A stretch of 64,000 bases of DNA, from assembly GCA_963701035.1 (NCBI GenBank), contig OY969562.1:1491459-1555458 (forward strand). Direction: 5' to 3'. The DNA is from an uncultured Solirubrobacterales bacterium (GTDB taxonomy: Bacteria; Actinomycetota; Thermoleophilia; Solirubrobacterales; Solirubrobacteraceae). The position numbers were made by a program, and so were the translations under genes. Within the stretch, counting starts at the first letter, position 1; every line of letters starts with the position of its first letter. Shown here in pieces: positions 1 through 64,000 of this stretch. The notes beneath the pieces are model-generated. The model was given only the letters and a program-made list of their open reading frames with translations. It was not told the origin of the DNA and made no database searches.

Positions 1-523
1 GCGCGGTCGTGCCGTCGGCGTTGACGGCCTGTAGGTCGAGTCCGAGCTGAAGCTGCGCGGCGCGTGCCTCCTCCGAGGGCGCTGTGATGATCCCGGCGCT
101 GCGCGCCAGTCGATTGCCGGGATCGGAGAGGACCGCGAAGCGCAGGTCGTTCTTCTCCTGCATGCTCAGCGACCCGTCCGGCGTCTGCGGACTGACGGCC
201 ACGAGCGCCACGCCACGCAGCTCGAGCTCGCCCAGCAGCTCGGCCTGGTAGGCGTTCAGCGCGATGTTGCAGTACGGGCACCACGCGCCCCGGTAGAACA
301 CGAGCACCCCGCGACGGCCCCCGAGCGCCGCCGACAGCGTCGTTGACTGGCCCTGGGGGTCCAGCAGTTCGCTGTCCAGCAACGTCGTACCGGTGGCGAT
401 GACCCCCGCCGGCTCGAAGCTGGCGAGCGCGGCCTGCTCGTGAGCGAACGCGCTCATAACGTCATCGGATGGCGCCGCTGCCTGGGACTCGGCGAGGCCT
501 CGGGTCTGCTCTGCGATCGTCAT
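1..523 (-). CDS. Peroxiredoxin-like AhpC/TSA family protein (3' end runs off window)
   Basis: Manual translation from ATG at 523: MTIAEQTRG...VLVFYRGAWCPYCNIAL...VAVSPQTPD, an FYRGxWCPxC redoxin motif. Confidence 0.85.
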   Translation of the reverse strand, partial: MTIAEQTRGLAESQAAAPSDDVMSAFAHEQAALASFEPAGVIATGTTLLDSELLDPQGQSTTLSAALGGRRGVLVFYRGAWCPYCNIALNAYQAELLGELELRGVALVAVSPQTPDGSLSMQEKNDLRFAVLSDPGNRLARSAGIITAPSEEARAAQLQLGLDLQAVNADGTTA

Positions 524-609
524 CTAGCTCCTTCAGGTCACCGGTCGTGGGCCCGCCGGCAGCGGGCTCGTCTACATCAGCGTCCGCTCGCGCAGCGGTC
601 TTACCTGCG

Positions 610-1398
610 TCAGTCTGAGAAGTGCGTCTTCGGGCGCGGCTGGAGCTCGCCGTCGAGGAACACGTCGACCTTCTCGTCATAGAAGGCCACCAGTCCCGCG
701 ACCGGCTGCAGCTGCCTGGTCGGAAAGTCATAGGACCAGGCGAGATCCTGGTGCAGCGTCTCTGCTGTCTGCACCGACCAGTAGGAGCTCGTGCGACCCT
801 TGTACGGGCAGGCCGTGACCGTGTCGCTCGGGCGCAGATGGGAGAAGTCCACGGCGCTACGGTCCAGGTAGTAGCGGGTCGGCAGGCCCGTCTCGAACAC
901 CATCACCGGCGCGCTTGACTCCGCGAGCACGATGCCCTGGAGCTCGACGCGCACGCGGCGGGTGGAGCGTAACGCGTCCACCCGAACATAGGGGCTGCGG
1001 GGATGAACGAAGACCTGCTCATCCTCCTCAAACCAAGCGTCCAGAGCGTCCCAGTCAAAGCGGATCATCCCGGCCAGACCCTCGATGCTCGACTCGAGAT
1101 ATCGGCGTCCGGCATCCCGACGCTCCTGATCGCCGGCCCGAAGCCCGACCTTGGCAACGGTGCCGCGGCTCACGCGGTGGGTGCTGTGCTCGTCGATCAG
1201 CGCGGCCGCGTCGACATCCTGCGCGTGGATCAGGAACTGCGGGTAGAAGGGCCACTCCCACAGATACAGCGCACGGGTCGTATCCATCACGACCTGCCCA
1301 CCGAGCACCGCTCGCACCCGCCGGGCAACGGGCTCGACGTGGTCGACGGGCACGACCGCCTGCGGATACCAGGCCACGCGATCCTCCCCCTCGTCCAT
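610..1398 (-). CDS. Tandem DUF427 domain protein
   Basis: C-terminal domain has FETGLPTRYY, CPYKG, AWSY, VAFYDEKVD motifs; start moved to MDEGED, which overlaps the upstream stop (TGATG). Confidence 0.85.
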   Translation of the reverse strand: MDEGEDRVAWYPQAVVPVDHVEPVARRVRAVLGGQVVMDTTRALYLWEWPFYPQFLIHAQDVDAAALIDEHSTHRVSRGTVAKVGLRAGDQERRDAGRRYLESSIEGLAGMIRFDWDALDAWFEEDEQVFVHPRSPYVRVDALRSTRRVRVELQGIVLAESSAPVMVFETGLPTRYYLDRSAVDFSHLRPSDTVTACPYKGRTSSYWSVQTAETLHQDLAWSYDFPTRQLQPVAGLVAFYDEKVDVFLDGELQPRPKTHFSD

Positions 1399-1628
1399 CA
1401 GCGCACCTCCAGCCCAGCGATGCCCGCGGTGGCGAGCAGGCCGCGGAAGTCCTCGGCGCACGGGCCGCAGACACGCAGGTGCGCCGCCACCCCGGGGTAG
1501 TCGGTCTCGGCGGCCGCGGACTCGAGCTCGCGGTCCACGTAGGCAGCCAGCAGCCTGAACGTCCCGCCACAGCCCACATCGGCTGCGTCGGCATGCAGGA
1601 AACGCCGCAGTGACTCCCAGCCGTTCAT
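1398..1628 (-). CDS. Small soluble zinc-binding (zf-HC2/ZAS) anti-sigma factor
   Basis: MNGWESLRRFL...HLRVCGPC carries HxxxCxxC; lies directly downstream of an ECF sigma factor. Confidence 0.8.
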   Translation of the reverse strand: MNGWESLRRFLHADAADVGCGGTFRLLAAYVDRELESAAAETDYPGVAAHLRVCGPCAEDFRGLLATAGIAGLEVR

Positions 1629-1635
1629 CACCCGA

Positions 1636-2283
1636 TCATGCCCCGGTATCCATGTATCCGTTAGCGACCAGTCGCGCACGGAGCTTACGCCGCGCGTCGA
1701 ACAGCGACTTGTACACCGCATTGCGATTTGACCCGAGCTCCTGCACGAGCACGTCCAGCGGAACGCCGTGCAGCACGATCGCGACGAAGATCCTCCGCTG
1801 GTGCGACGTGAGATCCTCGTCGACCGCGCGGCGCAGCAACACGAACAGCTCGCCCCATTCCACGGCCTCCTCGGGCGCGAAGCCGAAGCGGTCAGGCAGA
1901 AGATCCCAGTCCTCCTCGACTCGGCTAGGGGTCGCTCTGTGCCATGCATGGCGCGTGAGTTTGCCCGCGACCTCCAGCACAACGAACTTGTACGCCCAGG
2001 TCGTAAAGCGACTGTCGCCCCGAAACTGGCCCAGCTTGCCGACTATTGCCATCAGAGCGTCATCAGCCGCCTGCTGCACCACATCCTCCAGCTCGGGCCC
2101 GCTCACCCCCAGCCCCGAGGCACGTCGGCCCGCCTCCGCGCGGGCCACGCGCAGCAGCAGCGCGTGCAGGCGGGCAAGCCCCGCCTCCCGCGCCGGCCCA
2201 GAGCCCTCCAGCGTCGACAGCCACTCGACGGATTCACGATCGAGGGGCGCGCGTCGAGCGACGAGCGATGGGGCGCGGTCCAT
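1636..2283 (-). CDS. ECF RNA polymerase sigma-70 factor
   Basis: Region 2 (EDVVQQA...FRGDSRFTTWAY) and region 4 (SNRNAVYKSLFDARRKLR); start uncertain (2283 or 2325). Confidence 0.9.
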   Translation of the reverse strand: MDRAPSLVARRAPLDRESVEWLSTLEGSGPAREAGLARLHALLLRVARAEAGRRASGLGVSGPELEDVVQQAADDALMAIVGKLGQFRGDSRFTTWAYKFVVLEVAGKLTRHAWHRATPSRVEEDWDLLPDRFGFAPEEAVEWGELFVLLRRAVDEDLTSHQRRIFVAIVLHGVPLDVLVQELGSNRNAVYKSLFDARRKLRARLVANGYMDTGA

Positions 2284-2345
2284 AGCCCCAGGATGGCTCA
2301 TCCCGACGGGATCGACTTGCCGCACTCCCTGGCTATGCTGGTGCG

Positions 2346-2771
2346 ATGTCCGAGCCCGACATCGCGTTCGCCGTTCTTGAGCGTGAGAGTGGCGAGCGTT
2401 TTCAGGGGCTGCGACGCCAGCTGGGAGTGCATTCCTTCGGGATGAACCTGATGGTGCTTCAGCCAGGGCAGCGGACCCGAATCCACGCCCACGAGCACCA
2501 AGAGGAGGTCTATATCGTCCTCGAGGGCCAGCTCACGCTGCTGATCGACGGTGACGAGCACCTCCTCGAGGCCGACCATCTAGCCCGCGTCGGTCCAGCG
2601 ATGCGCCGCCAGCTCGTGAACGTCGGACGCGACCCGCTGATCATGCTCGCGCTCGGCGGAGCAGGCGAGCACGCCGGTCGAGACGCACGCGCCTGGACAT
2701 CATGGGAGGAAGACGGACCGGGCCTAGCACCACAAGACGTGCCACTACCCGCAGACCTACCGACAGACTGA
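2346..2771 (+). CDS. Cupin domain protein
   Basis: HAHEHQEEVYIVLEG cupin motif 1. Confidence 0.85.
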   Translation: MSEPDIAFAVLERESGERFQGLRRQLGVHSFGMNLMVLQPGQRTRIHAHEHQEEVYIVLEGQLTLLIDGDEHLLEADHLARVGPAMRRQLVNVGRDPLIMLALGGAGEHAGRDARAWTSWEEDGPGLAPQDVPLPADLPTD

Positions 2772-2781
2772 CTGCTGCTCC

Positions 2782-3114
2782 GCCTGCAGCTGTTCGCGCA
2801 GCCCGTGGAGCAACGCGCAAAGCGAGGCGGCGGAGAGAGAACTTCAACAAGTCCTCCGCGAGGCCCGCGAGCAGCTGAACGAGACCCCCAAGACACCCTC
2901 CGAGACGCCCCCAGAGCAATCCATTGAGAGGTTGATTGGGACGGAATGCCAAAAGCGGCAAAAAGAAGGCCCCAAACCGGATTCGGCGAGCGGTTCAGAA
3001 TCGGGTGAGGAATTGTTTGGCGGCCGGCACGAGGACTTCACCGGTGCAGAGCAATACGAGTTCGGGTGCTACAGCTTCACCACCAACGAAGGTGCCTACT
3101 ACTGTACGCGATAG
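2782..3114 (+). pseudogene. Start-less 3' gene fragment ending immediately before repeat A1
   Basis: Frame stays open from inside the cupin gene to TAG 3114 (...EQYEFGCYSFTTNEGAYYCTR); no RBS or credible start. Confidence 0.35.
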
Positions 3115-3118
3115 GAAG

Positions 3119-3265
3119 GAGCTAAGAACCGTCGGGCCGCTTTACTACAGCTACGCAACTGAGCTGGGTGATAACCAACACGTGCTTGCTTGCCGGCCCG
3201 TGCGTGCCTGAATTAGATTGTCGTTATTCCGCGTAAACGCCGCCACCGCTGTTGGCGGTCCCTGG
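3119..3265. repeat. Composite repeat A, copy 1
   Basis: CTTTACTxxAGCTACGCAACTxxGCTGGGTG..GCTTGCTTGCC..TTATTCCGCGTAAACG..GGTCCCTG, shared with six other loci. Confidence 0.9.
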
Positions 3266-3431
3266 ACCTCGTGGCCCGGGCCTTGGTGGCGAGATCGGGG
3301 GCCCTGTCGAGGCGGGCGGTGAGCGTTTTCGCGCCAGGTTTTGCCTTGCATGGCCCGGAACGACGGGGGTTTGGCGGGCGGACGGCATCCCGATCACGGT
3401 TCCCGTCGCAGGTGCGGCTTAGCTTTGTGGG

Positions 3432-3938
3432 ATGGCTGCTTCTAAGAGGGACAAGCGGCGTGCCAGAGCGCGCGGCACCGACGGCGCGGGCGTCTCGCCG
3501 ACCACCGTGAGATGGTCGCTCGCTTTCTACAGGACCGTCAAGGGCCTGGCGCCTGCCCGCAGCTTTCTGCTCGATTGCCCGCAACCGGTGCGGGAGATGC
3601 TCCTGGCGATCGTGGTCGCGGTACGCGACGCGCCTCCACCGAGTTTCCCGCCGAGCAGGATGTGGCATGTCATGCACGGTGAGATGAAGGGGTTCTACGA
3701 GGCACGCGACGAGCACGATGGTCAGCTGTATCGCGTGTTCTGTGTGCTCGACAGCCAAGCACCGGAGCACGGACTGGACGCCAAAGCCCTCACGCTGATC
3801 TGCGGCGGGGTCAAGCCGGTGCGCAGTCCGATGGACACGAGCGTGTACGAACAGGCACTGACCTACCGTCAGGACTATCTGGCGACACGGCGGATCGTGC
3901 TGGGAATGGGCGTTCCGAGAGACCAGCGAAAGTCTTGA
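3432..3938 (+). CDS. Type II toxin, RelE/ParE superfamily (Gp49/HigB-like)
   Basis: FYRT.KG.AP...FL start, FYEAR...LYRVFC; lies upstream of an Xre-HTH gene. Confidence 0.7.
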   Translation: MAASKRDKRRARARGTDGAGVSPTTVRWSLAFYRTVKGLAPARSFLLDCPQPVREMLLAIVVAVRDAPPPSFPPSRMWHVMHGEMKGFYEARDEHDGQLYRVFCVLDSQAPEHGLDAKALTLICGGVKPVRSPMDTSVYEQALTYRQDYLATRRIVLGMGVPRDQRKS

Positions 3939-3940
3939 GC

Positions 3941-3958
3941 AACATGAACTTATATGTT
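3941..3958 (+). promoter_or_regulatory. AT-rich inverted repeat between toxin and antitoxin (candidate antitoxin promoter/operator)
   Basis: AACATgaacttatATGTT; identical copy at 11960-11977. Confidence 0.4.
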
Positions 3959-3969
3959 ATGGTTCTCTG

Positions 3970-4341
3970 ATGATGGCTACGGACACCATGCTCACAGGTC
4001 AGGCATTCGACGAGTTCCTCGAGGGCCAGCTCGCCGACCCCTCGTTCAGAGCTGGATTTGAGAAGAAGCTCGCGAAGGTCAAGAGCATCGCCGAGGTGCT
4101 GCAGGTCATCGAGCTGGCTAGGGAGCGAGAGAACATTCCCAAGGCTGAGCTCGCCCGGCGCATGGAACGCAAGCCCGAGGCGATCTCACGGCTCCTGCGC
4201 GGCGAGGGCGCCAACCCGACGCTCGAGACCCTGATCGACCTGGCCGATGCGATCGGGCTCGAGCTCGACATCCGCATCAAGCGCCAGCCAGCCAAACGCA
4301 ACGGCAAATACTCCCCGCTGAAGGTTCACTCCACCGTCTGA
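3970..4341 (+). CDS. Xre/HTH_3 antitoxin (HigA-like)
   Basis: IPKAELARRMERKPEAISRLLRGEGANPTLETLIDLA HTH. Confidence 0.85.
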   Translation: MMATDTMLTGQAFDEFLEGQLADPSFRAGFEKKLAKVKSIAEVLQVIELARERENIPKAELARRMERKPEAISRLLRGEGANPTLETLIDLADAIGLELDIRIKRQPAKRNGKYSPLKVHSTV

Positions 4342-4391
4342 GCGGCCGCCAAAGCTCGTGGTCGGCCGACCCTGGTCGGAGAACGCGCCCC

Positions 4392-4420
4392 TGACGCGGG
4401 GCAGGACGCCCCGCGCCCAC
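4392..4420. repeat. Hairpin repeat B, copy 1
   Basis: TGAC-GCGGGGC-AGGAC-GCCCCGC-GCCCAC. Confidence 0.9.
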
Positions 4421-4490
4421 GACCTTGGGATACCCAACCACACGCGAGGATGCGGCCCAAGACACATCCCTAAAAAAGACACCCCATAGA

Positions 4491-5084
4491 ATCACCGGTG
4501 GCGAGAAAAACGTTTCTGAAGGCTTCACGGACTCGATCGGCGGCGGCTACGAGAACAAGGCCTCAAAGCTGCAGAGCTCGGTCAGCGGTGGGGCGCACAA
4601 CGTCGCATCGAACAACTCGGCCTCGGTCAGCGGCGGCCTCGAAAACGAAGCCGCCGGTTTTGAATCCTCCGTCAGTGGCGGCTCCAAGAACAAGGCCACG
4701 GGCGCACAGTCCTCGGTCGGTGGGGGTACCGGCAACGAAGCTATCGAACAGCTCTCGTCGATCGTCGGTGGGCTCTTCGACAAAACCGAAGGTGCGTTCT
4801 CCGCGGTCCTCGGCGGCGACGGGGACATCGCCAAAGGCGAAACGGCGGTGCTCGTCGGCGGCTTCGAAAACCGAGCGCCGACTCGGTATGGCGCGGTCGT
4901 GGGTGGCGATTCGAACAAGGCCGGCGGTGAATACAGCTCCGTATTCGGGGGTCTCAGTAATGAAGCCATCGGCGAGTTCTCCTGGGTGGGTGGAGGAGAG
5001 GCCAACAAAGCCAAAGGCAACAGCTCCTCGATCCTCGGCCTAAACACCAAGGAAGCAAGCGGCGGAGGCGAAGTTTTGTACTAG
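4491..5084 (+). pseudogene. Cassette S1: start-less 3' part of a Gly-rich beta-roll repeat surface protein
   Basis: About 12 repeats of 15 aa (SSVSGGxxNxAxxxx); no signal peptide or RBS. Confidence 0.75.
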
Positions 5085-5085
5085 G

Positions 5086-5280
5086 GGGTGGCGGGCTGGG
5101 TGGCTGTTAGCTACCCGGCCCGGTTAGGGATGAGCTAGGAACAGTCGGCGCCGCTTTACTCGAGCTACGCAACTCGGCTGGGTGGTTACCGGAGCGTTCT
5201 TGCTTGCCAGCCCGTGCGTGGTTGAATTGGGTTGTTGTTATTCCGCGTAAACGCTGCGGGCGCTGTTGGTGGTCCCTGGA
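5086..5280. repeat. Composite repeat A, copy 2 (with 5' GTGG hairpin)
   Basis: GTGG-CGGGCTGGGTGGCT-GTT-AGCTACCCGGCCCG hairpin followed by the A core. Confidence 0.9.
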
Positions 5281-5454
5281 CGGGTCGATTCGTCGGGGTT
5301 AGGGCAGACCTGCGAAAACTTGTGGCTCGGTTGCAGGGGTTTTTGCAGCGAGGAGGGCTCGATCTCGTCTGCCGTCCCAGAGCGTGAGTAGCTTGCTCGG
5401 CATGAGATTGACTTGTATTGATGAGCCCCACCCACCCCAGAGCCCCACCCGCCC

Positions 5455-6114
5455 GTGAGCCCGAGCCATGGCGCACCCTTCCGGGGATTCCACGACGACG
5501 AGGAATCCCCCTTCTTCTGCGCGGCCGGACGCACCCCGGAGCAGACCTGGGACATCAGTGTCAACCGGTTTGCGGACATCCTCGAAACGCTCGAGGCCCT
5601 CGCGGCCACCGGGCCGATCGAGATGTCCCCCGGGCTGCTCTGTTCCTGGCACCGCGAGATCTTCGGTGAGCTGTTCCCCGAGAACGCGGGACGGCTGCGC
5701 GGCTTCCGAGACGGTCAAGCCCAACACGTCTACTTCGGCGTGCACAACCGCGGCTACCGCGGAACGACGCCGCGCGAACTTCGCCGGCGGCTGGAGAAGA
5801 TCTGCACCGAGTTCAACACCACCGCCGCCGAGATCCGCGCATCCGAGGCCCCCGAGCGCTACGACGCCGTTTACGCCGCGACGCGGCTGTACGCGAAGGT
5901 CCTGCGCGCCCATCCCTTCGTCGACGGCAATCTCAGAGGCACGACCGTGGCGCTGAACGCCGGCCTGGTCACGCTCGGGCTCGACATAGTCGCCTTCAAG
6001 GACCTCGGCCAGCACGACGAGCTGCTCGGCATCGCGTTCGTCGGCCGCAACGACCCCTACAGCCCGCTCGCCGAACACATCACCGAGCTCTTGGCCGACA
6101 CCCAATCCGCTTGA
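5455..6114 (+). CDS. Fic/Doc family protein
   Basis: HPFVDGNLRG Fic-like motif; WHREIFG...AGRLR. Confidence 0.85.
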   Translation: MSPSHGAPFRGFHDDEESPFFCAAGRTPEQTWDISVNRFADILETLEALAATGPIEMSPGLLCSWHREIFGELFPENAGRLRGFRDGQAQHVYFGVHNRGYRGTTPRELRRRLEKICTEFNTTAAEIRASEAPERYDAVYAATRLYAKVLRAHPFVDGNLRGTTVALNAGLVTLGLDIVAFKDLGQHDELLGIAFVGRNDPYSPLAEHITELLADTQSA

Positions 6115-6135
6115 CCAACGTCCTATCCTTGAACC

Positions 6136-6369
6136 ATGGCCAAAAACACCAACAACGGCGCTCTGAACAACAACGGCGCTCCCAAACGCGTCCACGCCGT
6201 GATCGACGGCAAGCGCGTCCCACTCGACCGCACAGCAGCCCTCTACATCGCCCAACAGACACATCTGCTCGCCCTAGGCGATCCCAAACGGGCGGCAGAG
6301 ATGGTGGCCGAAGCCGAGCGCGCCGGGAACAACGGCACCAACGCCAGCAGCGCCGGCACCGTCGCCTGA
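6136..6369 (+). CDS. Small hypothetical protein, possible Fic partner
   Basis: ATG-started 77-aa ORF 21 nt after the Fic stop, ending just before repeat B2. Confidence 0.5.
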   Translation: MAKNTNNGALNNNGAPKRVHAVIDGKRVPLDRTAALYIAQQTHLLALGDPKRAAEMVAEAERAGNNGTNASSAGTVA

Positions 6370-6390
6370 CCCAGTCAGCACCCCACCCTC

Positions 6391-6419
6391 TGACGCGGGG
6401 CAGGACGCCCCGCGCCCAC
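6391..6419. repeat. Hairpin repeat B, copy 2
   Basis: Identical 29-mer to B1. Confidence 0.9.
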
Positions 6420-6491
6420 CAGCCTTTGGGGTTCGTGGTGAGCTGCGTGGATGCGACCCAAACACGTCCATACAAAAAAACACCACATATA

Positions 6492-7085
6492 ATCACCGGT
6501 GGTGAGAAAAACCTTACCGAAGGTGTCACGGACTCGATCAGCGGCGGCTACGAGAACAAGGCCTCCAAGCTGCAGAGCTCGGTCAGCGGTGGGGCGCACA
6601 ACGTCGCATCGAACAACTCGGCCTCGGTCAGCGGGGGCCTCGAAAACGAAGCCGCGGGGTATGAATCCTCCATCAGTGGGGGCTCCAAGAACAAGGCCAC
6701 GGGCGCACAGTCCTCGGTCGGTGGGGGTACCGGCAACGAAGCTATCGAACAGCTCTCGTCGATCGTCGGTGGGCTCTTCGACAAGACCGAAGGCGCGTTC
6801 TCCGCGGTCCTCGGCGGCGACGGCGACATCGCCAAAGGCGAAACGACGGCGATCGTCGGCGGCTTCGAAAACCGAGCGCCGACTCGGTATGGCGCGGTCG
6901 TTGGTGGCGATTCAAACAAGGCCGGCGGTGAATACAGCTCCGTATTCGGGGGTCTCAGCAACGAAGCCATCGGCGAGTTCTCCTGGGTGGGTGGAGGAGA
7001 GGCCAACAAAGCCAAAGGCAACAGCTCCTCGATCCTCGGCCTAAACACCAAGGAAGCAAGCGGCGGAGGCGAAGTTTTGTACTAG
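6492..7085 (+). pseudogene. Cassette S2 (near-identical to S1)
   Basis: Same length as S1 with a few substitutions (e.g. AAGFE/AAGYE, ETAVLV/ETTAIV). Confidence 0.75.
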
Positions 7086-7086
7086 G

Positions 7087-7167
7087 GGGTGGCGGGCTGG
7101 GTGGCTGTTAGCTACCCGGCCCGGCTAGGGACGAGCTGGGAACAGTCGGCGCCTCTTTACTCAAGCT
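7087..7167. repeat. Composite repeat A, copy 3, left part (split by IS110; resumes 8524-8630)
   Basis: ...TACTCAAGCT|IS|ACGCAACTCGG... reconstructs the intact A core. Confidence 0.9.
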
Positions 7168-7182
7168 GTGTAGTTTTGGGTG

Positions 7183-7432
7183 TGCCTGTCGGGCTCGATG
7201 AGTGTGGTGGGCTCCGGTGTCTTCGTAGCGAGCCCGTAGGGCGAGCGGAGAAGACGCCGGGTGGTGGCGTCCGACGCCCCCGCGAGGGTGCTGGCGGCGG
7301 CGGGATGACTCGTACTCCAGCTGGCCCGTACTGGTGCCTTTGCGTAGATCCGTCTCCCGCCGCCACCGCACCGGATGCCGCCGTGACTTCATAGAAGCCT
7401 GACCTAGCTCGACACAGCTCTGTCCGACGGCC
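7183..7432 (+). ncRNA. Predicted IS110 bridge RNA, copy 1
   Basis: Stem-enclosed loops carry target guides (TACTCCAGCT 7313-22; TTGCGTAG 7340-47) and donor guides (ATAGAAGC 7391-98; ACACAG 7412-17); RNA ends approximate. Confidence 0.75.
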
Positions 7433-7467
7433 TCCACATCACCAACCAGACGATGAGGAGAGACACG

Positions 7468-8478
7468 ATGATCGCAGTTGGAGTGGACACCCACAAGCAC
7501 GAGCACCTCGCCAGAGCGCTCGACCATCTCGGACAGCTGCTGGGCGGGGTGACCGTCGACGCGAGCCTCGCCGGCTACACCCAGTTGATGCAGTGGCTCA
7601 GAACGCTCGAGGGAAATGTTGTGGTCGGGATCGAGGGCGCCGGCAGCTACGGCGCCGGCCTCTGCGAGTACCTCCTCGCCGAAGGAATTACTGTCGTGGA
7701 GGTCGAGCGTCCCCGCCGCCAGGACCGCCGACGAGGAAAGTCCGATGAGATCGACGCGCTCCTGGCCGCGAAGAAGGTTCTCGCCAACGACGGGCTCTCC
7801 ACGCCCCGCGTCGGTGGCACACGCCAAGCCCTGGCGGCGTTGCTGATCGCGCAGCGCACCTGCAAGGGCGAGCGCACAAGGCTGCTCAACCAGATCCAAG
7901 CGATGAACACCACCGCACCCCTCGCGCTGCGCGAGCGAATCGGCGAGGGCAACGGCCGCAACCTCGCCGATCGGCTGGTGAAGATGCGTACTCGCAGCGA
8001 CCGGCCCGCGAGCGAGCAGCTGATTTTCACCGTCATGCGTGACCTCGCTCGACGAGCGCAAGAGCTCGCCGCTCAAGCCAGTGCCTACGAGCACGAGCTC
8101 ACCGTCCTGATCAGTTCCCTCGATGCAACACTCCTGCAGGAGCAGGGCGTCGGCCCGATCTCCGCAGCCAAGCTCTTGGTCTGCGACCCCAAACGGCTGA
8201 AGAGCGAGGCGGCGTTCGCGCGCTGCAACGGCACCGCTCCCAAGCCCGCCAGCTCCGGGCAAACAATCCGCTACCGACTCTCCCGCGGCGGTGACCGACA
8301 AGCCAACAACGCACTCCACACAATCGCCCTGCACCGCGCCCGCCGCGACACCGAAACCCGCGCCTACCTCGACCGCCGCATCAGCGAGGGAAAGACCAAA
8401 CGCGAGGCCATGCGCGCCCTCAAGCGACACCTCTCCCGCCACCTCTACAAACAACTCATCACGATCCCGCTGACCTAA
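7468..8478 (+). CDS. IS110 family recombinase/transposase
   Basis: GVDTHK, GIEGAGSYG, KSDEIDA (DEDD RuvC-like); PASSG..RLSRGGDRQAN (C-terminal transposase domain); AGGAG RBS. Confidence 0.95.
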   Translation: MIAVGVDTHKHEHLARALDHLGQLLGGVTVDASLAGYTQLMQWLRTLEGNVVVGIEGAGSYGAGLCEYLLAEGITVVEVERPRRQDRRRGKSDEIDALLAAKKVLANDGLSTPRVGGTRQALAALLIAQRTCKGERTRLLNQIQAMNTTAPLALRERIGEGNGRNLADRLVKMRTRSDRPASEQLIFTVMRDLARRAQELAAQASAYEHELTVLISSLDATLLQEQGVGPISAAKLLVCDPKRLKSEAAFARCNGTAPKPASSGQTIRYRLSRGGDRQANNALHTIALHRARRDTETRAYLDRRISEGKTKREAMRALKRHLSRHLYKQLITIPLT

Positions 8479-8887
8479 CAAAAAGATCCCCTTAAAGATC
8501 CCCTTGACACAATAGAAGCGTCTACGCAACTCGGCTGGGTGGTTACCGGAGCGTGCTTGCTTGCCAGCCGTTGCGTGCCTGAATTTGGTTGTTGTTATTC
8601 CGCGTAAACGTTTTGACCGCTGTTGGCGCATGATGCGCTCAGGGCTTGCTGGCAAGTAGCGCCTCGACGGAACACTGGCTATCGAGCCAAGTCTCTGCGT
8701 CGGGGTCGATCCATCCAGTAGCGATCGTGTGATCAAGTGCGTCCGGGCGCAGGTGGGCAGATAGCAAGTACCCGACAGCGGTCCCCACCAGTCCGCGGTC
8801 GATCCCGGGTACCTGTGGCACTGCGCAGGGCTCCTTGGTACTGCCGCCGCGCAGCTCGCGGCCGGGGCTGACGGTAGGCTCGATGGT

Positions 8888-10057
8888 GTGGAGGACAAAC
8901 CCAGCGCGAACCTACCCGAGAGGGGAGATGCCGGCTTGCCGGATGCGAGCTATGCCGAGGTGCTCGCGGACATAAAGACGCGGGTTGATGCGGCTCGTGT
9001 GCGGGCGTTGCGCGCGGCTAACGCGGAGTTGATGGGGGTCTACTGGCACATCGGACGGCACATCGCCGAGCAGGAGGATGCCGCGCCGGTCAAACGTGGC
9101 CGTAGCGCTCCGAAGATCATCGCGCGTCTCTCTGCGGACCTCCGCGCCGCGTACCCGGACACCACGGGATTCTCGCCGCGAAACCTCCGCTACATGCGGG
9201 ACCTGTCCCGCGCGTGGACTGAGGAGGAAATGTTGCAACACGGTGTTGCAACATTTCCCTGGGGCCACATCGTTGCTCTGCTGGGCATCCGTGACCCCGG
9301 GATCCGAGCCTGGTACGCCGAGCGCGCCGGCGAATGGACGCGGCCCGTGCTTCAGCACCATATCGCCAACGACCTGCATCTCTCCCAGGGCGCGGCGCCC
9401 AGCAACTTCGAGCGCGCTCTGCCCCCCGGTGACGCCGAAGCCGCGCAGGCACTGACCCGCGATCCGTTGATCGTGGACTTCATCCGGGGCACACCGGGAC
9501 GCGAGCGCGATCTCGAGCTCGCCCTGCTCGCCGACATCGAGCGCTTCATGACCGCACTCGGCAAGGGCTTCTCCTTCTACGGGCGCCAGCTCCCACTCAC
9601 GGTCGGCGACCGCGACTTCGCCACCGACCTGGTCTTCTACCACCACCCCCAGCGTCGGTTCGTGGTGATCGAGCTGAAGATCGGCGAGTTCGACCCCGAG
9701 CACGCCGGCAAGCTCAACTTCTACGTCAATGCCGTCGACGAGCAACTCGCCGCCCCCGAGGACACGCCCACCATCGGGATCCTCCTCTGCGCCACTCGCG
9801 ATGAGGCAGTCACGGAGATGACCCTCCGCGGCATCTCGAGCCCAATCGCCGTTGCACGATGGAAGACAGGCTCGGAGATGACCATCACAGAAGAGCCCAC
9901 CGTCTCACCAGGAATGCAAGCCGAGCTGGCAGAGATGCGCGACGTAGAGGTCGAGCTGACCGCCTTCGCCACCCGTCAGCTGGCCGCGATCGAAGAGACC
10001 ACACCCGACCCCGGCCAAGACATCACCGGCGATCCCGCGGACCCGTCTGGCGCATAG
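8888..10057 (+). CDS. YhcG/DUF1016 family PD-(D/E)XK nuclease, full length
   Basis: N-terminal YWHIG..GFSPRNLRYMR..PWGH; C-terminal DLVFYH..FVVIELKIGEF..GKLNFY..IGILLC. Confidence 0.9.
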   Translation: MEDKPSANLPERGDAGLPDASYAEVLADIKTRVDAARVRALRAANAELMGVYWHIGRHIAEQEDAAPVKRGRSAPKIIARLSADLRAAYPDTTGFSPRNLRYMRDLSRAWTEEEMLQHGVATFPWGHIVALLGIRDPGIRAWYAERAGEWTRPVLQHHIANDLHLSQGAAPSNFERALPPGDAEAAQALTRDPLIVDFIRGTPGRERDLELALLADIERFMTALGKGFSFYGRQLPLTVGDRDFATDLVFYHHPQRRFVVIELKIGEFDPEHAGKLNFYVNAVDEQLAAPEDTPTIGILLCATRDEAVTEMTLRGISSPIAVARWKTGSEMTITEEPTVSPGMQAELAEMRDVEVELTAFATRQLAAIEETTPDPGQDITGDPADPSGA

Positions 10058-10267
10058 CCCGTCCTCGACCGCTCGCACTGACGCTGCGGAAGTCTGAACT
10101 GGGCTACGACGTCGAGAAATCGTTGAACCGTGTTCGAAGCTGCGTGTGCACATAGATCTCGGCGACGCTCGATCGGACACCTTTCAAGTCATCGTCGAAC
10201 GTTTGGGGCGACGGCCTGAGTACAGGTAGGGTCGGGTGAGTCGAAGTCGGGTATCAGCTGTTCGCTT

Positions 10268-10296
10268 TGACGCGGGGCAGGACGCCCCGCGCCCAC
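10268..10296. repeat. Hairpin repeat B, copy 3
   Basis: Identical 29-mer. Confidence 0.9.
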
Positions 10297-10367
10297 CAGC
10301 CTTGGGGGTCCCAGCGAGCTGCGAGGATGCGACCCAAACACATCCATACAAAAAAACACCCCATAGA

Positions 10368-10922
10368 ATCACCGGTGGCGAGAAAAACCTCGCCGAAGGC
10401 GTCACCGACTCGATCGGCGGCGGCTACGAGAACAAGGACTCCAAGCTCCAGAGCTCGGTCAGCGGTGGGGCGCACAACATCGCCTCGAACAACTCGGCCT
10501 CGGTCAGCGGCGGTCTCGAAAACGAAGCTTCAGGGTTTGAATCCTCGGTGAGTGGCGGCAATAAAGGCGAAGCGACTGGGACGTGGGACTCGATCAGCGG
10601 CGGCTTTGAAAACAAAGCCAGCGGGACCGAAGCGGCCAGCGTCAGCGGCGGCCTGCAGAACACCGCCGGCGGCAGCTTTCAGAGCTGGGTCGGTGGGGGC
10701 TACAGAAACGACGCTACGGGCATACAGTCCTCGGTGAGTGGTGGTGACAAAAATGCCGCGAGCAGCCAGTACTCCTCGGTCAGCGGCGGCTCTGAAAACA
10801 GAGCCGAAGGCGAAAGCTCTTCGGTCAGCGGCGGCAAAGAAAACAAGGCCGCGAAGAACTTCTCCGCGATCCTCGGGGGGAAACTCAAGGAAACCACGAC
10901 TGAATTCGAAGCCCTGCTCTAG
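10368..10922 (+). pseudogene. Cassette S3 (5' repeats like S1, different 3' repeats and terminus)
   Basis: ITGGEKN..first 4 repeats shared with S1, then diverges to SAILGGKLKETTTEFEALL. Confidence 0.75.
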
Positions 10923-10944
10923 CCGGTAGTCCACTGAAGCGTCG

Positions 10945-11290
10945 GACGCGGGGCATGGATGCTCCGCGCCCCGTGCTCGCTTAGAGATGAGCTGCGCAAC
11001 TGAGCTGGGTGGTTACCCTCGCGTGCTTGCTTGGGAACGAGCTACGCAACTCGGCTGGGTGATTATTGGCGCGGGGTTGCTTGGGACGAGCTGAGAACAA
11101 TCGGCGTCGCTGAAGGACGAGTTGTGCGACGAGGGCTGGTGGTGAGTTGCCCGGGTTTGGAAAATCCAGCTACGCAACTGGGCTGGGTGGTGATTGGCGC
11201 GTTGTTGCTTGCCGGCGTTTTCGTGGTTTGATTCGCGGTTGTTAATCCGCGTAAACAGTTTGGGCGCTGTTGTGGGTCCCTGGTCCTCTT
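10945..11290. repeat. Composite repeat A, copy 4, with internal tandem sub-repeats and a B-like hairpin (10945-10971)
   Basis: Three GCTxCGCAACTxxGCTGGGTG units (~10990, ~11041, ~11168), then TTAATCCGCGTAAAC..GGTCCCTG. Confidence 0.8.
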
Positions 11291-11450
11291 GGGCCTGGGC
11301 GTTGGTGGCGAGATCGGGGGTTCTGTCGAGGCGGGCGGTGAGCGTTTTCGCGCCAGGTTTTGCCTTGCATGGCCCGGAACGACGGGGGTTTAGGGGGTGG
11401 GCGGCATCCCGATCGCGGTTCCCGTCGTAGGTGCGGCGTAGCTTTGTGGG

Positions 11451-11957
11451 ATGGCTCCTTCTAAGAGGGACAAGCGGCGTGCCAAAGCGCGCGGCACCGA
11501 CGGCGCGGGCGTCTCGCCGACCACCGTGAGATGGTCGCTCGCTTTCTACAGGACCGACAAGGGCCTGGCGCCTGCCCGCAGCTTTCTGCTCGATTGCCCG
11601 CAACCGGTGCGGGAGATGCTCCTGGCGATCGTGGTCGCGGTACGCGACGCGCCTCCACCGAGTTTCCCGCCGAGCAGGATGTGGCATGTCATGCACGGTG
11701 AGATGAAGGGGTTCTACGAGGCACGCGACGAGCACGATGGTCAGCTGTATCGCGTGTTCTGTGTGCTCGACAGCCAAGCACCGGAGCACGGACTGGACGC
11801 CAAAGCCCTCACGCTGATCTGCGGCGGGGTCAAGCCGGTCCGCAAGCCGATGGACAAGAGCGTGTACAACAAAGCGCTGACCTACCGTCAGGACTATCTG
11901 GCGACACGGCGGATCGTGCTGGGAATGGGCGTTCCGAGAGACCAGCGAAAGTCTTGA
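11451..11957 (+). CDS. Type II toxin (Gp49/HigB-like), copy 2
   Basis: Near-identical to 3432-3938. Confidence 0.7.
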   Translation: MAPSKRDKRRAKARGTDGAGVSPTTVRWSLAFYRTDKGLAPARSFLLDCPQPVREMLLAIVVAVRDAPPPSFPPSRMWHVMHGEMKGFYEARDEHDGQLYRVFCVLDSQAPEHGLDAKALTLICGGVKPVRKPMDKSVYNKALTYRQDYLATRRIVLGMGVPRDQRKS

Positions 11958-11988
11958 GCAACATGAACTTATATGTTATGGTTCTCGG

Positions 11989-12360
11989 ATGATGGCTACC
12001 GACACCACGCTCACAGGTCAGGCATTCGACGAGTTCCTCGAGGGCCAGCTCGCCGACCCCTCGTTCAGAGCTGGATTTGAGAAGAAGCTCGCGAAGGTCA
12101 AGAGCATCGCCGAGGTGCTGCAGGTCATCGAGCTGGCTAGGGAGCGAGAGAACATTCCCAAGGCTGAGCTCGCCCGGCGCATGGAACGCAAGCCCGAGGC
12201 GATCTCACGGCTCCTGCGCGGCGAGGGCGCCAACCCGACGCTCGAGACCCTGATCGACCTGGCCGATGCGATCGGGCTCGAGCTCGACATCCGCATCCGC
12301 CGCCAGCCGGCCAAACGCAACGGCAAGTACTCGCCGCTGAAGGTTCACTCCACCGTCTGA
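11989..12360 (+). CDS. Xre-HTH antitoxin, copy 2
   Basis: Near-identical to 3970-4341. Confidence 0.85.
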   Translation: MMATDTTLTGQAFDEFLEGQLADPSFRAGFEKKLAKVKSIAEVLQVIELARERENIPKAELARRMERKPEAISRLLRGEGANPTLETLIDLADAIGLELDIRIRRQPAKRNGKYSPLKVHSTV

Positions 12361-12411
12361 GCGGCCGCCAAAGTTCGTGGTCGGCCGACCCTGGTCGGAG
12401 AACACACCCAT

Positions 12412-12440
12412 TGACGCGGGGCAGGACGCCCCGCGCCCAC
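12412..12440. repeat. Hairpin repeat B, copy 4
   Basis: Identical 29-mer. Confidence 0.9.
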
Positions 12441-12510
12441 GACCTTGGGATACCCAACCACACGCGAGGATGCGGCCCAAGACACATCCCTAAAAAAGAC
12501 ACCCCATAGA

Positions 12511-12580
12511 ATCACCGGTGGCGAGAAAAACGTTGCCGAAGGTGTCACCGGCTCGATCAGTGGCGGTTTTGAAAACAAAG
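12511..12580 (+). pseudogene. Cassette S4, truncated after ~23 codons
   Basis: ITGGEKNVAEGVTGSISGGFENK runs directly into the repeat A hairpin. Confidence 0.7.
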
Positions 12581-12631
12581 GTGGGCCGGGCTGGGTGGCT
12601 GTTAGCTACCCGGCCCGGTTAGGGACGAGCT
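12581..12631. repeat. Composite repeat A, copy 5, left part (split by IS110; resumes 13976-14235 with tandem duplication)
   Basis: ...AGGGACGAGCT|IS|AGGAACAGTCGG... Confidence 0.9.
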
Positions 12632-12646
12632 GTGTAGTTTTGGGTG

Positions 12647-12896
12647 TGCCTGCCGGGCTCGGTGAGTGTGGTGGGTGCCGGTGTCTTCGTAGCGAGCCCG
12701 TAGGGCGAGCGGAGAAGACGCCGGGTGGTGGCGTCCGCCGCCCCCGCGAGGGTGCCGGTGGCGACGGGATGACCCGGGGACGAGTCGGCCCGAGTTGGTG
12801 CCTTTGCGTAGACCTGTCTCCCGCCGCCACCGCACCGGATGCCGCCGTGACTTCATAGAAGCCTGACTTTGCTTGACACAGCTCTGTCCGACGGCC
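12647..12896 (+). ncRNA. Predicted IS110 bridge RNA, copy 2
   Basis: Target guides GGGACGAG 12777-84 and TTGCGTAG 12804-11; donor guides ATAGAAGC 12855-62 and ACACAG 12876-81; ends approximate. Confidence 0.75.
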
Positions 12897-12928
12897 TCCA
12901 CATCACCAACCAGACGATGAGGAGACAA

Positions 12929-13942
12929 ATGATGATCGCAGTTGGAGTGGACACCCACAAGCACGAGCACCTCGCCAGAGCCCTCGACCACCTCGGACAG
13001 GCCCTGGGGGGTCTGACTATCAACGCGAGCCTGGCCGGCTACATGAAGCTCACCCAATGGCTCAGAACGCTCGAGGGAGAAGTTGTCGTTGGGATCGAGG
13101 GCGCCGGCAGCTACGGCGCCGGACTTTGCGAGTTTCTCCTCGCCGAGGGGATCACCGTGGTGGAGGTCGAGCGTCCCCGCCGCCAGGACCGCCGAAGGGG
13201 GAAGTCCGACGAGATCGACGCGTTGATGGCCGCGAAGAAGGTGCTCGCCGACGACGGGCTCTCCACACCCCGAGCCGGCGGCACACGCCAAGCACTCGCA
13301 GCCTTGCTGATCGCGCAGCGCACCTGCAAGGGCGAGCGCACACGGCTCCTCAACCAGATCCAAGCACTGAACACCACCGCACCCCTCGCGCTGCGCGAAA
13401 GGGTCGGCGAGGGCAACGGCCGCGACCTCGCCCAACGACTCATCAAGATGCGCACCCGCAACGACCGGCCCGCAAGCGAGCACCTGATCTTCACCGTTAT
13501 GCGTGACCTCTCCCGCCGAGCGCAAGAGCTCGCCGCCCAAGCCAGGACCTACGAGCACGAGCTCACCATCCTGATCAGCTCCCTGGACCCCACACTCCTG
13601 CAGGAAGACGGAGTCGGCCCGATCTCCGCAGCCAAGCTCCTGGTCTGTGACCCCAAACGCCTCAAGAGCGAGGCAGCGTTCGCGCGCTGCAACGGAACCG
13701 CCCCCAAGCCCGCCAGCAGCGGACAAACAATCCGCTACCGCCTCTCCCGCGGCGGCGACCGCCAAGCCAACAACGCGATCCACACCATCGCCCTGCACCG
13801 AGCCCGCCGCGACACCCAAACCCGCGCCTACCTCGACCGACGCACCAGCGAAGGAAAGACCAAACGCGAGGCCATGCGCGCACTCAAGCGACACCTCTCC
13901 CGCCACCTCTACAAACAACTCATCAACATCCCCCTCACCTGA
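12929..13942 (+). CDS. IS110 family recombinase/transposase, copy 2
   Basis: Same motifs as copy 1 with scattered substitutions. Confidence 0.95.
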   Translation: MMIAVGVDTHKHEHLARALDHLGQALGGLTINASLAGYMKLTQWLRTLEGEVVVGIEGAGSYGAGLCEFLLAEGITVVEVERPRRQDRRRGKSDEIDALMAAKKVLADDGLSTPRAGGTRQALAALLIAQRTCKGERTRLLNQIQALNTTAPLALRERVGEGNGRDLAQRLIKMRTRNDRPASEHLIFTVMRDLSRRAQELAAQARTYEHELTILISSLDPTLLQEDGVGPISAAKLLVCDPKRLKSEAAFARCNGTAPKPASSGQTIRYRLSRGGDRQANNAIHTIALHRARRDTQTRAYLDRRTSEGKTKREAMRALKRHLSRHLYKQLINIPLT

Positions 13943-14418
13943 AAAAAAGATGCCCTTGACACAATAGAAGCGTCTAGGAACAGTCGGCGCCGCTTTACTC
14001 GAGCTACGCAACTCGGCTGGGTGGTTACCGGAGCGTGCTTGCTTGGGGATGAGCTAAGACAACCAGCCACTCTTTACTCAAGCTACGCAACTCGGCTGGG
14101 TGGTTACCGGAGCGTGCTTGCTTGCCAGCCGTTGCGTGCCTGAATTTGGTTGTTGTTATTCCGCGTAAACGTTTTGACCGCTGTTGCCGGTCCCTGATGC
14201 GTTTTGATCGCTGCCGGTGGTCCCTGATGGACCAGCGCGCCGGCGCGGCGCGCACGTGATCGATCGCCTCCAACCCACAGCTCGAGGATCGCGCGGCGAT
14301 CGAGGTCTTCCTCGAGGGTTCGTTTGATCAGGTCAGACGCGCTGACGCCGGCGGGTCCGGCGGGCCGCTCCCCTTGCCCACCCCTGATGGCCGGATCCCG
14401 TCCGGAGCCAATGCGAAC

Positions 14419-15255
14419 ATGTGTTCGATGACTGGTCCTCCACCCATACGCCGCAGCGACGCGCTGCCGGCCGACTACCCGCAGTTCCTGGCCGAGATCA
14501 AGGCCCGGATCGCGGGCGCGCGCACCCGTGCAGTACTCGCGGTCAACAGCGAGCTGATCCGGCTCTACTGGGAGATCGGGCACGAGATCCTCGAGCGCGA
14601 GCAGCGCGAGGGATGGGGCGCCAAGGTCATCAACCGCCTAGCGGAGGATCTCCGGCGCGAGTTCCCCGACATGACGGGGCTCTCGCTGCGGAACCTTCGC
14701 TACATGCGAGCGTTTGCCCGAGCGTGGCCCGCCGAGAGCCCGTCCTCAATTGTGCAACAGCCTGTTGCACAATTGCCCTGGGGGCACAACGTCACGCTGC
14801 TCGACAAGCTCGACGACTCCGCAGGACGGCTTTGGTACGCCGGTCAAGCCGTCGAGAACGGGTGGTCTCGCAACGTCCTGCAGGCCCAGATCGCGAGCGA
14901 TCTCCGTGGTCGCCAGGGCAGCGCGCTAACAAGCTTCGACCACGCGCTGCCGGAGCCGGACTCGGAGCTCGTTCGCGACGCGATCAAGGACCCCTACAAC
15001 TTCGAGTTCCTCGGCCTGGCTGGGCGGGCGAAGGAGCGCGACCTCGAGCGGGCCCTGCTTCGAGGCATCGACAGCCCGGTGGCGATTGCGCGCTACACCA
15101 CGAGCGAGGTCACGCTGACGCAGACACCACCGCCGGAGATGCAGCCCGCGCTCCCGGACCTTCCCGCGCTGGCAAGCGAGCTATCCGACATCGTCGAGGC
15201 AGCCAACGCTGCGCACGACGATGGGGCGACGGAGGACGAGACGGGAAACAGTTAG
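14419..15255 (+). CDS. YhcG/DUF1016 protein lacking the nuclease core
   Basis: Intact N-terminal domain; DLERALL is joined directly to RGIDSP. Confidence 0.75.
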   Translation: MCSMTGPPPIRRSDALPADYPQFLAEIKARIAGARTRAVLAVNSELIRLYWEIGHEILEREQREGWGAKVINRLAEDLRREFPDMTGLSLRNLRYMRAFARAWPAESPSSIVQQPVAQLPWGHNVTLLDKLDDSAGRLWYAGQAVENGWSRNVLQAQIASDLRGRQGSALTSFDHALPEPDSELVRDAIKDPYNFEFLGLAGRAKERDLERALLRGIDSPVAIARYTTSEVTLTQTPPPEMQPALPDLPALASELSDIVEAANAAHDDGATEDETGNS

Positions 15256-15268
15256 CACCCCCACCCCC

Positions 15269-15290
15269 TGACGCGGGGCAGGGACGCGCC
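15269..15290. repeat. Hairpin repeat B, partial copy 5
   Basis: TGACGCGGGGCAGG preceded by the AGCACCCCCACCCC leader seen at other B copies. Confidence 0.7.
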
Positions 15291-15342
15291 CTGGTGGTAA
15301 GACAGCGCGCCATTCGAAACGCTCGCGTCTCGTCCGTTGCGA

Positions 15343-16758
15343 TCATGTCGGTGTCTTGGAGCGGGACGCCTCTTCTGTCCGCGAAAGCAAGCGCACGCCA
15401 AGGTCGCCATGTTTCTGGCGTGGAGGGGGTGTGTGGGGTTGGAGTGTGATGCGTCCGCCGCGTGCGGGTACGATGAATACGTTGCGGTGCGCGACTCGCT
15501 CTGCTCGCTGGTGGGAGGGTTCGAGGCGGGCGTGGCGCAGGATTGTCCTGAGCACGATTCGGGCCTCGGAGAGGGAGAACGCGGCGCCGATGCATCGTCT
15601 GGGTCCGCCGCCGAAGGGGATCCAGGTGTAGGTGCCGGCGCGCGTGTCAAGGAAGCGCTCGGGGCGGAAGGCGAGCGGGTCTGGGTAGAGCTCGGGACGG
15701 CGGTGCACGAGCGTTATGTAGGGGACGACCATCGTGCCGCTCGGGATCGTCAGCCCGGGTAGCTCGAACTGCTCGGTGGCGAGTCGTGCGGTGAGCGGGA
15801 AAGCTGGGCGCAATCGCATCGCCTCCTTGATGACCGCGTCGAGGTACTCATCGTCTCCGTCGAGCGCGGCGGCTTGCAGGCGTGTGAGCGCGTCGGGGTA
15901 GCGGCTGACGCGCTCGAATATCCACGTCAGGGTCGAAGCGGTCGTGTCGTGGCCACCGAGCAGCAGGGTGCGCATCGCGTCGCAGATCTCCTCGTCGCTC
16001 ATCAGGCGGTCTTGGCTGTCGGGTGTGCGCAGGAACATTCCGAGCACGTCCTGGCCGTCGAGTTGACCGCTGCTGCGGCGGTGGGCGACCTCTTCCAGCA
16101 CGATCGCGTCGACCGCGTCGATCGCGCGGCGGACTCGTGGGAACGGTCTGTCCCACCCGTTCTGGCGGCTGGTCGCGATTATCGTCTGCAGGAAGAACCG
16201 CCGTGAGTGGCCCTCGGCAAGCAGCGCGAGCGTCGCTGAGCGCAACCGGTTGACGCGCGCGGGGTCGGTGACCCCGAACACGGTGGCCATGATCACCTCG
16301 AGGCTGATCGCTTCCATGTGCGGCTGGGAGGGAGTGGGGTGCCCGTAGGGCCAGCGTGCGAGAACCTCTTCGGTCTTGCGCTGCATCGTCTCGTGGTAGC
16401 CGGCAAGCGCGTCGCCGTGGAACGGGGGCAGCTGCGTGCGCCGCCTGCGCATGTGCTCGGCGCCGTCGATGTTCGTGAGTCCCGTCGGGCCGAGGAAGAG
16501 ATGGTGCGCGGACGCCTTCGCCAGCGCCGCTCCAAGTGCAAGCACGCCGGTGTCGGCTGTGAAGATGCGCTTGATGTCCTCGGGATCGGTCAGGCACAGC
16601 CACGGCCCCGTCGCCGGCATCGGCACGAGGAAACGGTCGCCGAGGCGCTGGCAGTGGCGCGCGAACTGCTCCGGGGCCAGCCAGTACTGGGCGGCATTGA
16701 CAACCGCGGGGCGTCGCAGTCGAGGCAAGTCGGTAAGTGTCTGGTCCATGAGCCACAT
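15343..16758 (-). CDS. Cytochrome P450
   Basis: GGHDTT (I helix), EAMR (ExxR), FGGGPRRCIG heme-thiolate motif. Confidence 0.95.
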   Translation of the reverse strand: MWLMDQTLTDLPRLRRPAVVNAAQYWLAPEQFARHCQRLGDRFLVPMPATGPWLCLTDPEDIKRIFTADTGVLALGAALAKASAHHLFLGPTGLTNIDGAEHMRRRRTQLPPFHGDALAGYHETMQRKTEEVLARWPYGHPTPSQPHMEAISLEVIMATVFGVTDPARVNRLRSATLALLAEGHSRRFFLQTIIATSRQNGWDRPFPRVRRAIDAVDAIVLEEVAHRRSSGQLDGQDVLGMFLRTPDSQDRLMSDEEICDAMRTLLLGGHDTTASTLTWIFERVSRYPDALTRLQAAALDGDDEYLDAVIKEAMRLRPAFPLTARLATEQFELPGLTIPSGTMVVPYITLVHRRPELYPDPLAFRPERFLDTRAGTYTWIPFGGGPRRCIGAAFSLSEARIVLRTILRHARLEPSHQRAERVAHRNVFIVPARGGRITLQPHTPPPRQKHGDLGVRLLSRTEEASRSKTPT

Positions 16759-16766
16759 CCTCTCTA

Positions 16767-16791
16767 GTTACTCTGTACGAAATACAGTAAC
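16767..16791. promoter_or_regulatory. Imperfect palindrome between divergent P450 and TetR (candidate TetR operator)
   Basis: GTTACtcTGTA-cgaaa-TACAGTAAC. Confidence 0.5.
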
Positions 16792-16800
16792 ATAGTACCC

Positions 16801-17424
16801 ATGGTGCCGATAGCCGAACTCCTTGACGTGACTCCTGTCGTGGGCGAGGACGTGCTGTTTGACCGGGTTGCCGCGGCGGCGCTCGAAGAGTTCGCCGAGC
16901 ACGGCATCCGTCGCACCTCGATGGAAGACGTCGCGCGTCGCGCCGGTGTCTCACGAATGACCGTTTTCCGCCGGTTCGCGAGCAAGCAACGCCTCGTCGA
17001 GATCGTCATCGCACGCGAGGTCAATCGCGGAATGCAAGAGCTCGACCTCCTCTGGGAAGGCGCGGAAACACTCGAGGACCGACTCGTCGCAGGGTTCGAG
17101 TTCGCCGGGCGCTACGTCCGCGGGCACCCACTATTCGACCGGCTCCTGCGCAGTGAACCCGAGGTCCTGCTACCGCCGCTCACGCTCGACGGCGGACCCG
17201 TGCTCGAGCTCTACCGATCACTCATCGCACATCGACTCCAGGCCGAAGTCAACGCCGGACGCGCCACGACATCAGACATCGACGGTGTCGCTGAGGTGAT
17301 CGCACGCCTCGCGATCTCACTACTACTCACCCGCGACGGGACCATCACACTCGAGGACCCAAACTCCGTCCGGCGCCTAGTCAACCTCACAGTACTCCCC
17401 ATGCTCCAACCACAACAGGACTAG
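16801..17424 (+). CDS. TetR/AcrR family regulator
   Basis: TSMEDVARRAGVSRMTVFRRFASK HTH. Confidence 0.92.
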   Translation: MVPIAELLDVTPVVGEDVLFDRVAAAALEEFAEHGIRRTSMEDVARRAGVSRMTVFRRFASKQRLVEIVIAREVNRGMQELDLLWEGAETLEDRLVAGFEFAGRYVRGHPLFDRLLRSEPEVLLPPLTLDGGPVLELYRSLIAHRLQAEVNAGRATTSDIDGVAEVIARLAISLLLTRDGTITLEDPNSVRRLVNLTVLPMLQPQQD

Positions 17425-17654
17425 CCGCCGATCCGCCTAACCCACGGCGCGATGCCACTCAGACGAAGCGCACCCTCTCGCTTTGTGTGTGATCCGCGCG
17501 TCTCAAGGGGCACCCAGCTCACTCCTGCTCCGGACGACAAACAAGCGTCTTGGCCACCCGCATGAGCACTGGTCGCAGTGCTGTCCGTGTGAGGGCAGCA
17601 CGCGGCTTGGCGTCACTCTGATATCAGGCCCTTCCCGGTACGCACACCACCCTT

Positions 17655-17684
17655 TGACGCGGGGCATGGAGGCCCCGCGCCCAC
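17655..17684. repeat. Hairpin repeat B, copy 6 (loop variant)
   Basis: TGAC-GCGGGGC-ATGGAG-GCCCCGC-GCCCAC. Confidence 0.85.
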
Positions 17685-17746
17685 TCCCATCGGAAACGCC
17701 AACACCACGCGTGGATGCGCCCCAAAAAGACACCCAATTTCATTCA

Positions 17747-18307
17747 AGCAGCGGCGGCGTTTTGAACATTGCGAGCGCTCACGGAAGCTCGATCGCCGGT
17801 GGCTTCAGGAACACCGCGAGCGCCAACGAGTCCGCGATCGCCGGTGGCTGCTCGAACGTCGCGGGCGCCACCGCCCCCACGATCAGCGAATGCACCGAAA
17901 ACGAAGGTTACTTCCCATCGATCCTCGGCGGCGTCGGCAACCAGGCCAGCGGGACGAACGCCACCGTCAGCGGCGGCACCGGCCACACGGCGAGCACAGT
18001 CGACGGCGTCGCCGGCGCGTTGAGCAGCCTCTCGATCGTTCGCACCGAAAAGGAAGTCGGGGCAGGCAACAGCGCCCAAACGTATGCCAACTGCCCGACC
18101 GGCGAGATCGCAACCGGTGGTGGAGTCGGCGCGGCACAGGGCGGCAACAGCGCCGACAACCTGTGGCAGACCGGTCCCGTGAACGCGGCGAACGGCCTCT
18201 TCTCCAACACCACGATGGGGACGCTTCCGGTGAGCTGGTACGGAAGCTACCTCAACAACAGCGGCAAATCGGAGACCGCCTACACCTGGGCCCTCTGCAG
18301 CCCCTGA
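17747..18307 (+). pseudogene. Cassette S6: Gly repeats plus Cys-bounded C-terminal domain
   Basis: SxGGxxN repeats, then ANCPTGEIATGGG...WALCSP; no start or signal peptide. Confidence 0.65.
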
Positions 18308-18399
18308 TCGATCCGCAGCACCTGACGCGCAATCGCTGAGGCGCAGCACCTGATGCTCGGCACCCCCCGGGGCCTGAAGGCCCCGGGGTGCAGTCAGCG

Positions 18400-18545
18400 C
18401 CTTTTACTTCAGCTACGCAACTCGGCTGGGTGGTTACCGGAGCGTGCTTGCTTGCCGGCCCGCGCGTGCCTGAATTTGGTTGTTGTTATTCCGCGTAAAC
18501 GTTTTTGCCGCTGTTGGCGGTCCCTGGTGGACCAGCGCGCCGGCA
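18400..18545. repeat. Composite repeat A, copy 6
   Basis: CTTTTACTTCAGCTACGCAACTCGG...TTATTCCGCGTAAACG...GGTCCCTG. Confidence 0.9.
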
Positions 18546-18719
18546 CGGTGCGGACGTGGTTGATCGGCTCCAACCCGCTGCTCGAGGGATCGCGCGGCGA
18601 TCAAGGTCTTCCTCGAGGGTTCGTTTGATCAGGTCAGACGCGCTGACGCCGGCGGGTCCGGCGGGCCGCTCCCCTTGCCCACCCCTGATGGCCGGATCCC
18701 GTCCGGAGCCAATGCGAAC

Positions 18720-19559
18720 ATGTGTTCGATGCCTGGTCTTTCCCCCATACGCCGCAGCTACGCGCTGCCGGCGGACTACCCGCAGTTCCTGGCCGAGATC
18801 AAGGCCCGGATCGGGGCTGCCCGGACGCGTGCCATGCTCGCGGTCAACGGCGAGCTGATCAGGCTCTACTGGGAGATCGGGCATGAGATCCTCGAGCGCG
18901 AGCAGCGCGAGGGGTGGGGTGCCAGGGTCATCAATCGCTTGGCGGCAGACCTTCGGCGGGAGTTTCCGGGCATCACAGGCTTCTCGCGGTCGAATCTCAA
19001 GTACATGCGCGCGTTTGCTGAGGCTTGGCCGGCAGAGGAGGGCGATGACTCAATTGGCCAACAGCCTGTTGGCCAATTGCCCTGGGGGCAGAACATTGCG
19101 CTGCTGACGAAGCTCAAAGACCGCGAAGCCCGCCTCTGGTACGCCGCCAAGGCTGTCGAGTACGGCTGGTCCCGCAATGTTCTGCAGGCTCAGATCGCGA
19201 CCGATCTCCGGGGGCGTCAGGGGGGCGCGCTGACGAGCTTCGACCATGCGCTGCCGGAGTCGGACTCCGAGCTGGTTCGCGACGCGATCAAGGACCCGTA
19301 CAACTTCGAGTTCCTCGGCCTGGCTGGGCGGGCGAAGGAGCGTGAGCTCGAGCAGGCGCTGCTTCGAGGCATCGACAGCCCGGTGGCGATTGCGCGCTAC
19401 ACGACAGGCGAGGTCACGCTGACGCAGACACCACCGCCGGAGATGCAGCCGGCGCTCCCGGACCTTCCCGCGCTGGCAAGCGAGCTATCCGACATCGTCG
19501 AGACAGCCCACACTGCGTACGACGACAAGGCAACGGAGGACGAGCCGGGAATCAGTTAG
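18720..19559 (+). CDS. YhcG/DUF1016 protein lacking the nuclease core, copy 2
   Basis: Same ALL|RGIDSP junction; diverged middle region. Confidence 0.75.
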   Translation: MCSMPGLSPIRRSYALPADYPQFLAEIKARIGAARTRAMLAVNGELIRLYWEIGHEILEREQREGWGARVINRLAADLRREFPGITGFSRSNLKYMRAFAEAWPAEEGDDSIGQQPVGQLPWGQNIALLTKLKDREARLWYAAKAVEYGWSRNVLQAQIATDLRGRQGGALTSFDHALPESDSELVRDAIKDPYNFEFLGLAGRAKERELEQALLRGIDSPVAIARYTTGEVTLTQTPPPEMQPALPDLPALASELSDIVETAHTAYDDKATEDEPGIS

Positions 19560-19571
19560 CACCCCACCCTT

Positions 19572-19600
19572 TGACGCGGGGCAGGACGCCCCGCGCCCAC
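19572..19600. repeat. Hairpin repeat B, copy 7
   Basis: Identical 29-mer, 12 nt after the DUF1016 stop. Confidence 0.9.
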
Positions 19601-19656
19601 CAGCCTTAGGGGTTTCAGTGAGCTGCGTGGATGCGACCCCAGACATACCCCTATTT

Positions 19657-20013
19657 ATCTCCGGTGGCTATTACAACGTCACGGGTGCAGAGAATGTCCG
19701 ATTGACCGACTATGAACACGCACATGATGAAGAAAAACCAGAACTGACCAGTGAACTGACCGGCCTGTACAGTTCTATAACCGGAGGCGCTTTTGATTTC
19801 GCTCTTGGGACGGCGTCTTCCGTCAGTGGCGGGGAGAGCTCGGCCAGTCAGGGGGTCGTTTCCTCGGTCACCGGAGGCTTTGAAAACAGCACAGACTCCG
19901 AAGGCTCCTCGATCGACGGTGGCTCCAACAACCGAACGCAGACGAGGAGCTTTGGAGCTGTCGGCGGCGGCCACGGCTTGGTCGAGGAAGTTGAAAATGG
20001 GTTCGGGAGCTAG
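19657..20013 (+). pseudogene. Cassette S7 (short, divergent Gly repeats)
   Basis: ISGGYYN..SSITGG..SSVSGG..SSVTGGFEN..GAVGGG. Confidence 0.65.
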
Positions 20014-20200
20014 GTGGCGGGGCGGGGTACGACCGGAGTTGCTTAGGGATGAGCTGGGAACAGCCGGCTCCGCTTTACTCAAGCTACGCAACTCGGCTGG
20101 GTGGTTACCGCAGCGTGCTTGCTTGCCGGCCGTTGCGTGCCGTCAACCCGCAGTTGTTATTCCGCGTAAACGTTTTGGGCGTTGTTGGTGGTCCCTGGGG
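20012..20200. repeat. Composite repeat A, copy 7
   Basis: GGGATGAGCTGGGAACAG..CTTTACTCAAGCTACGCAAC..TTATTCCGCGTAAACG. Confidence 0.9.
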
Positions 20201-20251
20201 CGGGCAGGCTCGGGGGCTGGTGGCGTCCTGGTTCGGAGAACGCGCCCATCA

Positions 20252-20483
20252 GTCTTGGGCAGGGTTGCGCGAAGGTCCACGGCGCCGATCGTGTGGATGC
20301 GGCTGAGGACCCACACGTCGGCGAAGTCCCGGTCGCGGGTATTGAGCTCGCCGCGCTCCATCATCGTCGCGATCTTCTCGGCCAGGGTCCGCTCGATCGG
20401 GTACGCGCAGAGCACAATGCCCGTGCCACCAAGGATCTCCGGGTAGCGGATCTCCTCGACCTCGCCCGGGTCGCCGAACTCCA
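20252..20483 (-). pseudogene. Fragment of AbiEii/AbiGii-like nucleotidyltransferase toxin
   Basis: YPIERTLAEKIATMMERGELNTRDRDFADVW motif; both ends missing. Confidence 0.7.
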
Positions 20484-20504
20484 GACTCCAAGAGCATTCT
20501 TGCC

Positions 20505-20882
20505 GGGAGTCGCGGCTTACAACCCAGGAACCGGGAGAGAAAGAATGTCGCGACTTGTCTTCCCGTGCTGATCCCACGCTGATCGTCGGCGACGAAGCCA
20601 ACAATTCCAGCATCGTCGCGAGCCAATAGAGCAGTCTTATACACTTTGGTCTTGTCGGTAAGCGTAAGATCTCGCAGCAACTCTAGATCCAAGAGGTTGT
20701 GACCATCGACGCGTTTGATCGCGAAATGAATGCCACGCTCTCGCTCAAGCTTGAGAAGGGCGAGACACTCCTCATTCTTGACGGTGCCGCTGACGACCGC
20801 GAGAAGTCCGGAGGGGCTGACCTTGGTTGACTGCACCACGGCGAGGTGGCGCGCAATCTCTTGTGAGCTAGCGACGAGGTGG
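20505..20882 (-). pseudogene. Internal fragment of a nucleoid-associated (NdpA/YejK-like) protein
   Basis: LALLKLE...K..KTA...DDQ...ATFFLSRFLGC pattern; lower GC3. Confidence 0.55.
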
Positions 20883-21133
20883 CTACCGCCGCCTACAAAG
20901 AGCTCGCGCTCAGCGCGGCTCCTGTCTCTGGCCGCGGCGCCAAGCGCGAGGCGATCGCACACTTCATCCGCGGCTCCACCGCCGGGGAGTTCACCGTCGC
21001 CGACGTCCGCGCAGCCGTACCCACGGCCAGCGACTCATACATCGACAAGACCCTCGCCCGCCTCCGCGACGAAGGCCTGATCGAACCTCTCGGCACCGGC
21101 CGCGGCGCACGCTGGCGGCGCGCGGCCGCCTAG
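20880..21133 (+). pseudogene. C-terminal winged-helix fragment, probably from a Fic-family protein
   Basis: AKREAI..FTVADVR..LARLRDEGLIEPLGTGRGARWRR; no start. Confidence 0.5.
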
Positions 21134-21795
21134 ATCCGTTCGATCTTCGCCAACCAGGCCGGCAACCCCTCGGGGCCGAATCTCGTCTGGATCCGATCCG
21201 GGCTGACGGAGGCAATCTTCCAGCCGTCGCCGGGTTTGAACGCTCCCCTCAGTGCCTCCTCACCGATGGGATGCGGGCCACTGCACTCAGGTCCGGCGTC
21301 GCTGAAGCAGAGCACGTGCACGTTCGCGCCGGGACCGGTCACGGAGGCCAGGCTCGTCACATAGGCTCGCCGCTCATCGCCGTCGAACGTGTGGAACAAG
21401 CCGCAGTCGAGCACCGTCTCGAACACTCGGCCCAAACGGTCCAGGCGCAAGGCATCGGCGAGCACGAAGTCGGCGTCGATGCCGCGATCCGTTGCCTTCT
21501 CCCGCGCGATCGAGAGTGCCGTCTCGGCCACATCGACCCCCACAACTCCCAGCCCCAGCGAGGCGAGGAGAAGAGCGTGCTCGCCGGTCCCGCAGCCCGC
21601 GTCGAGAACCGCGCCGGCGAACGCGCCTTCGTCCGCCAGACGCTGGATCGCGGGCTGTGGCGCTCCGATGTCCCAGGGCGCCGGGCCATCGACATACGAC
21701 GCATCCCAGCGCGCACCCGCCCGCCGCTCGTGACTGGTTGGCTGCCTCCCACTGGACGGATCGTCGACTCGGACTCCTCCGGCCTCCTCGGACAT
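21130..21795 (-). CDS. Class I SAM-dependent methyltransferase
   Basis: APWDIG..VLDAGCGTGEH..DCGLFH. Confidence 0.9.
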   Translation of the reverse strand: MSEEAGGVRVDDPSSGRQPTSHERRAGARWDASYVDGPAPWDIGAPQPAIQRLADEGAFAGAVLDAGCGTGEHALLLASLGLGVVGVDVAETALSIAREKATDRGIDADFVLADALRLDRLGRVFETVLDCGLFHTFDGDERRAYVTSLASVTGPGANVHVLCFSDAGPECSGPHPIGEEALRGAFKPGDGWKIASVSPDRIQTRFGPEGLPAWLAKIERI

Positions 21796-21977
21796 CTTCG
21801 TTCCTTCCTTTGTTCCCTTCCTACCACCGATCACTTGCGCTTCAGATTCAGCGCCACTGCCTCACGGACCCCCTAAGCAGTTGTCTACTCAACCGCCTGC
21901 TAGCTCGAATTCGAGTGTACGCGGAGGAGTTTTGGGGAAACCTAAAGGAGATGGGCATTGGAGCCGACACTTAAGCC

Positions 21978-22196
21978 ATGATCGTCCTCGCCATGATCGC
22001 CTTGGGCTGGCTGACGCTGATGACGCTGGTCGTCTCCTGGAGTCGCGCCGCGCGTCTCGGCGATCGGGCTCAGCACGAGATCCCCGCTCCCGCCGCCCGG
22101 TCGCTGTCGCAACCGGCGCCCCGGCCGATCCGTCTTCGCCGCACCGGCGCGCCCTACGCCGCCCGTCGCATCCACGAGCTCCAGCGCCCGTTCTAG
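21978..22196 (+). CDS. Small membrane protein
   Basis: Hydrophobic N-terminal helix followed by RAARLGD. Confidence 0.5.
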   Translation: MIVLAMIALGWLTLMTLVVSWSRAARLGDRAQHEIPAPAARSLSQPAPRPIRLRRTGAPYAARRIHELQRPF

Positions 22197-22270
22197 CTCC
22201 TCCCCAGCGCCGTTCTAGCTCCTCTTCAGCGCCCCGTTCTAACTCCTCTCCGGCGCCCGCTCTAGCTCCT
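22181..22270. repeat. Short tandem repeat, 4 x ~22 bp
   Basis: (C/A)GCGCC(C)G(T/C)TCTA(G/A)CTCCT units overlapping the stop of the upstream ORF. Confidence 0.75.
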
Positions 22271-22412
22271 GCGCGCCAAGGACATCCGCGGCGCGGGTCG
22301 AATGCGAAGTGGACATTAGTTCGGAAACAGCGGGGTCCCCGTCGCTTTCGTGCTCGTGCCGTCCGGCCACCGGGTAACAATAGTCACCCAGTCTTCGTCA
22401 CATCTGCCTCAA

Positions 22413-22694
22413 ATGATCCTGTTTGCGCTCATCGCCATCTGGCTCCTGCTGATCGCCTTCGTCGCGGCGCTCTGCCGGATCGCGGCGGCCGCCGACGATC
22501 GCACCGAGACCGCCGCCACGCGCTACCCCTCGCTGTCCTTCCAGCGGGCCCGGTTCGCGCTCACCGGGAGAAGAGCGTCGGGACGAGCGTCGAGGGGCTG
22601 CACCAGGAGCCCGCAAGCGACGCGGTCTGCGCGTCGAGGCCCGCAGGCATCATCTTCATCTCCGGGATCCGCTTGGCGGACAGGGAGCTCGTGA
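22413..22694 (+). CDS. Small membrane protein similar to 21978-22196 (3' end uncertain)
   Basis: MILFALIAIWLLLIAFVAALCRIAAAADD; 3' end overlaps the convergent gene. Confidence 0.35.
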   Translation: MILFALIAIWLLLIAFVAALCRIAAAADDRTETAATRYPSLSFQRARFALTGRRASGRASRGCTRSPQATRSARRGPQASSSSPGSAWRTGSS

Positions 22695-25044
22695 AGATCA
22701 GGCCGTGCTCGCGCAGGCTGGCGAGCACCCGGATCGGCGCGCGTGGGGAAACCCGCGGGCCAAGCGTCAGCCGGCATGTGAAGGTGCGATTGGCCGGCGT
22801 CGGGCCCGCGCAGGTGCCCAAGCGCCTACGGCCGAGATAGGCGCTGAGACGGACGCGGCCGGCGACCGTCGCGCGCGTGCTCATCGTCAGCTTGCGACCG
22901 ATCAGCATCGCTTGCGGTCGCGACACGCCGGGGGGCGGGTTGGATACCCGGAAGCCCGCGCTGCCACTCGCGCCGGAGGGAGCGCCGCCGCTCGCCTGCG
23001 AGCCCGTGCTCCCCGGGGCGCCCGTCGTGACTGCGGGGACGGCGACCGGCGCGGGAGCGGCGACCACGCCGATCGCCTGCTGGGCGCTGACGGAGGGATC
23101 GTCGCGTAGCCGCGCGACGATCGTGACCGTGCCCGGCGCCGAGGGCGCCGTATAGAGGCTCGTGAGGCCCTCGCCCCCTTCCGGAGCGAGCGTCCCCCCT
23201 CCACTGGAGCTCCATTCCACACCGCCGCCGTCGTTGCCGACGCTCGCGGTCAACGTGATGGCAGTGCCGGCGATCATTTCGCTCTGCGCGCCGCTGATCG
23301 AGACGCTCGGCTGAAGTGTCGAGCCGAGCGCCTGAAAGCCCACCGGACCCTGGTTGTATGGAGCCCAGGAGGACTCCGCGGTGGCCCCGGTCAGCCCGCC
23401 CGCTTCGCTCTCCAGATTGCCCGTCCCCGCGTTGAGCGAGGCCGCCGCATCGAAGTGGAGTTCCCTGCCGGCTTCGCCCAGCGGCAGCATCGTCAGCCAG
23501 TACGTCGTGCCCCTCGTGAGGGTGGTCGCGAGACCCGTCGCGCCGATCCACGAGCTCGGCGCGGGCTCCCCGGAGGCCGCGGCCGCCCCCAGCACCTGCC
23601 CGGGCCGGCCTCCTTCGTCGGCGAAGATGCCCATCGTCAGGCCGCTCACGCCCGGATCGGCGCTCGCGTCGGTGCGGAACTCGAGCTCTTCGACGATCCC
23701 GCTCGAGCGGGCCGTGAACTGGAAGGCTTCCTCGTGGCCCACCACCGTCTGGTCGGGTTCCCCGTAGGTGCTCGTGTCGTCTCCCACGAGCGCCCCGGGC
23801 CCGGCTTCTTTTTCGCCGACTTCGATCGAGACGGTGGCGATCTCTGGGTGGCGCGGAAACTGGCTGTCGGGGTCGGCGGCGCTGAAGCTGAAGGAGTCGG
23901 GGCCTGTGTAGCCGGGATCGGGGGTGTAGGTCACCTGGTTCCTGTCGATCGCGCTCAGCGTGCCGTGCTGGGGCTCGGAGACGATCGCGTAGCGCGGGGC
24001 GTTCGAGTCTTCCCAGGCCTTCGACGTGAGCGTCACCGGCTCCGCTTCGCCGGCCTGCGCGCGCGTCGATCCCGCGAGCGCGTCGAAGCCCGGGACGATC
24101 GTCGGTTTGGTCGCGTACGCGGGCACGTTCGGTTCGCTTGATTCTTTGACGAACCCGTCGGGGTTGACGTCCTCACGCAGCCAGTATTCGCCCGGCGGGA
24201 CGTCTGAGACTTCGACCCACTGGAAGGCCAGTTCCGACCCATAGACGTCGCGCCAACCGGGAGAGATGCCCTCGTACAGGCTGGTGGCGTTGGGTCGATA
24301 GCGCTGGCAGAAGTCGCGATACGGCGCGACGTTGTCGGCGTAGACGGGGTATGTAGGTCCGACTTTGGGTTCGATGTGTTCGCTGTCCTCGAGACAGAAG
24401 CCGACCTTCTGCGCCGGCGCCACTTCCGCGGTCTTGGTCGCGTTCCACAGCGAGTACTTCGCCACGTGCTGCAGGTGGAAGTGGTGGTGACCGTCGGCGT
24501 TCACGTAGACCAGTTCGGCGGCGCTCGGTTCATCTTTGTGTTCGCGTTCTAGATATATCTTGTTTTCTTTTTCATTGCTCGGCGTTCCGGGTTTCGTGGC
24601 GGGAGGTTTGCCGTTCGACGCGAAGACCCGCTGGAAGGCTTTCATCGGCGGCTCCGCCAGTTCTTCTTCGGTCTTCTGCGTTAGTTCTTCTTCTTTTTCG
24701 GCATATTCATTGACTTCTTTTTCGACTTCTCCTTCGGTGCGTCCAGCCACTTTCGGCGTTTCGCGCGAGCCCCGGAAGTCGAGCGCCCCGGGGCCCTCGT
24801 TGTGGACGTAGCCGTTGAAGCGCAGCAGCAGCTTCGCTTCCCCCGAGGACTTCAACCCGCCTTCGGTGCTGCTCGTTTCCAGGCTGACGTTGTCCGGAGG
24901 ATCGGCGACGAGGTTCGGCAGCGGGGCGGGTTCGCCCGCCGCGTGGGCCTGGCGCAGCGCGTATGCGAAGGACAGCCCGATCGCCAAGACCACTGCCATC
25001 GCCAGCCAGCCAAGGGAACGGGAGAGGTTTCGAATGGGGCTCAT
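22561..25044 (-). CDS. Secreted lysyl-oxidase-family protein with Ig-like modules
   Basis: Signal peptide; GHHHFH, KVGFCLEDS, GISPGWRDVY..QWVEVSDVPPGEY; PQHGTL..VTYTP..YTGPDSFSF module. Confidence 0.8.
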   Translation of the reverse strand: MSPIRNLSRSLGWLAMAVVLAIGLSFAYALRQAHAAGEPAPLPNLVADPPDNVSLETSSTEGGLKSSGEAKLLLRFNGYVHNEGPGALDFRGSRETPKVAGRTEGEVEKEVNEYAEKEEELTQKTEEELAEPPMKAFQRVFASNGKPPATKPGTPSNEKENKIYLEREHKDEPSAAELVYVNADGHHHFHLQHVAKYSLWNATKTAEVAPAQKVGFCLEDSEHIEPKVGPTYPVYADNVAPYRDFCQRYRPNATSLYEGISPGWRDVYGSELAFQWVEVSDVPPGEYWLREDVNPDGFVKESSEPNVPAYATKPTIVPGFDALAGSTRAQAGEAEPVTLTSKAWEDSNAPRYAIVSEPQHGTLSAIDRNQVTYTPDPGYTGPDSFSFSAADPDSQFPRHPEIATVSIEVGEKEAGPGALVGDDTSTYGEPDQTVVGHEEAFQFTARSSGIVEELEFRTDASADPGVSGLTMGIFADEGGRPGQVLGAAAASGEPAPSSWIGATGLATTLTRGTTYWLTMLPLGEAGRELHFDAAASLNAGTGNLESEAGGLTGATAESSWAPYNQGPVGFQALGSTLQPSVSISGAQSEMIAGTAITLTASVGNDGGGVEWSSSGGGTLAPEGGEGLTSLYTAPSAPGTVTIVARLRDDPSVSAQQAIGVVAAPAPVAVPAVTTGAPGSTGSQASGGAPSGASGSAGFRVSNPPPGVSRPQAMLIGRKLTMSTRATVAGRVRLSAYLGRRRLGTCAGPTPANRTFTCRLTLGPRVSPRAPIRVLASLREHGLIFTSSLSAKRIPEMKMMPAGLDAQTASLAGSWCSPSTLVPTLFSR

Positions 25045-25172
25045 CTGACCTCGAATGGGGCTCCCACGATGCTTCCTTCCCTGAGCACGAAGAACGACGC
25101 ACTGTACCGCCGCGAGGCCGATCGGGAAGCAGCTCGCTCGCCGATCGGCTCGTCAAGCTAGGCTTGCGCGCT

Positions 25173-27239
25173 ATGTCGAGCGAAGCGATGCGGGTCGGCT
25201 CGGCGCCGCGCGATTCCGCCGTCGCCGTGGACAGGCGCGATCCGTGGCGGTTGCTCGGGTTTATCGCTCTGATGCTGCTCGCCCCGGCGGCGATCGTCTA
25301 CCTGTCGTTCAACGCCGGCGGCTTCTTTCCGAGCGCGCCCGGCTATGCGGCGGTCGTGTTCGCGCTGGCGCTGATCCTGCGCACCACGCTCGCCGCGCGC
25401 CCGTTCGAGGGCTTCAGCCGCACGCTCGCCGTGCCGCTGGGGGCGCTCGTCCTGTTTGGCGCCTGGCAGCTCGCCTCGACGCTGTGGTCGCACGCGACCG
25501 CGCTCGGCCTCGACGCGTATGACCGCACGCTGCTCTACGTGCTCGCCTTCGCGCTGTTCGGCTCGCTGCGCTGCACGCCCGAGCGGCTGCGCTGGCTGGC
25601 CAGGGCGCTGTTCGCGGGGGTCGCCGCCGTATGCCTGATCGGGCTGCTCTCACGCGTGCTGCCGCACACCTGGCCGACCGTGAACGGCTTCTACGACGAT
25701 CGCCTCAACTACCCGCTGACCTACTGGAACGCCGAGGGCATGCTCGCGATGCTCGCGCTCGTGCTCGGCTTTCATCTGACCGCCGACCGCGCCGAGCACC
25801 CGGCCGTGCGCGTGCTCGCGGCCGCCCTGTTTCCCGGGCTGGCCGCGACGCTGCTGCTGACGTTCTCGCGCGGCGCGCTCGGCGTGACGATCGTGGGCCT
25901 GCTCGCCTACTGCCTGCTGACGCGGCTGAGCACGCTGCCGACCGCGCTCTTGGCGGTCGTGCCGGCGAGCGCGATCGCGCTGCGCTCCGCCTGGGACGCG
26001 ACGCTGCTGGCGAGCACCAAGCCGACGAGCGCCGCGGCCGTCGTGCAGGGCCGCCACGTGGCGGCCGTCGTCGGCGCGTGCATGCTCGGCGCCGGCCTGC
26101 TGCGAGCGATCTTGCTCCTCGCCGACGGGGCGATCGCGCGGACGGCGCTCGTGCGGACGCCGCCTGCTCGCGCGGTGCGGGTGTGGTCGGGCGTCGCGGC
26201 CGGGGTGCTCGTCGTCGTCGTGGCGCTCGCGCTCGGTACGGCCGGCTTCGCGCACCGCGAGTACGACAAATTCATCCACGGCACGAACGAAAAGCACCTC
26301 GTGCAGACGCGCGAACGGCTGTCGGACCCCGTCAACGACGGGCGACTGCCGCTGTGGAAGGCGGCGCTGCGGATCTACGAAACGGACAGCTTCCACGGCA
26401 CCGGCGCCGGCACCTACCAGCTCTACTACACGCGCTACCGCACGGTCCGCTCCTACGTCGTCGACACCCACTCGCTGTACCTGCAGAGCCTCGCCGAGCT
26501 CGGGATCGTCGGCTTCGTGCTGATCCTCGTCGTCGTGATCGGGATGCTCGCCGGGCTCGCCACGCGGATCCGCGGGCCCGGACGGCCGCTGTACGCGGCG
26601 CTGTTCGCGCTGACGCTCGCCTGGGCGATCCACCAGGCGGTCGACTGGGACTGGCAGATGCCGGCCGTCACGCTGGGGATCTTCATGCTCGCGGGCCTGG
26701 CGCTCGCGCGGCCCGCCGATGGACGGCCCGGGCGCTTCGGGCTGCCCTTCGGCCGCACGCTCGTCGCGCTCGGCTGGCTCGTGATCGCGGTCGCGCCGCT
26801 GCTCGGAGGCGTCTCCTACGCGCGCCTGCAACAGAGCGGGCTGGACCTGAAGACGCGCGGCGGCTGCGCGAGCGCCAAGCGCGAAGCGCTGTCCTCGCTG
26901 TCGCTGTCGGCCAAGCGCCCGCAGGCGTACGCGATCGTCGGCGTCTGCGATCTGGAGCAGGGCTTCGCCCAGGCGGCCGTGCCGGCGATGGCCCAGGCGG
27001 CCGCACTCGAGCCCGAGAGCTGGGAAGACGCCTTCTGGCTCGCCGACGCCCGCGCCGCCGCGGGCCTGGACCCGCACGCGGCGATCGCCCGCGCGATCGC
27101 GCTCAACCCGCTGGAGCGCGGGCTGCGCAATGCGGCGGAAGAACTGAGCGGCGACGAACGCGAAGGCTGGGAAGAAGCCGCCCCGCGCCTGCGCACGGAA
27201 GCGCTCGACTCGGGCAAGTTCGCGATCACGAACCTCTGA
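25173..27239 (+). CDS. O-antigen ligase family membrane protein
   Basis: Many TM helices; TFSRG, GTGAGTY, DTHSLYLQSLAELGIVG motifs. Confidence 0.85.
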   Translation: MSSEAMRVGSAPRDSAVAVDRRDPWRLLGFIALMLLAPAAIVYLSFNAGGFFPSAPGYAAVVFALALILRTTLAARPFEGFSRTLAVPLGALVLFGAWQLASTLWSHATALGLDAYDRTLLYVLAFALFGSLRCTPERLRWLARALFAGVAAVCLIGLLSRVLPHTWPTVNGFYDDRLNYPLTYWNAEGMLAMLALVLGFHLTADRAEHPAVRVLAAALFPGLAATLLLTFSRGALGVTIVGLLAYCLLTRLSTLPTALLAVVPASAIALRSAWDATLLASTKPTSAAAVVQGRHVAAVVGACMLGAGLLRAILLLADGAIARTALVRTPPARAVRVWSGVAAGVLVVVVALALGTAGFAHREYDKFIHGTNEKHLVQTRERLSDPVNDGRLPLWKAALRIYETDSFHGTGAGTYQLYYTRYRTVRSYVVDTHSLYLQSLAELGIVGFVLILVVVIGMLAGLATRIRGPGRPLYAALFALTLAWAIHQAVDWDWQMPAVTLGIFMLAGLALARPADGRPGRFGLPFGRTLVALGWLVIAVAPLLGGVSYARLQQSGLDLKTRGGCASAKREALSSLSLSAKRPQAYAIVGVCDLEQGFAQAAVPAMAQAAALEPESWEDAFWLADARAAAGLDPHAAIARAIALNPLERGLRNAAEELSGDEREGWEEAAPRLRTEALDSGKFAITNL

Positions 27240-27365
27240 GCGTCTCCCATCGCGCAGATCGGCCGCAAAGCTTTCGCGCCGGGCTGTCGGAAAACGGCCC
27301 GCCCGTTCGTATCGGTAGTCAAGAGGGATTTTCCCGTCAATGCAACAGGAGGCCAGGAGACGAAC

Positions 27366-28127
27366 ATGAGGCGTAAGAACGACGCACACAAGGAAGAGTT
27401 GGAGGGCGTCGCTCAGCGCCTGCGCAACGAGCGTCCCGAGGCGAGCCCGCTGCAGCTCGACCAGATCAAGACTTCAGCGATGTCCCGCGCCAAGGCCGGC
27501 ACCCGCCGCCGCAGCGCCGGCACCCGTCGCCTCGCCACGGCCGGTCTGGCGATCGGTCTGCTGGCCGCCGGTACCGGCGGCGTCATCGCCGGTGGCGGCG
27601 GTGACCCCCACGGCGGCAGCAGCAGCATCAGCGCCTCCAACACGCAGTACGGCGGCACATGCGACATCAACAACGGCAACGGCAACGTCGGCGATGGCAA
27701 CGGCGCCGGCGCCAACAACAACGCCTGCAACGAAAACACCTTCATCGTCGAAAACAACAACAGCGTCACGACCATCAGCACCACCAACACCAACAGCGGT
27801 GGCACGACCAACAACAACTACTACTCGACGACGGTCAGCGCCACACCGGCGGCGAGCGGCGGTGTTCTGGCTTCCAAAACGACCAAGCTCAGCCTGCGTG
27901 ACATCAAGATCCACCTGAACCTGTCGGGCAAGACGCACCTGAAGAAGGTCACCCTGAAGCTCGACGGGAAAACCTTCAAGGTGCTGAAGGGCAAAGCCGC
28001 ATCGAAGAACATCACCCTGACGAACCTGCCGTGCAGCAACGGCGCCACGACGATCACCGTCGTCGCCGTCACCTCCAACGGCAAGACCGTCACGGAGAGC
28101 CACACGTTCCACCTGTGCCAGGCGTAG
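27366..28127 (+). CDS. Single-pass membrane protein with Asn/Thr-rich extracellular region (possible anti-sigma factor)
   Basis: Charged helical N-terminus, one TM, N/T-rich linker, beta-rich C-terminus; adjacent to an ECF sigma gene. Confidence 0.6.
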   Translation: MRRKNDAHKEELEGVAQRLRNERPEASPLQLDQIKTSAMSRAKAGTRRRSAGTRRLATAGLAIGLLAAGTGGVIAGGGGDPHGGSSSISASNTQYGGTCDINNGNGNVGDGNGAGANNNACNENTFIVENNNSVTTISTTNTNSGGTTNNNYYSTTVSATPAASGGVLASKTTKLSLRDIKIHLNLSGKTHLKKVTLKLDGKTFKVLKGKAASKNITLTNLPCSNGATTITVVAVTSNGKTVTESHTFHLCQA

Positions 28128-28163
28128 AGCCCGGGCCACAGGCAGCCTGACCGTCTCGCAGCG

Positions 28164-28195
28164 AGGCCCCCTGGGAACTGAATCCCGGGGGGCCT
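28164..28195 (+). terminator. Stem-loop after 27366-28127
   Basis: AGGCCCCCTGGGA / TCCCGGGGGGCCT inverted repeat. Confidence 0.55.
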
Positions 28196-28236
28196 TCGCT
28201 CCATCTGACCAGCCAACTGCCCACCCCAAGGAACCG

Positions 28237-28794
28237 ATGGCTCACGAACTGACGAACCCGCCCAGACGGGCAACCGTGCAGCGAGACGCCAGAATGTCGC
28301 TGCGTATGCGATCAGACACCTTCGAGCGACTGTTCGAGGAGCACGCCGGCCGGCTGTTCTCCTTCCTGGTCTACCGCACCGGCAACCGGGCGCTGGCCGA
28401 GGACTTGCTCTCGGAAACCTTCGAGCGCGTGCTGCGCTCGCACCAGCGCTTCGACCCGCGCCGCGGCTCCGAGCGTCGCTGGCTGTACACGATCGCGCTG
28501 AACCTGCTGCGCGACCACGCCCGCCGCCAGACGCACGAGGAGCAACTCCTGCGCCACGCAAACGCGGGCGACACGCTCGATCACTTCGACGCCGGGCTGG
28601 ACGCGGTCGAGCACCGCGACGAGCTCTACCGCGCGCTCGCGACGCTCAACGAGGACGAGCGCGAGGCGCTCGCGCTGCGCTTCGGCGCCGATCTGAAGCT
28701 GCGCGACGTGGCGAGCGTGCTCGGCGACGGCGAGAGCGCGGTCGAGGGCCGGATCTACCGAGCGCTAGGCAAGCTCCGCGCCGAGCTGCAGTAG
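28237..28794 (+). CDS. ECF RNA polymerase sigma-70 factor
   Basis: AEDLLSETF..FDPRRG..WLYTIALN; EREALALRF..VEGRIYRAL; true start may be 28294 or 28306. Confidence 0.9.
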   Translation: MAHELTNPPRRATVQRDARMSLRMRSDTFERLFEEHAGRLFSFLVYRTGNRALAEDLLSETFERVLRSHQRFDPRRGSERRWLYTIALNLLRDHARRQTHEEQLLRHANAGDTLDHFDAGLDAVEHRDELYRALATLNEDEREALALRFGADLKLRDVASVLGDGESAVEGRIYRALGKLRAELQ

Positions 28795-28799
28795 TCCCG

Positions 28800-29198
28800 T
28801 CAGGGCGTTTCCACGCAGCAGCCGCTGACGGTCAGCGCGGGGTGTAGCAATGGGCCGGAGATGGGCTCGCCGAAGCCGGAGATCGAGCGGTCGGCGTGGA
28901 CGGTCACTCCGAAGCGCACGCTCGGGGGACGCGGGTAGCGCACGACACAACTCCAGGGGTTGCCCAGAGCGCTGTGTGCAGACGTTGTGCAATGCGCGGC
29001 CCGAGCCCGGCCCGAGTAACCCGGCCGGGAGTCCTTGCTGGTCAGCAAGAGCGTCTGCAGCGCGGCCGGCTGCACGGGAACCAGCGATTGCTGCTGGAGC
29101 ACGAACTCGGCGTTGCTTTCGTGGCTTTTCAGCGCCACCACGGTCCCCGCGATCCCCGCAACGAGAATCAGCGCGACGAGGATCCCCGGCCGCCTCAT
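28800..29198 (-). CDS. Small secreted hypothetical protein
   Basis: Signal-like N-terminus, paired cysteines. Confidence 0.6.
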   Translation of the reverse strand: MRRPGILVALILVAGIAGTVVALKSHESNAEFVLQQQSLVPVQPAALQTLLLTSKDSRPGYSGRARAAHCTTSAHSALGNPWSCVVRYPRPPSVRFGVTVHADRSISGFGEPISGPLLHPALTVSGCCVETP

Positions 29199-29243
29199 GC
29201 GTGCTTGCCATCCATCGCGTTCAGGATAAAGACACGAGGGCGG

Positions 29244-30047
29244 TCAGGGAGCGAGCCGCTCGCCGAAGAACGAGAGGATCTCGTCGCGCGCGGCGAGCGT
29301 CGGCTGGCCCGCTTCGTCGATCAGATGGGCGGTCACCACGCTGTGCGGGCAGCCGACGACGTCTTTGAAGAACGGTGCGGTGTCGGTGCTGGCGGCGCTG
29401 TCGGGGAGCACGCGCCCGACGAAGCGCTCGCCGAGCGCCTGTTTGTAGGCCGCGAACCGCTCGGCTTTGCACCAGCGATCGCCCTCGAAGCGGTAGGCCA
29501 GCACGGTCAGATCCTCCCGCGCCAGGCGCTCGCCGACCGCGACCAGCTCCTCGGGGGCGATCTCCAGCCCGGCCGGATCGCCGAGCGGCAGCGTCGGCTC
29601 GGCCAGCACCGGCGCCAGCATCGCGGGCTCGAGCATCATGCTCAGCGCGAAGTTGCCGGTGAAGCACATCCCGATCGCGCCTACGCCGGGGCCGCCGCAC
29701 TCGCCGTGAGCCAACCTCGCCAGCGACCGCAGCCACTGGGTCACCGGGCTCGACTCGTTCGCGGCGAAGGCCCTGAACTCGGCGCTCACGCACGCCCGCT
29801 GAAAGACCGCCGCGCCCTCCTCGACGCCCGGCACCGCGCCGTCGCGGCCGAACAGCGAGGGCATGTAGACGGTGAAGCCTGCCTCCCTCACCCAGCGGCT
29901 GAAGCGCGCGACGTGCGGGCTGATGCCCGGCATCTCCGTCATCACGATCACCGCCGGCCCGGTCCCGGCCGTGTGCACGACCTTCGCGACGCCTTCCAGC
30001 ACGATCTCGCGGGAAACGAAGTCCTCGAGCGGGTCGTCCTCGTGCAT
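29244..30047 (-). CDS. Dienelactone hydrolase family protein
   Basis: TEMPGIS, GMCFTG nucleophile, HSV. Confidence 0.9.
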   Translation of the reverse strand: MHEDDPLEDFVSREIVLEGVAKVVHTAGTGPAVIVMTEMPGISPHVARFSRWVREAGFTVYMPSLFGRDGAVPGVEEGAAVFQRACVSAEFRAFAANESSPVTQWLRSLARLAHGECGGPGVGAIGMCFTGNFALSMMLEPAMLAPVLAEPTLPLGDPAGLEIAPEELVAVGERLAREDLTVLAYRFEGDRWCKAERFAAYKQALGERFVGRVLPDSAASTDTAPFFKDVVGCPHSVVTAHLIDEAGQPTLAARDEILSFFGERLAP

Positions 30048-30224
30048 GCTCCGGGCCGGCATCGGGCTGCAGCCTAACCCGCGGAGCGTCCCGCGGTCTC
30101 AGCCCGCGAAGATCTTCACGGGTGTGCCCGGTCCGATCCGCGCCCGATGCGAGGGACATCCCTTCTATGTCCAAACACCGCGATCTGACTCACACACCCG
30201 CGCACCCCGCCCGATAGCGGGAGG

Positions 30225-31082
30225 GTGAGCCACCTAAAGAACCACCTCCGAACCTTCCTCTTCAAGCTACTCGTCAGCGCCGCGGCGCTGCTCGCGTGTG
30301 CGTTTGCCGGCCTCGTCAACGAGGCCAGCGCGGCGCGGACGGTCCGCCTGGAGGCTCCGATCGCGAGAATCGCCACGCGCTCCGGCGCCAAGTCCGCGCG
30401 GCACTCGCACGGCGCCTGCTCGACCGAGAGCCGGCGACGCAAGGGACGCGCGGCCTGCCGCTCGCGCAAGACCGAGTCCCACGCGGCGCGAAACCACGCT
30501 CCCCGTCATACCCGGGTCAAAGGCAAGGCCAGGACGGCCACACCGAAGACGGCCGCCTCGACGCCCGCCAGCAGCGCGTCGATCATCGCCGGCGTGCTCG
30601 CTACGCCCTGCGCGAACACCGAACTGACGCCCGAAGCGGGCAACATCGAAACGATCGACACCGCGACCCTCTGCCTGGTCAACCAGGAGCGCGCCCGCAA
30701 CGGCGAGCTGCCGCTACAGCCCAACGCGCAGCTCGCGCAGGCCGCGCAGGGCCACAGCGAAGAAATGGTCAGCGAGGACTACTTCGCGCACGTCGCGCCG
30801 AGCGGCCTGACGCCGGTCGAACGCGTCGTCGCCACCGGCTACGTCCCCAACTCCGAAGTCGGTTATACGCTCGGCGAGAACATCGCCTGGGGCACGCTCC
30901 AGCTGAGCACCCCGAGCGCGATCGTCGCGGCCTGGATCGCCTCGCCCGAGCACCTCGCGAACATCCTCTACAGCCCCTACGTCGACACCGCGATCGGCGT
31001 CGCCCCCGAGGCGCCCGCCGCCCTCGGCGAAGGCCAGCCGGGAGCCGTCTACTCGCAGGAGTTCGGCGTAATCGTCGAATGA
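30225..31082 (+). CDS. CAP (SCP-like) domain protein
   Basis: LVNQER..AQGHSEEM..YFAH..GENIAWG..WIASPEH.ANIL. Confidence 0.9.
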   Translation: MSHLKNHLRTFLFKLLVSAAALLACAFAGLVNEASAARTVRLEAPIARIATRSGAKSARHSHGACSTESRRRKGRAACRSRKTESHAARNHAPRHTRVKGKARTATPKTAASTPASSASIIAGVLATPCANTELTPEAGNIETIDTATLCLVNQERARNGELPLQPNAQLAQAAQGHSEEMVSEDYFAHVAPSGLTPVERVVATGYVPNSEVGYTLGENIAWGTLQLSTPSAIVAAWIASPEHLANILYSPYVDTAIGVAPEAPAALGEGQPGAVYSQEFGVIVE

Positions 31083-31204
31083 GCGGGCTCGGACTGGGCC
31101 CCGCTCCCCGTAGCCGGGGCTCGGCCGGACGGCTCGCGCGCCGCGGATAGGCGCGCGGCACTGCCCCGACGGCCCTCGCGCCATCGGCGCGGACCTACGC
31201 GCGT

Positions 31205-32731
31205 TTAGAGTCCGTGGCGTCCGAGGACGTGCGGGACTGTGCGCAGCATGATCTTGATGTCCTTCCAGAGGGTCCAGTTCGCGACGTAGAGGTAGTCGAT
31301 CGCGACCATCTCCGCGAGCGGTACGCGTGCGGGACCGAGGATTTGCCAGTGGCCGGTCATCCCGGGGGTCAGCTCGAGGCGGCGGCGGTGCCAGCCCTGC
31401 ACGCGCTGGTCCTCCTCGACCACGAGCGGACGGGGGCCGACGAGGCTCATCTCGCCTTTGAGGATGTTCAGTAGCTGCGGCAGCTCGTCCAGCGCGCTCT
31501 TGCGCAGGAACGACCCGACCCTTGTGACGCGGGGGTCGTCGGCGATCTTGAAGAGGCCCTCCTGCGCTTCGTTGCGGTCGCGCAACCCATCCTTCAGCGC
31601 TTCCGCGTCGGGGACCATCGTGCGGAACTTCAGCATGTAGAAGCGCTCGCCGTGCTGGCCGACGCGCAACTGGCGGAAGAACACCGGACCGCGACTGTCG
31701 AGCTTGATCGCCACCGCGATCGCGGCCAGCAGCGGCGAGACCGCGAGCAGACCGAGCGAAGCGCCCAGCAGGTCGAAGCTGCGCTTGACGACTCTCGAGG
31801 AGCGCGTCAGCTCGAAACGACGGACACCCATCACCGTGACGCCGTGCAGGTCGTCGAACTCAACCGAGGAGCCCACGACCTCCAACAGGCGCGGCAGCAC
31901 GCTGACACGCACACCGACGGCCTTCAGAGTACGCACGAGGTTCAGGATCTCCCCGCCCTCCGCGCCGCCGGGCGCGACGATCGCGCGGTGCACGTCGAGC
32001 GTCTGCGCGAGATCGCGGATCTCCGCGAGGCGCCCCGCCGAGAGCGCGTCGGTCGACCACGGCGCGGCCTTGTCGAGATCGAGCTGCGCGACCATCTCCG
32101 CCTTCACACCGCGATGACCGGTCAGCTTGCAGCGAATCGTCCGCGCGGAAGCCTCGTCGCCAACGAACAGGCAACGCTCCACCGGCGCCATACGCAAAGC
32201 GATCGCGCGGGCCGCCGCGCGCGCCAACACCAGCCCGGCAAGCAACGCCAGCCACAACACGAGCGCTTCGGGGCGGCGCAGAAAACCGCCCCTCACGATC
32301 AATTCGCTACCAAGCCACGCCGTCAGCGCGCACAACGTCGCCAGGTGGAACAGCTTCGGCACCTCGTCGAGCGTCGTCTTACGCAACAACGTCTCATCAC
32401 GGTCATACAACCCAAACAACTTCGCCCCCACCAACAACAACGGCAGACCCACCAGGCTCAACCACGTCAACTGCAACGATCGCGAAGAAAGCTGCGTCAC
32501 CAACAGGAACGTCCCCGCGATCGCGATCACATCCGCCCCCAACAACATCCTGCGAAACAACGCATCCCGCCGCAAACTCGCCGCCGGCCCACGCGCCTCC
32601 GTGATCTGCTGCGCAGACGGCCGACGCCGAATCCCCAACCCCACCAAACCACGCGAACCACCGCCCAACGCCTCCACACGACCAAGAGGCGTATACACCC
32701 CAGCCTCCTTGCGTTGCGTCTCACCGTTCAT
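31205..32731 (-). CDS. Polyprenyl glycosylphosphotransferase (sugar transferase, WcaJ/CpsE-like)
   Basis: [40 protein letters not shown]. Confidence 0.95.
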
Positions 32732-33051
32732 AGTGCCTCCCCAGCCTCCTTGCCTGCCATCACGACCCCCATGATGGACGCTCCCGTCTCAAACAGATGT
32801 TGAGATCCCGCTATCCAGCTCAAGGCAAGAATCTTGCACATCTCGGGCCATTCTGCAAGGACGGTTGTCTAAGAAACCAATCGAGGACTTGGCTCAGTTG
32901 CTAGGGATTCCTACTCTTGGAAACAAACGTCGGCATTTCCCAGGCGGAGATGACTCGATCTCGCCGGGTCGGTGTAGGCCGGCATCTGCCGGAACGTGCG
33001 CTGAGCCGTCCACGCGAAGCTGGCCACGCCTGGCCATAGTCTTCTGAGCGG

Positions 33052-33825
33052 ATGATCGACCTGCACACCCACATCCTGCCCGGCATCGACGACGGCCCCG
33101 AGACGGTCGAGGACTCGCTCGAGCTCGCGCGCGCCGCCGTGGCCGCGGGCGCGCGGATGCTCGTCGCCACGCCCCACGTCTCCTGGACCTACCCCAACGA
33201 CCACGGCACGATCGCCGCGCGCGTCGACGAGCTCCGCGGGCGCCTGGAGGCCGAGGGGATCCCACTCGAGCTCCGCCCCGGCGCCGAGATCGCGATGACG
33301 CGGCTCGTCGACATGCGCAGCGAGGATCTGCTGCCGCTGCGTCTCGGCGGCGGCGGTTGGCTGCTGGTCGAGCCGCCGTTCTCGCCGACGGTCACCGGGC
33401 TGCAGCCGCTCCTGCTCGATCTGCAGCGTCAGGGCCACGGGATCCTGCTCGCCCACCCCGAGCGCTGCCCGGCCTTTCACCGCGAGCCGGAGATGCTGCG
33501 CGAATTCGTGCACGAGGGCGTCCTCACGTCGGTCACCGCCGGCTCGCTCGTCGGGCGCTTCGGCGGGGAGGTGCGCCGCTTCGCGCTGAAGATGGTGCGC
33601 GAGGAACTGATCCACAACGTCACCTCCGACACCCACGACCCCGTCCGCCGTCCGCCGGGGACGGCCGCGGAGCTCCGCACGGCCGGCCTCGGGCCGCTGG
33701 AGGACTGGCTCACCGAGGAGGTGCCCACCGCGATCCTCGACGGCGGCGAGATCCCACCCCGCCCCGAGGTCGAGCTCCCCGAGATCGAGCCGGTCCGGCG
33801 GACCTGGTGGCGCAGACGGCCCTAG
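33052..33825 (+). CDS. CpsB/CapC-type PHP tyrosine phosphatase
   Basis: MIDLHTHILPGIDDG, ATPH, AHPER, SDTH. Confidence 0.95.
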   Translation: MIDLHTHILPGIDDGPETVEDSLELARAAVAAGARMLVATPHVSWTYPNDHGTIAARVDELRGRLEAEGIPLELRPGAEIAMTRLVDMRSEDLLPLRLGGGGWLLVEPPFSPTVTGLQPLLLDLQRQGHGILLAHPERCPAFHREPEMLREFVHEGVLTSVTAGSLVGRFGGEVRRFALKMVREELIHNVTSDTHDPVRRPPGTAAELRTAGLGPLEDWLTEEVPTAILDGGEIPPRPEVELPEIEPVRRTWWRRRP

Positions 33826-33968
33826 CCGCGCGGCACACGCAGTGATGGCAGCCCCGAGCGCGGCGATTGCCGGCTTCCGGGCCGCGATCGCCCCCTCATA
33901 CGATCGTCCACAGCACGACAGTTTGACCTTTTGATTGTGGCGATTGTGTCGTATAGACGGTAAGCCGA

Positions 33969-35683
33969 TGCTTACCGAAGAGGACACCCTCGCAAGCTCG
34001 CTCAACTTCCGGCTCGAGGAGCTGGCCACGCACAATCGGCGTGCCGAAGCCCGGCGCGCACGGCGCGTGTCCAGGCCGCGCCATCTGATCGCGCTCCTGC
34101 CGCTGTCGATCCTCGCCACGCTTGCCGTGATCGTGGGGCCGGTGGCAATCGTCGCCGCGCTCGTGCCCGACCACGGGCTCCTCTGGGCGCCGCTCGCCGT
34201 CCTGGCGGTGGTCGCCGGTTCGCTCACGATCGCCTCGGCGGGTTCCTGGATCTGGATGCGCTGGCCACCCTCGCGGGAGATGATCTTCGCCGAACTGATG
34301 CTGTGGGGCTGGATCCGGCGCTTCTGGGTGGAGCGACGCCTCGCTCGCACACGAGACCTGTTCGAATCGGCGCGCGCATCCGGCTCCCCGGTCAGCATCG
34401 AGTTGCTCACACAGCTCAGCGACCAGCTCCATGAAGTCGACCCGTATGTGCACGGACACGGTCGCCGGGTCTCCTCCTACGCCGGCCGGATCGCACGCGA
34501 GCTGCGTCTCTCCGCGAGCGAGATCGGCAAGATCGAGGCGGCCGCGCTCGTGCACGACGTCGGCAAGATCTACACGCCGCGCGAGATCCTGCACAAGCCC
34601 GGCCGGCTGACCGATCGCGAGTTCGCGATCGTCAAGCTCCACCCGCGCGACGGCGCGGAGCTGCTCGGCGGCGTCGGCGACGCGGAGATCGCCGAGATCG
34701 TGCTCCATCACCACGAGCGCCTCGACGGCCACGGATATCCAGACGGCATCGGCGGGGAGGAGATCCCCCTGGGAGCTCGGATCATCGCGGTCGCGGACAC
34801 CTTCGACGCGATCACATCGATCCGTTCCTACAGGCCTTCGCGCAGCCACAAGGAAGCGATCGACATCCTCTCCGCCGAGTCCGGCAGGCAGCTCGACGCG
34901 GACGTCGTGGCGGCTTTCCTGGCCTGCTACGCGGCGCGCCGCCTCGTCGCCCGATCGGCCTTCGCCGGCGCCGTGCCCGAGCGCTTGATCGCCGCCTTCA
35001 AAGGCTCGTCGGCGGGCCTCGGCGCGCACTCGCTGGCGCAAACGCTCCCCGCCCTCGGGGTCGCGGGCGTGCTCGCCGCATCCCCGGTGCTGCAGCACGC
35101 CGGAGCCGACACCAGTCGACACCGGGCCACGCGCAGCCTCGCGAGCCTCGCGGGAGATCCGGCGCAAATTCGAGCAAACCGCGCCGAGACCATCGCGCAA
35201 ACCGGCCCGCTCACCGTCGCGCGACAGCGACAGTCGCCACGGGCAAAGATCGACCCGCGCGGCACGGGAGGGGGCGATCCGAGCACGAAGCCTCGCGCGG
35301 GCGCGGGCGGGAGCGCGGGCGAGTCGCAACCGCCGGCGGGCTCCCCCGCCTCACCCCAGAGCCCGGCCCCTCAGGGAGCGCAGCAGACACCCAAGCCGGC
35401 GCCCTCCGCCCCGAGCTCCCCGCCGGTCACCGTCCAGCCGTCAGGACCCGCGCCCTCGACACCAGTGCCGATACCGACGCCACCGCGGACGCCCGTCGCG
35501 GTCTCCCCACCTGCCGTGGAAATCTCCGTGCCCACCGCCGGCACTCCGGCCGTGACGATCCCGACGACGACGGTGCTCCCGAGCGTCAGCACCCCAAGCG
35601 TCACCGTGCCTAGCGTCACCGTCCTGGGCGCCACCACGCCGAGCATCACCGTGCCGAGCATCGATCTGCAAGGCGGCGGCTGA
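33969..35683 (+). CDS. Membrane HD-GYP phosphohydrolase with Pro/Thr/Ser-rich tail
   Basis: HG.RV, HDVGK, HHERLDGHGYPDG, IPLGARIIAVADTFDA; start uncertain. Confidence 0.85.
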
Positions 35684-35712
35684 ACGCGCCACCGCCCGAG
35701 CGGCCGCCGTCC

Positions 35713-36960
35713 CTACTCCGGGATCGAGGTGCCGGGCCCGGAGAGCTCGAACGCCGCGTGCAGCGTCTGGACTGCGCGCGGAACGAGCGAGCGATCGATC
35801 ACGCAGGAGATCTTGATCGGCGAGGTGGCGATCATCTCGATGTTCACGCCCTCCTCGGCGAGCGTCGAGAAGACACGTGCCGCGACGCCCGGGTGCGAGC
35901 GCATGCCGGCGCCGATGATCGAGACCTTACCCATCTCCTCGTGCGTGGTCATCGCGGCGAACGCGTCCCCCGTGAGCGGCTCGAGCGCCGCGCGGGAGGT
36001 GCGCAGGTCCTCGCGCGGGACGGTGAAGGAGATCTCCGCCAGGCCGCCCGCGGAGGTGGGCTCGTTCTGGACGATCATGTCGACGTTCACGTTCGCGCCG
36101 GCGAGCGCCTCGAAGATGCGCGCGGCGGCGCCTAGCTCGTCGGGGACGCCGACGAGCGTGAGGCGCGCCTCGTCGGTCGAGTGGGTGACGGCTGTGATCA
36201 GGGGTTGCTCCATCGTGCCTTCTTCGAGCACAACCGTACCGGGCTCGGAATCGAAGGAGGAGCGGCAGCGGATGCGCACGCCGTGGTTGCGCGCGTACTC
36301 GACCGAGCGTAGCTGCAACACGCCCGCGCCGGAGGCGGCCATCTCGAGCATCTCCTCGAAGGAGACGGTCGCGAGCTTGCGCGCGTCTGGCACGATCCGC
36401 GGATCGGCGGTAAAGACGCCGGAGACGTCGGTGTAGATCTCGCACTCCTCGGCGCCTAGCGCGGCGGCGACCGCGACCGCGGTCGTGTCCGAGCCCCCGC
36501 GACCGAGCGTGGTGACGTTCTTGGCGGTGGAAGAGACGCCCTGAAAGCCGGCGACCAGCACGATCGCGTCCTCGTCGAGCGCCGCCCTGACGCGGTCCGC
36601 GCGCACGTCGAGGATCCGCGCCTTCGTGTGCGAGTCGTCGGTCACGATCCCCGCCTGGGAGCCCGTCAGCGAGATCGCGCGGTGGCCGAGGTCGTTGATC
36701 GCGATCGCGCAGAGCGCGCAGGAGATGCGCTCGCCGGAGGAGAGCAGCATGTCCATCTCGCGCGGGTCGGGATCGGCGGAGAGCGCCTGCGCCATCGCGA
36801 TCAGCTCGTCGGTCGTCTTGCCGCGCGCGGACAGCACCGCAACCACACGGTAGCCCGCCTCGCGCTTCTCGACGATCCGGCGCGCGGCGCGCTTGATCCG
36901 CTCGGCGTCGGCGACCGAGGTGCCGCCGAACTTCATTACGACGATCTCACTTTTGGGCAT
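35713..36960 (-). CDS. lysC: Aspartate kinase
   Basis: [24 protein letters not shown], two ACT domains. Confidence 0.97.
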
Positions 36961-37224
36961 GCCGGCCAGGATATAGGCGCGTCAGTGAGGCTCATCGCTT
37001 TTGTGCGTTTGGGAAGTTCGGGCTCACGATCATGTTCGCGATGGCCGAACTGGATCTCGATCGCACCACTGAGAACGAGCGGTGAACGTCTTGATCGGAC
37101 GGCAGGCGTATCTCAGCGAGGCCCATTACGGCGAGCACGTCCGCCCCGGACGCGCACGAGCGGCTGTCTAGAGTCGTCTGCTATAGTAATCTTGTAAGCA
37201 AGTAAGCACAATTCTGGAGAAGCG

Positions 37225-37548
37225 ATGAGTGAGCGCACCACCAAGAGCATCCGCATCACCGAGGACGCCCAACGCCTCCTACGACTTGTGGCCGCGTTCG
37301 AGGATCGCACCGAGGGCGCGATCGTTGAGGACGCCCTAGCCGCATACCTGCAGATCCGCTCGCTCGGCTACGGGAGTGTCCTGGGAGAGGCCCGAGACCT
37401 CGCGCACACTACGCCGGAGGATGTCGGCGATACCGTCGCCAGGCTCACAAGCGCGATCGAGAAAGCGCTTGCCAACGGCCACCATGCTCCAAAGCCCGGA
37501 GCGGCCAAGCAGCGCCTGCGCCAGCGGGCCAAACAGCGCGCCGCCTAG
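37225..37548 (+). CDS. Small ribbon-helix-helix-like DNA-binding protein
   Basis: TKSIRITEDAQRLLRLVA..TEGAIVEDAL pattern. Confidence 0.55.
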   Translation: MSERTTKSIRITEDAQRLLRLVAAFEDRTEGAIVEDALAAYLQIRSLGYGSVLGEARDLAHTTPEDVGDTVARLTSAIEKALANGHHAPKPGAAKQRLRQRAKQRAA

Positions 37549-37596
37549 CAAGCCAGCCTACGCGTCCGCGACCGTAGCTCCGCGTATCTTCCCGGC

Positions 37597-38367
37597 GTGC
37601 TCGAACGTTGGCTGACCAGCCGCTGTTGGCGCGAGGATGCCCCCGCGCTCACGACGGCCCGTGGGGCGATCTTCAAGTTTCTCGAACAACAGGATCAGCG
37701 AGCCTCCGGGACCGAGCCGTTCGCCGCCGCCGAAAAGCCAGACACCTTCACCTACCACTTCGGCAAAGGCCGCGGTGTCCGCTGGCACGACAAGCCACGC
37801 CGCCTGCTCTGGCTGTGCGCGTTCGACGACGCGCACGACCGCGGCTATGAGCACGCCGAGCGCCTGCAGCAATCCGGAACGCTCTACCCCGACATCGAGC
37901 AGGCCTCCCGCTCCTCAGAGAGCGCGCTGCTGCCCTGGGGAACGTACGTGGACGAGGACGCCCACGAGTGGGCACGCGCACTCTATGGCGCCCTCGAAGC
38001 CTGGGAGATCAACGCCGCTCAGCTCTCCGCCGGGGAGACGGTCAGCTACCCCTCGGCCCTCTACCTCGAGCTGTCCAAGGACCAGGATGAGATCTGGACG
38101 CTCGTTATCCGCCGACGCCTCGCCTACCTCCACACCGGGGCGGAGGAGCGCGAGCGGTGGCTGACCAACGGCGAGATACACGCCCTCTTCCGGCACCTCG
38201 CCGGCCAGCCCGACGAGGACGACTACGAGTTCGAGAACCCACCACACCCCCAAGCATTCCTCTTCGCACAGGTCCACTTCCTAAGCGGCGCCATTTCCCC
38301 CGCGTCATGGCTGAAGCAAGTCTGCGATCAAGCCACAGTCGGCACGCAGCCTTCTCTCGTCACCTGA
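37597..38367 (+). CDS. Hypothetical protein, possible toxin
   Basis: N-terminal GRGVRWHD..LLWLCAF..H..GY pattern reminiscent of RelE-like folds; start uncertain. Confidence 0.5.
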   Translation: MLERWLTSRCWREDAPALTTARGAIFKFLEQQDQRASGTEPFAAAEKPDTFTYHFGKGRGVRWHDKPRRLLWLCAFDDAHDRGYEHAERLQQSGTLYPDIEQASRSSESALLPWGTYVDEDAHEWARALYGALEAWEINAAQLSAGETVSYPSALYLELSKDQDEIWTLVIRRRLAYLHTGAEERERWLTNGEIHALFRHLAGQPDEDDYEFENPPHPQAFLFAQVHFLSGAISPASWLKQVCDQATVGTQPSLVT

Positions 38368-38446
38368 CATAACGAATAGAGGTGAGCCGAGATTTAGTAG
38401 TCCTTAAAGGACATTGATCACGACGATCTCTGACATCGGCCGAGGA

Positions 38447-39151
38447 TTACACAGCGCGCCGGCCGGCGAAGGCCTTGCCGAGCGTGACCTCGTCGGCGTA
38501 CTCGAGGTCCGAGCCGACCGGCAGGCCGCTGGCCAGGCGTGTGACCGTTAGCTCGGGAGCACGGACGCGGAGCTCCTCGGCGATGTGCAGCGCCGTCGTT
38601 TCGCCGGTCGTCGTCGGGTTCGTGGCGAGGATCACCTCGCGCACGGGCGGCCGCTCGCCGTCTAGAGCCCCCCCGTTCTCCCCCAGATTTGACTCTCCAT
38701 CGCCGACCCCGTTCGCCTCCGGTGCTCCTGCGGCCGGCATTGCCCCGCCGGGCGCCGCTCGGGAGAACAGCTCGGCGATGTGCAGGTCCTCGGGGTCGAT
38801 CCCGTCGATCGGGGAGAGCGCGCCGCCGAGCACGTGGTAGACGCCCGAGTACTCGTGCGTGCGCTCCATCGGGATCACGTCGGAGGGCTCCTCGACGACG
38901 CAGATCAGGCCGTGATCGCGGCGCGTGTCCTGGCAGATGCGGCAGCGCACCTCGTCGGTCAGGTTGAAGCAGACCTCGCAGAAGCCGATCTTCTCCTTCA
39001 CCTCGCGGATCGACTCGGCCAGCGCGACGGCGTCCTCGGGGGAGGAGCGGAGGATGTGGAAGGCGAGCCGCTGGGCTGTGCGGGAGCCGATCCCGGGGAG
39101 CTTCGAGAGCTCGGTCACTAGCCGCTGGACGGGCGGGGCGTAGCTGCTCAC
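38447..39151 (-). CDS. recR: Recombination protein RecR
   Basis: KLPGIG..TAQRLAF, C4 zinc finger, YHVLGG.LSP, EVILATNP. Confidence 0.97.
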   Translation of the reverse strand: MSSYAPPVQRLVTELSKLPGIGSRTAQRLAFHILRSSPEDAVALAESIREVKEKIGFCEVCFNLTDEVRCRICQDTRRDHGLICVVEEPSDVIPMERTHEYSGVYHVLGGALSPIDGIDPEDLHIAELFSRAAPGGAMPAAGAPEANGVGDGESNLGENGGALDGERPPVREVILATNPTTTGETTALHIAEELRVRAPELTVTRLASGLPVGSDLEYADEVTLGKAFAGRRAV

Positions 39152-39157
39152 GATCGA

Positions 39158-39511
39158 CTACAGGCCCGGTAGGCCGAGTCCCCCGCCGAGGCCCCCGAGG
39201 TCCAGGCCGCCGGTGGTCGCGCCGAGCTTGCTCGCGGCGAGCTCCTGGGCGGAGCGGAGCGCCTCGTTGACGGCGGCGAGGACCATGTCGGAGAGCATCT
39301 CCACGTCCTCGGGGTCGACCGCCGCGGGATCGATCTTCACCGCCTGGATCTGCAGGTCGCCAGAAATTTGAACCGTGACCATGCCACCGCCGGCGGAGGC
39401 CTCGACCGTCTCGTGCTTGAGCTCCTCCTGGGCGCTCTCCATGTCCTGCTGCATCTTCTGCACTTGCTGCATCATCTGCTGCATGTTCGGCATCCGCTGC
39501 TGCTTTGCCAT
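39158..39511 (-). CDS. ybaB: YbaB/EbfC nucleoid-associated protein
   Basis: MQQMMQQVQKMQ..ASAGGGMVTV..DMVLAAVNEA; lies between dnaX and recR. Confidence 0.95.
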   Translation of the reverse strand: MAKQQRMPNMQQMMQQVQKMQQDMESAQEELKHETVEASAGGGMVTVQISGDLQIQAVKIDPAAVDPEDVEMLSDMVLAAVNEALRSAQELAASKLGATTGGLDLGGLGGGLGLPGL

Positions 39512-41421
39512 CACGCCTCCTTCGGTTCGCTGTTGACGGACGCGTGCTCGCCGGCCGCGCCCCTGCCGCCGGGCTCCTGATCGCTGAGCAGCTCCTCGGC
39601 GTCGAACTCCTCCATGAAGCGCCGCACCCACTCCTCCTCGGTCGGCGCCTCTCCACCTGACGCGAGCTCCGCGTCGGCCTCGAGCAGCTCGTAGGAGAGC
39701 CGCCAGCGCCCGCCCGTGACCTGGCGCAGCGCCTCGGAGACGATCGCGCGGTTGTCGGGATGCTCGGCCTTCTTCTTCAGGAACGCCGCCGAGGAGGCGA
39801 AGGCGACGGTCAGATCCTCGCCATCCACCGCGGCCGGGCGCGCGTCTGCGATCAGGGCGCCGATCAGGGCGTTGTCGGCGCGCACGACGTCGATCACCGC
39901 CGGCCACACCGCGAGCAGGGAATCGAGGTCCGTCGCGGGGGTCGGCGTGGGCGCTGGCGCCGGCGCGGCGATCCCGTCGGGGGCCGATGTGGACTCAGGC
40001 GCCGCGGCGGAGGCGGGGGCAGAATCGGGCTCTGGTCCGGGGTCGGGCGCCGCGTCGAGGACGGGTCCGGGCGCGGACACGGGCGCGACCTCCGCCGGGG
40101 GTGCGGCGATCGCCTCGGGTGCGGCAGCGGCCGAGTCAACGGTGGCGTCGCTCCCGCCCCCACCCCCGGACACCTCCGGCGCTGCTGAATTCACGGCCGG
40201 CGCCGGCACCGTCCGCTCGGCGGCGACGGCCGAGACGGTGGGGACGCCGCGCTCGCGCTCCAGGCGCTCGATCCGGGCGAGCAGCGCCGGCGTCGAGGCG
40301 TCGATCGCGGGGCTCGCGGCCTTGACCAGGGCCAGCTCCAGTCGCGTGCGCGGGTCGGCGCCGGCGCGCACGCCCTCCAATGCTTCCCCGAGCAGCTCGA
40401 GCAGGCGCACGACGACGGCGCGGTCGACGCGCTCGGCCTGGGCGCGCAGGCGCGCATCGGCCTCCTCGGTCAGCGACAGTTCGGCGGGCAGCTCGCCGAG
40501 CGTCTGCACGACCAGCAGCTCGCGCGCGTGCACCTCGAGGTCGGAGGCGAACGAGCCGGCGTCGCGACCGCTCTCCACGCAGCGCTCCAGCGCGCGCAGC
40601 GCGCGACTGCCGTCGCCCGCGTCGACGGCGTCGACGAGCTCTTCGAGCAGGCCCGCGTCGGCCACGCCGAGCACCGCGAGCACGTCCGCGAGCACGATCT
40701 CCGGCCCGCTGTAGGTGAGCAGCTGCTCGAGCGTGCCGAGCGCGTCGCGGAAGGAGCCCGTCGCGGAGCGCGCGACGGCGGCGAGCGCCTCGGGGGGGAT
40801 CTCGATCGACTCGGCGGCGGCGGTGCGGCGCACGACCGAGGCGATCTGCTCGACCGTGGGGCGGTGGAAGTCGAAGCGGTGGCAGCGGTCGACGACCGTC
40901 GCGGGCACCTTCTGGGCCTCGGTCGTGGCGAGCACGAAGACCGTGTTCGGGGGCGGCTCCTCGAGCGTCTTCAGGAACGCGTTCCAGGCGGCCGTCGAGA
41001 GCATGTGGGCCTCGTCGAGGATGTACACCTTGCTGCGCCCCGAGACCGGCGAGTAGGCGACGCTCTCGCGCAGCTCGCGGATGTCGTCGACAGAGTTGTT
41101 CGAGGCGGCGTCCATCTCGATCACGTCGAGCGATGACGCGTGCGCGATCGAGATGCACGATTCGCACTCGCCGCAGGGGTCGATCGTCGGTCCGCGCTCG
41201 CAGTTCAGGCAGGCCGCGAGGATCTTCGCCATCGAGGTCTTCCCCGTCCCGCGCGAGCCGACGAACAGGTAGGCGTGGTGGACCTTCCCGCGCTGCACGG
41301 CGTTGCGCAGCGTGCGCACGACCGGCTCCTGGCCGACGACGTCGGCGAACGTACGGGGCCGGTGCCTGCGATAGAGAGATTGCGCTTGCTCGGCTTGCGC
41401 CTGTGGCTGGTCGATCGGCAC
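39511..41421 (-). CDS. dnaX: DNA polymerase III subunit gamma/tau
   Basis: LYRRHRP.TF..VVGQ, GSRGTGKT, IEMDAASNN, DEAHML; GTG start at 41421. Confidence 0.97.
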   Translation of the reverse strand: MPIDQPQAQAEQAQSLYRRHRPRTFADVVGQEPVVRTLRNAVQRGKVHHAYLFVGSRGTGKTSMAKILAACLNCERGPTIDPCGECESCISIAHASSLDVIEMDAASNNSVDDIRELRESVAYSPVSGRSKVYILDEAHMLSTAAWNAFLKTLEEPPPNTVFVLATTEAQKVPATVVDRCHRFDFHRPTVEQIASVVRRTAAAESIEIPPEALAAVARSATGSFRDALGTLEQLLTYSGPEIVLADVLAVLGVADAGLLEELVDAVDAGDGSRALRALERCVESGRDAGSFASDLEVHARELLVVQTLGELPAELSLTEEADARLRAQAERVDRAVVVRLLELLGEALEGVRAGADPRTRLELALVKAASPAIDASTPALLARIERLERERGVPTVSAVAAERTVPAPAVNSAAPEVSGGGGGSDATVDSAAAAPEAIAAPPAEVAPVSAPGPVLDAAPDPGPEPDSAPASAAAPESTSAPDGIAAPAPAPTPTPATDLDSLLAVWPAVIDVVRADNALIGALIADARPAAVDGEDLTVAFASSAAFLKKKAEHPDNRAIVSEALRQVTGGRWRLSYELLEADAELASGGEAPTEEEWVRRFMEEFDAEELLSDQEPGGRGAAGEHASVNSEPKEA

Positions 41422-41514
41422 CGTTGTCCTGAGTCTACCCACGGCCGCGGGGCGGCCGGGAGCCGTTCGGGCAGGGTACGCCGGGGACGCTTGGACCGGA
41501 TAGCGTGCTCGTCC

Positions 41515-43011
41515 GTGAGAGCCCGGATCGAGAACTTCCCGGCCCGCCTCGTGGCCCCGCTCGCGATCGCCGCGGGGGCCGTCGTGCTGTGGGTGGCGGC
41601 CGGCGTCGGCTTCGCGAACTACGACACGCTCTACGCGCTCGCCTGGGGCGGTCAGCTGGCGCGGGGCGAAACGCCCCAGTACGGGATCCCGATCGCGCCG
41701 ACACCGCACCCGCTCGTGGAGGTGCTCGGGGTGGTGCTCTCGCCGCTGTCGCCGGGCGCGATCGAAGGCGTGACGGTCGCGCTCGGCTTCCTCGCGCTGT
41801 CGGCGTGCGGGTGGGTGCTCTACCGCCTCGGCTCGCTCTGGTTCGGCCGCGCGGCCGGGGCGCTCGCGGCGCTGATCCTGCTCACGCGCGTGCCTGTCCT
41901 CTCCTACGGCGTGCGCGCGTACGTCGACATCCCCTATCTGCTGCTCGTGCTCTGCGCGCTGCTCGTCGAGGCGCGGCACCGGCGTGCGGGCGCACCGGTG
42001 CTGGCGCTGCTTGCGCTCGCCGGGCTGCTGCGGCCGGAGGCGTGGGTGTTCTCGGGGCTCTACTGGCTGTATCTGATGGGTCTCACGCCCCGCTGGGCGT
42101 ATAGCTCAGTGAGAGACCGCTCGCTTCACACGCGACAGGTCGCGGGTTCGAAACTGCGCACCCGCGGCGCGGTCGTGCGCCTGACGCTGCTGGCGGCAGC
42201 CGCGCCCCTCGTTTGGGTGGCGAGCGACTGGCTGGTGACCGGGCATCCGCTGTGGTCGTTGACGAACACGCGGCACACGGCCGAAACGCTCGATCGCATC
42301 ACCGGGATCGCGAACGTGCCCGAGTACATCCCGCGGCGGATCGGCGAGATCCTCAGCCCGCCGGTGCTCGCCGGCGCGGCGCTCGGCGGGGTGATGTCGC
42401 TGTGGCTTTTGCCGCGGCGGGCGCGTCTTGGTGCGGTTGTCGGGGTCATCGCGGTGCTCGTGTTCGCGGCCTTCGCGACAGCCGGGCTGCCGATCAACAC
42501 GCGCTACGCGTTCCTGGCCGCGGCGATCCTCTGCGTCTTCTGCGGCGCCGGCGTATTCGGCTGGACGCGTCTCCCGCGCGAGGACCCGCGCCGGCGCTGG
42601 TGGATGGCTGCCGGCGCGCTCGTGCTCGTGGGCCTCCTCGCCTACATCCCCACCCAGTACCGCACGGCGCACAAAGAACTGACGAAACTGGCGCGCCAGG
42701 AAACGTTCCAGAACGAGCTCGTGGCGCTCGTCGAAGACGGCTCGATCACACGTCGCTGCGAGCCCGTGGGAGTGCCGAACCATGCCCCGATCCCGCTGTT
42801 GGCGCTGTACCTAAAGACCAGCCCGAGCAAGATCGTGAGCGCCGAAGCCGGCCCGATCGCCCACGGTTCTTATGTCGACCCGGCGAGCAAGGAAGTCGAA
42901 GACGACTACGTGCTCGACCCCCACGACCCGCACCTGCCCGTCGAGGTGCCGCCGGGGTTCACCGAGGCGCACGCGAACAGCGCCTGGTTCATCTTCGAGC
43001 ACTGCCCGTAG
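41515..43011 (+). CDS. Integral membrane protein, probable GT-C-type glycosyltransferase
   Basis: Multiple TM helices, NYDTLYAL.WG, LLRPEAW; start GTG 41515. Confidence 0.7.
   Translation: MRARIENFPARLVAPLAIAAGAVVLWVAAGVGFANYDTLYALAWGGQLARGETPQYGIPIAPTPHPLVEVLGVVLSPLSPGAIEGVTVALGFLALSACGWVLYRLGSLWFGRAAGALAALILLTRVPVLSYGVRAYVDIPYLLLVLCALLVEARHRRAGAPVLALLALAGLLRPEAWVFSGLYWLYLMGLTPRWAYSSVRDRSLHTRQVAGSKLRTRGAVVRLTLLAAAAPLVWVASDWLVTGHPLWSLTNTRHTAETLDRITGIANVPEYIPRRIGEILSPPVLAGAALGGVMSLWLLPRRARLGAVVGVIAVLVFAAFATAGLPINTRYAFLAAAILCVFCGAGVFGWTRLPREDPRRRWWMAAGALVLVGLLAYIPTQYRTAHKELTKLARQETFQNELVALVEDGSITRRCEPVGVPNHAPIPLLALYLKTSPSKIVSAEAGPIAHGSYVDPASKEVEDDYVLDPHDPHLPVEVPPGFTEAHANSAWFIFEHCP
42095..42164 (+). 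pseudogene. Degenerate tRNA-Val(CAC) copy embedded in frame in a CDS
   Basis: 54 of the first 60 nt identical to the tRNA at 50515; acceptor and T stems are broken. Confidence 0.8.
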
Positions 43012-43049
43012 GAAGTCACGATCTGGGCTCTTGACGTCCTGAACTAGAG

Positions 43050-44159
43050 TCAATCGACCAGCAAATGTGCGCCGGGCCCCGGGCGCACTTCGCGCGCATC
43101 GGATGGGACCGGGACATCCGGCGCGAACAGGCCGAGCACGCTGCCGCCGAAGCCACCGCCCATCAGCCGCGCGCCCGCGGCGCCGTCCTCGCGCAGCTGG
43201 GTGACGGCGCGCTCGACCGTCGGCGTCGAGACCTCGTAGAGGTCGCGCAGGCTCGCGTGGGAGGCGTCGAGCAGCGCGCCGACGGCGGGCAGGTCCTCCG
43301 CGCGCAGCGCCGCGACGGCCTCCCCGACCCGTTCGTTTTCGCCGAGCACGTGCTCGGCGCGGGCCCGCAGCGGCTGCGGCAGGCCGGCCACGGCCGTGGC
43401 GCTCGCGTCGCGTAGCGAGTCGAGGCCCAGCAGCTCGCACGCGCGCTCGCACTGCGCGCGGCGCTCGTTGTAGCCGGAGCTCGCGTTCGCGTGCTGCTCG
43501 CCGGAGTCGACGACGACGAACCGCCAGCCCCCGAGCCACAGCGGCACCGGCTCGATCTCGAGCGTGCGGAAGTCGATCCGCACGGCCGTGTCGGGCGCAC
43601 CGTAGAGGGAGGCGAGCTGGTCGAGCATCCCCGTCTGCGCCCCGGCCCAGTCGTTCTCTACACGCGCGCACAGGCGCGCGAGCGCGATCCGGTCGAGCGG
43701 CGTCCGCCCCTCCGGCCCCGGCAATGCTTCGATGGGCGTGCGCGACCCGTCCCCAGCCGCACTCGAGGCGAGCTCCGAGAGGGCGAGGCACAGGGCGACC
43801 TCGAGCGCCGCCGAGGAGGACAGGCCCGCGCCCCGCTCGAGATCGCCGCCGATCTCCAGGCGCGCGCCCACCAGCGGAACGCCGGCTCGCCGCAGCTCGG
43901 CGGCGGCGCCCCGCACGAATGCGCGCCAGCCCTCCGTGGGGGAGATCTCGGCGAGATTGAACTCGTCCAGCTCGTCGAGGTCGCGCGCGTGAGCGTAGAT
44001 GCGTTGGGCGCCGGGCGAGTCCGGCTCGGCCGGCGCCGCGCGCACGACCACGCCCTCGGCGATCGCGAACGGGAGCGCGAGGCCCTGGTTGTAGTCGGTG
44101 TGCTCGCCGATCAGGTTCACGCGCCCGGGCGCGAACGCGGCCGCGCGCTCACGTCGCAC
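43050..44159 (-). CDS. galK: Galactokinase
   Basis: GRVNLIGEHTDYN, GAGLSSSAALE, GARLMGGGFGG. Confidence 0.95.
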   Translation of the reverse strand: MRRERAAAFAPGRVNLIGEHTDYNQGLALPFAIAEGVVVRAAPAEPDSPGAQRIYAHARDLDELDEFNLAEISPTEGWRAFVRGAAAELRRAGVPLVGARLEIGGDLERGAGLSSSAALEVALCLALSELASSAAGDGSRTPIEALPGPEGRTPLDRIALARLCARVENDWAGAQTGMLDQLASLYGAPDTAVRIDFRTLEIEPVPLWLGGWRFVVVDSGEQHANASSGYNERRAQCERACELLGLDSLRDASATAVAGLPQPLRARAEHVLGENERVGEAVAALRAEDLPAVGALLDASHASLRDLYEVSTPTVERAVTQLREDGAAGARLMGGGFGGSVLGLFAPDVPVPSDAREVRPGPGAHLLVD

Positions 44160-45066
44160 GCAGGATCGCCTCGCCGAGGCTGGCGGCGGACTCCTCGGGG
44201 AGCACGTCGGAGATGAACGTGCCCGCGCCCTGCTCGGAGCCGGCGAGGTACTTGAGCTTCTCCGCGGTGCGCAGCGGCGGATAGAACTCGACGTGCAGAT
44301 GCCCCGCCCCCGCGGACGGACCGGTGGTCGGAGCCTGGTGGACGACCATCACGTAGGGGAAGGGCCGGTCGAACAGCATGTCGTACCCGCGCGCGAGCGC
44401 CTGCAGCCCCGCGGCGAGCAGGCGCAGCTCATCGGCCTCGCAGGCGAGCAGGCTCGGGCGGTGCTCGCGCAGCACCACGTGGGCTTCGTAGGGCCAGCGC
44501 GCCGCATACGGGATGTAGGCGACTACGGCCTCGTTCTCGTAGACGATTCGCCGTCCATCCTCGAGCTCGCGGCGCAGCAGCGCGCACGGCGCGCAGCCGC
44601 CCAGGCGCGCGTCGGCGGCGAGCTCGAGCCTCGGCACGGGCGGCAGGAACGGGTAGCCGTAGATCTGCCCGTGGGGATGGTGCAGCGTCACGCCGACCTC
44701 GACCCCGCGGTTCTCGAAGATCATCACGTACTCCACGTCCGCCCTGGCGCCGAGCTCCTGGTAGCGCTCGCGCCAGACCCACATCAGCGCCTCGGCGCGC
44801 TCGGGCGCGAGCGTCCCGAACGAGTCGTCGTGACGATCCGTGTACACGACCACCTCCGCCGCCCCGCGCGGCGCCTCGAAGGCGGGGAAGCGGTTCTCGA
44901 ACACCGCGATCTCGAACGCGGGAAACGGGATCTCCGTCTCCTCCCCGCCCGGCCGGGTCGGACACAGCGGGCAGTGCTCGCGCGCGGGCAGGAACGTACG
45001 GTCCTGACGGTGGATCGCGTAGACGACCGGCTCGTCGCGCAACTCGTTGCGGCGCTCCTCGCTCAT
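44149..45066 (-). CDS. galT: Galactose-1-phosphate uridylyltransferase
   Basis: CPLCP, FENRFP, ENRG..GVTLHHPHGQ. Confidence 0.95.
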   Translation of the reverse strand: MSEERRNELRDEPVVYAIHRQDRTFLPAREHCPLCPTRPGGEETEIPFPAFEIAVFENRFPAFEAPRGAAEVVVYTDRHDDSFGTLAPERAEALMWVWRERYQELGARADVEYVMIFENRGVEVGVTLHHPHGQIYGYPFLPPVPRLELAADARLGGCAPCALLRRELEDGRRIVYENEAVVAYIPYAARWPYEAHVVLREHRPSLLACEADELRLLAAGLQALARGYDMLFDRPFPYVMVVHQAPTTGPSAGAGHLHVEFYPPLRTAEKLKYLAGSEQGAGTFISDVLPEESAASLGEAILRAT

Positions 45067-45248
45067 TCGCGCGCGGAGCCCTCGTTTGCGGATCCTCCGT
45101 CCGTGGATCTCCCCTGCGTGTAGAGGATCAGCGCGCGGCCATCCCCTTTCACGTAGCGCCTGAACCTGAGCGGCCCGTAGGCCTCGGGCTCGACCGGATC
45201 ATTTCCGGAACTTGCGGAAAGGGAGGCGTCCTCGTCGGGGAAAGCCAT
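45063..45248 (-). CDS. Small hypothetical protein
   Basis: 61 aa (..RYVKGDGRALILY..); its stop overlaps the galT start. Confidence 0.45.
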   Translation of the reverse strand: MAFPDEDASLSASSGNDPVEPEAYGPLRFRRYVKGDGRALILYTQGRSTDGGSANEGSARE

Positions 45249-45423
45249 TGATCGAGGGTATACCCTTGTGTGAGAAGACACGAACAGGGCAGATTGGAGC
45301 AATGTGGATTGCCCAGATAGTTGTTTGGGTAACAAACTCGGGAGAACAAACACACAAGACTCAGGGACTCAGTCAAGGGCGCCGCTGGTCACGGTGTCCT
45401 CAATGCACGAGGAGGAGGATCAA

Positions 45424-46560
45424 ATGTCAGAGATCGATCAGGCAGCCGGGACGAAGGGGAGTCTCGAGCACGTCGACGCGCCGGAGATCGCCAAACGCGG
45501 CATCGACCGCCGCTCGTTTCTACAGCGCACCGCGCTGACCGGGGTGGCGGCCGGCTCGGTGGGGACGCTGCTCAGCGCCTGTGGCTCGAATTCCTCGAGC
45601 GCCAGCAGCGGTGGGAGCAACGTATTCGGGTCGACCCCGAACTACAAATTCGTGATCGTCAACCACGTCACGACCAACCCGTTCTTCACGCCCACGCAGT
45701 ACGGCGCGGCGGACGCCTGCAAGCTGCTCGGCTGCTCCTACCAGTGGACCGGCTCGGAATCGAGCAACGTCAGCCAGATGGTCTCGGCGCTCAACACCGC
45801 CGTCACCGGCGGCGCCGACGGGATCGCGATCTCGCTGATCGACCTGCACGCGTTCAACGCGCCGGTCGAAGCCGCGCTCAAGGCGGGCATCCCCGTGGTC
45901 GCCTACAACGCCGACGCGCCCACCAACAAGCGCCTCTCCTACATCGGGCAGAACCTCGAAAAGGCCGGCGAACTGCTCGGCGAACGGATCGTCGCCGACG
46001 TCGGCTCGGGGGACGTGGCGCTGTTCATCGCCACTCCGGGCGCGGCCAACTTGCAGCCACGCCTGGAAGGAGCGCTCAAGGCGATCAAAGCCTCGGGTAA
46101 GCCGATCACGCCGCACACGGTCGCGACCGGCGCCGCCGTCCCGGCCGAGCTCTCGACGATCGACGCGTACTGGGTGGGCCACCCGAGCACGAAGGGCATG
46201 TACTCCTTCGACGGCGGCTCGACCGAAAGCCTCGCGAAAGTGATGCAGAAGTACGGCCTCCCCGCCAAGGGGATCAAGGCCGGCGGCTTCGACCTCACCG
46301 AAGAGACGCAGAAGTTGCTGCAGGAAGGGAACATCGAATTCACGATCGATCAGCAGCCCTACCAGCAGGGGTTCCTGCCGATCCTCCAGCTGTTCTTCTG
46401 GAGGGCCTCCGGCTCGCTCAGCGGACCCGCGGAAGTCGACACGGGTCTGAAGTTCATCGATAAAGAAACCGTCGTTCCCTACGTCGAATCGAAATCCCGC
46501 TACGAGGGCACCTCCACCGAAGCGAAAGTCATCCCGATCAAGGCCGGTACGGCCGCCTGA
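45424..46560 (+). CDS. Sugar ABC transporter substrate-binding protein (Tat/lipoprotein)
   Basis: IDRRSFL twin-arginine signal, LSAC lipobox, periplasmic binding protein type 1 features. Confidence 0.9.
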   Translation: MSEIDQAAGTKGSLEHVDAPEIAKRGIDRRSFLQRTALTGVAAGSVGTLLSACGSNSSSASSGGSNVFGSTPNYKFVIVNHVTTNPFFTPTQYGAADACKLLGCSYQWTGSESSNVSQMVSALNTAVTGGADGIAISLIDLHAFNAPVEAALKAGIPVVAYNADAPTNKRLSYIGQNLEKAGELLGERIVADVGSGDVALFIATPGAANLQPRLEGALKAIKASGKPITPHTVATGAAVPAELSTIDAYWVGHPSTKGMYSFDGGSTESLAKVMQKYGLPAKGIKAGGFDLTEETQKLLQEGNIEFTIDQQPYQQGFLPILQLFFWRASGSLSGPAEVDTGLKFIDKETVVPYVESKSRYEGTSTEAKVIPIKAGTAA

Positions 46561-46562
46561 TC

Positions 46563-47762
46563 ATGGCGAGCAGCAGCACCGGACCCGCCATCCCCGCTCC
46601 CTCGCCCTCGGGCGGGGACAGCGCGGGGACAGGCGCGGGCGGTCTGGGCGGGACGGGGACGGGCACGGGCGGCGGGGGGACGGGCACGCGCAGGCACGGC
46701 GTCACCCTCACCGGCGAGGACGGCCTGCTCTCGCGCGTGCTGGCGTTGCGCGAGGGCAGCATCATCGTCGTCACGGTCGTCGTCGCGATCTACTTCGCGC
46801 TGAACACGTCGAGCTTCTTCACCTCGGCGAACTTCAAGACGCTGCTGCCGTACTTCGCGCCGTTCGCGATCCTCGGGGCGGGCGAGGTGTTCGTGATGAT
46901 CCTCGGCGAGATCGACCTCTCGATCGGCGGCACGTATCTGCTCGCCCCGTATCTCTTCTACAAGCTCTCCGCGACCGTCGGCCTGCCGCTCGTCCCGGCC
47001 GTGATCGTCGCGCTGATCGCCTGTATGGCGGTCGGCCTGATCAACGGCTTCTTCACGGCGATCGTCGGCATCAGCTCGTTCGTGGTCACGCTCGGCATGC
47101 TGTTCGCGCTGGAGGGGCTGACGCTGGTGATCTCCCACGGCGAGCCCGTCGAGACGCCCGGCGCCCAGGTGCACGCGACCACCCGCGAGGTCACCCATGT
47201 GGTCAACGGCGTGCAGATCCACCTCCCCGAACAGGTCAACCACATCAGCACGTTCGCGAAAATCTTCGGCGCCGGCATCTACTCGGAGCTGATCTGGGCG
47301 CTCGTGATCGTGATCGTCCTGCAGATCGTGCTGACGTTCACGCGCTGGGGCCTGCACACGGTCGCGGTCGGCTCGAACAAGCTCGGCGCCGGCGAGGCCG
47401 GGGTGCACGTGAAGCTGGTGATGATCCGCAACTTCGTCCTCTGCGCCACCGCCGGCGGCCTCGTCGGGATCCTCGAGGCGGTGCGCTCGTCCTCGGTCCA
47501 GCCCGACACGGCCGGCGCCAACGAAATCCTCTTCTACGGGATCTCCGCCGCGGTGATCGGCGGCACGCTGCTCGCCGGCGGCTCCGGCACCGTCGTCGGC
47601 GCCCTGATCGGGGCGCTGTTCCTCGGCGTTCTCAAGGACGGCCTGATCCTGCAGGGCGTCAACGCGAACTACCTGCTGCTCTACCTCGGCCTCGCGATCA
47701 TCATCGCGATGACCGTCAACGTCTACGTCCAACGCGTACGCAGGGGGAGCCACAGTGCCTGA
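46563..47762 (+). CDS. Sugar ABC transporter permease
   Basis: GEIDLSIG, SSFVVTLGM, AAVIGGTLL.GGSG. Confidence 0.92.
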   Translation: MASSSTGPAIPAPSPSGGDSAGTGAGGLGGTGTGTGGGGTGTRRHGVTLTGEDGLLSRVLALREGSIIVVTVVVAIYFALNTSSFFTSANFKTLLPYFAPFAILGAGEVFVMILGEIDLSIGGTYLLAPYLFYKLSATVGLPLVPAVIVALIACMAVGLINGFFTAIVGISSFVVTLGMLFALEGLTLVISHGEPVETPGAQVHATTREVTHVVNGVQIHLPEQVNHISTFAKIFGAGIYSELIWALVIVIVLQIVLTFTRWGLHTVAVGSNKLGAGEAGVHVKLVMIRNFVLCATAGGLVGILEAVRSSSVQPDTAGANEILFYGISAAVIGGTLLAGGSGTVVGALIGALFLGVLKDGLILQGVNANYLLLYLGLAIIIAMTVNVYVQRVRRGSHSA

Positions 47763-47821
47763 CGCAGAGCTTCACAGGGAGAGAACCGTCCCCAATATCG
47801 AGGTCCGTCCGGGAGGTCAGG

Positions 47822-48667
47822 ATGCCTGATGCGGTCGGGAGCGAGCCGGAGGTGGTTCAGCCGACCTCGGCGAGCGACGATGTGCTGCGCGTCGAGCACC
47901 TGAGCAAGCGCTTTGGCCCGGTCACGGCGCTGCGCGACATCAGCCTGCACCTGCGCAAGGGCGAGGTGCTCGGCCTGCTCGGCGACAACGGCGCGGGCAA
48001 GTCGACCTTGATCAAGATCCTCTCCGGCTTTCAAAAGCAGGACGGCGGCGAGATGTTCCTGCACGGTGAGCCCTACGCGCCAAAAGGCGTGGATGACGCC
48101 CGCTCGAAAGGGATCGACACCGTCTACCAGGACCTCGCCCTGATCGACGAACTCTCCGTCTACCACAACCTCTTCCTGCGTCGCGAGCTCGTGCACAAGC
48201 CGCTGCCGTTCCTCGCCAACCGCGAGATGAAGCGTCAGGCGCGTACCGCGCTCGACGAGATCGGGATCAACATCCCCCGGATCGACGTCGCTGTCGCGCG
48301 CCTCTCCGGCGGCCAGCGCCAGGCGATCGCGGTCGCGCGGACGGTCAACGGCGACGCGGACATCATCCTGCTGGACGAGCCGTTGGCCGCGATGGGCGCC
48401 AAGGAGGGCTCGATGATCCTCGACCTCGTCGCGCGCCTGAAGGCGGAGGGCAAGGTCTCGATCATCATGATCCTCCACAACTACGTCCACGTCCTGCAGG
48501 CCTGCGACCGCGTCTCGATGATCCAGGAGGGCGTGATCGCGCTCGACAAGCCCACCGCCGAGACCTCGGTCGAGGAGCTCACCGACATCGTCGTCAACGA
48601 GTACCGCCGCGCGCGCGAAGAAACACACGCCGAAGCCGCACATGGGCCGGCAGGCGCTAGGCCCTAA
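47822..48667 (+). CDS. Sugar ABC transporter ATP-binding protein (single NBD)
   Basis: GDNGAGKS, LSGGQRQ, LLDEP. Confidence 0.95.
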   Translation: MPDAVGSEPEVVQPTSASDDVLRVEHLSKRFGPVTALRDISLHLRKGEVLGLLGDNGAGKSTLIKILSGFQKQDGGEMFLHGEPYAPKGVDDARSKGIDTVYQDLALIDELSVYHNLFLRRELVHKPLPFLANREMKRQARTALDEIGINIPRIDVAVARLSGGQRQAIAVARTVNGDADIILLDEPLAAMGAKEGSMILDLVARLKAEGKVSIIMILHNYVHVLQACDRVSMIQEGVIALDKPTAETSVEELTDIVVNEYRRAREETHAEAAHGPAGARP

Positions 48668-48681
48668 GGAAGTTGTTGTAC

Positions 48682-48726
48682 TTTTAAAAAACTCCGTGAC
48701 ACTATAGTTACACGCAGTTTTTAAAA
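48682..48726. other. AT-flanked inverted repeat (bidirectional terminator and/or 28-bp recombinase-like site)
   Basis: TTTTAAAAA-ACTCCGTGACA-CTATAG-TTACACGCAGT-TTTTAAAA between convergent ABC gene and ffs. Confidence 0.55.
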
Positions 48727-48734
48727 TATATAGT

Positions 48735-49009
48735 GGACCGTGCACCCCTCGTCGAGATCCTCGCCACCGGCCGCCTGATCGCTGTCCACGACTCCGGTCC
48801 GGGTACTCCCGCTGCGCCTGCCGGGGATCGCTTAAGGCTGCTTCCTTCCGGACCTGACCTGGTTCACAAGCCGACACCGCGCGGGACCCGAACCATCGAC
48901 GCCCCGAACAGCGGAGCGACCGGGGCAAAACCCCTCAGAAAGGGAATTCAGCCCCGCTAGAGCGGATTGCGGATTCAGGGCGCCGCTACCTCCCCGCCTA
49001 GCACGGTCC
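48735..49009 (-). ncRNA. ffs: Large (Alu-domain) bacterial SRP RNA
   Basis: CAGGTCCGGAAGGAAGCAGC domain IV; 5' Alu-like CCGTGCTAGGCGGGGAGGTAGCGG..GCAATCCGCTCTAGC; terminal GGACCGTGC/GCACGGTCC pairing. Confidence 0.93.
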
Positions 49010-49088
49010 GGCTCGGATCCTAGCGCGCCGCGACGCCGCTGAGATAAATGGAACATCAAGAACCCGAGTTCCGCTAGGCTGCGCCACC

Positions 49089-49679
49089 GTGACCTACTTC
49101 AAACGCATCTCCTCACGTCCCGCTGTCGTCCTCGCCACGCTCGGCGCGGCGGTCCTGATCGCCGGCTGCGGCTCCAGCAGCTCCTCGAGCACGATCGGCG
49201 TCGGCGACGAGAACAGTGCCAACAACACGCTCGCGACCTCCACTTCGACCACGCCAGCGACCTCGACGTCGCCCGCGACGGCGTCGGTGAAAACACCCGC
49301 GAGCGGTCCGCTCTCGAAAGAGCCGACGGTGACGCCACCGAGCGGCCCGGCGCCGACGAAGCTCGTGACGAAAGACCTGATCGTCGGCACCGGCCCTGAA
49401 GCGAAGGCGGGCGACTCGGTGACGGTCAACTACGTCGGCGTCCTCTACAAGGGCGGCAAAGTCTTCGACGCCTCGTGGAAGCGGAACGAAACGTTCCCCT
49501 TCGTGCTCGGCAAGAGCCAGGTCATCCCCGGCTGGGAACAGGGCATCGTCGGCATGAAAGTGGGCGGACGGCGCGAGCTGATCATCCCCTCCGGCCTCGC
49601 CTACGGCGCCAAAGGCTCACCGCCGACGATCCCGCCGAACTCCGCGCTGATCTTCGTAGTCGACCTGCTCGCGGCCTAA
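49089..49679 (+). CDS. FKBP-type peptidyl-prolyl isomerase (lipoprotein)
   Basis: IAGC lipobox; VNYVG..FDASW..VIPGWEQG..MKVGGRR..AYG. Confidence 0.95.
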   Translation: MTYFKRISSRPAVVLATLGAAVLIAGCGSSSSSSTIGVGDENSANNTLATSTSTTPATSTSPATASVKTPASGPLSKEPTVTPPSGPAPTKLVTKDLIVGTGPEAKAGDSVTVNYVGVLYKGGKVFDASWKRNETFPFVLGKSQVIPGWEQGIVGMKVGGRRELIIPSGLAYGAKGSPPTIPPNSALIFVVDLLAA

Positions 49680-49689
49680 GTCCGCACGG

Positions 49690-50439
49690 ATGCCGCAGGG
49701 TGCTCGGCCCTCGGCGTCCGTGGCAGACTCGCCGATCGTGAGCAGAACCACTTCGAAGACACCGCTCAGGGCATTCCGTTTCGCCGCGTTCCTCGCCGCG
49801 GGCTGCGTCCTCGTGGGCACAGCCGGCTGCGGCGGCGGCTCGAGCGGCGCGAGCACCCCGGCCGCGGAACGCCTCCAGCGCGAAGACCTCGTCGCCGCCG
49901 TCCACGGCCTGCGCCAGGCCGAGACCTCCGCCGCGCGCGAGATGACCGCCGCGAGGATCGCCTGGCCGCTCGTCGCGAACGGCCTGCCGGCCGCGATCCC
50001 GCCGGCTACTCAGACGGCACTCTCTGCCGCGGGGGCGGCCGCGCGCGCGATCGTGCTGCCACCGCTGATGAGCAAGGAACGGGCGCGCTCGCTGACGGGG
50101 CCGGCCGCGGGTATCGCCGGCCTGTTCCGGACCTTCGATGGGCTGACCGAGCCCGGCTGGACGCTCACCGCCGCGGCGGGCGTCCAGATCGACCGCGGCC
50201 CCGCGGCGGCCGCGCGGTTCGCGCGGGAAAACGTCCCGCTGTACATCGACAGCGTCTACGACGGGCACTACGACGCGGCGTTCATCGGCAAGAGCCTGCT
50301 CGCCGGCTACAAGAAGCTTGGCGGCGCGAAGGCCTTTGGCGCAACGCTCACCCAGGCGGAAGTCGAGGCGCTCGCCGCCGCCTACTCCCCGGCGACCGAG
50401 CGCCTGCATCCGCATCCGGGAGTCAAGCTGGGGTCGTAG
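49690..50439 (+). CDS. Hypothetical lipoprotein
   Basis: TAGC lipobox, typical codon bias; start uncertain. Confidence 0.65.
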   Translation: MPQGARPSASVADSPIVSRTTSKTPLRAFRFAAFLAAGCVLVGTAGCGGGSSGASTPAAERLQREDLVAAVHGLRQAETSAAREMTAARIAWPLVANGLPAAIPPATQTALSAAGAAARAIVLPPLMSKERARSLTGPAAGIAGLFRTFDGLTEPGWTLTAAAGVQIDRGPAAAARFARENVPLYIDSVYDGHYDAAFIGKSLLAGYKKLGGAKAFGATLTQAEVEALAAAYSPATERLHPHPGVKLGS

Positions 50440-50514
50440 CGGACCGCGCGAAGCGCCGAGCGCTCGCATCACCGCACGACAGCGCTCTCCAAGCCCAATA
50501 GAATCGCTCGCCGA

Positions 50515-50586
50515 GGGCGCGTAGCTCAGTGGGAGAGCGCTCGCTTCACACGCGAGAGGTCGCAGGTTCGAAACCCGCCGCGCCCA
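50515..50586 (+). tRNA. tRNA-Val(CAC)
   Basis: GGGCGCG/CGCGCCC acceptor stem, CTCGC-TTCACAC-GCGAG anticodon arm, GGTTCGAAA T loop; CCA not encoded. Confidence 0.97.
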
Positions 50587-50596
50587 TCGACGGACC

Positions 50597-50618
50597 GCCT
50601 GCAAACGGGCGGGTTTTC
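50597..50618 (+). terminator. Stem-loop after tRNA-Val
   Basis: CCGCC-TGCAAAC-GGGCGG followed by GTTTT. Confidence 0.55.
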
Positions 50619-50622
50619 GCTG

Positions 50623-51432
50623 TCAACGCTCAACGCGGATCACGAAATAGTCGGAGCGGATCTTCGCCGTTCCGTCGCTCGCGAGGTTGAACCGGCGGAC
50701 CAGATCAGCGAACGCCTCGCGGAACTCCTCCCAGCGGCCCTGCGGCTCGAGGACTTTCTGGGCGATCACGAACGGCCCGAAATCATCGGCGTAGCGCTGC
50801 ACGGCGTCCGCGACCGACGGGAACTCGAAGTCGATGGTCTCGCGCTCGATCGTGGGCGAGGCGCCGGCGGCGGCGAACGCTTCCTCGACATGCTCCTCCA
50901 CGCCCCACAGCGGCGGTGGCTGCACGCCTGGCGGCGGAGGCGGCATGAACGAGCCCGTGAGCTTGAACAGCTCGCCGGCGAAGCCATCGTTGACCCAAGT
51001 AGTCATCGCGATCCGTCCCCCGGGCCGGCAGACCCGGACCAGCTCGGCGGCCGCGCGGAAGTGATCGGGCGCGAACATCGCGCCGAACGTCGATATCACG
51101 CGATCAAAGCTCGCGTCCCCGAACGGCAGGTCCTGCGCGTCGGCCTCGACCCACTCGACCTCGACACCGGCCGCCGCGGCGCGGCGGCGCGCATGCTCGA
51201 ACAGCTCGGGCGTCACGTCAGCGCCCACGACGGTGGCCCCGCGCAGCGCGGCCGGGATCGCCACGTTGCCGCCACTGCCGGTCCCCACGTCCAGCAGATC
51301 CATACCCGGCTCGACCCCGACCCGATCGAGCACGAGCTTGCCGACCGGCTCGACCACCCGGGAGAAGCCATCCCAATCGCCAGCTGCCCACGTCGCCCGC
51401 GCCCGCCGACGAAACTCCTCCGCGACACCCAT
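50623..51432 (-). CDS. Class I SAM-dependent methyltransferase
   Basis: LLDVGTGSG, EADAQDLPF.DASFD.VISTFGAMF. Confidence 0.92.
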   Translation of the reverse strand: MGVAEEFRRRARATWAAGDWDGFSRVVEPVGKLVLDRVGVEPGMDLLDVGTGSGGNVAIPAALRGATVVGADVTPELFEHARRRAAAAGVEVEWVEADAQDLPFGDASFDRVISTFGAMFAPDHFRAAAELVRVCRPGGRIAMTTWVNDGFAGELFKLTGSFMPPPPPGVQPPPLWGVEEHVEEAFAAAGASPTIERETIDFEFPSVADAVQRYADDFGPFVIAQKVLEPQGRWEEFREAFADLVRRFNLASDGTAKIRSDYFVIRVER

Positions 51433-51496
51433 CGACCGATCCTACACCCACCCGGCACAAAAAACCGCGCGACAGAGTGTCGCTTCAGGCCGGAGC

Positions 51497-51922
51497 TCAG
51501 CCGGCCGCGGTGGGCGTCAGCACGATCACCGGGATCACGCGCTCGGTTTTCGTCGCGTAGTCGGCGAACTGCGGCATGTGCTCGGCCTGCGTGCGAAAGA
51601 GACGCTCGCGCTCCTCGCCACTCGCCTCGCTCGCCACCGCCTCGATCGTGTCGGTCCCGACCTCGATCTTCACGTTCGGATGGGCCTTCAGGTTGTGGTA
51701 CCAGTCGGGGTTAGTCGGCGCACCTGCCTTCGAGGCGAAGATCACGTAGCGGCTGCCGTCGGCCTGATAGGCGAGTGGGTTGATGCGGCTCTTGCCGGAC
51801 TTCGCGCCGGTGTGGTGCAACAGCAACAGCGGCATGCCCTCCACCGGGCCCCCGGCGCGGCCTCCGTTGGCACGGAACTCCTCGATGATCTGGGCGTTGA
51901 AGTCTGCGGGCGACGTGGACAT
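51497..51922 (-). CDS. Deazaflavin (F420)-dependent nitroreductase family protein
   Basis: FNAQIIEEFRANGG, GAKSGK.R..PL, NPDWYHNL.AHP. Confidence 0.95.
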   Translation of the reverse strand: MSTSPADFNAQIIEEFRANGGRAGGPVEGMPLLLLHHTGAKSGKSRINPLAYQADGSRYVIFASKAGAPTNPDWYHNLKAHPNVKIEVGTDTIEAVASEASGEERERLFRTQAEHMPQFADYATKTERVIPVIVLTPTAAG

Positions 51923-51990
51923 CGTGCTCCTCCTCGGGATCTGAAGACTTAAGGGAACTCAGGGACTGTGGCGAATCACTGAATGCCAGC

Positions 51991-52698
51991 TCAGTCTACG
52001 AGCACGCTATTCAGGCCAAGCACGCCGGCGGCCACGCGCGCGGCCAGTACCTCATCGTGCGGTGCCTGCCCGGCGAGTCCGATGACCGTGCCCTCCAGGG
52101 CGCCGATGAAGGCGAGCGCAACGGCTCGCGCGGGCGGCCCGGCTGGGATCGTCCCCGCTCTGCGCCCGGCGCCGATCAGGCGGGTGCAGCGCTTGACGAG
52201 ACTTTCGGAGACCCGCTCGAGGTGGCGGCCCACAGGGTGATCCTGACCGCTGAACTCGAGCCTCAACGCCATCGCCACGCGGGCCACGTCTCGCCGGCAG
52301 TAGACGGCGTGACCGCGCGCCATCGCGATCAGCGCGAGCACTGGATCGGGCTCTTGCTCGATCAGCGGGCCGACCTCTTCTTGCCATGTCTGATCGACCC
52401 ACTCGATCACGGCCAGAGCGAGGTCTTCCTTGTCCCTGAACTGGTGATAGAGCGCCCCGCGGGTGTAGCCTGCCTCGCTCGCCACGCGCTCCAGAATCAG
52501 GTTGCCGTAGCCGTAGCGTGATAGGCCCCGCGCGGCTGACTCGAGCAGGGCGCCGCGTGTGCGTGCGCTCCGATCGGCCTGCGTCGGGCGACGGCTCCCA
52601 GCCTGAGTTCGGCCCCGAGTTTTGGTTCGGGCTCGGCTTGCCTGCCGATCCCGAGCCTTGGAAGAACCGACCGGATTTTTTGAAGAAGATACGTGCAT
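51991..52698 (-). CDS. TetR/AcrR family regulator
   Basis: VASEAGYTRGALYHQF HTH. Confidence 0.9.
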   Translation of the reverse strand: MHVSSSKNPVGSSKARDRQASRARTKTRGRTQAGSRRPTQADRSARTRGALLESAARGLSRYGYGNLILERVASEAGYTRGALYHQFRDKEDLALAVIEWVDQTWQEEVGPLIEQEPDPVLALIAMARGHAVYCRRDVARVAMALRLEFSGQDHPVGRHLERVSESLVKRCTRLIGAGRRAGTIPAGPPARAVALAFIGALEGTVIGLAGQAPHDEVLAARVAAGVLGLNSVLVD

Positions 52699-52759
52699 GC
52701 ATGTATGTTATCTTCTTTCCCACCCGGAACCTCCTGCCCCCTGAGACTGGAACCTGACC

Positions 52760-53392
52760 ATGAGACTTCCGAACGCAGCCCACGAATCTCGGCCGTGGCG
52801 CATCCGTGAGATCGCGCCGGACTTCCTCCTTGAGGATGTCTGGGCCCTACCCGTGCACGGTGGCGCCGAGGACTTCCAAGCACTGATCGAGATCGCCGTC
52901 TCCTCGGATCCTGCCCACGCGGAATCCCTCCCCACCCGCGTGCTGTGGGACATCCGCGACCGCCTCGGCGGCTGGCTCGACCTCGGCAGGATCTCGACCC
53001 CGGTCGACAGCGGCCAGGCGGGTGCCGCGGGCAAGCTGCCGATTCCCGGTGAGCACGAAACCTCACTGGCCGGACGGCTGCCGGACGATCTACGCGGCAC
53101 GGCGGCGGATCTGCATTTCGCCTCGCTGCCTTTCACGCCGCTCTATCGCACCGACGTCGAGTTCGCCGCCGAGCTGTCGAACCGGACCGTGCACGGCGTC
53201 ATGCACCTGGCTTGGGTGGACCAGGGCGCAGGCATCTACCAGGGACAGATGGCCGTCTATATCAAGCCACGCGGCCTACTCGGGAAGGGTTACATGGAGC
53301 TCATCAAGCCTTTCCGGTACTGGATTGTTTATCCAGCCCTCATGCGCCAGATCGAGCGAACCTGGAGCGCCCGCCCGCTGCCGAATGGCTAA
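52760..53392 (+). CDS. DUF2867-like protein
   Basis: LEDVW.LP, ELSNRTVHGVMHL.WV, G..YM..IKPFR..IVYP. Confidence 0.7.
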   Translation: MRLPNAAHESRPWRIREIAPDFLLEDVWALPVHGGAEDFQALIEIAVSSDPAHAESLPTRVLWDIRDRLGGWLDLGRISTPVDSGQAGAAGKLPIPGEHETSLAGRLPDDLRGTAADLHFASLPFTPLYRTDVEFAAELSNRTVHGVMHLAWVDQGAGIYQGQMAVYIKPRGLLGKGYMELIKPFRYWIVYPALMRQIERTWSARPLPNG

Positions 53393-53402
53393 CCTTTCTG
53401 AC

Positions 53403-53672
53403 ATGTGTAGAAACATCAGGACCCTCTACAACTTCGAGCCATCCGCGACGGAGGACGAGGTGCGCAGCGCGGCGCTGCAGTACGTGCGGAAGATCAGCGG
53501 CTTCACCAAGCCCTCGCAGGCGAACGCGGCGGCATTCGAGCGCGCCGTCGACGAGGTCGCCGAGATCTCCGCCACGCTGTTGAGCGAACTGGTCACCTCG
53601 GCGCCCCCGAAGGACCGCGAGGTCGAGGCGGCGAAGCGCAGGGCACTGAGCGCGCAGCGCTTCGCGGCGTAG
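53403..53672 (+). CDS. DUF2277 family protein
   Basis: MCRNIRTLYNFEP.AT..EV..AALQYVRKISG. Confidence 0.9.
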   Translation: MCRNIRTLYNFEPSATEDEVRSAALQYVRKISGFTKPSQANAAAFERAVDEVAEISATLLSELVTSAPPKDREVEAAKRRALSAQRFAA

Positions 53673-53711
53673 CTCGCCGCGCGCCCCTCGCGTCGCGTCC
53701 GCCCGCCGAGC

Positions 53712-54185
53712 TCAGCGCTGCTCGCCGGCGAGCAACTCCATCAGCAGCGCGTCATGCCAACCGCCGCCGTCGGCGTCGCGCTCGGCTTGGTGCATAACGC
53801 CCACCGGTTTGAAGCCCACCTTCTCGTAAGCTCTGATCGCGGCGACGTTCTCAACCGCCGGGTCGATCGTGATGCGATGATGGCCGCGCTCGTCGATCAG
53901 CAGGTGAGCCACGCGTCTGACCGCCTCGCTGCCGTAGCCACGGCCGTGCAGGGCGGGGTCGAGGAACAGGTCGATCCCCGCGTGACGGTACTTGGGCTCC
54001 TGCTCCTCGGTGTACTGAATCAGGCCCGCCACCACGCCGCCGACCTCGATCGTCAAGCGCGTCGCCTCGGGCTCGTCCCATGGGAAATCGCGATGCGGAG
54101 CGTCCCACCAGCGCAAGACCTCCGGAGCGGTATGGATCCGCAGCAGCTCGACCTCATCATCCTTCACCAGCGGACGCAGAATCAT
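53712..54185 (-). CDS. GNAT acetyltransferase (AAC(6')-like)
   Basis: GIDLF..HGRGYG, IDPAVEN.AAIRAYEKVGF. Confidence 0.88.
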   Translation of the reverse strand: MILRPLVKDDEVELLRIHTAPEVLRWWDAPHRDFPWDEPEATRLTIEVGGVVAGLIQYTEEQEPKYRHAGIDLFLDPALHGRGYGSEAVRRVAHLLIDERGHHRITIDPAVENVAAIRAYEKVGFKPVGVMHQAERDADGGGWHDALLMELLAGEQR

Positions 54186-54208
54186 GCCTGCAATCGTAGG
54201 GGCCGGAT

Positions 54209-55051
54209 ATGACCGTCGTCCTCGCCCTGTTCGCCTCGCTCTTCATCGGCGCCTCCGACTTTCTCGGCGGTCTCGACAGCCGCACGCGCAACCCGCTGGA
54301 AACGAGCCTCGTGCTGTTCCTCGCCACGTTGGTGACGCTCGTCCCGATCGCGATCCTGCTCGGCGCGAGCGATCTCACGGGACACGACTTGGGCCTGGGC
54401 GCCGTCAGTGGTCTCACGACCAGCGTCGCCTACGTGGGCTTCTTCGCCGCGATCGGCCACGGACGGATCAGCATCGTCGCGCCGATCTCGGCGGCCGTGA
54501 CCGCGCTGCTGCCGGCGGTCGTCGGGATCGCCGAAGGCAACACCCTTTCGACGCTCGCGCGCTGCGGCGTCCTCTGCGCGCTGCTGGCGATTCCGCTCGT
54601 CGCTTACCAGACCGAGGACGGCGAGGCAGGCGACTGGTCAACCACTCGACAGGTGCTCGTGTCGGTTCTCTGCGGGATCGGCTTCGGGTTCTACTTCATC
54701 TGTATCGGACACACACATCGCAGCTCCGGGCTGTGGCCCACGGTGGCCACCGTCGTCGTGGCGATCGCGGTCACCGTTCCCGTCGCCGCCCGCGCCGGCG
54801 CGATGCCGTCATTCGCTTCCCTCTCGCGCCTCGCCCTCGCGGGCGGTGTGGCGCTGGGCATCGCCGACAGCGCGCTCACGACCGCGCTCCAGCGCGGGCC
54901 GTTGACCGTCGCCTCGGTGCTCGGCAACCTCTACCCGCTCGTCACGATCGCACTCGGCGTGGCGATCCTCGGAGAGCGGGTGCGAATCTGGCATGCCGCG
55001 GGGATCGCGCTCGCCGTCGCCGGTGTGGCGATGATCGCGGGCGGGCAATGA
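54209..55051 (+). CDS. DMT/EamA family transporter
   Basis: About 10 TM helices in a two-repeat arrangement; GASDFLGG. Confidence 0.85.
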   Translation: MTVVLALFASLFIGASDFLGGLDSRTRNPLETSLVLFLATLVTLVPIAILLGASDLTGHDLGLGAVSGLTTSVAYVGFFAAIGHGRISIVAPISAAVTALLPAVVGIAEGNTLSTLARCGVLCALLAIPLVAYQTEDGEAGDWSTTRQVLVSVLCGIGFGFYFICIGHTHRSSGLWPTVATVVVAIAVTVPVAARAGAMPSFASLSRLALAGGVALGIADSALTTALQRGPLTVASVLGNLYPLVTIALGVAILGERVRIWHAAGIALAVAGVAMIAGGQ

Positions 55052-55101
55052 TCGCCGGCAGAGGTGAACCTCGGGTGGACCGCCCGAGTAACGTGTCCAG
55101 C

Positions 55102-55437
55102 ATGGCATCGCCGCTCAACCTCGTCGAGTTCCCGGCCGACGATCCCGAGCGCGCGCGGCGCTTCTGGACGGAGTTGCTCGGCCTCGACCTCGAGCCGCGC
55201 ACGGTCGGCGAGGGCTGGCAAACCACCTCTCCCGGCCCGGCGATCGGGCTGCACCCGCGCGGGCGCGGCCCCGGCGACTCCTTCTCGCTGCCGTACTTCG
55301 AGGTCGACGACCTCCCCGCCGCCCTGGCCCAGGTTCAGGCCCTCGGCGGAAGCGTCGTCCACCCGGGCGAGGTCTGGTCGGTCTGCAGGGACTCCGAGGG
55401 CTCGCCCTTCGGGTTGACGGTGCGCTCAGAGCCCTAG
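55102..55437 (+). CDS. VOC/glyoxalase family protein
   Basis: VEFPADD.ERARRFW..LLG, YFEVDD, CRDSEG. Confidence 0.88.
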   Translation: MASPLNLVEFPADDPERARRFWTELLGLDLEPRTVGEGWQTTSPGPAIGLHPRGRGPGDSFSLPYFEVDDLPAALAQVQALGGSVVHPGEVWSVCRDSEGSPFGLTVRSEP

Positions 55438-56174
55438 CGGGCTTTTGCTTTCGCCCGTCCGGCAGCTTTAGCTTTCGTCGAGCCGGCTTTTGCTTTCGTC
55501 CGTCCGGCGCCGCTTTTCACGCTCGCCGCGGAAGCGCGACCGCGACTCGCCGTCTTGCCGGCCGCCCGCCGCGGGCTACTCGCACGCGTTTTCCCGGCCG
55601 GAGTCGAAGTCCTCCGCTGCGAGGCCGGGACCTCGGCTTTGGCGACGGCCTTTGCCAGGCGCGGGATCTCACGCTCCAGAAAGGTGCTCATCCGCACCTC
55701 CTCGCGCAGGATCGCGCGGGCCAGGCTCTGGGTCTCTTTGTCGCCGAGCGCCTCTGCGAGCGTCGCGATCGCCGTGTAGGTGGCGATCTCCTCGGCCTCC
55801 GACGCGTACTCGGTCTTGGCGTTCTTCAGCTGCTTCTCGTCCTCGCCCGTTCCCCGCAGCGCGTGCAGCGGGCCCTGGGCTAGCGCCACCGCCTTCTGCG
55901 CACCACCGAGCACGGCCTGGGCGGCCTCCTCGACCCGGTCGGGCCCCGGTAGGGAGATCGTCTCGGCGGTGCCGCCCAGCTGCTTGATCCGACGCTGCAC
56001 CTCGCGGGCGTGACGCTTGGTCTCGGTCAGATGCTCCCTCAGGCGCTTCTTGTAGGACGTCTTCGCGGTCATCGCGATGTGGGCCTCCAAGGACGTCTCC
56101 AGACGCTTCTCGGTGCCATAGGCCTCGTTCAGGTACTGGACCAGCTTCGCATCGCCGGCGGTTAGCTCTGCCAT
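55434..56174 (-). CDS. DUF892 ferritin-like protein with basic C-terminal tail
   Basis: YLNEAY, EHLTET, EAEEIATY, ILREE. Confidence 0.85.
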   Translation of the reverse strand: MAELTAGDAKLVQYLNEAYGTEKRLETSLEAHIAMTAKTSYKKRLREHLTETKRHAREVQRRIKQLGGTAETISLPGPDRVEEAAQAVLGGAQKAVALAQGPLHALRGTGEDEKQLKNAKTEYASEAEEIATYTAIATLAEALGDKETQSLARAILREEVRMSTFLEREIPRLAKAVAKAEVPASQRRTSTPAGKTRASSPRRAAGKTASRGRASAASVKSGAGRTKAKAGSTKAKAAGRAKAKAR

Positions 56175-56360
56175 GACTTCCTCTCGATCGCGGACACGGT
56201 CCTGCGCTCTGCGATGAAGGAAGGCTCACTCCATCGCCCGAGCGCGTTCGGGCTTCGGTCAAGGACTACCCGCGGATGAGCGATCTGAACCCTCGCATGC
56301 CGAGAACGTCAGACCGCCCCAGGGATAAGGGAGACCCGCCCCGGGGATAAAGTTGCCCTC

Positions 56361-56909
56361 ATGTCCGAGTACGCCGCATTTCTCCGCGGGATGAACGTCG
56401 GAGGCCATCGGATCTCCAACGAGGATCTGCGCGCGCGCTTCGAGGAGCTCGGCTTCACCGATGTGAGGACGTTCCGGGCGAGCGGCAACGTGATCTTCGC
56501 CGCAGCCGGGCGGGAGTCGGAGGCGAAGCTCGGCGCACGAATCGAAACGGGGCTGGCCGACGCGCTCGGCTACGAGGTGCCCGTGTTCCTGCGCGACGCG
56601 AGCGAGATGCGAACGATCGCGGCCCACCGGCCCTTCCCCGAGTCGCTCGTCGAGGCCTCCAAGGGCAAGCTCCAGGTGGTGCTGCTCAGCGCGCGTCCCG
56701 CGGCGCGGGCGCGCAAGGAGGTACTGGCGTTGGCCGACGCGGAGGACGAGCTCGCGTTCGGCGAGCGCGAGCTGCACTGGCTGCCGAGCGGCGGCATCCT
56801 CGACTCGGCGCTCGACTTCAAGGCGATCGGCCGGCTGCTCGGCCCGCTCACGACCCGCACGAAGGGCACGATCGAGCAGCTCGCGGCCAAGTACTTCGCC
56901 GATGAGTGA
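56361..56909 (+). CDS. DUF1697 family protein
   Basis: AFLRGMNVGG, VRTFRASGNVIF, TTR. Confidence 0.9.
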   Translation: MSEYAAFLRGMNVGGHRISNEDLRARFEELGFTDVRTFRASGNVIFAAAGRESEAKLGARIETGLADALGYEVPVFLRDASEMRTIAAHRPFPESLVEASKGKLQVVLLSARPAARARKEVLALADAEDELAFGERELHWLPSGGILDSALDFKAIGRLLGPLTTRTKGTIEQLAAKYFADE

Positions 56910-57636
56910 GATCGCACGCCGGATCTGGCCGTGGAGTGGCAGCGGGCACGGTCCGCTACCGCCGCTGCTCGTGCTGCTGACGGTCGTCACCGGGCTCGTC
57001 GACGCGGTCAGCTACCTCACGTTTGGACACGTGTTCGTCGCGAACATGACCGGCAACGTCGTGTTCCTCGGCTTCGCCCTCGCCGGCGCGCACGGACTAT
57101 CGGCCTCCGCCTCGCTGGTCGCGCTCTGCGCGTTCTTCCTCGGCGCGTTCCTCGGCGGGCTCGTCGCGACACGCTGTGCCGCGCACCGCGGCCGGCACTT
57201 GCGCACAGCGATGAGTTATTCGGCCCTGCTCGTGGCGGTCGCGGCGATCCTCGCGCTCGCCGTCGGCCGGCCGGTGTCCGAACCGGCGCGCTACACGCTG
57301 ATCGTGATCCTCGGGCTGGCGATGGGCGGCCAGAACGCGGCGGCGCGGCGGCTGGCGGTGCCCGACCTGACGACGACGGTGCTCACGCTCACCCTCACCG
57401 GCATTGCCGCGGACTCCCGCCTGGCAGGCGGGCCCGGCGGGCGCCCGGGCCGGCGGTTCATCTCGGTCGCGGCGATGTTCCTCGGCGCGCTCGTCGGGGC
57501 GGCGCTCGTGCTCGACGGCGATCTCGTCCTGCCGCTCTCGATCGCCGCGGTGCTGATGGCGATCACGGCGGTCGCCGCACACATGCTCTCGCGGGGGGAT
57601 CCGGGATGGACGAAGGCGCCCGGCTCCCGGGGCTGA
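56902..57636 (+). CDS. YoaK/DUF1275 family membrane protein
   Basis: GLVDAVSY..GHVFVANMTGN, AMGGQN, TTTVLT. Confidence 0.9.
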   Translation: MSEIARRIWPWSGSGHGPLPPLLVLLTVVTGLVDAVSYLTFGHVFVANMTGNVVFLGFALAGAHGLSASASLVALCAFFLGAFLGGLVATRCAAHRGRHLRTAMSYSALLVAVAAILALAVGRPVSEPARYTLIVILGLAMGGQNAAARRLAVPDLTTTVLTLTLTGIAADSRLAGGPGGRPGRRFISVAAMFLGALVGAALVLDGDLVLPLSIAAVLMAITAVAAHMLSRGDPGWTKAPGSRG

Positions 57637-57899
57637 AGCCTATGGTCCCAGGGCTGAGGTGCGCAGCGCCAGGTCCAGGGCATAGGTTAGGAGCTGAAGC
57701 GTAAGGTGTTAGTCCGATGATCGGCTCGTCCCGCCCCCGCCCGCGCGGCTGGCTGCGCCACTACGCGGGCTTCCTCACGTCGGATACCGCGGCGGCGGCG
57801 CCTGTGCTGTTCGAACGCGACGGGGTCCAGCGGCTACGCCGGCTCGGAGCCTCAGTTGGCGACCGTGCCGGCCAGCGCATCCGGCGCACTCGACCGCGG

Positions 57900-58949
57900 A
57901 TGCGCGCGCTGCAGGTCGCGCCCGGCGCGCGCCTGCGCTGGCACGACGTGCCGGCGCCCGCGCCGCCGGGGCCGGACGGGGCAGTCGTGCACCCGATCGC
58001 CTGCTCGACCTGCGACGTCGACTGCGGGATCGCGCTCGGGGCGGGCCCGTTCCCGTTGCCGCTGCACCTCGGACACGAATGCGTAGCCGAGGTGCTCGCG
58101 GTCGGCGAGCGCGTGCGCACCGTCAAGCCCGGCGACCGCGTGATCGTCCCGTTTCAGATCAACTGCGGCGCCTGTCCGGACTGCTGCGCCGGGCGCACCG
58201 GCAGCTGCACGAGCGTGCCCCCGGCCTCGATGTACGGCATGAGCCTGGTCGGCGGGCTGTGGGGAGGCGCATTCGCCGATGAGCTACCCGTGCCCTTCGC
58301 CGACGCGATGCTCGTCGCGCTGCCCGCGGGCATCGACCCGGTCGCCGCCGCGAGCGTCGCGGACAACGTCTGCGACGCCTACCGCCACATCGCGCCGCAC
58401 CTGCCCGCGCTGCTGCAGGAGGACCCCGACGCCGAGGTTCTGATCGTTGCCGCGCTCGACCGGCGCACCCCCTTCGGCTCCAGCACGCCGCTCTACACCG
58501 GGCTGGTCGCGCGGGCGTTCGGCGCGCGCAACATCTCGCTCGTCGACGCGCGGCCGGCCGTGCGCGCGCACGCCGAGCGCCTTGGCATGAACGCGCTGAC
58601 GCCGCGCGAGCTGCGCCGCCGCGCGCCGGCGCCGCTGGTCGTCGACGCGACCGTCGAAGACCTCGGCGTCTCGCTCGCGCACACCGCCGCCGACGGCATC
58701 TGCTCGAGCCTCGGCGGCTTCCACCGCAGCACCTCGGTCCCGCTCGTGCGGATGTACGTGCGCAACGCGACGCTCCACATCGGTCGCACCCACACCCGGC
58801 ACCTGATCCCCAAAGTGCTCGAGTTGATGCTCGACGATCGCCTGCACCCAGAGCGCGTGATCACCTCGGTCGGCGCGCTCGACGATGCGCCGCGGGTGCT
58901 GCGCGAGCAGTTCCTCGGCGGCGGGGTCAAGACGGTGCTTACGGCGTAG
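57900..58949 (+). CDS. Zinc-dependent alcohol dehydrogenase (MDR family)
   Basis: CSTC.VD, GHEC, C..C..C..G....C; start taken as MRALQV (ORF is open from 57717). Confidence 0.9.
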   Translation: MRALQVAPGARLRWHDVPAPAPPGPDGAVVHPIACSTCDVDCGIALGAGPFPLPLHLGHECVAEVLAVGERVRTVKPGDRVIVPFQINCGACPDCCAGRTGSCTSVPPASMYGMSLVGGLWGGAFADELPVPFADAMLVALPAGIDPVAAASVADNVCDAYRHIAPHLPALLQEDPDAEVLIVAALDRRTPFGSSTPLYTGLVARAFGARNISLVDARPAVRAHAERLGMNALTPRELRRRAPAPLVVDATVEDLGVSLAHTAADGICSSLGGFHRSTSVPLVRMYVRNATLHIGRTHTRHLIPKVLELMLDDRLHPERVITSVGALDDAPRVLREQFLGGGVKTVLTA

Positions 58950-59022
58950 TCGCCGACCGATGATCCGCGGGGGGCGGTCCTGACTGCCCCGTTCGCGATC
59001 CGCTGCTCGATAGGGTCGCCGG

Positions 59023-60435
59023 GTGAATACGCCTCTCGATCGTCTCGTGCTCGGCTGTGCGGCCGCGCTGCTGATGCTCTTTGCCGATGTCGCTTTCGCG
59101 GGCGCGCAGGGAACGCCGCCGAGCGGCGGCAAATGGAGCCCGTCGGCGATCCTCAGCGCCTGTCCGGGGACGGGCGCGCCGCATGTGGTGTTCCCGGAGG
59201 ACTCCCCCACCAACGGCACCGGCCCGGGCGCGATCGTGTGGAGCGTCACCGCACCCTGCCCCACCGGCGCCGGCGTGCTCCTCGCACCGATCTCCGCGGA
59301 GGACCTCCCCGGCCAGCCGGCCGCTCCCCGCACGGCGACGGGCGCGACGATCGCACTGCGTGGACCGGTCTCGGCGACCGGCGGCCCGTACGGGCGCGTC
59401 GTGATCGCAGGCGCCGCGGCCGGCGAGGGCGCCACGACGGCGGGAGAACTGCTGCTGACCGAGGGCGCCGCCGGGGGACCGTTCGCGGCGCCGCTCGCGC
59501 TCGGCGGTCCCGCGGGCACGTTCTCCTTCGCCACCGCCTACCTCGGCGACGCCGCGCTCGCCTCACTCGCGGACCCCCATGGCCGGATCAGCGTGCAGCT
59601 GCGCGTCCAGCGCCACCACGCCCAGCGCTTCGCCGCGCCGGCCGAGGTCACGGCGGCCGGCGCCGGCGCGGACCCGATCGAAGCGCTCACGGTCGCGCTC
59701 GACTTTCGCTCCGACAGGCTCGTCGTCTTCTCCCTTCGAGGCTCCCTGTACGCACGCGAGCTGCCCGGCAAAGGCGCGCCGCACGCGCTCCAGCGGCTCG
59801 GGCCGAGCCCTCCCGCGGGCGCGCGGATCGCGGGCGTACTCAGCGACGATGACCGTGCGATCATCGCCTGGACCGTTCGCCACGACGGGCAGACGAGCGT
59901 CTACGTCTCCCAATCCCAGCCCGGGGTTAGCTTCACCGAGCCGCAGTTGCTCGAAGAATTCCCCGACCCTCCCGGCCTACCCGGCTACGTCGACTCACCC
60001 CAGCTCGTGCGCCTCTCCTCCGAGAGCGTGATGCTCGCGTGGACGGGCGCCGTCGCCGGGCACTGGGCGATCCGCGCCGCGGCGATCGACCAGCGCGGCG
60101 TGCTCCCCCCGAGCACGATCTCGCCCGCGGGTCGCGACGCGCTGCTCGCCGGCCTCGCCGCCGGACCGAACGACGAGGCGCTCGCGCTGTGGAGCGAACC
60201 GCAGCCCTCGCCCGCGGGCTTGGACCTCGGCGCGCAGGCGATCTACGCCGCGCGCGGGTTCGACGGCTATCCCGAACAGGTCAAGTTCGCCGCCCCCGAA
60301 CTGCTCGCCCCGCCGGGGCCGAACAGCGACGCGACCGTCGCCTTCGATCCGGACAGCGACCGTGCGGTCGCGGCCTGGCGCACGGGTACTGGTGGTCAGC
60401 TCGCCTACGCGGTCCGCGCGCCCGGCGCGCCCTGA
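59023..60435 (+). CDS. Secreted hypothetical protein
   Basis: Signal peptide, beta-strand-rich repeats. Confidence 0.65.
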   Translation: MNTPLDRLVLGCAAALLMLFADVAFAGAQGTPPSGGKWSPSAILSACPGTGAPHVVFPEDSPTNGTGPGAIVWSVTAPCPTGAGVLLAPISAEDLPGQPAAPRTATGATIALRGPVSATGGPYGRVVIAGAAAGEGATTAGELLLTEGAAGGPFAAPLALGGPAGTFSFATAYLGDAALASLADPHGRISVQLRVQRHHAQRFAAPAEVTAAGAGADPIEALTVALDFRSDRLVVFSLRGSLYARELPGKGAPHALQRLGPSPPAGARIAGVLSDDDRAIIAWTVRHDGQTSVYVSQSQPGVSFTEPQLLEEFPDPPGLPGYVDSPQLVRLSSESVMLAWTGAVAGHWAIRAAAIDQRGVLPPSTISPAGRDALLAGLAAGPNDEALALWSEPQPSPAGLDLGAQAIYAARGFDGYPEQVKFAAPELLAPPGPNSDATVAFDPDSDRAVAAWRTGTGGQLAYAVRAPGAP

Positions 60436-60482
60436 GCGCGGAGAGGCAACCGCTGGCGCGAGGGAGAATGTGGCCGGGATCC

Positions 60483-61805
60483 CTAGAAGATCTGCTGGCC
60501 GATCAGGAACACGTTCAGCGCGGTGATCACGCTGATCAGGCCGAGCGCCGCGACGGTCGTCAGCCGGCGGTTGACGTGCTCGCCCATCACGTCCTTCCTG
60601 CGCGTCAACAGCACGAGCGGGATCAGCGCGAAGGGGATGCCAAACGACAGCACGACCTGGCTCAGGACGAGCACGTCGGTCGGGCCGATGCCGATCGCGA
60701 GCACGACGATCGCCGGGATCATCGTCACCAGCCTCCGCACGAAGATCGGGATCTTGAAACCGACGAAGCCCTGCATCACGACCTGGCCGGCGTAGGTGCC
60801 GACGCTCGACGAGGACGCGCCGGAGGCGAGCAGCGCGACCGAGAAGGCCAGCGCCGCGCCGCCGCCGACCATCGTCGCGAAGCCGCTGTGGGCCTGTTCG
60901 ATCGTGCTCACACCCGTGTCGCCGCCGAAGTGGAAGAGCTTCGCCGCGACCGCCAGCATCGCCATGTTCACGATCCCCGCGAGGCCGAGAGCGACGATCA
61001 CGTCGGTCCGCGCGAAGCGCAGCACGCGCGAGCGCTCGCGCTCGTTGCGCACCGGCACGCGCCCGTTCGTGAGCGCCGAGTGCAGGTAGATCACGTGCGG
61101 CATCACGGTCGCGCCGATGATCCCGACCGCCAGGTACAGGCTGTCCGAGCCCGCCAGGTGCGGCACGAGGCCGCCGAGCGACTCGCGCGCCGAGGGGCCG
61201 ATCCGCAGCGTCTCGTACAGGAAGCCGAGAAAGATGATCCCCAACAGCGCCGTGATCGCCAGCTCGAAGCGGCGGTACCCGCGCGACTGCAGGCCGAGGA
61301 TCGCGAACGCGATCACGCCCGTCATCAGCGCCGCCGGCAATAGCGGCACGCCGAACAGCAGGTTCAAGCCGAGCGCGGCGCCGACGAACTCGGCCACGTC
61401 GGTCGCCATCGCCATCACCTCCGCCTGCACCCACATCCCCCACGACAGCGAGCGCGGGTACTGCGCGCGGAACAGCGCGGGCAGGCTGTGCTCGGTCACG
61501 ATCCCGAGCTTCGCCGACAGGTACTGCACGAGCATCGCCATCAGGTTCGCGACCAGCACGACCCACAGCAGCAGATAGCCGAAGCGCGCGCCGCCCTGAA
61601 TGTTCGTGGCGAAATTCCCTGGGTCGACGTAGGCGATCGCCGCGACGAACGCCGGGCCCAGCATCGAGAGCGTCGCCCGCAGCCTCCCCTTCGCCAGCAC
61701 CAGGTCGAGCGGGCTGTGGCCGGCCGGGGTGGGGAACGCCTCGGGCAGCACCCCGGCGCCCTCGAGCACCGGTGTCTGCGTTGCGGGCGATGGCGGCGGT
61801 GTCAC
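60483..61805 (-). CDS. mntH: Nramp-family divalent metal (Mn2+) transporter
   Basis: AYVDPGN, GATVMPHVIYLHS, GTYAGQ.VMQG. Confidence 0.95.
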   Translation of the reverse strand: MTPPPSPATQTPVLEGAGVLPEAFPTPAGHSPLDLVLAKGRLRATLSMLGPAFVAAIAYVDPGNFATNIQGGARFGYLLLWVVLVANLMAMLVQYLSAKLGIVTEHSLPALFRAQYPRSLSWGMWVQAEVMAMATDVAEFVGAALGLNLLFGVPLLPAALMTGVIAFAILGLQSRGYRRFELAITALLGIIFLGFLYETLRIGPSARESLGGLVPHLAGSDSLYLAVGIIGATVMPHVIYLHSALTNGRVPVRNERERSRVLRFARTDVIVALGLAGIVNMAMLAVAAKLFHFGGDTGVSTIEQAHSGFATMVGGGAALAFSVALLASGASSSSVGTYAGQVVMQGFVGFKIPIFVRRLVTMIPAIVVLAIGIGPTDVLVLSQVVLSFGIPFALIPLVLLTRRKDVMGEHVNRRLTTVAALGLISVITALNVFLIGQQIF

Positions 61806-62500
61806 GCCGCGGCCCCCTCGTCGAGCTCGACCCGCATCGCCCTCGCCAGCGCGCCGCCGAGCGCGTGCTCGCGGGCCTCGCCGTCCTCGAAGCTCACCGT
61901 CAGCGGGCCGCCGAACGGCTGGCACTCGAGCACCTCCAAGCGTTCGCCCGGGGAGATGCCGCGCTCGGACAGGTACCGGAGCATCTCCGGGTCGGCGTCG
62001 GACACGCGCACGAACACCCCGCGCTCGCCCTCTCTCAGGGAGTCGAGCGGGACCGTCTCGCGCTCGCGCAGCTCCAGCCCGGCGCTCGGGATCGGGTCGC
62101 CGTGCGGATCGAAGCTCGGGTCGCCGAGCTTCGCGGCGATCAACTGCTCGAGCTCCTCTGAGATCACGTGCTCGAGTACCTCGGCCTCGGCGTGCACTCT
62201 GTCCCAGGGCATCTCGAGCGTCTCCGCCAGGAACAGCTCGAGCAGCCGGTGGTGGCGGATCACCTCGAGCGCGACCGCGCGGCCCTCGCCGGTCAGGCGC
62301 ACGCCGCGATACGGATGGTGCTCGATCAGGCCGAGCTCGCCGAGCTTCTTCAGCATCGCCGAGACCGACCCCGGCGTGATCTCCAGGCGCTCCGCGAGCG
62401 CGTTCGTCGAGACCGGTTCGTCCTCGCGCGATTCGAGCGTGTAGATCGCCTTGCAGTAGTCCTCGACCGCCTGCGTCCTTGCCTGCTCCACTGTCGACAT
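61802..62500 (-). CDS. mntR: DtxR/MntR metal-dependent regulator with FeoA-like domain
   Basis: VEDYCKAIY, HHRLLELFL, AEVLEH, DPHGDPIP. Confidence 0.9.
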   Translation of the reverse strand: MSTVEQARTQAVEDYCKAIYTLESREDEPVSTNALAERLEITPGSVSAMLKKLGELGLIEHHPYRGVRLTGEGRAVALEVIRHHRLLELFLAETLEMPWDRVHAEAEVLEHVISEELEQLIAAKLGDPSFDPHGDPIPSAGLELRERETVPLDSLREGERGVFVRVSDADPEMLRYLSERGISPGERLEVLECQPFGGPLTVSFEDGEAREHALGGALARAMRVELDEGAAA

Positions 62501-62587
62501 AAAACTTATCTTATGGCATACCAAATCTTTTTTCAAGGTGCCCCCGGAGACGCGTCTGGAGGCCCATTAGGAAAAGATGCGCGAGGG

Positions 62588-63316
62588 ATGGACAGGGACT
62601 ACGAGCTACAGACGCACCGCGCCGAGGATCGCCACTGGTGGTACCGGGGGCGTCGCACCGTGCTCGAGGGCGTGATCGCCCAGTTGCGCCTGCCGGCGCG
62701 CGCGCGGATCCTCGACGCCGGCTGCGGCTCGGGGCGCAACATGATCGACTTCGCCCGTCACGGCACGGTCACCGGGATCGAGCTCTCGCAGACCAGCGTG
62801 TCGCTCGCGCGCGAGCGCGGCGCGGGCGAGGTGATCGAAGGCTCGGTCCTGGAGATGCCGTTCGCCGCCGACTCCTTCGAGCTGGCCGCCTCGCTCGACG
62901 TGATCGAGCACCTGCAGGACGACCTCGCCGCGCTGCGCGAGCTGCGCCGCGTGGTCGCGCCCGGGGGGGCGCTGCTGATCACCGTCCCCGCCTACCAGTG
63001 GCTGTGGTCAGGCCACGACGAGATCAACCATCACCATCGCCGCTACACGCGCTCCTCGCTGCTGAAGGTCGCGCGCGAGGCCGGTTGGGAGCCGGTGCGC
63101 ACGACCTACTTCAACTCGCTGCTCCTGCCCGTCGCGATCGCGCTGCGCGTGCTCGACCGCTTCTCGCGCAAGACGACCGAGTCGAGCCTCGACCTGTGGG
63201 TACCGCCGCCGCTGCTCAACTGGCTGCTCGAACGGCCGCTCGCGCTCGAGGCGGCGCTGATCCGCCGCGGCGGGCGGATCCCCGCAGGGCTCTCGCTGCT
63301 CGTCGTCCTCCGCTAG
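62588..63316 (+). CDS. Class I SAM-dependent methyltransferase
   Basis: EDRHWWYRGRR, ILDAGCGSG, LDVIEH. Confidence 0.9.
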   Translation: MDRDYELQTHRAEDRHWWYRGRRTVLEGVIAQLRLPARARILDAGCGSGRNMIDFARHGTVTGIELSQTSVSLARERGAGEVIEGSVLEMPFAADSFELAASLDVIEHLQDDLAALRELRRVVAPGGALLITVPAYQWLWSGHDEINHHHRRYTRSSLLKVAREAGWEPVRTTYFNSLLLPVAIALRVLDRFSRKTTESSLDLWVPPPLLNWLLERPLALEAALIRRGGRIPAGLSLLVVLR

Positions 63317-63430
63317 CGGCGCGATAGCCGGCGCTGGCCGATCCCGGACGATCGGTCGGCGTCCTCGCTCGCTCGTGTGCGTTCGCACACGTCGCTCACT
63401 GCGTCCTTGACCTGCTTGGCTCTCGCGCCG

Positions 63431-63826
63431 CTAAACAGGGTCCGCCGCAGGCGGGTTGATCTTGAACGTCCAAGCGCGGTTGACAAAGAACGTCGTGACC
63501 GTCACAACAGCGGTGGCGCACACCTGCGCGAGCAGCTTGTCGAGATGGCCGTCGTGCACCAGCACGTACAGCAGCACCTCGTCTACGCCGAGACCGCAGG
63601 TCTGCACGACCCCCCACTTCACCGGCGTCGAGCGGTCGCCGACGTGCTCCTTGAACGTCCATTTGCGGTTCAGCAGGAAGCCGTTCGTCGCCCCCACGAT
63701 GAAGCCGATCGCCGAGGCCGCCAGGTACCAGACTCCGAACACCTTCAACAGCACCGTGTACACGACCAGCGTCAGCAGCGTGTTCGACACACCGACGATC
63801 CCGAACTTCACGAACTGAATCGCCAT
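63431..63826 (-). CDS. GtrA family membrane protein
   Basis: QFVKFGIVG..NT, NRKWTF, NRAWTF. Confidence 0.92.
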   Translation of the reverse strand: MAIQFVKFGIVGVSNTLLTLVVYTVLLKVFGVWYLAASAIGFIVGATNGFLLNRKWTFKEHVGDRSTPVKWGVVQTCGLGVDEVLLYVLVHDGHLDKLLAQVCATAVVTVTTFFVNRAWTFKINPPAADPV

Positions 63827-63907
63827 GGGTGCGTTTTTTAGTACAGGCAAAGGCCTGTCCCCTAGTCTTTGCATCGATCCCTACTTAATCAGCTTCGGAA
63901 GGCAGTC

Positions 63908-64000
63908 ATGTCGCAGGCAACATCCCGCACCTACTCGCTGCTCTCGATCGTCGCCCCCGTCTACGACGAGGAGCAGCTGATCGAGGAGTTCGTCGCGCGC
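63908..64000 (+). CDS. GT2 glycosyltransferase (5' end only)
   Basis: LLSIVAPVYDEEQLI. Confidence 0.7.
   Translation, partial: MSQATSRTYSLLSIVAPVYDEEQLIEEFVAR

Follow-up and report, generated by a model that had tools for sequence, protein, structure and literature searches.

A degenerate tRNA-Val(CAC) copy in the reading frame of a predicted membrane glycosyltransferase gene of Solirubrobacterales, with signs of concerted evolution between the copy and the tRNA gene nearby

How does a stretch of DNA that closely matches a tRNA gene come to lie inside the open reading frame of a membrane protein, and why does it still look like a tRNA? The question is raised by a locus of an uncultured Solirubrobacterales bacterium, which we analysed within a window of 64,000 nucleotides, the whole stretch of DNA to which all positions given here refer. 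A preliminary description of this stretch had proposed that a copy of tRNA-Val(CAC) is read there as a loop between two hydrophobic segments of a membrane protein, and that a whole-tRNA insertion might have been exapted as coding sequence or an RNA structure might affect translation. The features concerned are collected in Table 1. Three matters go beyond that description: how old the insertion is, how widely it occurs, and the indications that it evolves in concert with the real tRNA nearby.

Table 1. Positions within the window of the host gene, its tRNA-derived segment and the neighbouring RNA genes.
Feature	Position	Strand	Basis
Host CDS, predicted GT-C type, 498 aa, polytopic membrane protein	41515..43011	+	ORF, public gene calls, AlphaFold2, Foldseek
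Hypervariable loop-coding region, 36 codons, residues 187-222, from GLYWLY to LTLLAAAAPL (both conserved)	42073..42180	+	Orthologue lengths, pLDDT
Segment derived from tRNA-Val(CAC), in frame, colinear over tRNA positions 1-72	42095..42166	+	54/60 identity; Rfam
Core of the copy, tRNA positions 8-59 (D arm, anticodon arm with CAC, variable loop, 5' half of the T arm)	42102..42153	+	Likeness between lineages
Real tRNA-Val(CAC) gene (single copy), 8.4 kb downstream of the embedded copy	50515..50586	+	ARAGORN, Rfam 66.8 bits
SRP RNA gene	48738..49006	-	Rfam Bacteria_large_SRP 158.9 bits

An ungapped alignment of positions 42095-42154 with the tRNA-Val(CAC) gene returned the same 54 of 60 identical nucleotides, in the same orientation, that had been reported at the outset, and a BLAST comparison of the copy with the tRNA within the 3.0-Mb genome gave 90% identity with an E value of 4e-17. 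The changes relative to the real tRNA fall at positions 6, 7, 18, 23, 42 and 50, with many more beyond position 60, where the last twelve 3' positions have diverged and are of ambiguous register; across the core, 48 of 52 positions match, i.e., four have changed. The G at 42095 corresponds to tRNA position 1, so the copy does include the 5' end and differs in this respect, as had been remarked, from the 3' copies usual at att sites.

The host CDS sits in an open reading frame of 41140..43011 in the ORF list, and its protein is 100% identical to five public gene calls of 498 aa each. Its AlphaFold2 model (pTM 0.73, mean pLDDT 68) has its best Foldseek match in ArnT (5f15; TM 0.55, E 3e-5, probability 1.00), followed by OST, PglB, AglB and AftD, and an invariant N35-Y36-D37 is present. 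Profile matches are weak, with 15.5 bits to Pfam PMT_2 (under the cut-off of 26.1) and 18.8 bits to the NCBIfam LA_3751/2 putative glycosyltransferase (cut-off 200). On the strength of the modelled polytopic fold, the host protein is predicted to be a membrane glycosyltransferase of the GT-C (ArnT-like) fold, like ArnT, PglB and PMT. The hydrophobic flanks of the segment can be recognised in the model, where helices 175-187 and 217-242 enclose a stretch with pLDDT below 50 (residues 193-213), as well as in Kyte-Doolittle peaks at residues 133-153 and 218-241. Residues 154-217, between these hydrophobic segments, contain 11 K+R against 2 D+E, and the loop is presumably cytoplasmic. Its length varies from 11 to 118 aa across 102 orthologues, with tandem repeats in some; the loop is a hot spot of indels with tandem duplications.

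Within this loop, T42094 and the first two bases of the tRNA (G1 and G2) form a Trp codon, and the tRNA-derived part, 24 residues of the window's loop, reads in the host frame as WAYSSVRDRSLHTRQVAGSKLRTR. The frame is open in the window and continues as a single open frame across this site in all 102 orthologues examined, in agreement with the original claim that the copy is in frame; from this intact and conserved frame, we infer that the window copy is translated on its sense strand. Seven of the 24 codons are rare, with synonymous-use shares of 0.14 for TAT, 0.03 for TCA, 0.009 for AGA, 0.02 for CTT, 0.04 for CGA, 0.08 for GGT and 0.12 for AAA, a set that includes all five codons previously singled out as rare (TAT, TCA, AGA, CTT and AAA). 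The GC3 of the segment is 0.71, compared to 0.90 for the whole gene.

The window copy is not a working tRNA. The Rfam tRNA model scores it at 19.5 bits (42102-42165) against a gathering score of 29, ARAGORN calls a tRNA-Val in the window only at the real gene and leaves the embedded copy uncalled, and its minimum-free-energy fold is not a cloverleaf, with an energy modestly under that of shuffled sequences (z = -2.3). The disruptive stem changes that had been described could be followed for the D stem (three of four pairs kept) and the anticodon stem (four of five); with the colinear register kept, pairing in the acceptor and T stems is poor, and since shifted registers pair better, the acceptor helix among them, the verdict on the 3' part is less firm. 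With its four core changes, damaged D and anticodon stems and diverged 3' end, the window copy is in an intermediate state of decay.

The presumed donor is the real tRNA-Val gene, the only Val(CAC) gene among the 52 tRNAs of the genome. A genus-wide BLAST search matched it in 399 of 401 genomes, at 100% identity in most; the search scored two candidates per genome and second copies were unlisted, so the figure shows only the near-universality of the real gene. In most of the loci fetched, the tRNA gene lies 2-9 kb downstream of the orthologue on the same strand, with distances of 3 kb in genome G316 and 11 kb in genome G254. The SRP RNA gene follows directly after the host gene, tail to tail, between it and the tRNA-Val gene in most relatives, an arrangement found in the orthologue lineages L050, L035, L041, L061, L012, L044, L110 and L112. 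Other partial tRNA copies in the genome are mostly 3' fragments, with one exception near G000 2473123-2473171, where a tRNA-Thr-like stretch is of the 5' type (positions 1-49).

Aligning the orthologues, the check that had been proposed for an insertion, revealed the segment in some and its absence, or a short loop, in others, as expected of an insertion. Fourteen orthologues have tRNA-like loops at the homologous position and in the homologous frame, three more have fully decayed ones, and homologous copies occur in 13 lineages besides that of the window. The loops range from nearly perfect, through degenerate (as in the window) and partly deleted, to fully decayed yet still homologous. A near-complete tRNA is found in L031 (66/69) and L035 (66/70), and further orthologues have unrelated or very short loops at the same site, so that the whole-tRNA insertion once proposed, translated in frame, is supported. 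ARAGORN calls a tRNA-Val in the embedded copies of L031, L050 and L110, and four copies exceed the Rfam threshold of 29 (L050 at 42.2, L031 at 41.3, L035 at 39.2 and L112 at 35.0 bits); the scores of the tRNA-like copies run from 19.5 to 42.2 bits, all at least 24 bits under the 66.8 bits of the real gene. At the other end of the series, even the decayed loops, in a fixed register, agree with the tRNA core at 27-30 of 52 positions, compared to a maximum of 25 among 16,004 control windows. The decayed forms have moved to common codons and the tRNA-like forms still use rare ones. Remnants are also recognisable in L045 and L069, which retain the 5' 15-25 nt, and in L042, which retains the AGSK part, and the loop of L086 resembles a decayed and shortened tRNA-type loop. 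For the 29-aa loops of the outgroups (L010, L019 and L078 types), pairwise DNA alignments with the tRNA were unconvincing. A strict junction pattern was matched in 4 of the 401 genus genomes, and three further carriers were gained. On the gene tree, obtained by a quick maximum-likelihood search, the tRNA-type loop is present in both halves of a clade of 79 rows, which requires at least nine changes of state.

The manner in which the copies differ from each other bears on what maintains them, and they seem to stay tRNA-like mainly through repeated copying from the real gene, not through tRNA function. Between lineages, divergence of the core is 0.18, compared to 0.41-0.46 for the 3' parts of the loop, and divergence at third codon positions is 0.21 in the core compared to 0.43-0.53 in the loop flanks. 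The identity between L031 and the window is 0.92 in the core, 0.80 over the gene and 0.55 at four-fold sites. Among close relatives, core and four-fold divergence are 0.08 and 0.10 for L050 and L110 and 0.17 and 0.18 for L110 and L041 (such near-neutral close pairs number about four and come mostly from one clade), and core divergence levels off at 0.15-0.17 while four-fold sites reach 0.4-0.7. Substitutions in the copies are spread over all three codon positions with no third-position excess. Because third positions are better kept in the core than in the flanks, this conservation is not the product of selection on the peptide, which is ruled out as its cause. The exaptation part of the earlier proposal did not fare well, as the substitution pattern is not peptide-selective and the loop, modelled with low confidence, is hypervariable and often lost or overwritten; the peptide appears to be neutral.

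Two of the copies are mosaics. In L031, there are 0 differences from the real tRNA in the 57 nucleotides at positions 4-60 and 6 in the 15 outside (Fisher p = 3e-5), and in L112, there are 0 in the 41 at positions 9-49 and 14 in the 31 outside (p = 9e-7); in both, a donor-identical tract is thus bounded by older, diverged sequence, with boundaries that were picked post hoc. The sole informative case of a donor variant is L041, where a difference in the T arm of the real tRNA is missing from the embedded copy, indicating no recent conversion of the T-arm part there; the remaining tRNA-like lineages have the consensus donor tRNA. A private change in the core of the real tRNA-Val, the ACGTGAG variant, occurs in L071 and L082. 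Among the lineages compared, we found no lineage-specific change of the real tRNA core that recurred in the embedded copy, and no conversion event was caught directly.

The explanation towards which we lean, and which we hold to be moderately probable, is a single old in-frame insertion of a whole tRNA into a disordered and tolerant loop, followed by repeated conversion from the real gene and occasional exchange of alleles. The neighbouring tRNA-Val(CAC) gene would have been copied in full into the loop DNA once, long ago, on the sense strand and in a stop-free frame, and since the loop tolerates almost any sequence, the insert would simply have been translated. The copy would thereafter have behaved as near-neutral DNA, drifting towards the GC-rich codons of the genome, undergoing partial or whole deletion and being overwritten on occasion. 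In several lineages, non-reciprocal recombination (gene conversion) may have returned the central 40-60 bases to the real tRNA's sequence, with an invariant donor that lies 2-11 kb downstream and is usually oriented the same way, and whole loop alleles may now and then have moved between related lineages by homologous recombination.

A different reading, to which we give a small though appreciable chance, is that selection holds the copy as a tRNA-like domain of the mRNA, serving either as a site for RNase P, RNase Z or a tRNA-binding protein that lowers or tunes synthesis, or as a rare-codon or structural pause after the TM segment. Such a domain would be consistent with core nucleotide conservation that exceeds that of the loop flanks even at third positions, with the seven rare codons of the window segment and its folding somewhat better than shuffles, with the four copies over the Rfam threshold, and with the apparent re-acquisition of a tRNA-type loop by the L112 lineage. 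The three copies called by ARAGORN also have acceptor helices of 6-7 pairs, and that of L031, a perfect 7-bp helix in a shifted register, is formed partly from changed bases. However, the copy is missing, decayed or deleted in most orthologues, and the strict pattern is confined to the 4 genomes of 401. The changes in the D and anticodon stems are disruptive and follow no compensatory pattern, the T-loop TTC is gone in three lineages (CCC in L061, L081 and L012), the embedded copies do not take a cloverleaf form at minimum free energy, the core's short-term divergence is near neutral, and the window copy itself has a low Rfam score and no ARAGORN call. In some lineages, the L031 helix and the cloverleaves of L031, L050 and L110 could nevertheless reflect selection for RNA structure instead of conversion. 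The more specific proposal that in lineages of these types the copy is a working mRNA module, folding co-transcriptionally into a tRNA-like form and recognised by RNase P, RNase Z or another tRNA-binding factor, we consider doubtful. If true, the module would split or stall the GT-C message and so couple envelope glycosylation to the state of tRNA processing or translation, and conversion from the real tRNA gene would be its repair mechanism.

The loops could also be alike because a young loop allele passed horizontally between lineages, or because of chimeras in metagenomes, with the resident tRNA uninvolved, and as the sole cause of the likeness we regard this as very unlikely. It is suggested by L112, which is 92-97% identical to L086 over the whole gene and has an entirely different loop, of the tRNA type and preceded by GFTPK, a prefix that is not tRNA-derived and that the clade of L112 lacks; such loop swaps between L112 and L086 types, coming from metagenomes, could be assembly-path chimeras. 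Exchange would, however, homogenise the entire loop, whereas only the tRNA-homologous core is alike. The window form was recovered in two independent assemblies, in a single-contig genome and in the five public gene calls, and the existence of decayed forms means that the copy is old.

Whether the tRNA entered the loop once or several times is addressed by the junctions. Several independent and recent insertions into one hot spot, guided by microhomology and with no single old insertion, would agree with the patchy distribution on the gene tree, with the indel-prone nature of the loop, with the overlap of the 5' GGGCGCG with a Trp-Ala-Arg motif that is also found in loops with no tRNA core, and with an extra 5' piece in L035, where an old-looking remnant precedes a fresh 5' end, as though a second event had taken place. 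Against this, 11 of the tRNA-like loops (L050, L110, L112, L031, L044, L061, L081, L012 and the window among them) and all three decayed loops have the same 36-aa length and identical junctions in distant lineages, and the series grades into fully decayed copies that are still homologous. The base before position 1 is T in every embedded copy and A in the real gene, a C-to-T change just after the T loop is common to nearly all 36-aa forms, the pristine L031 included, and L033, L035 and L111 have two derived variable-loop changes in common. We find repeated insertion highly improbable on these grounds and a single origin the better reading.

Several other accounts were tried and rejected. An assembly chimera is ruled out by an independent metagenome contig with the same loop (L029, 99.47% over 5.8 kb), by the five identical gene calls and by the 13 other lineages; an end of the CDS before 42095, by the open frame and a C-terminal half conserved in frame in 102 orthologues; and the fusion of two genes around an intergenic tRNA, by the outgroups and by a paralogue within this genome (35% identical), all of them contiguous proteins with short loops. 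A dispersed repeat or MITE is ruled out as the sequence occurs at only two places in the genome, the copy and the real gene, with no further dispersed copies, and an att-site scar is ruled out by the presence of the 5' end, the lack of an island and the conservation of the host gene in more than 100 relatives; genuine 3' fragments elsewhere in the genome also have a different appearance.

In bacteria, gene conversion is a familiar cause of concerted evolution in rRNA operons, tuf and duplicated tRNA genes. The situation proposed here resembles such conversion-homogenised repeats in that non-reciprocal transfer would keep the copies alike while flanks and neutral sites diverge. It differs in its partners, which would be a functional RNA gene and a protein frame, and in being one-way, re-imposing rare codons and a foreign peptide. 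A tRNA-like sequence reportedly occurs in the leaderless xtpA mRNA of E. coli, where it overlaps a translated frame, as the window copy does in its own bacterial mRNA; the xtpA look-alike is said to be phage-derived, to belong to a gene for a tiny peptide and to be kept base for base. The existence of XtpA is confirmed in RegulonDB. The 3' tRNA fragments of att sites, typical examples of which occur in this genome and in related loci, are likewise partial copies in direct orientation a few kb from their parent. Whereas att scars border an island and duplicate the 3' 20-50 nt exactly, the window copy runs from position 1, is best kept in its 5' part and centre, and lies in a conserved gene with no adjacent integrase.

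The closest parallel that we found is selC (tRNA-Sec), which is nested in the selB ORF of Alphaproteobacteria as a translated sense-strand tRNA, with remnants in relatives (Mukai 2021, PMC8124441). Both cases have an entire tRNA on the sense strand of a translated bacterial ORF and degenerate versions in relatives. The nested selC trait is conserved yet dispensable, and folding and processing of the tRNA have been proposed to lower protein synthesis (PMC8124441). In selB-selC, however, the nested gene supplies the functional tRNA of the cell, and loss of a stop codon has made it a C-terminal extension of the protein, whereas the window has a second, degenerate copy in mid-protein between TM helices; its intact functional tRNA-Val lies at a distance, there are signs of concerted evolution, and the embedded copy is not the working one. 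Rickettsia palindromic elements and MITEs, reviewed in PMC10969869, also lie in frame in protein genes. Like them, the segment is non-coding DNA of RNA-like structure whose translation adds a surface peptide that the host protein tolerates; unlike these dispersed, multi-copy mobile repeats found at many sites, it is a copy of a housekeeping tRNA at one locus. In the literature searched, whose coverage is incomplete and whose silence is weak evidence, we found no bacterial protein described as containing a tRNA paralogue internally and in frame.

For annotation, gene callers will report a spurious second tRNA-Val inside the CDS in some of these genomes, or may split the CDS. Where selC in selB is a working gene read as a C-terminal tail, the copy here is a paralogue read as an internal loop and persists across many species-level lineages. 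The natural series from pristine to decayed copies offers a gauge of the rate at which foreign sequence adapts to host codon usage. The locus probably also exemplifies a one-way conversion that runs from an RNA gene to a protein-coding frame and would repeatedly overwrite a protein segment whatever peptide results, and it shows a route from non-coding RNA genes to new bacterial protein sequence.

The tRNA-derived segment matches the real tRNA-Val(CAC) gene, ungapped and in the same orientation, at 54 of 60 positions (42095-42154), as the preliminary description had claimed, and, apart from the gene itself, nothing else in the 3.0-Mb single-contig genome matches this tRNA strongly (90% identity, E 4e-17 for the segment). 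The 5' end is indeed included, with the first base (G at 42095) being tRNA position 1 and the preceding T forming, together with G1 and G2, the Trp codon at the copy's start. In the frame of the long ORF the segment is translated as WAYSSVRDRSLHTRQVAGSKLRTR. Differences from the tRNA fall at positions 6, 7, 18, 23, 42, and 50 and at most positions beyond 60. The presence of rare codons was also borne out: the genome seldom uses 7 of the 24 segment codons (TCA, AGA, CTT, and CGA each make up at most 4% of synonymous use, and TAT, GGT, and AAA are rare too), and GC3 is 0.71 in the segment versus 0.90 in the whole gene. ARAGORN called the real tRNA-Val gene alone in the window, and the Rfam tRNA model gave the copy 19.5 bits (gathering score 29), compared with 66.8 bits for the real gene.

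Features of the window discussed in the text
Feature	Position	Strand	Details
GT-C host gene	41515-43011	+	498-aa protein; public gene calls, 100% identical in five records
tRNA-derived segment	42095-42166	+	
369-aa ORF	43050-44159	-	within the ~5.7-kb insert between the GT-C and SRP RNA genes
SRP RNA gene	48738-49006	-	Bacteria_large_SRP, 158.9 bits
Real tRNA-Val(CAC) gene	50515-50586	+	

Most of the genome's remaining partial tRNA copies are 3' fragments of the kind commonly seen at integration sites, att-site tRNA fragments being 3' pieces that flank islands; the exception is a 5'-type tRNA-Thr-like stretch (positions 1-49) near 2473123-2473171 of the genome, outside the window. Also outside the window, ARAGORN reported an unusual tRNA to which it gave no type and an anticodon of two bases (G000:C1, ~1367007 / 2389972-2390057); an 86-nt copy of it, 89.5% identical, lies elsewhere in the genome.

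The host protein gave weak family matches to PMT_2 and LA_3751/2 putative glycosyltransferase, both under the cut-off, and a sequence search against solved structures returned no match to it. An AlphaFold2 model (52 homologues, pTM 0.73) is polytopic and all-helical; structural comparison matched it best to ArnT (TM 0.55), oligosaccharyltransferases, and AftD, and so assigns the modelled protein a GT-C fold. The tRNA-encoded residues coincide with the sole long internal stretch of pLDDT <50 in this model (residues 193-213), which is flanked by predicted helices 175-187 and 217-242. Since this region is Arg/Lys-rich (11 K+R versus 2 D+E), the positive-inside rule suggests a cytoplasmic loop.

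The real tRNA is 100% identical in most genomes of the genus and lies 2-9 kb downstream of the GT-C gene, on the same strand, in most fetched loci (3 and 11 kb downstream in genus genomes G316 and G254, respectively). An SRP RNA gene usually stands between the two; in most relatives (e.g., L050, L035, L061, L110, and L112) it lies tail to tail directly past the GT-C gene, and in the window ~5.7 kb (43011-48738) is inserted between them. The gene dnaX is upstream and divergent. Classical 3' fragments of tRNA-Val(CAC) occur in L039 (15466-15515 and 13318-13391; positions 23-72) and in L064, L065, and L066 (e.g., L066 13256-13296; positions 32-72), a few kb from a full tRNA-Val gene, and look like scars of integrative elements at tRNA-Val; in L064-L066 the GT-C gene and the real tRNA have opposite orientations.

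Having been advised by the preliminary description to align orthologues, we collected 102 of them (20 from genus genomes, 80 from metagenome contigs, and 3 from a pattern scan of 401 genus genomes), counting L029, a near-identical twin of the window's gene. Going by the source names of the records, the relatives are Solirubrobacteraceae MAGs. Every orthologue is a single open frame, and the region that separates the invariant motifs GLYWLY and LTLLAAAAPL ranges from 11 to 118 aa, is unalignable over much of the family, and carries tandem duplications in several lineages. Recognisable tRNA-Val DNA is found in 14 orthologues, its site and reading frame being common to all of them, with unrelated loops elsewhere, which upholds the reading of a whole tRNA inserted in frame. 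The copy in L031 is identical to the tRNA at 66 of 69 positions (52/52 over positions 8-59, the core), that in L035 at 66 of 70, and that in L112 at 50 of 52 in the core, with similarity progressively lower in L030, L050, L110, L111, L033, the window, L041, L061, L081, L012, and L044. The 36-aa colinear loops of L072, L090, and L096 have decayed to 27-30 of 52 matches, exceeding all 16,004 control windows (maximum 25). Other loops hold fragments only (15-25 nt of the 5' end in L045 and L069, part of the T arm in L042), and that of L086 looks like a shortened derivative of a tRNA-type loop. Four copies passed the Rfam threshold (L050, 42.2; L031, 41.3; L035, 39.2; L112, 35.0 bits). In the protein database, the peptide SSV(G/R)ERSLHTRE.AGSK, a literal translation of the tRNA, recurs in many further homologues, down to ~73% identity.

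The loop is a general hot spot for indels and duplications. An 11-12-aa unit of the WGPKRAHAAHA type is repeated many times in L028 to give its 118-aa loop, SQPEVDAS-like units occur in L048 and GAAQSGA units in L069, and the L047 loop contains a duplicated HARSEPPETETP. The L035 copy (about L035:2640-2680) has two 5' ends in succession, first an old-looking GGGCGTAT and then, after five bases, a fresh GGCGCGTAGC; the doubling adds five codons (WAY-GL-ARSS...) and could reflect misaligned conversion or local duplication. The copies in L033, L035, and L111 have two substitutions in common in the variable-loop region (AGAGGTC to AGTGCTC); in the computed fold, pairing of the changed sequence with the D stem's 3' strand lengthens the anticodon hairpin to ~10 pairs. 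The corresponding RVLAGSK peptide variant is found in several database homologues, one of them 94% identical to the window's protein.

In a tree obtained by quick ML searches after removal of the loop columns, tRNA-type loops appear in both halves of a 79-row clade, mixed among unrelated loops, and at least nine state changes are needed. The tRNA-like loops have the same junctions, with a 36-aa length common to eleven; T precedes position 1 in every copy, a C-to-T change just past the T loop is common to nearly all 36-aa forms, and the copies make a graded series reaching complete decay. Together these sequence features point to one old insertion, probably followed by decay, deletion, and overwriting. 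A strict junction-plus-D-arm pattern matched 4 of the 401 species genomes of the genus, and tRNA-like states are therefore a minority.

Distant lineages resemble each other far more in the tRNA core than in the remainder of the gene. L031 and the window are 0.92 identical in the core, 0.80 over the gene, and 0.55 at four-fold sites; between lineages, divergence is 0.18 in the core versus 0.41-0.46 in the 3' parts of the loop, and 0.21 versus 0.43-0.53 at third codon positions (segment borders in this computation were off by one base, the result being unchanged). This excess similarity ends at the edges of the tRNA homology, which argues against selection on the peptide and also against a young loop allele having simply spread by horizontal transfer. 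In close relatives, core and four-fold divergence run together (0.08 vs 0.10, 0.17 vs 0.18, and 0.12 vs 0.19), and core divergence then plateaus at 0.15-0.17 as four-fold divergence climbs to 0.4-0.7. Steady purifying selection is disfavoured, as it would hold the core/four-fold ratio constant; drift with occasional resetting fits, since resetting to an invariant template yields a plateau. Two copies are mosaics, with 0/57 differences centrally and 6/15 in the ends in L031 (p = 3e-5) and 0/41 and 14/31 in L112 (p = 9e-7), the boundaries having been set after inspection in both. Taking the core-only likeness, its limits, the plateau, and the mosaics together, we favour repeated one-way gene conversion, in which the neighbouring real tRNA gene would reset the embedded core. 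A run of ~22 identical bases in the anticodon arm, kept in 11 of 14 tRNA-like copies, could seed such events. Informative for a direct test of conversion are lineages with a variant donor: L041 (12992-13063), L071 (16265-16336), L082 (9047-9118), and L076 (8323-8394) have a real tRNA-Val(CAC) with a different, fully compensated T arm (GGTGG...CCACC or GTTGG...CCAAC), and in two of the four the anticodon stem has a C-to-T change as well.

Whole loop alleles seem to have been exchanged between lineages too. L112 (from G316) and L086 are 92-97% identical along the gene with entirely different loops, that of L112 being tRNA-type, 36 aa long, and headed by a non-tRNA stretch that is alien to the L112 clade, and that of L086 being 29 aa long and resembling a decayed, shortened version. 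Either short-patch recombination imported a foreign loop allele or the difference is an assembly-path chimera of the metagenome.

A role of the embedded copy at the RNA level, like that proposed by Mukai for selC in selB, is a live but minority hypothesis that we consider unlikely. ARAGORN still folds three copies (L031, L050, and L110) as a tRNA-Val(CAC) cloverleaf, L031 has a perfect 7-bp acceptor helix shifted by one in register and made partly from substituted bases, and different substitutions at the same T-stem position restore pairing in L050 and L110. However, the D and anticodon stems carry disruptive changes, and no pairing-restoring paired changes were seen there; three lineages have CCC in place of the conserved T-loop TTC, the embedded copies do not take a cloverleaf shape in their minimum-free-energy folds, the window segment is only modestly stabler than shuffles (z = -2.3), and the element has been lost in most lineages. 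The damage first described for all four stems of the window copy stands for the D and anticodon stems; for the acceptor and T stems it is less firm, because the last dozen bases at the 3' end can be placed in more than one register, Infernal and ARAGORN pairing them differently. An assembly artefact is ruled out by the independent metagenome contig L029, which carries the same loop, is 99.47% identical over 5.8 kb, and differs from the window's gene at 2 of 1497 bases.

Among published cases, the nearest is that of the tRNA-Sec gene lying within the selB ORF, which was presented as the first example of a tRNA gene nested in a bacterial protein ORF (PMC8124441). What is translated there, as a C-terminal tail, is the working tRNA gene itself, whereas here a paralogous copy forms an internal in-frame loop. 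For structured non-coding DNA that is translated into an additional peptide, the classic example is the in-frame Rickettsia palindromic elements (PMC10969869), which, unlike the present copy, are dispersed mobile repeats. Our literature search, of incomplete coverage, found no account of a membrane protein in which a paralogous tRNA copy makes up an internal in-frame loop and evolves in concert with the parent tRNA gene. Exaptation of the segment and a regulatory RNA role for it are unproven; most likely, the segment is a passenger that the disordered loop tolerates and that gene conversion keeps similar to the tRNA. The case is chiefly of value as a clear natural illustration of sequence flow from an RNA gene to a protein and of concerted evolution across gene classes.
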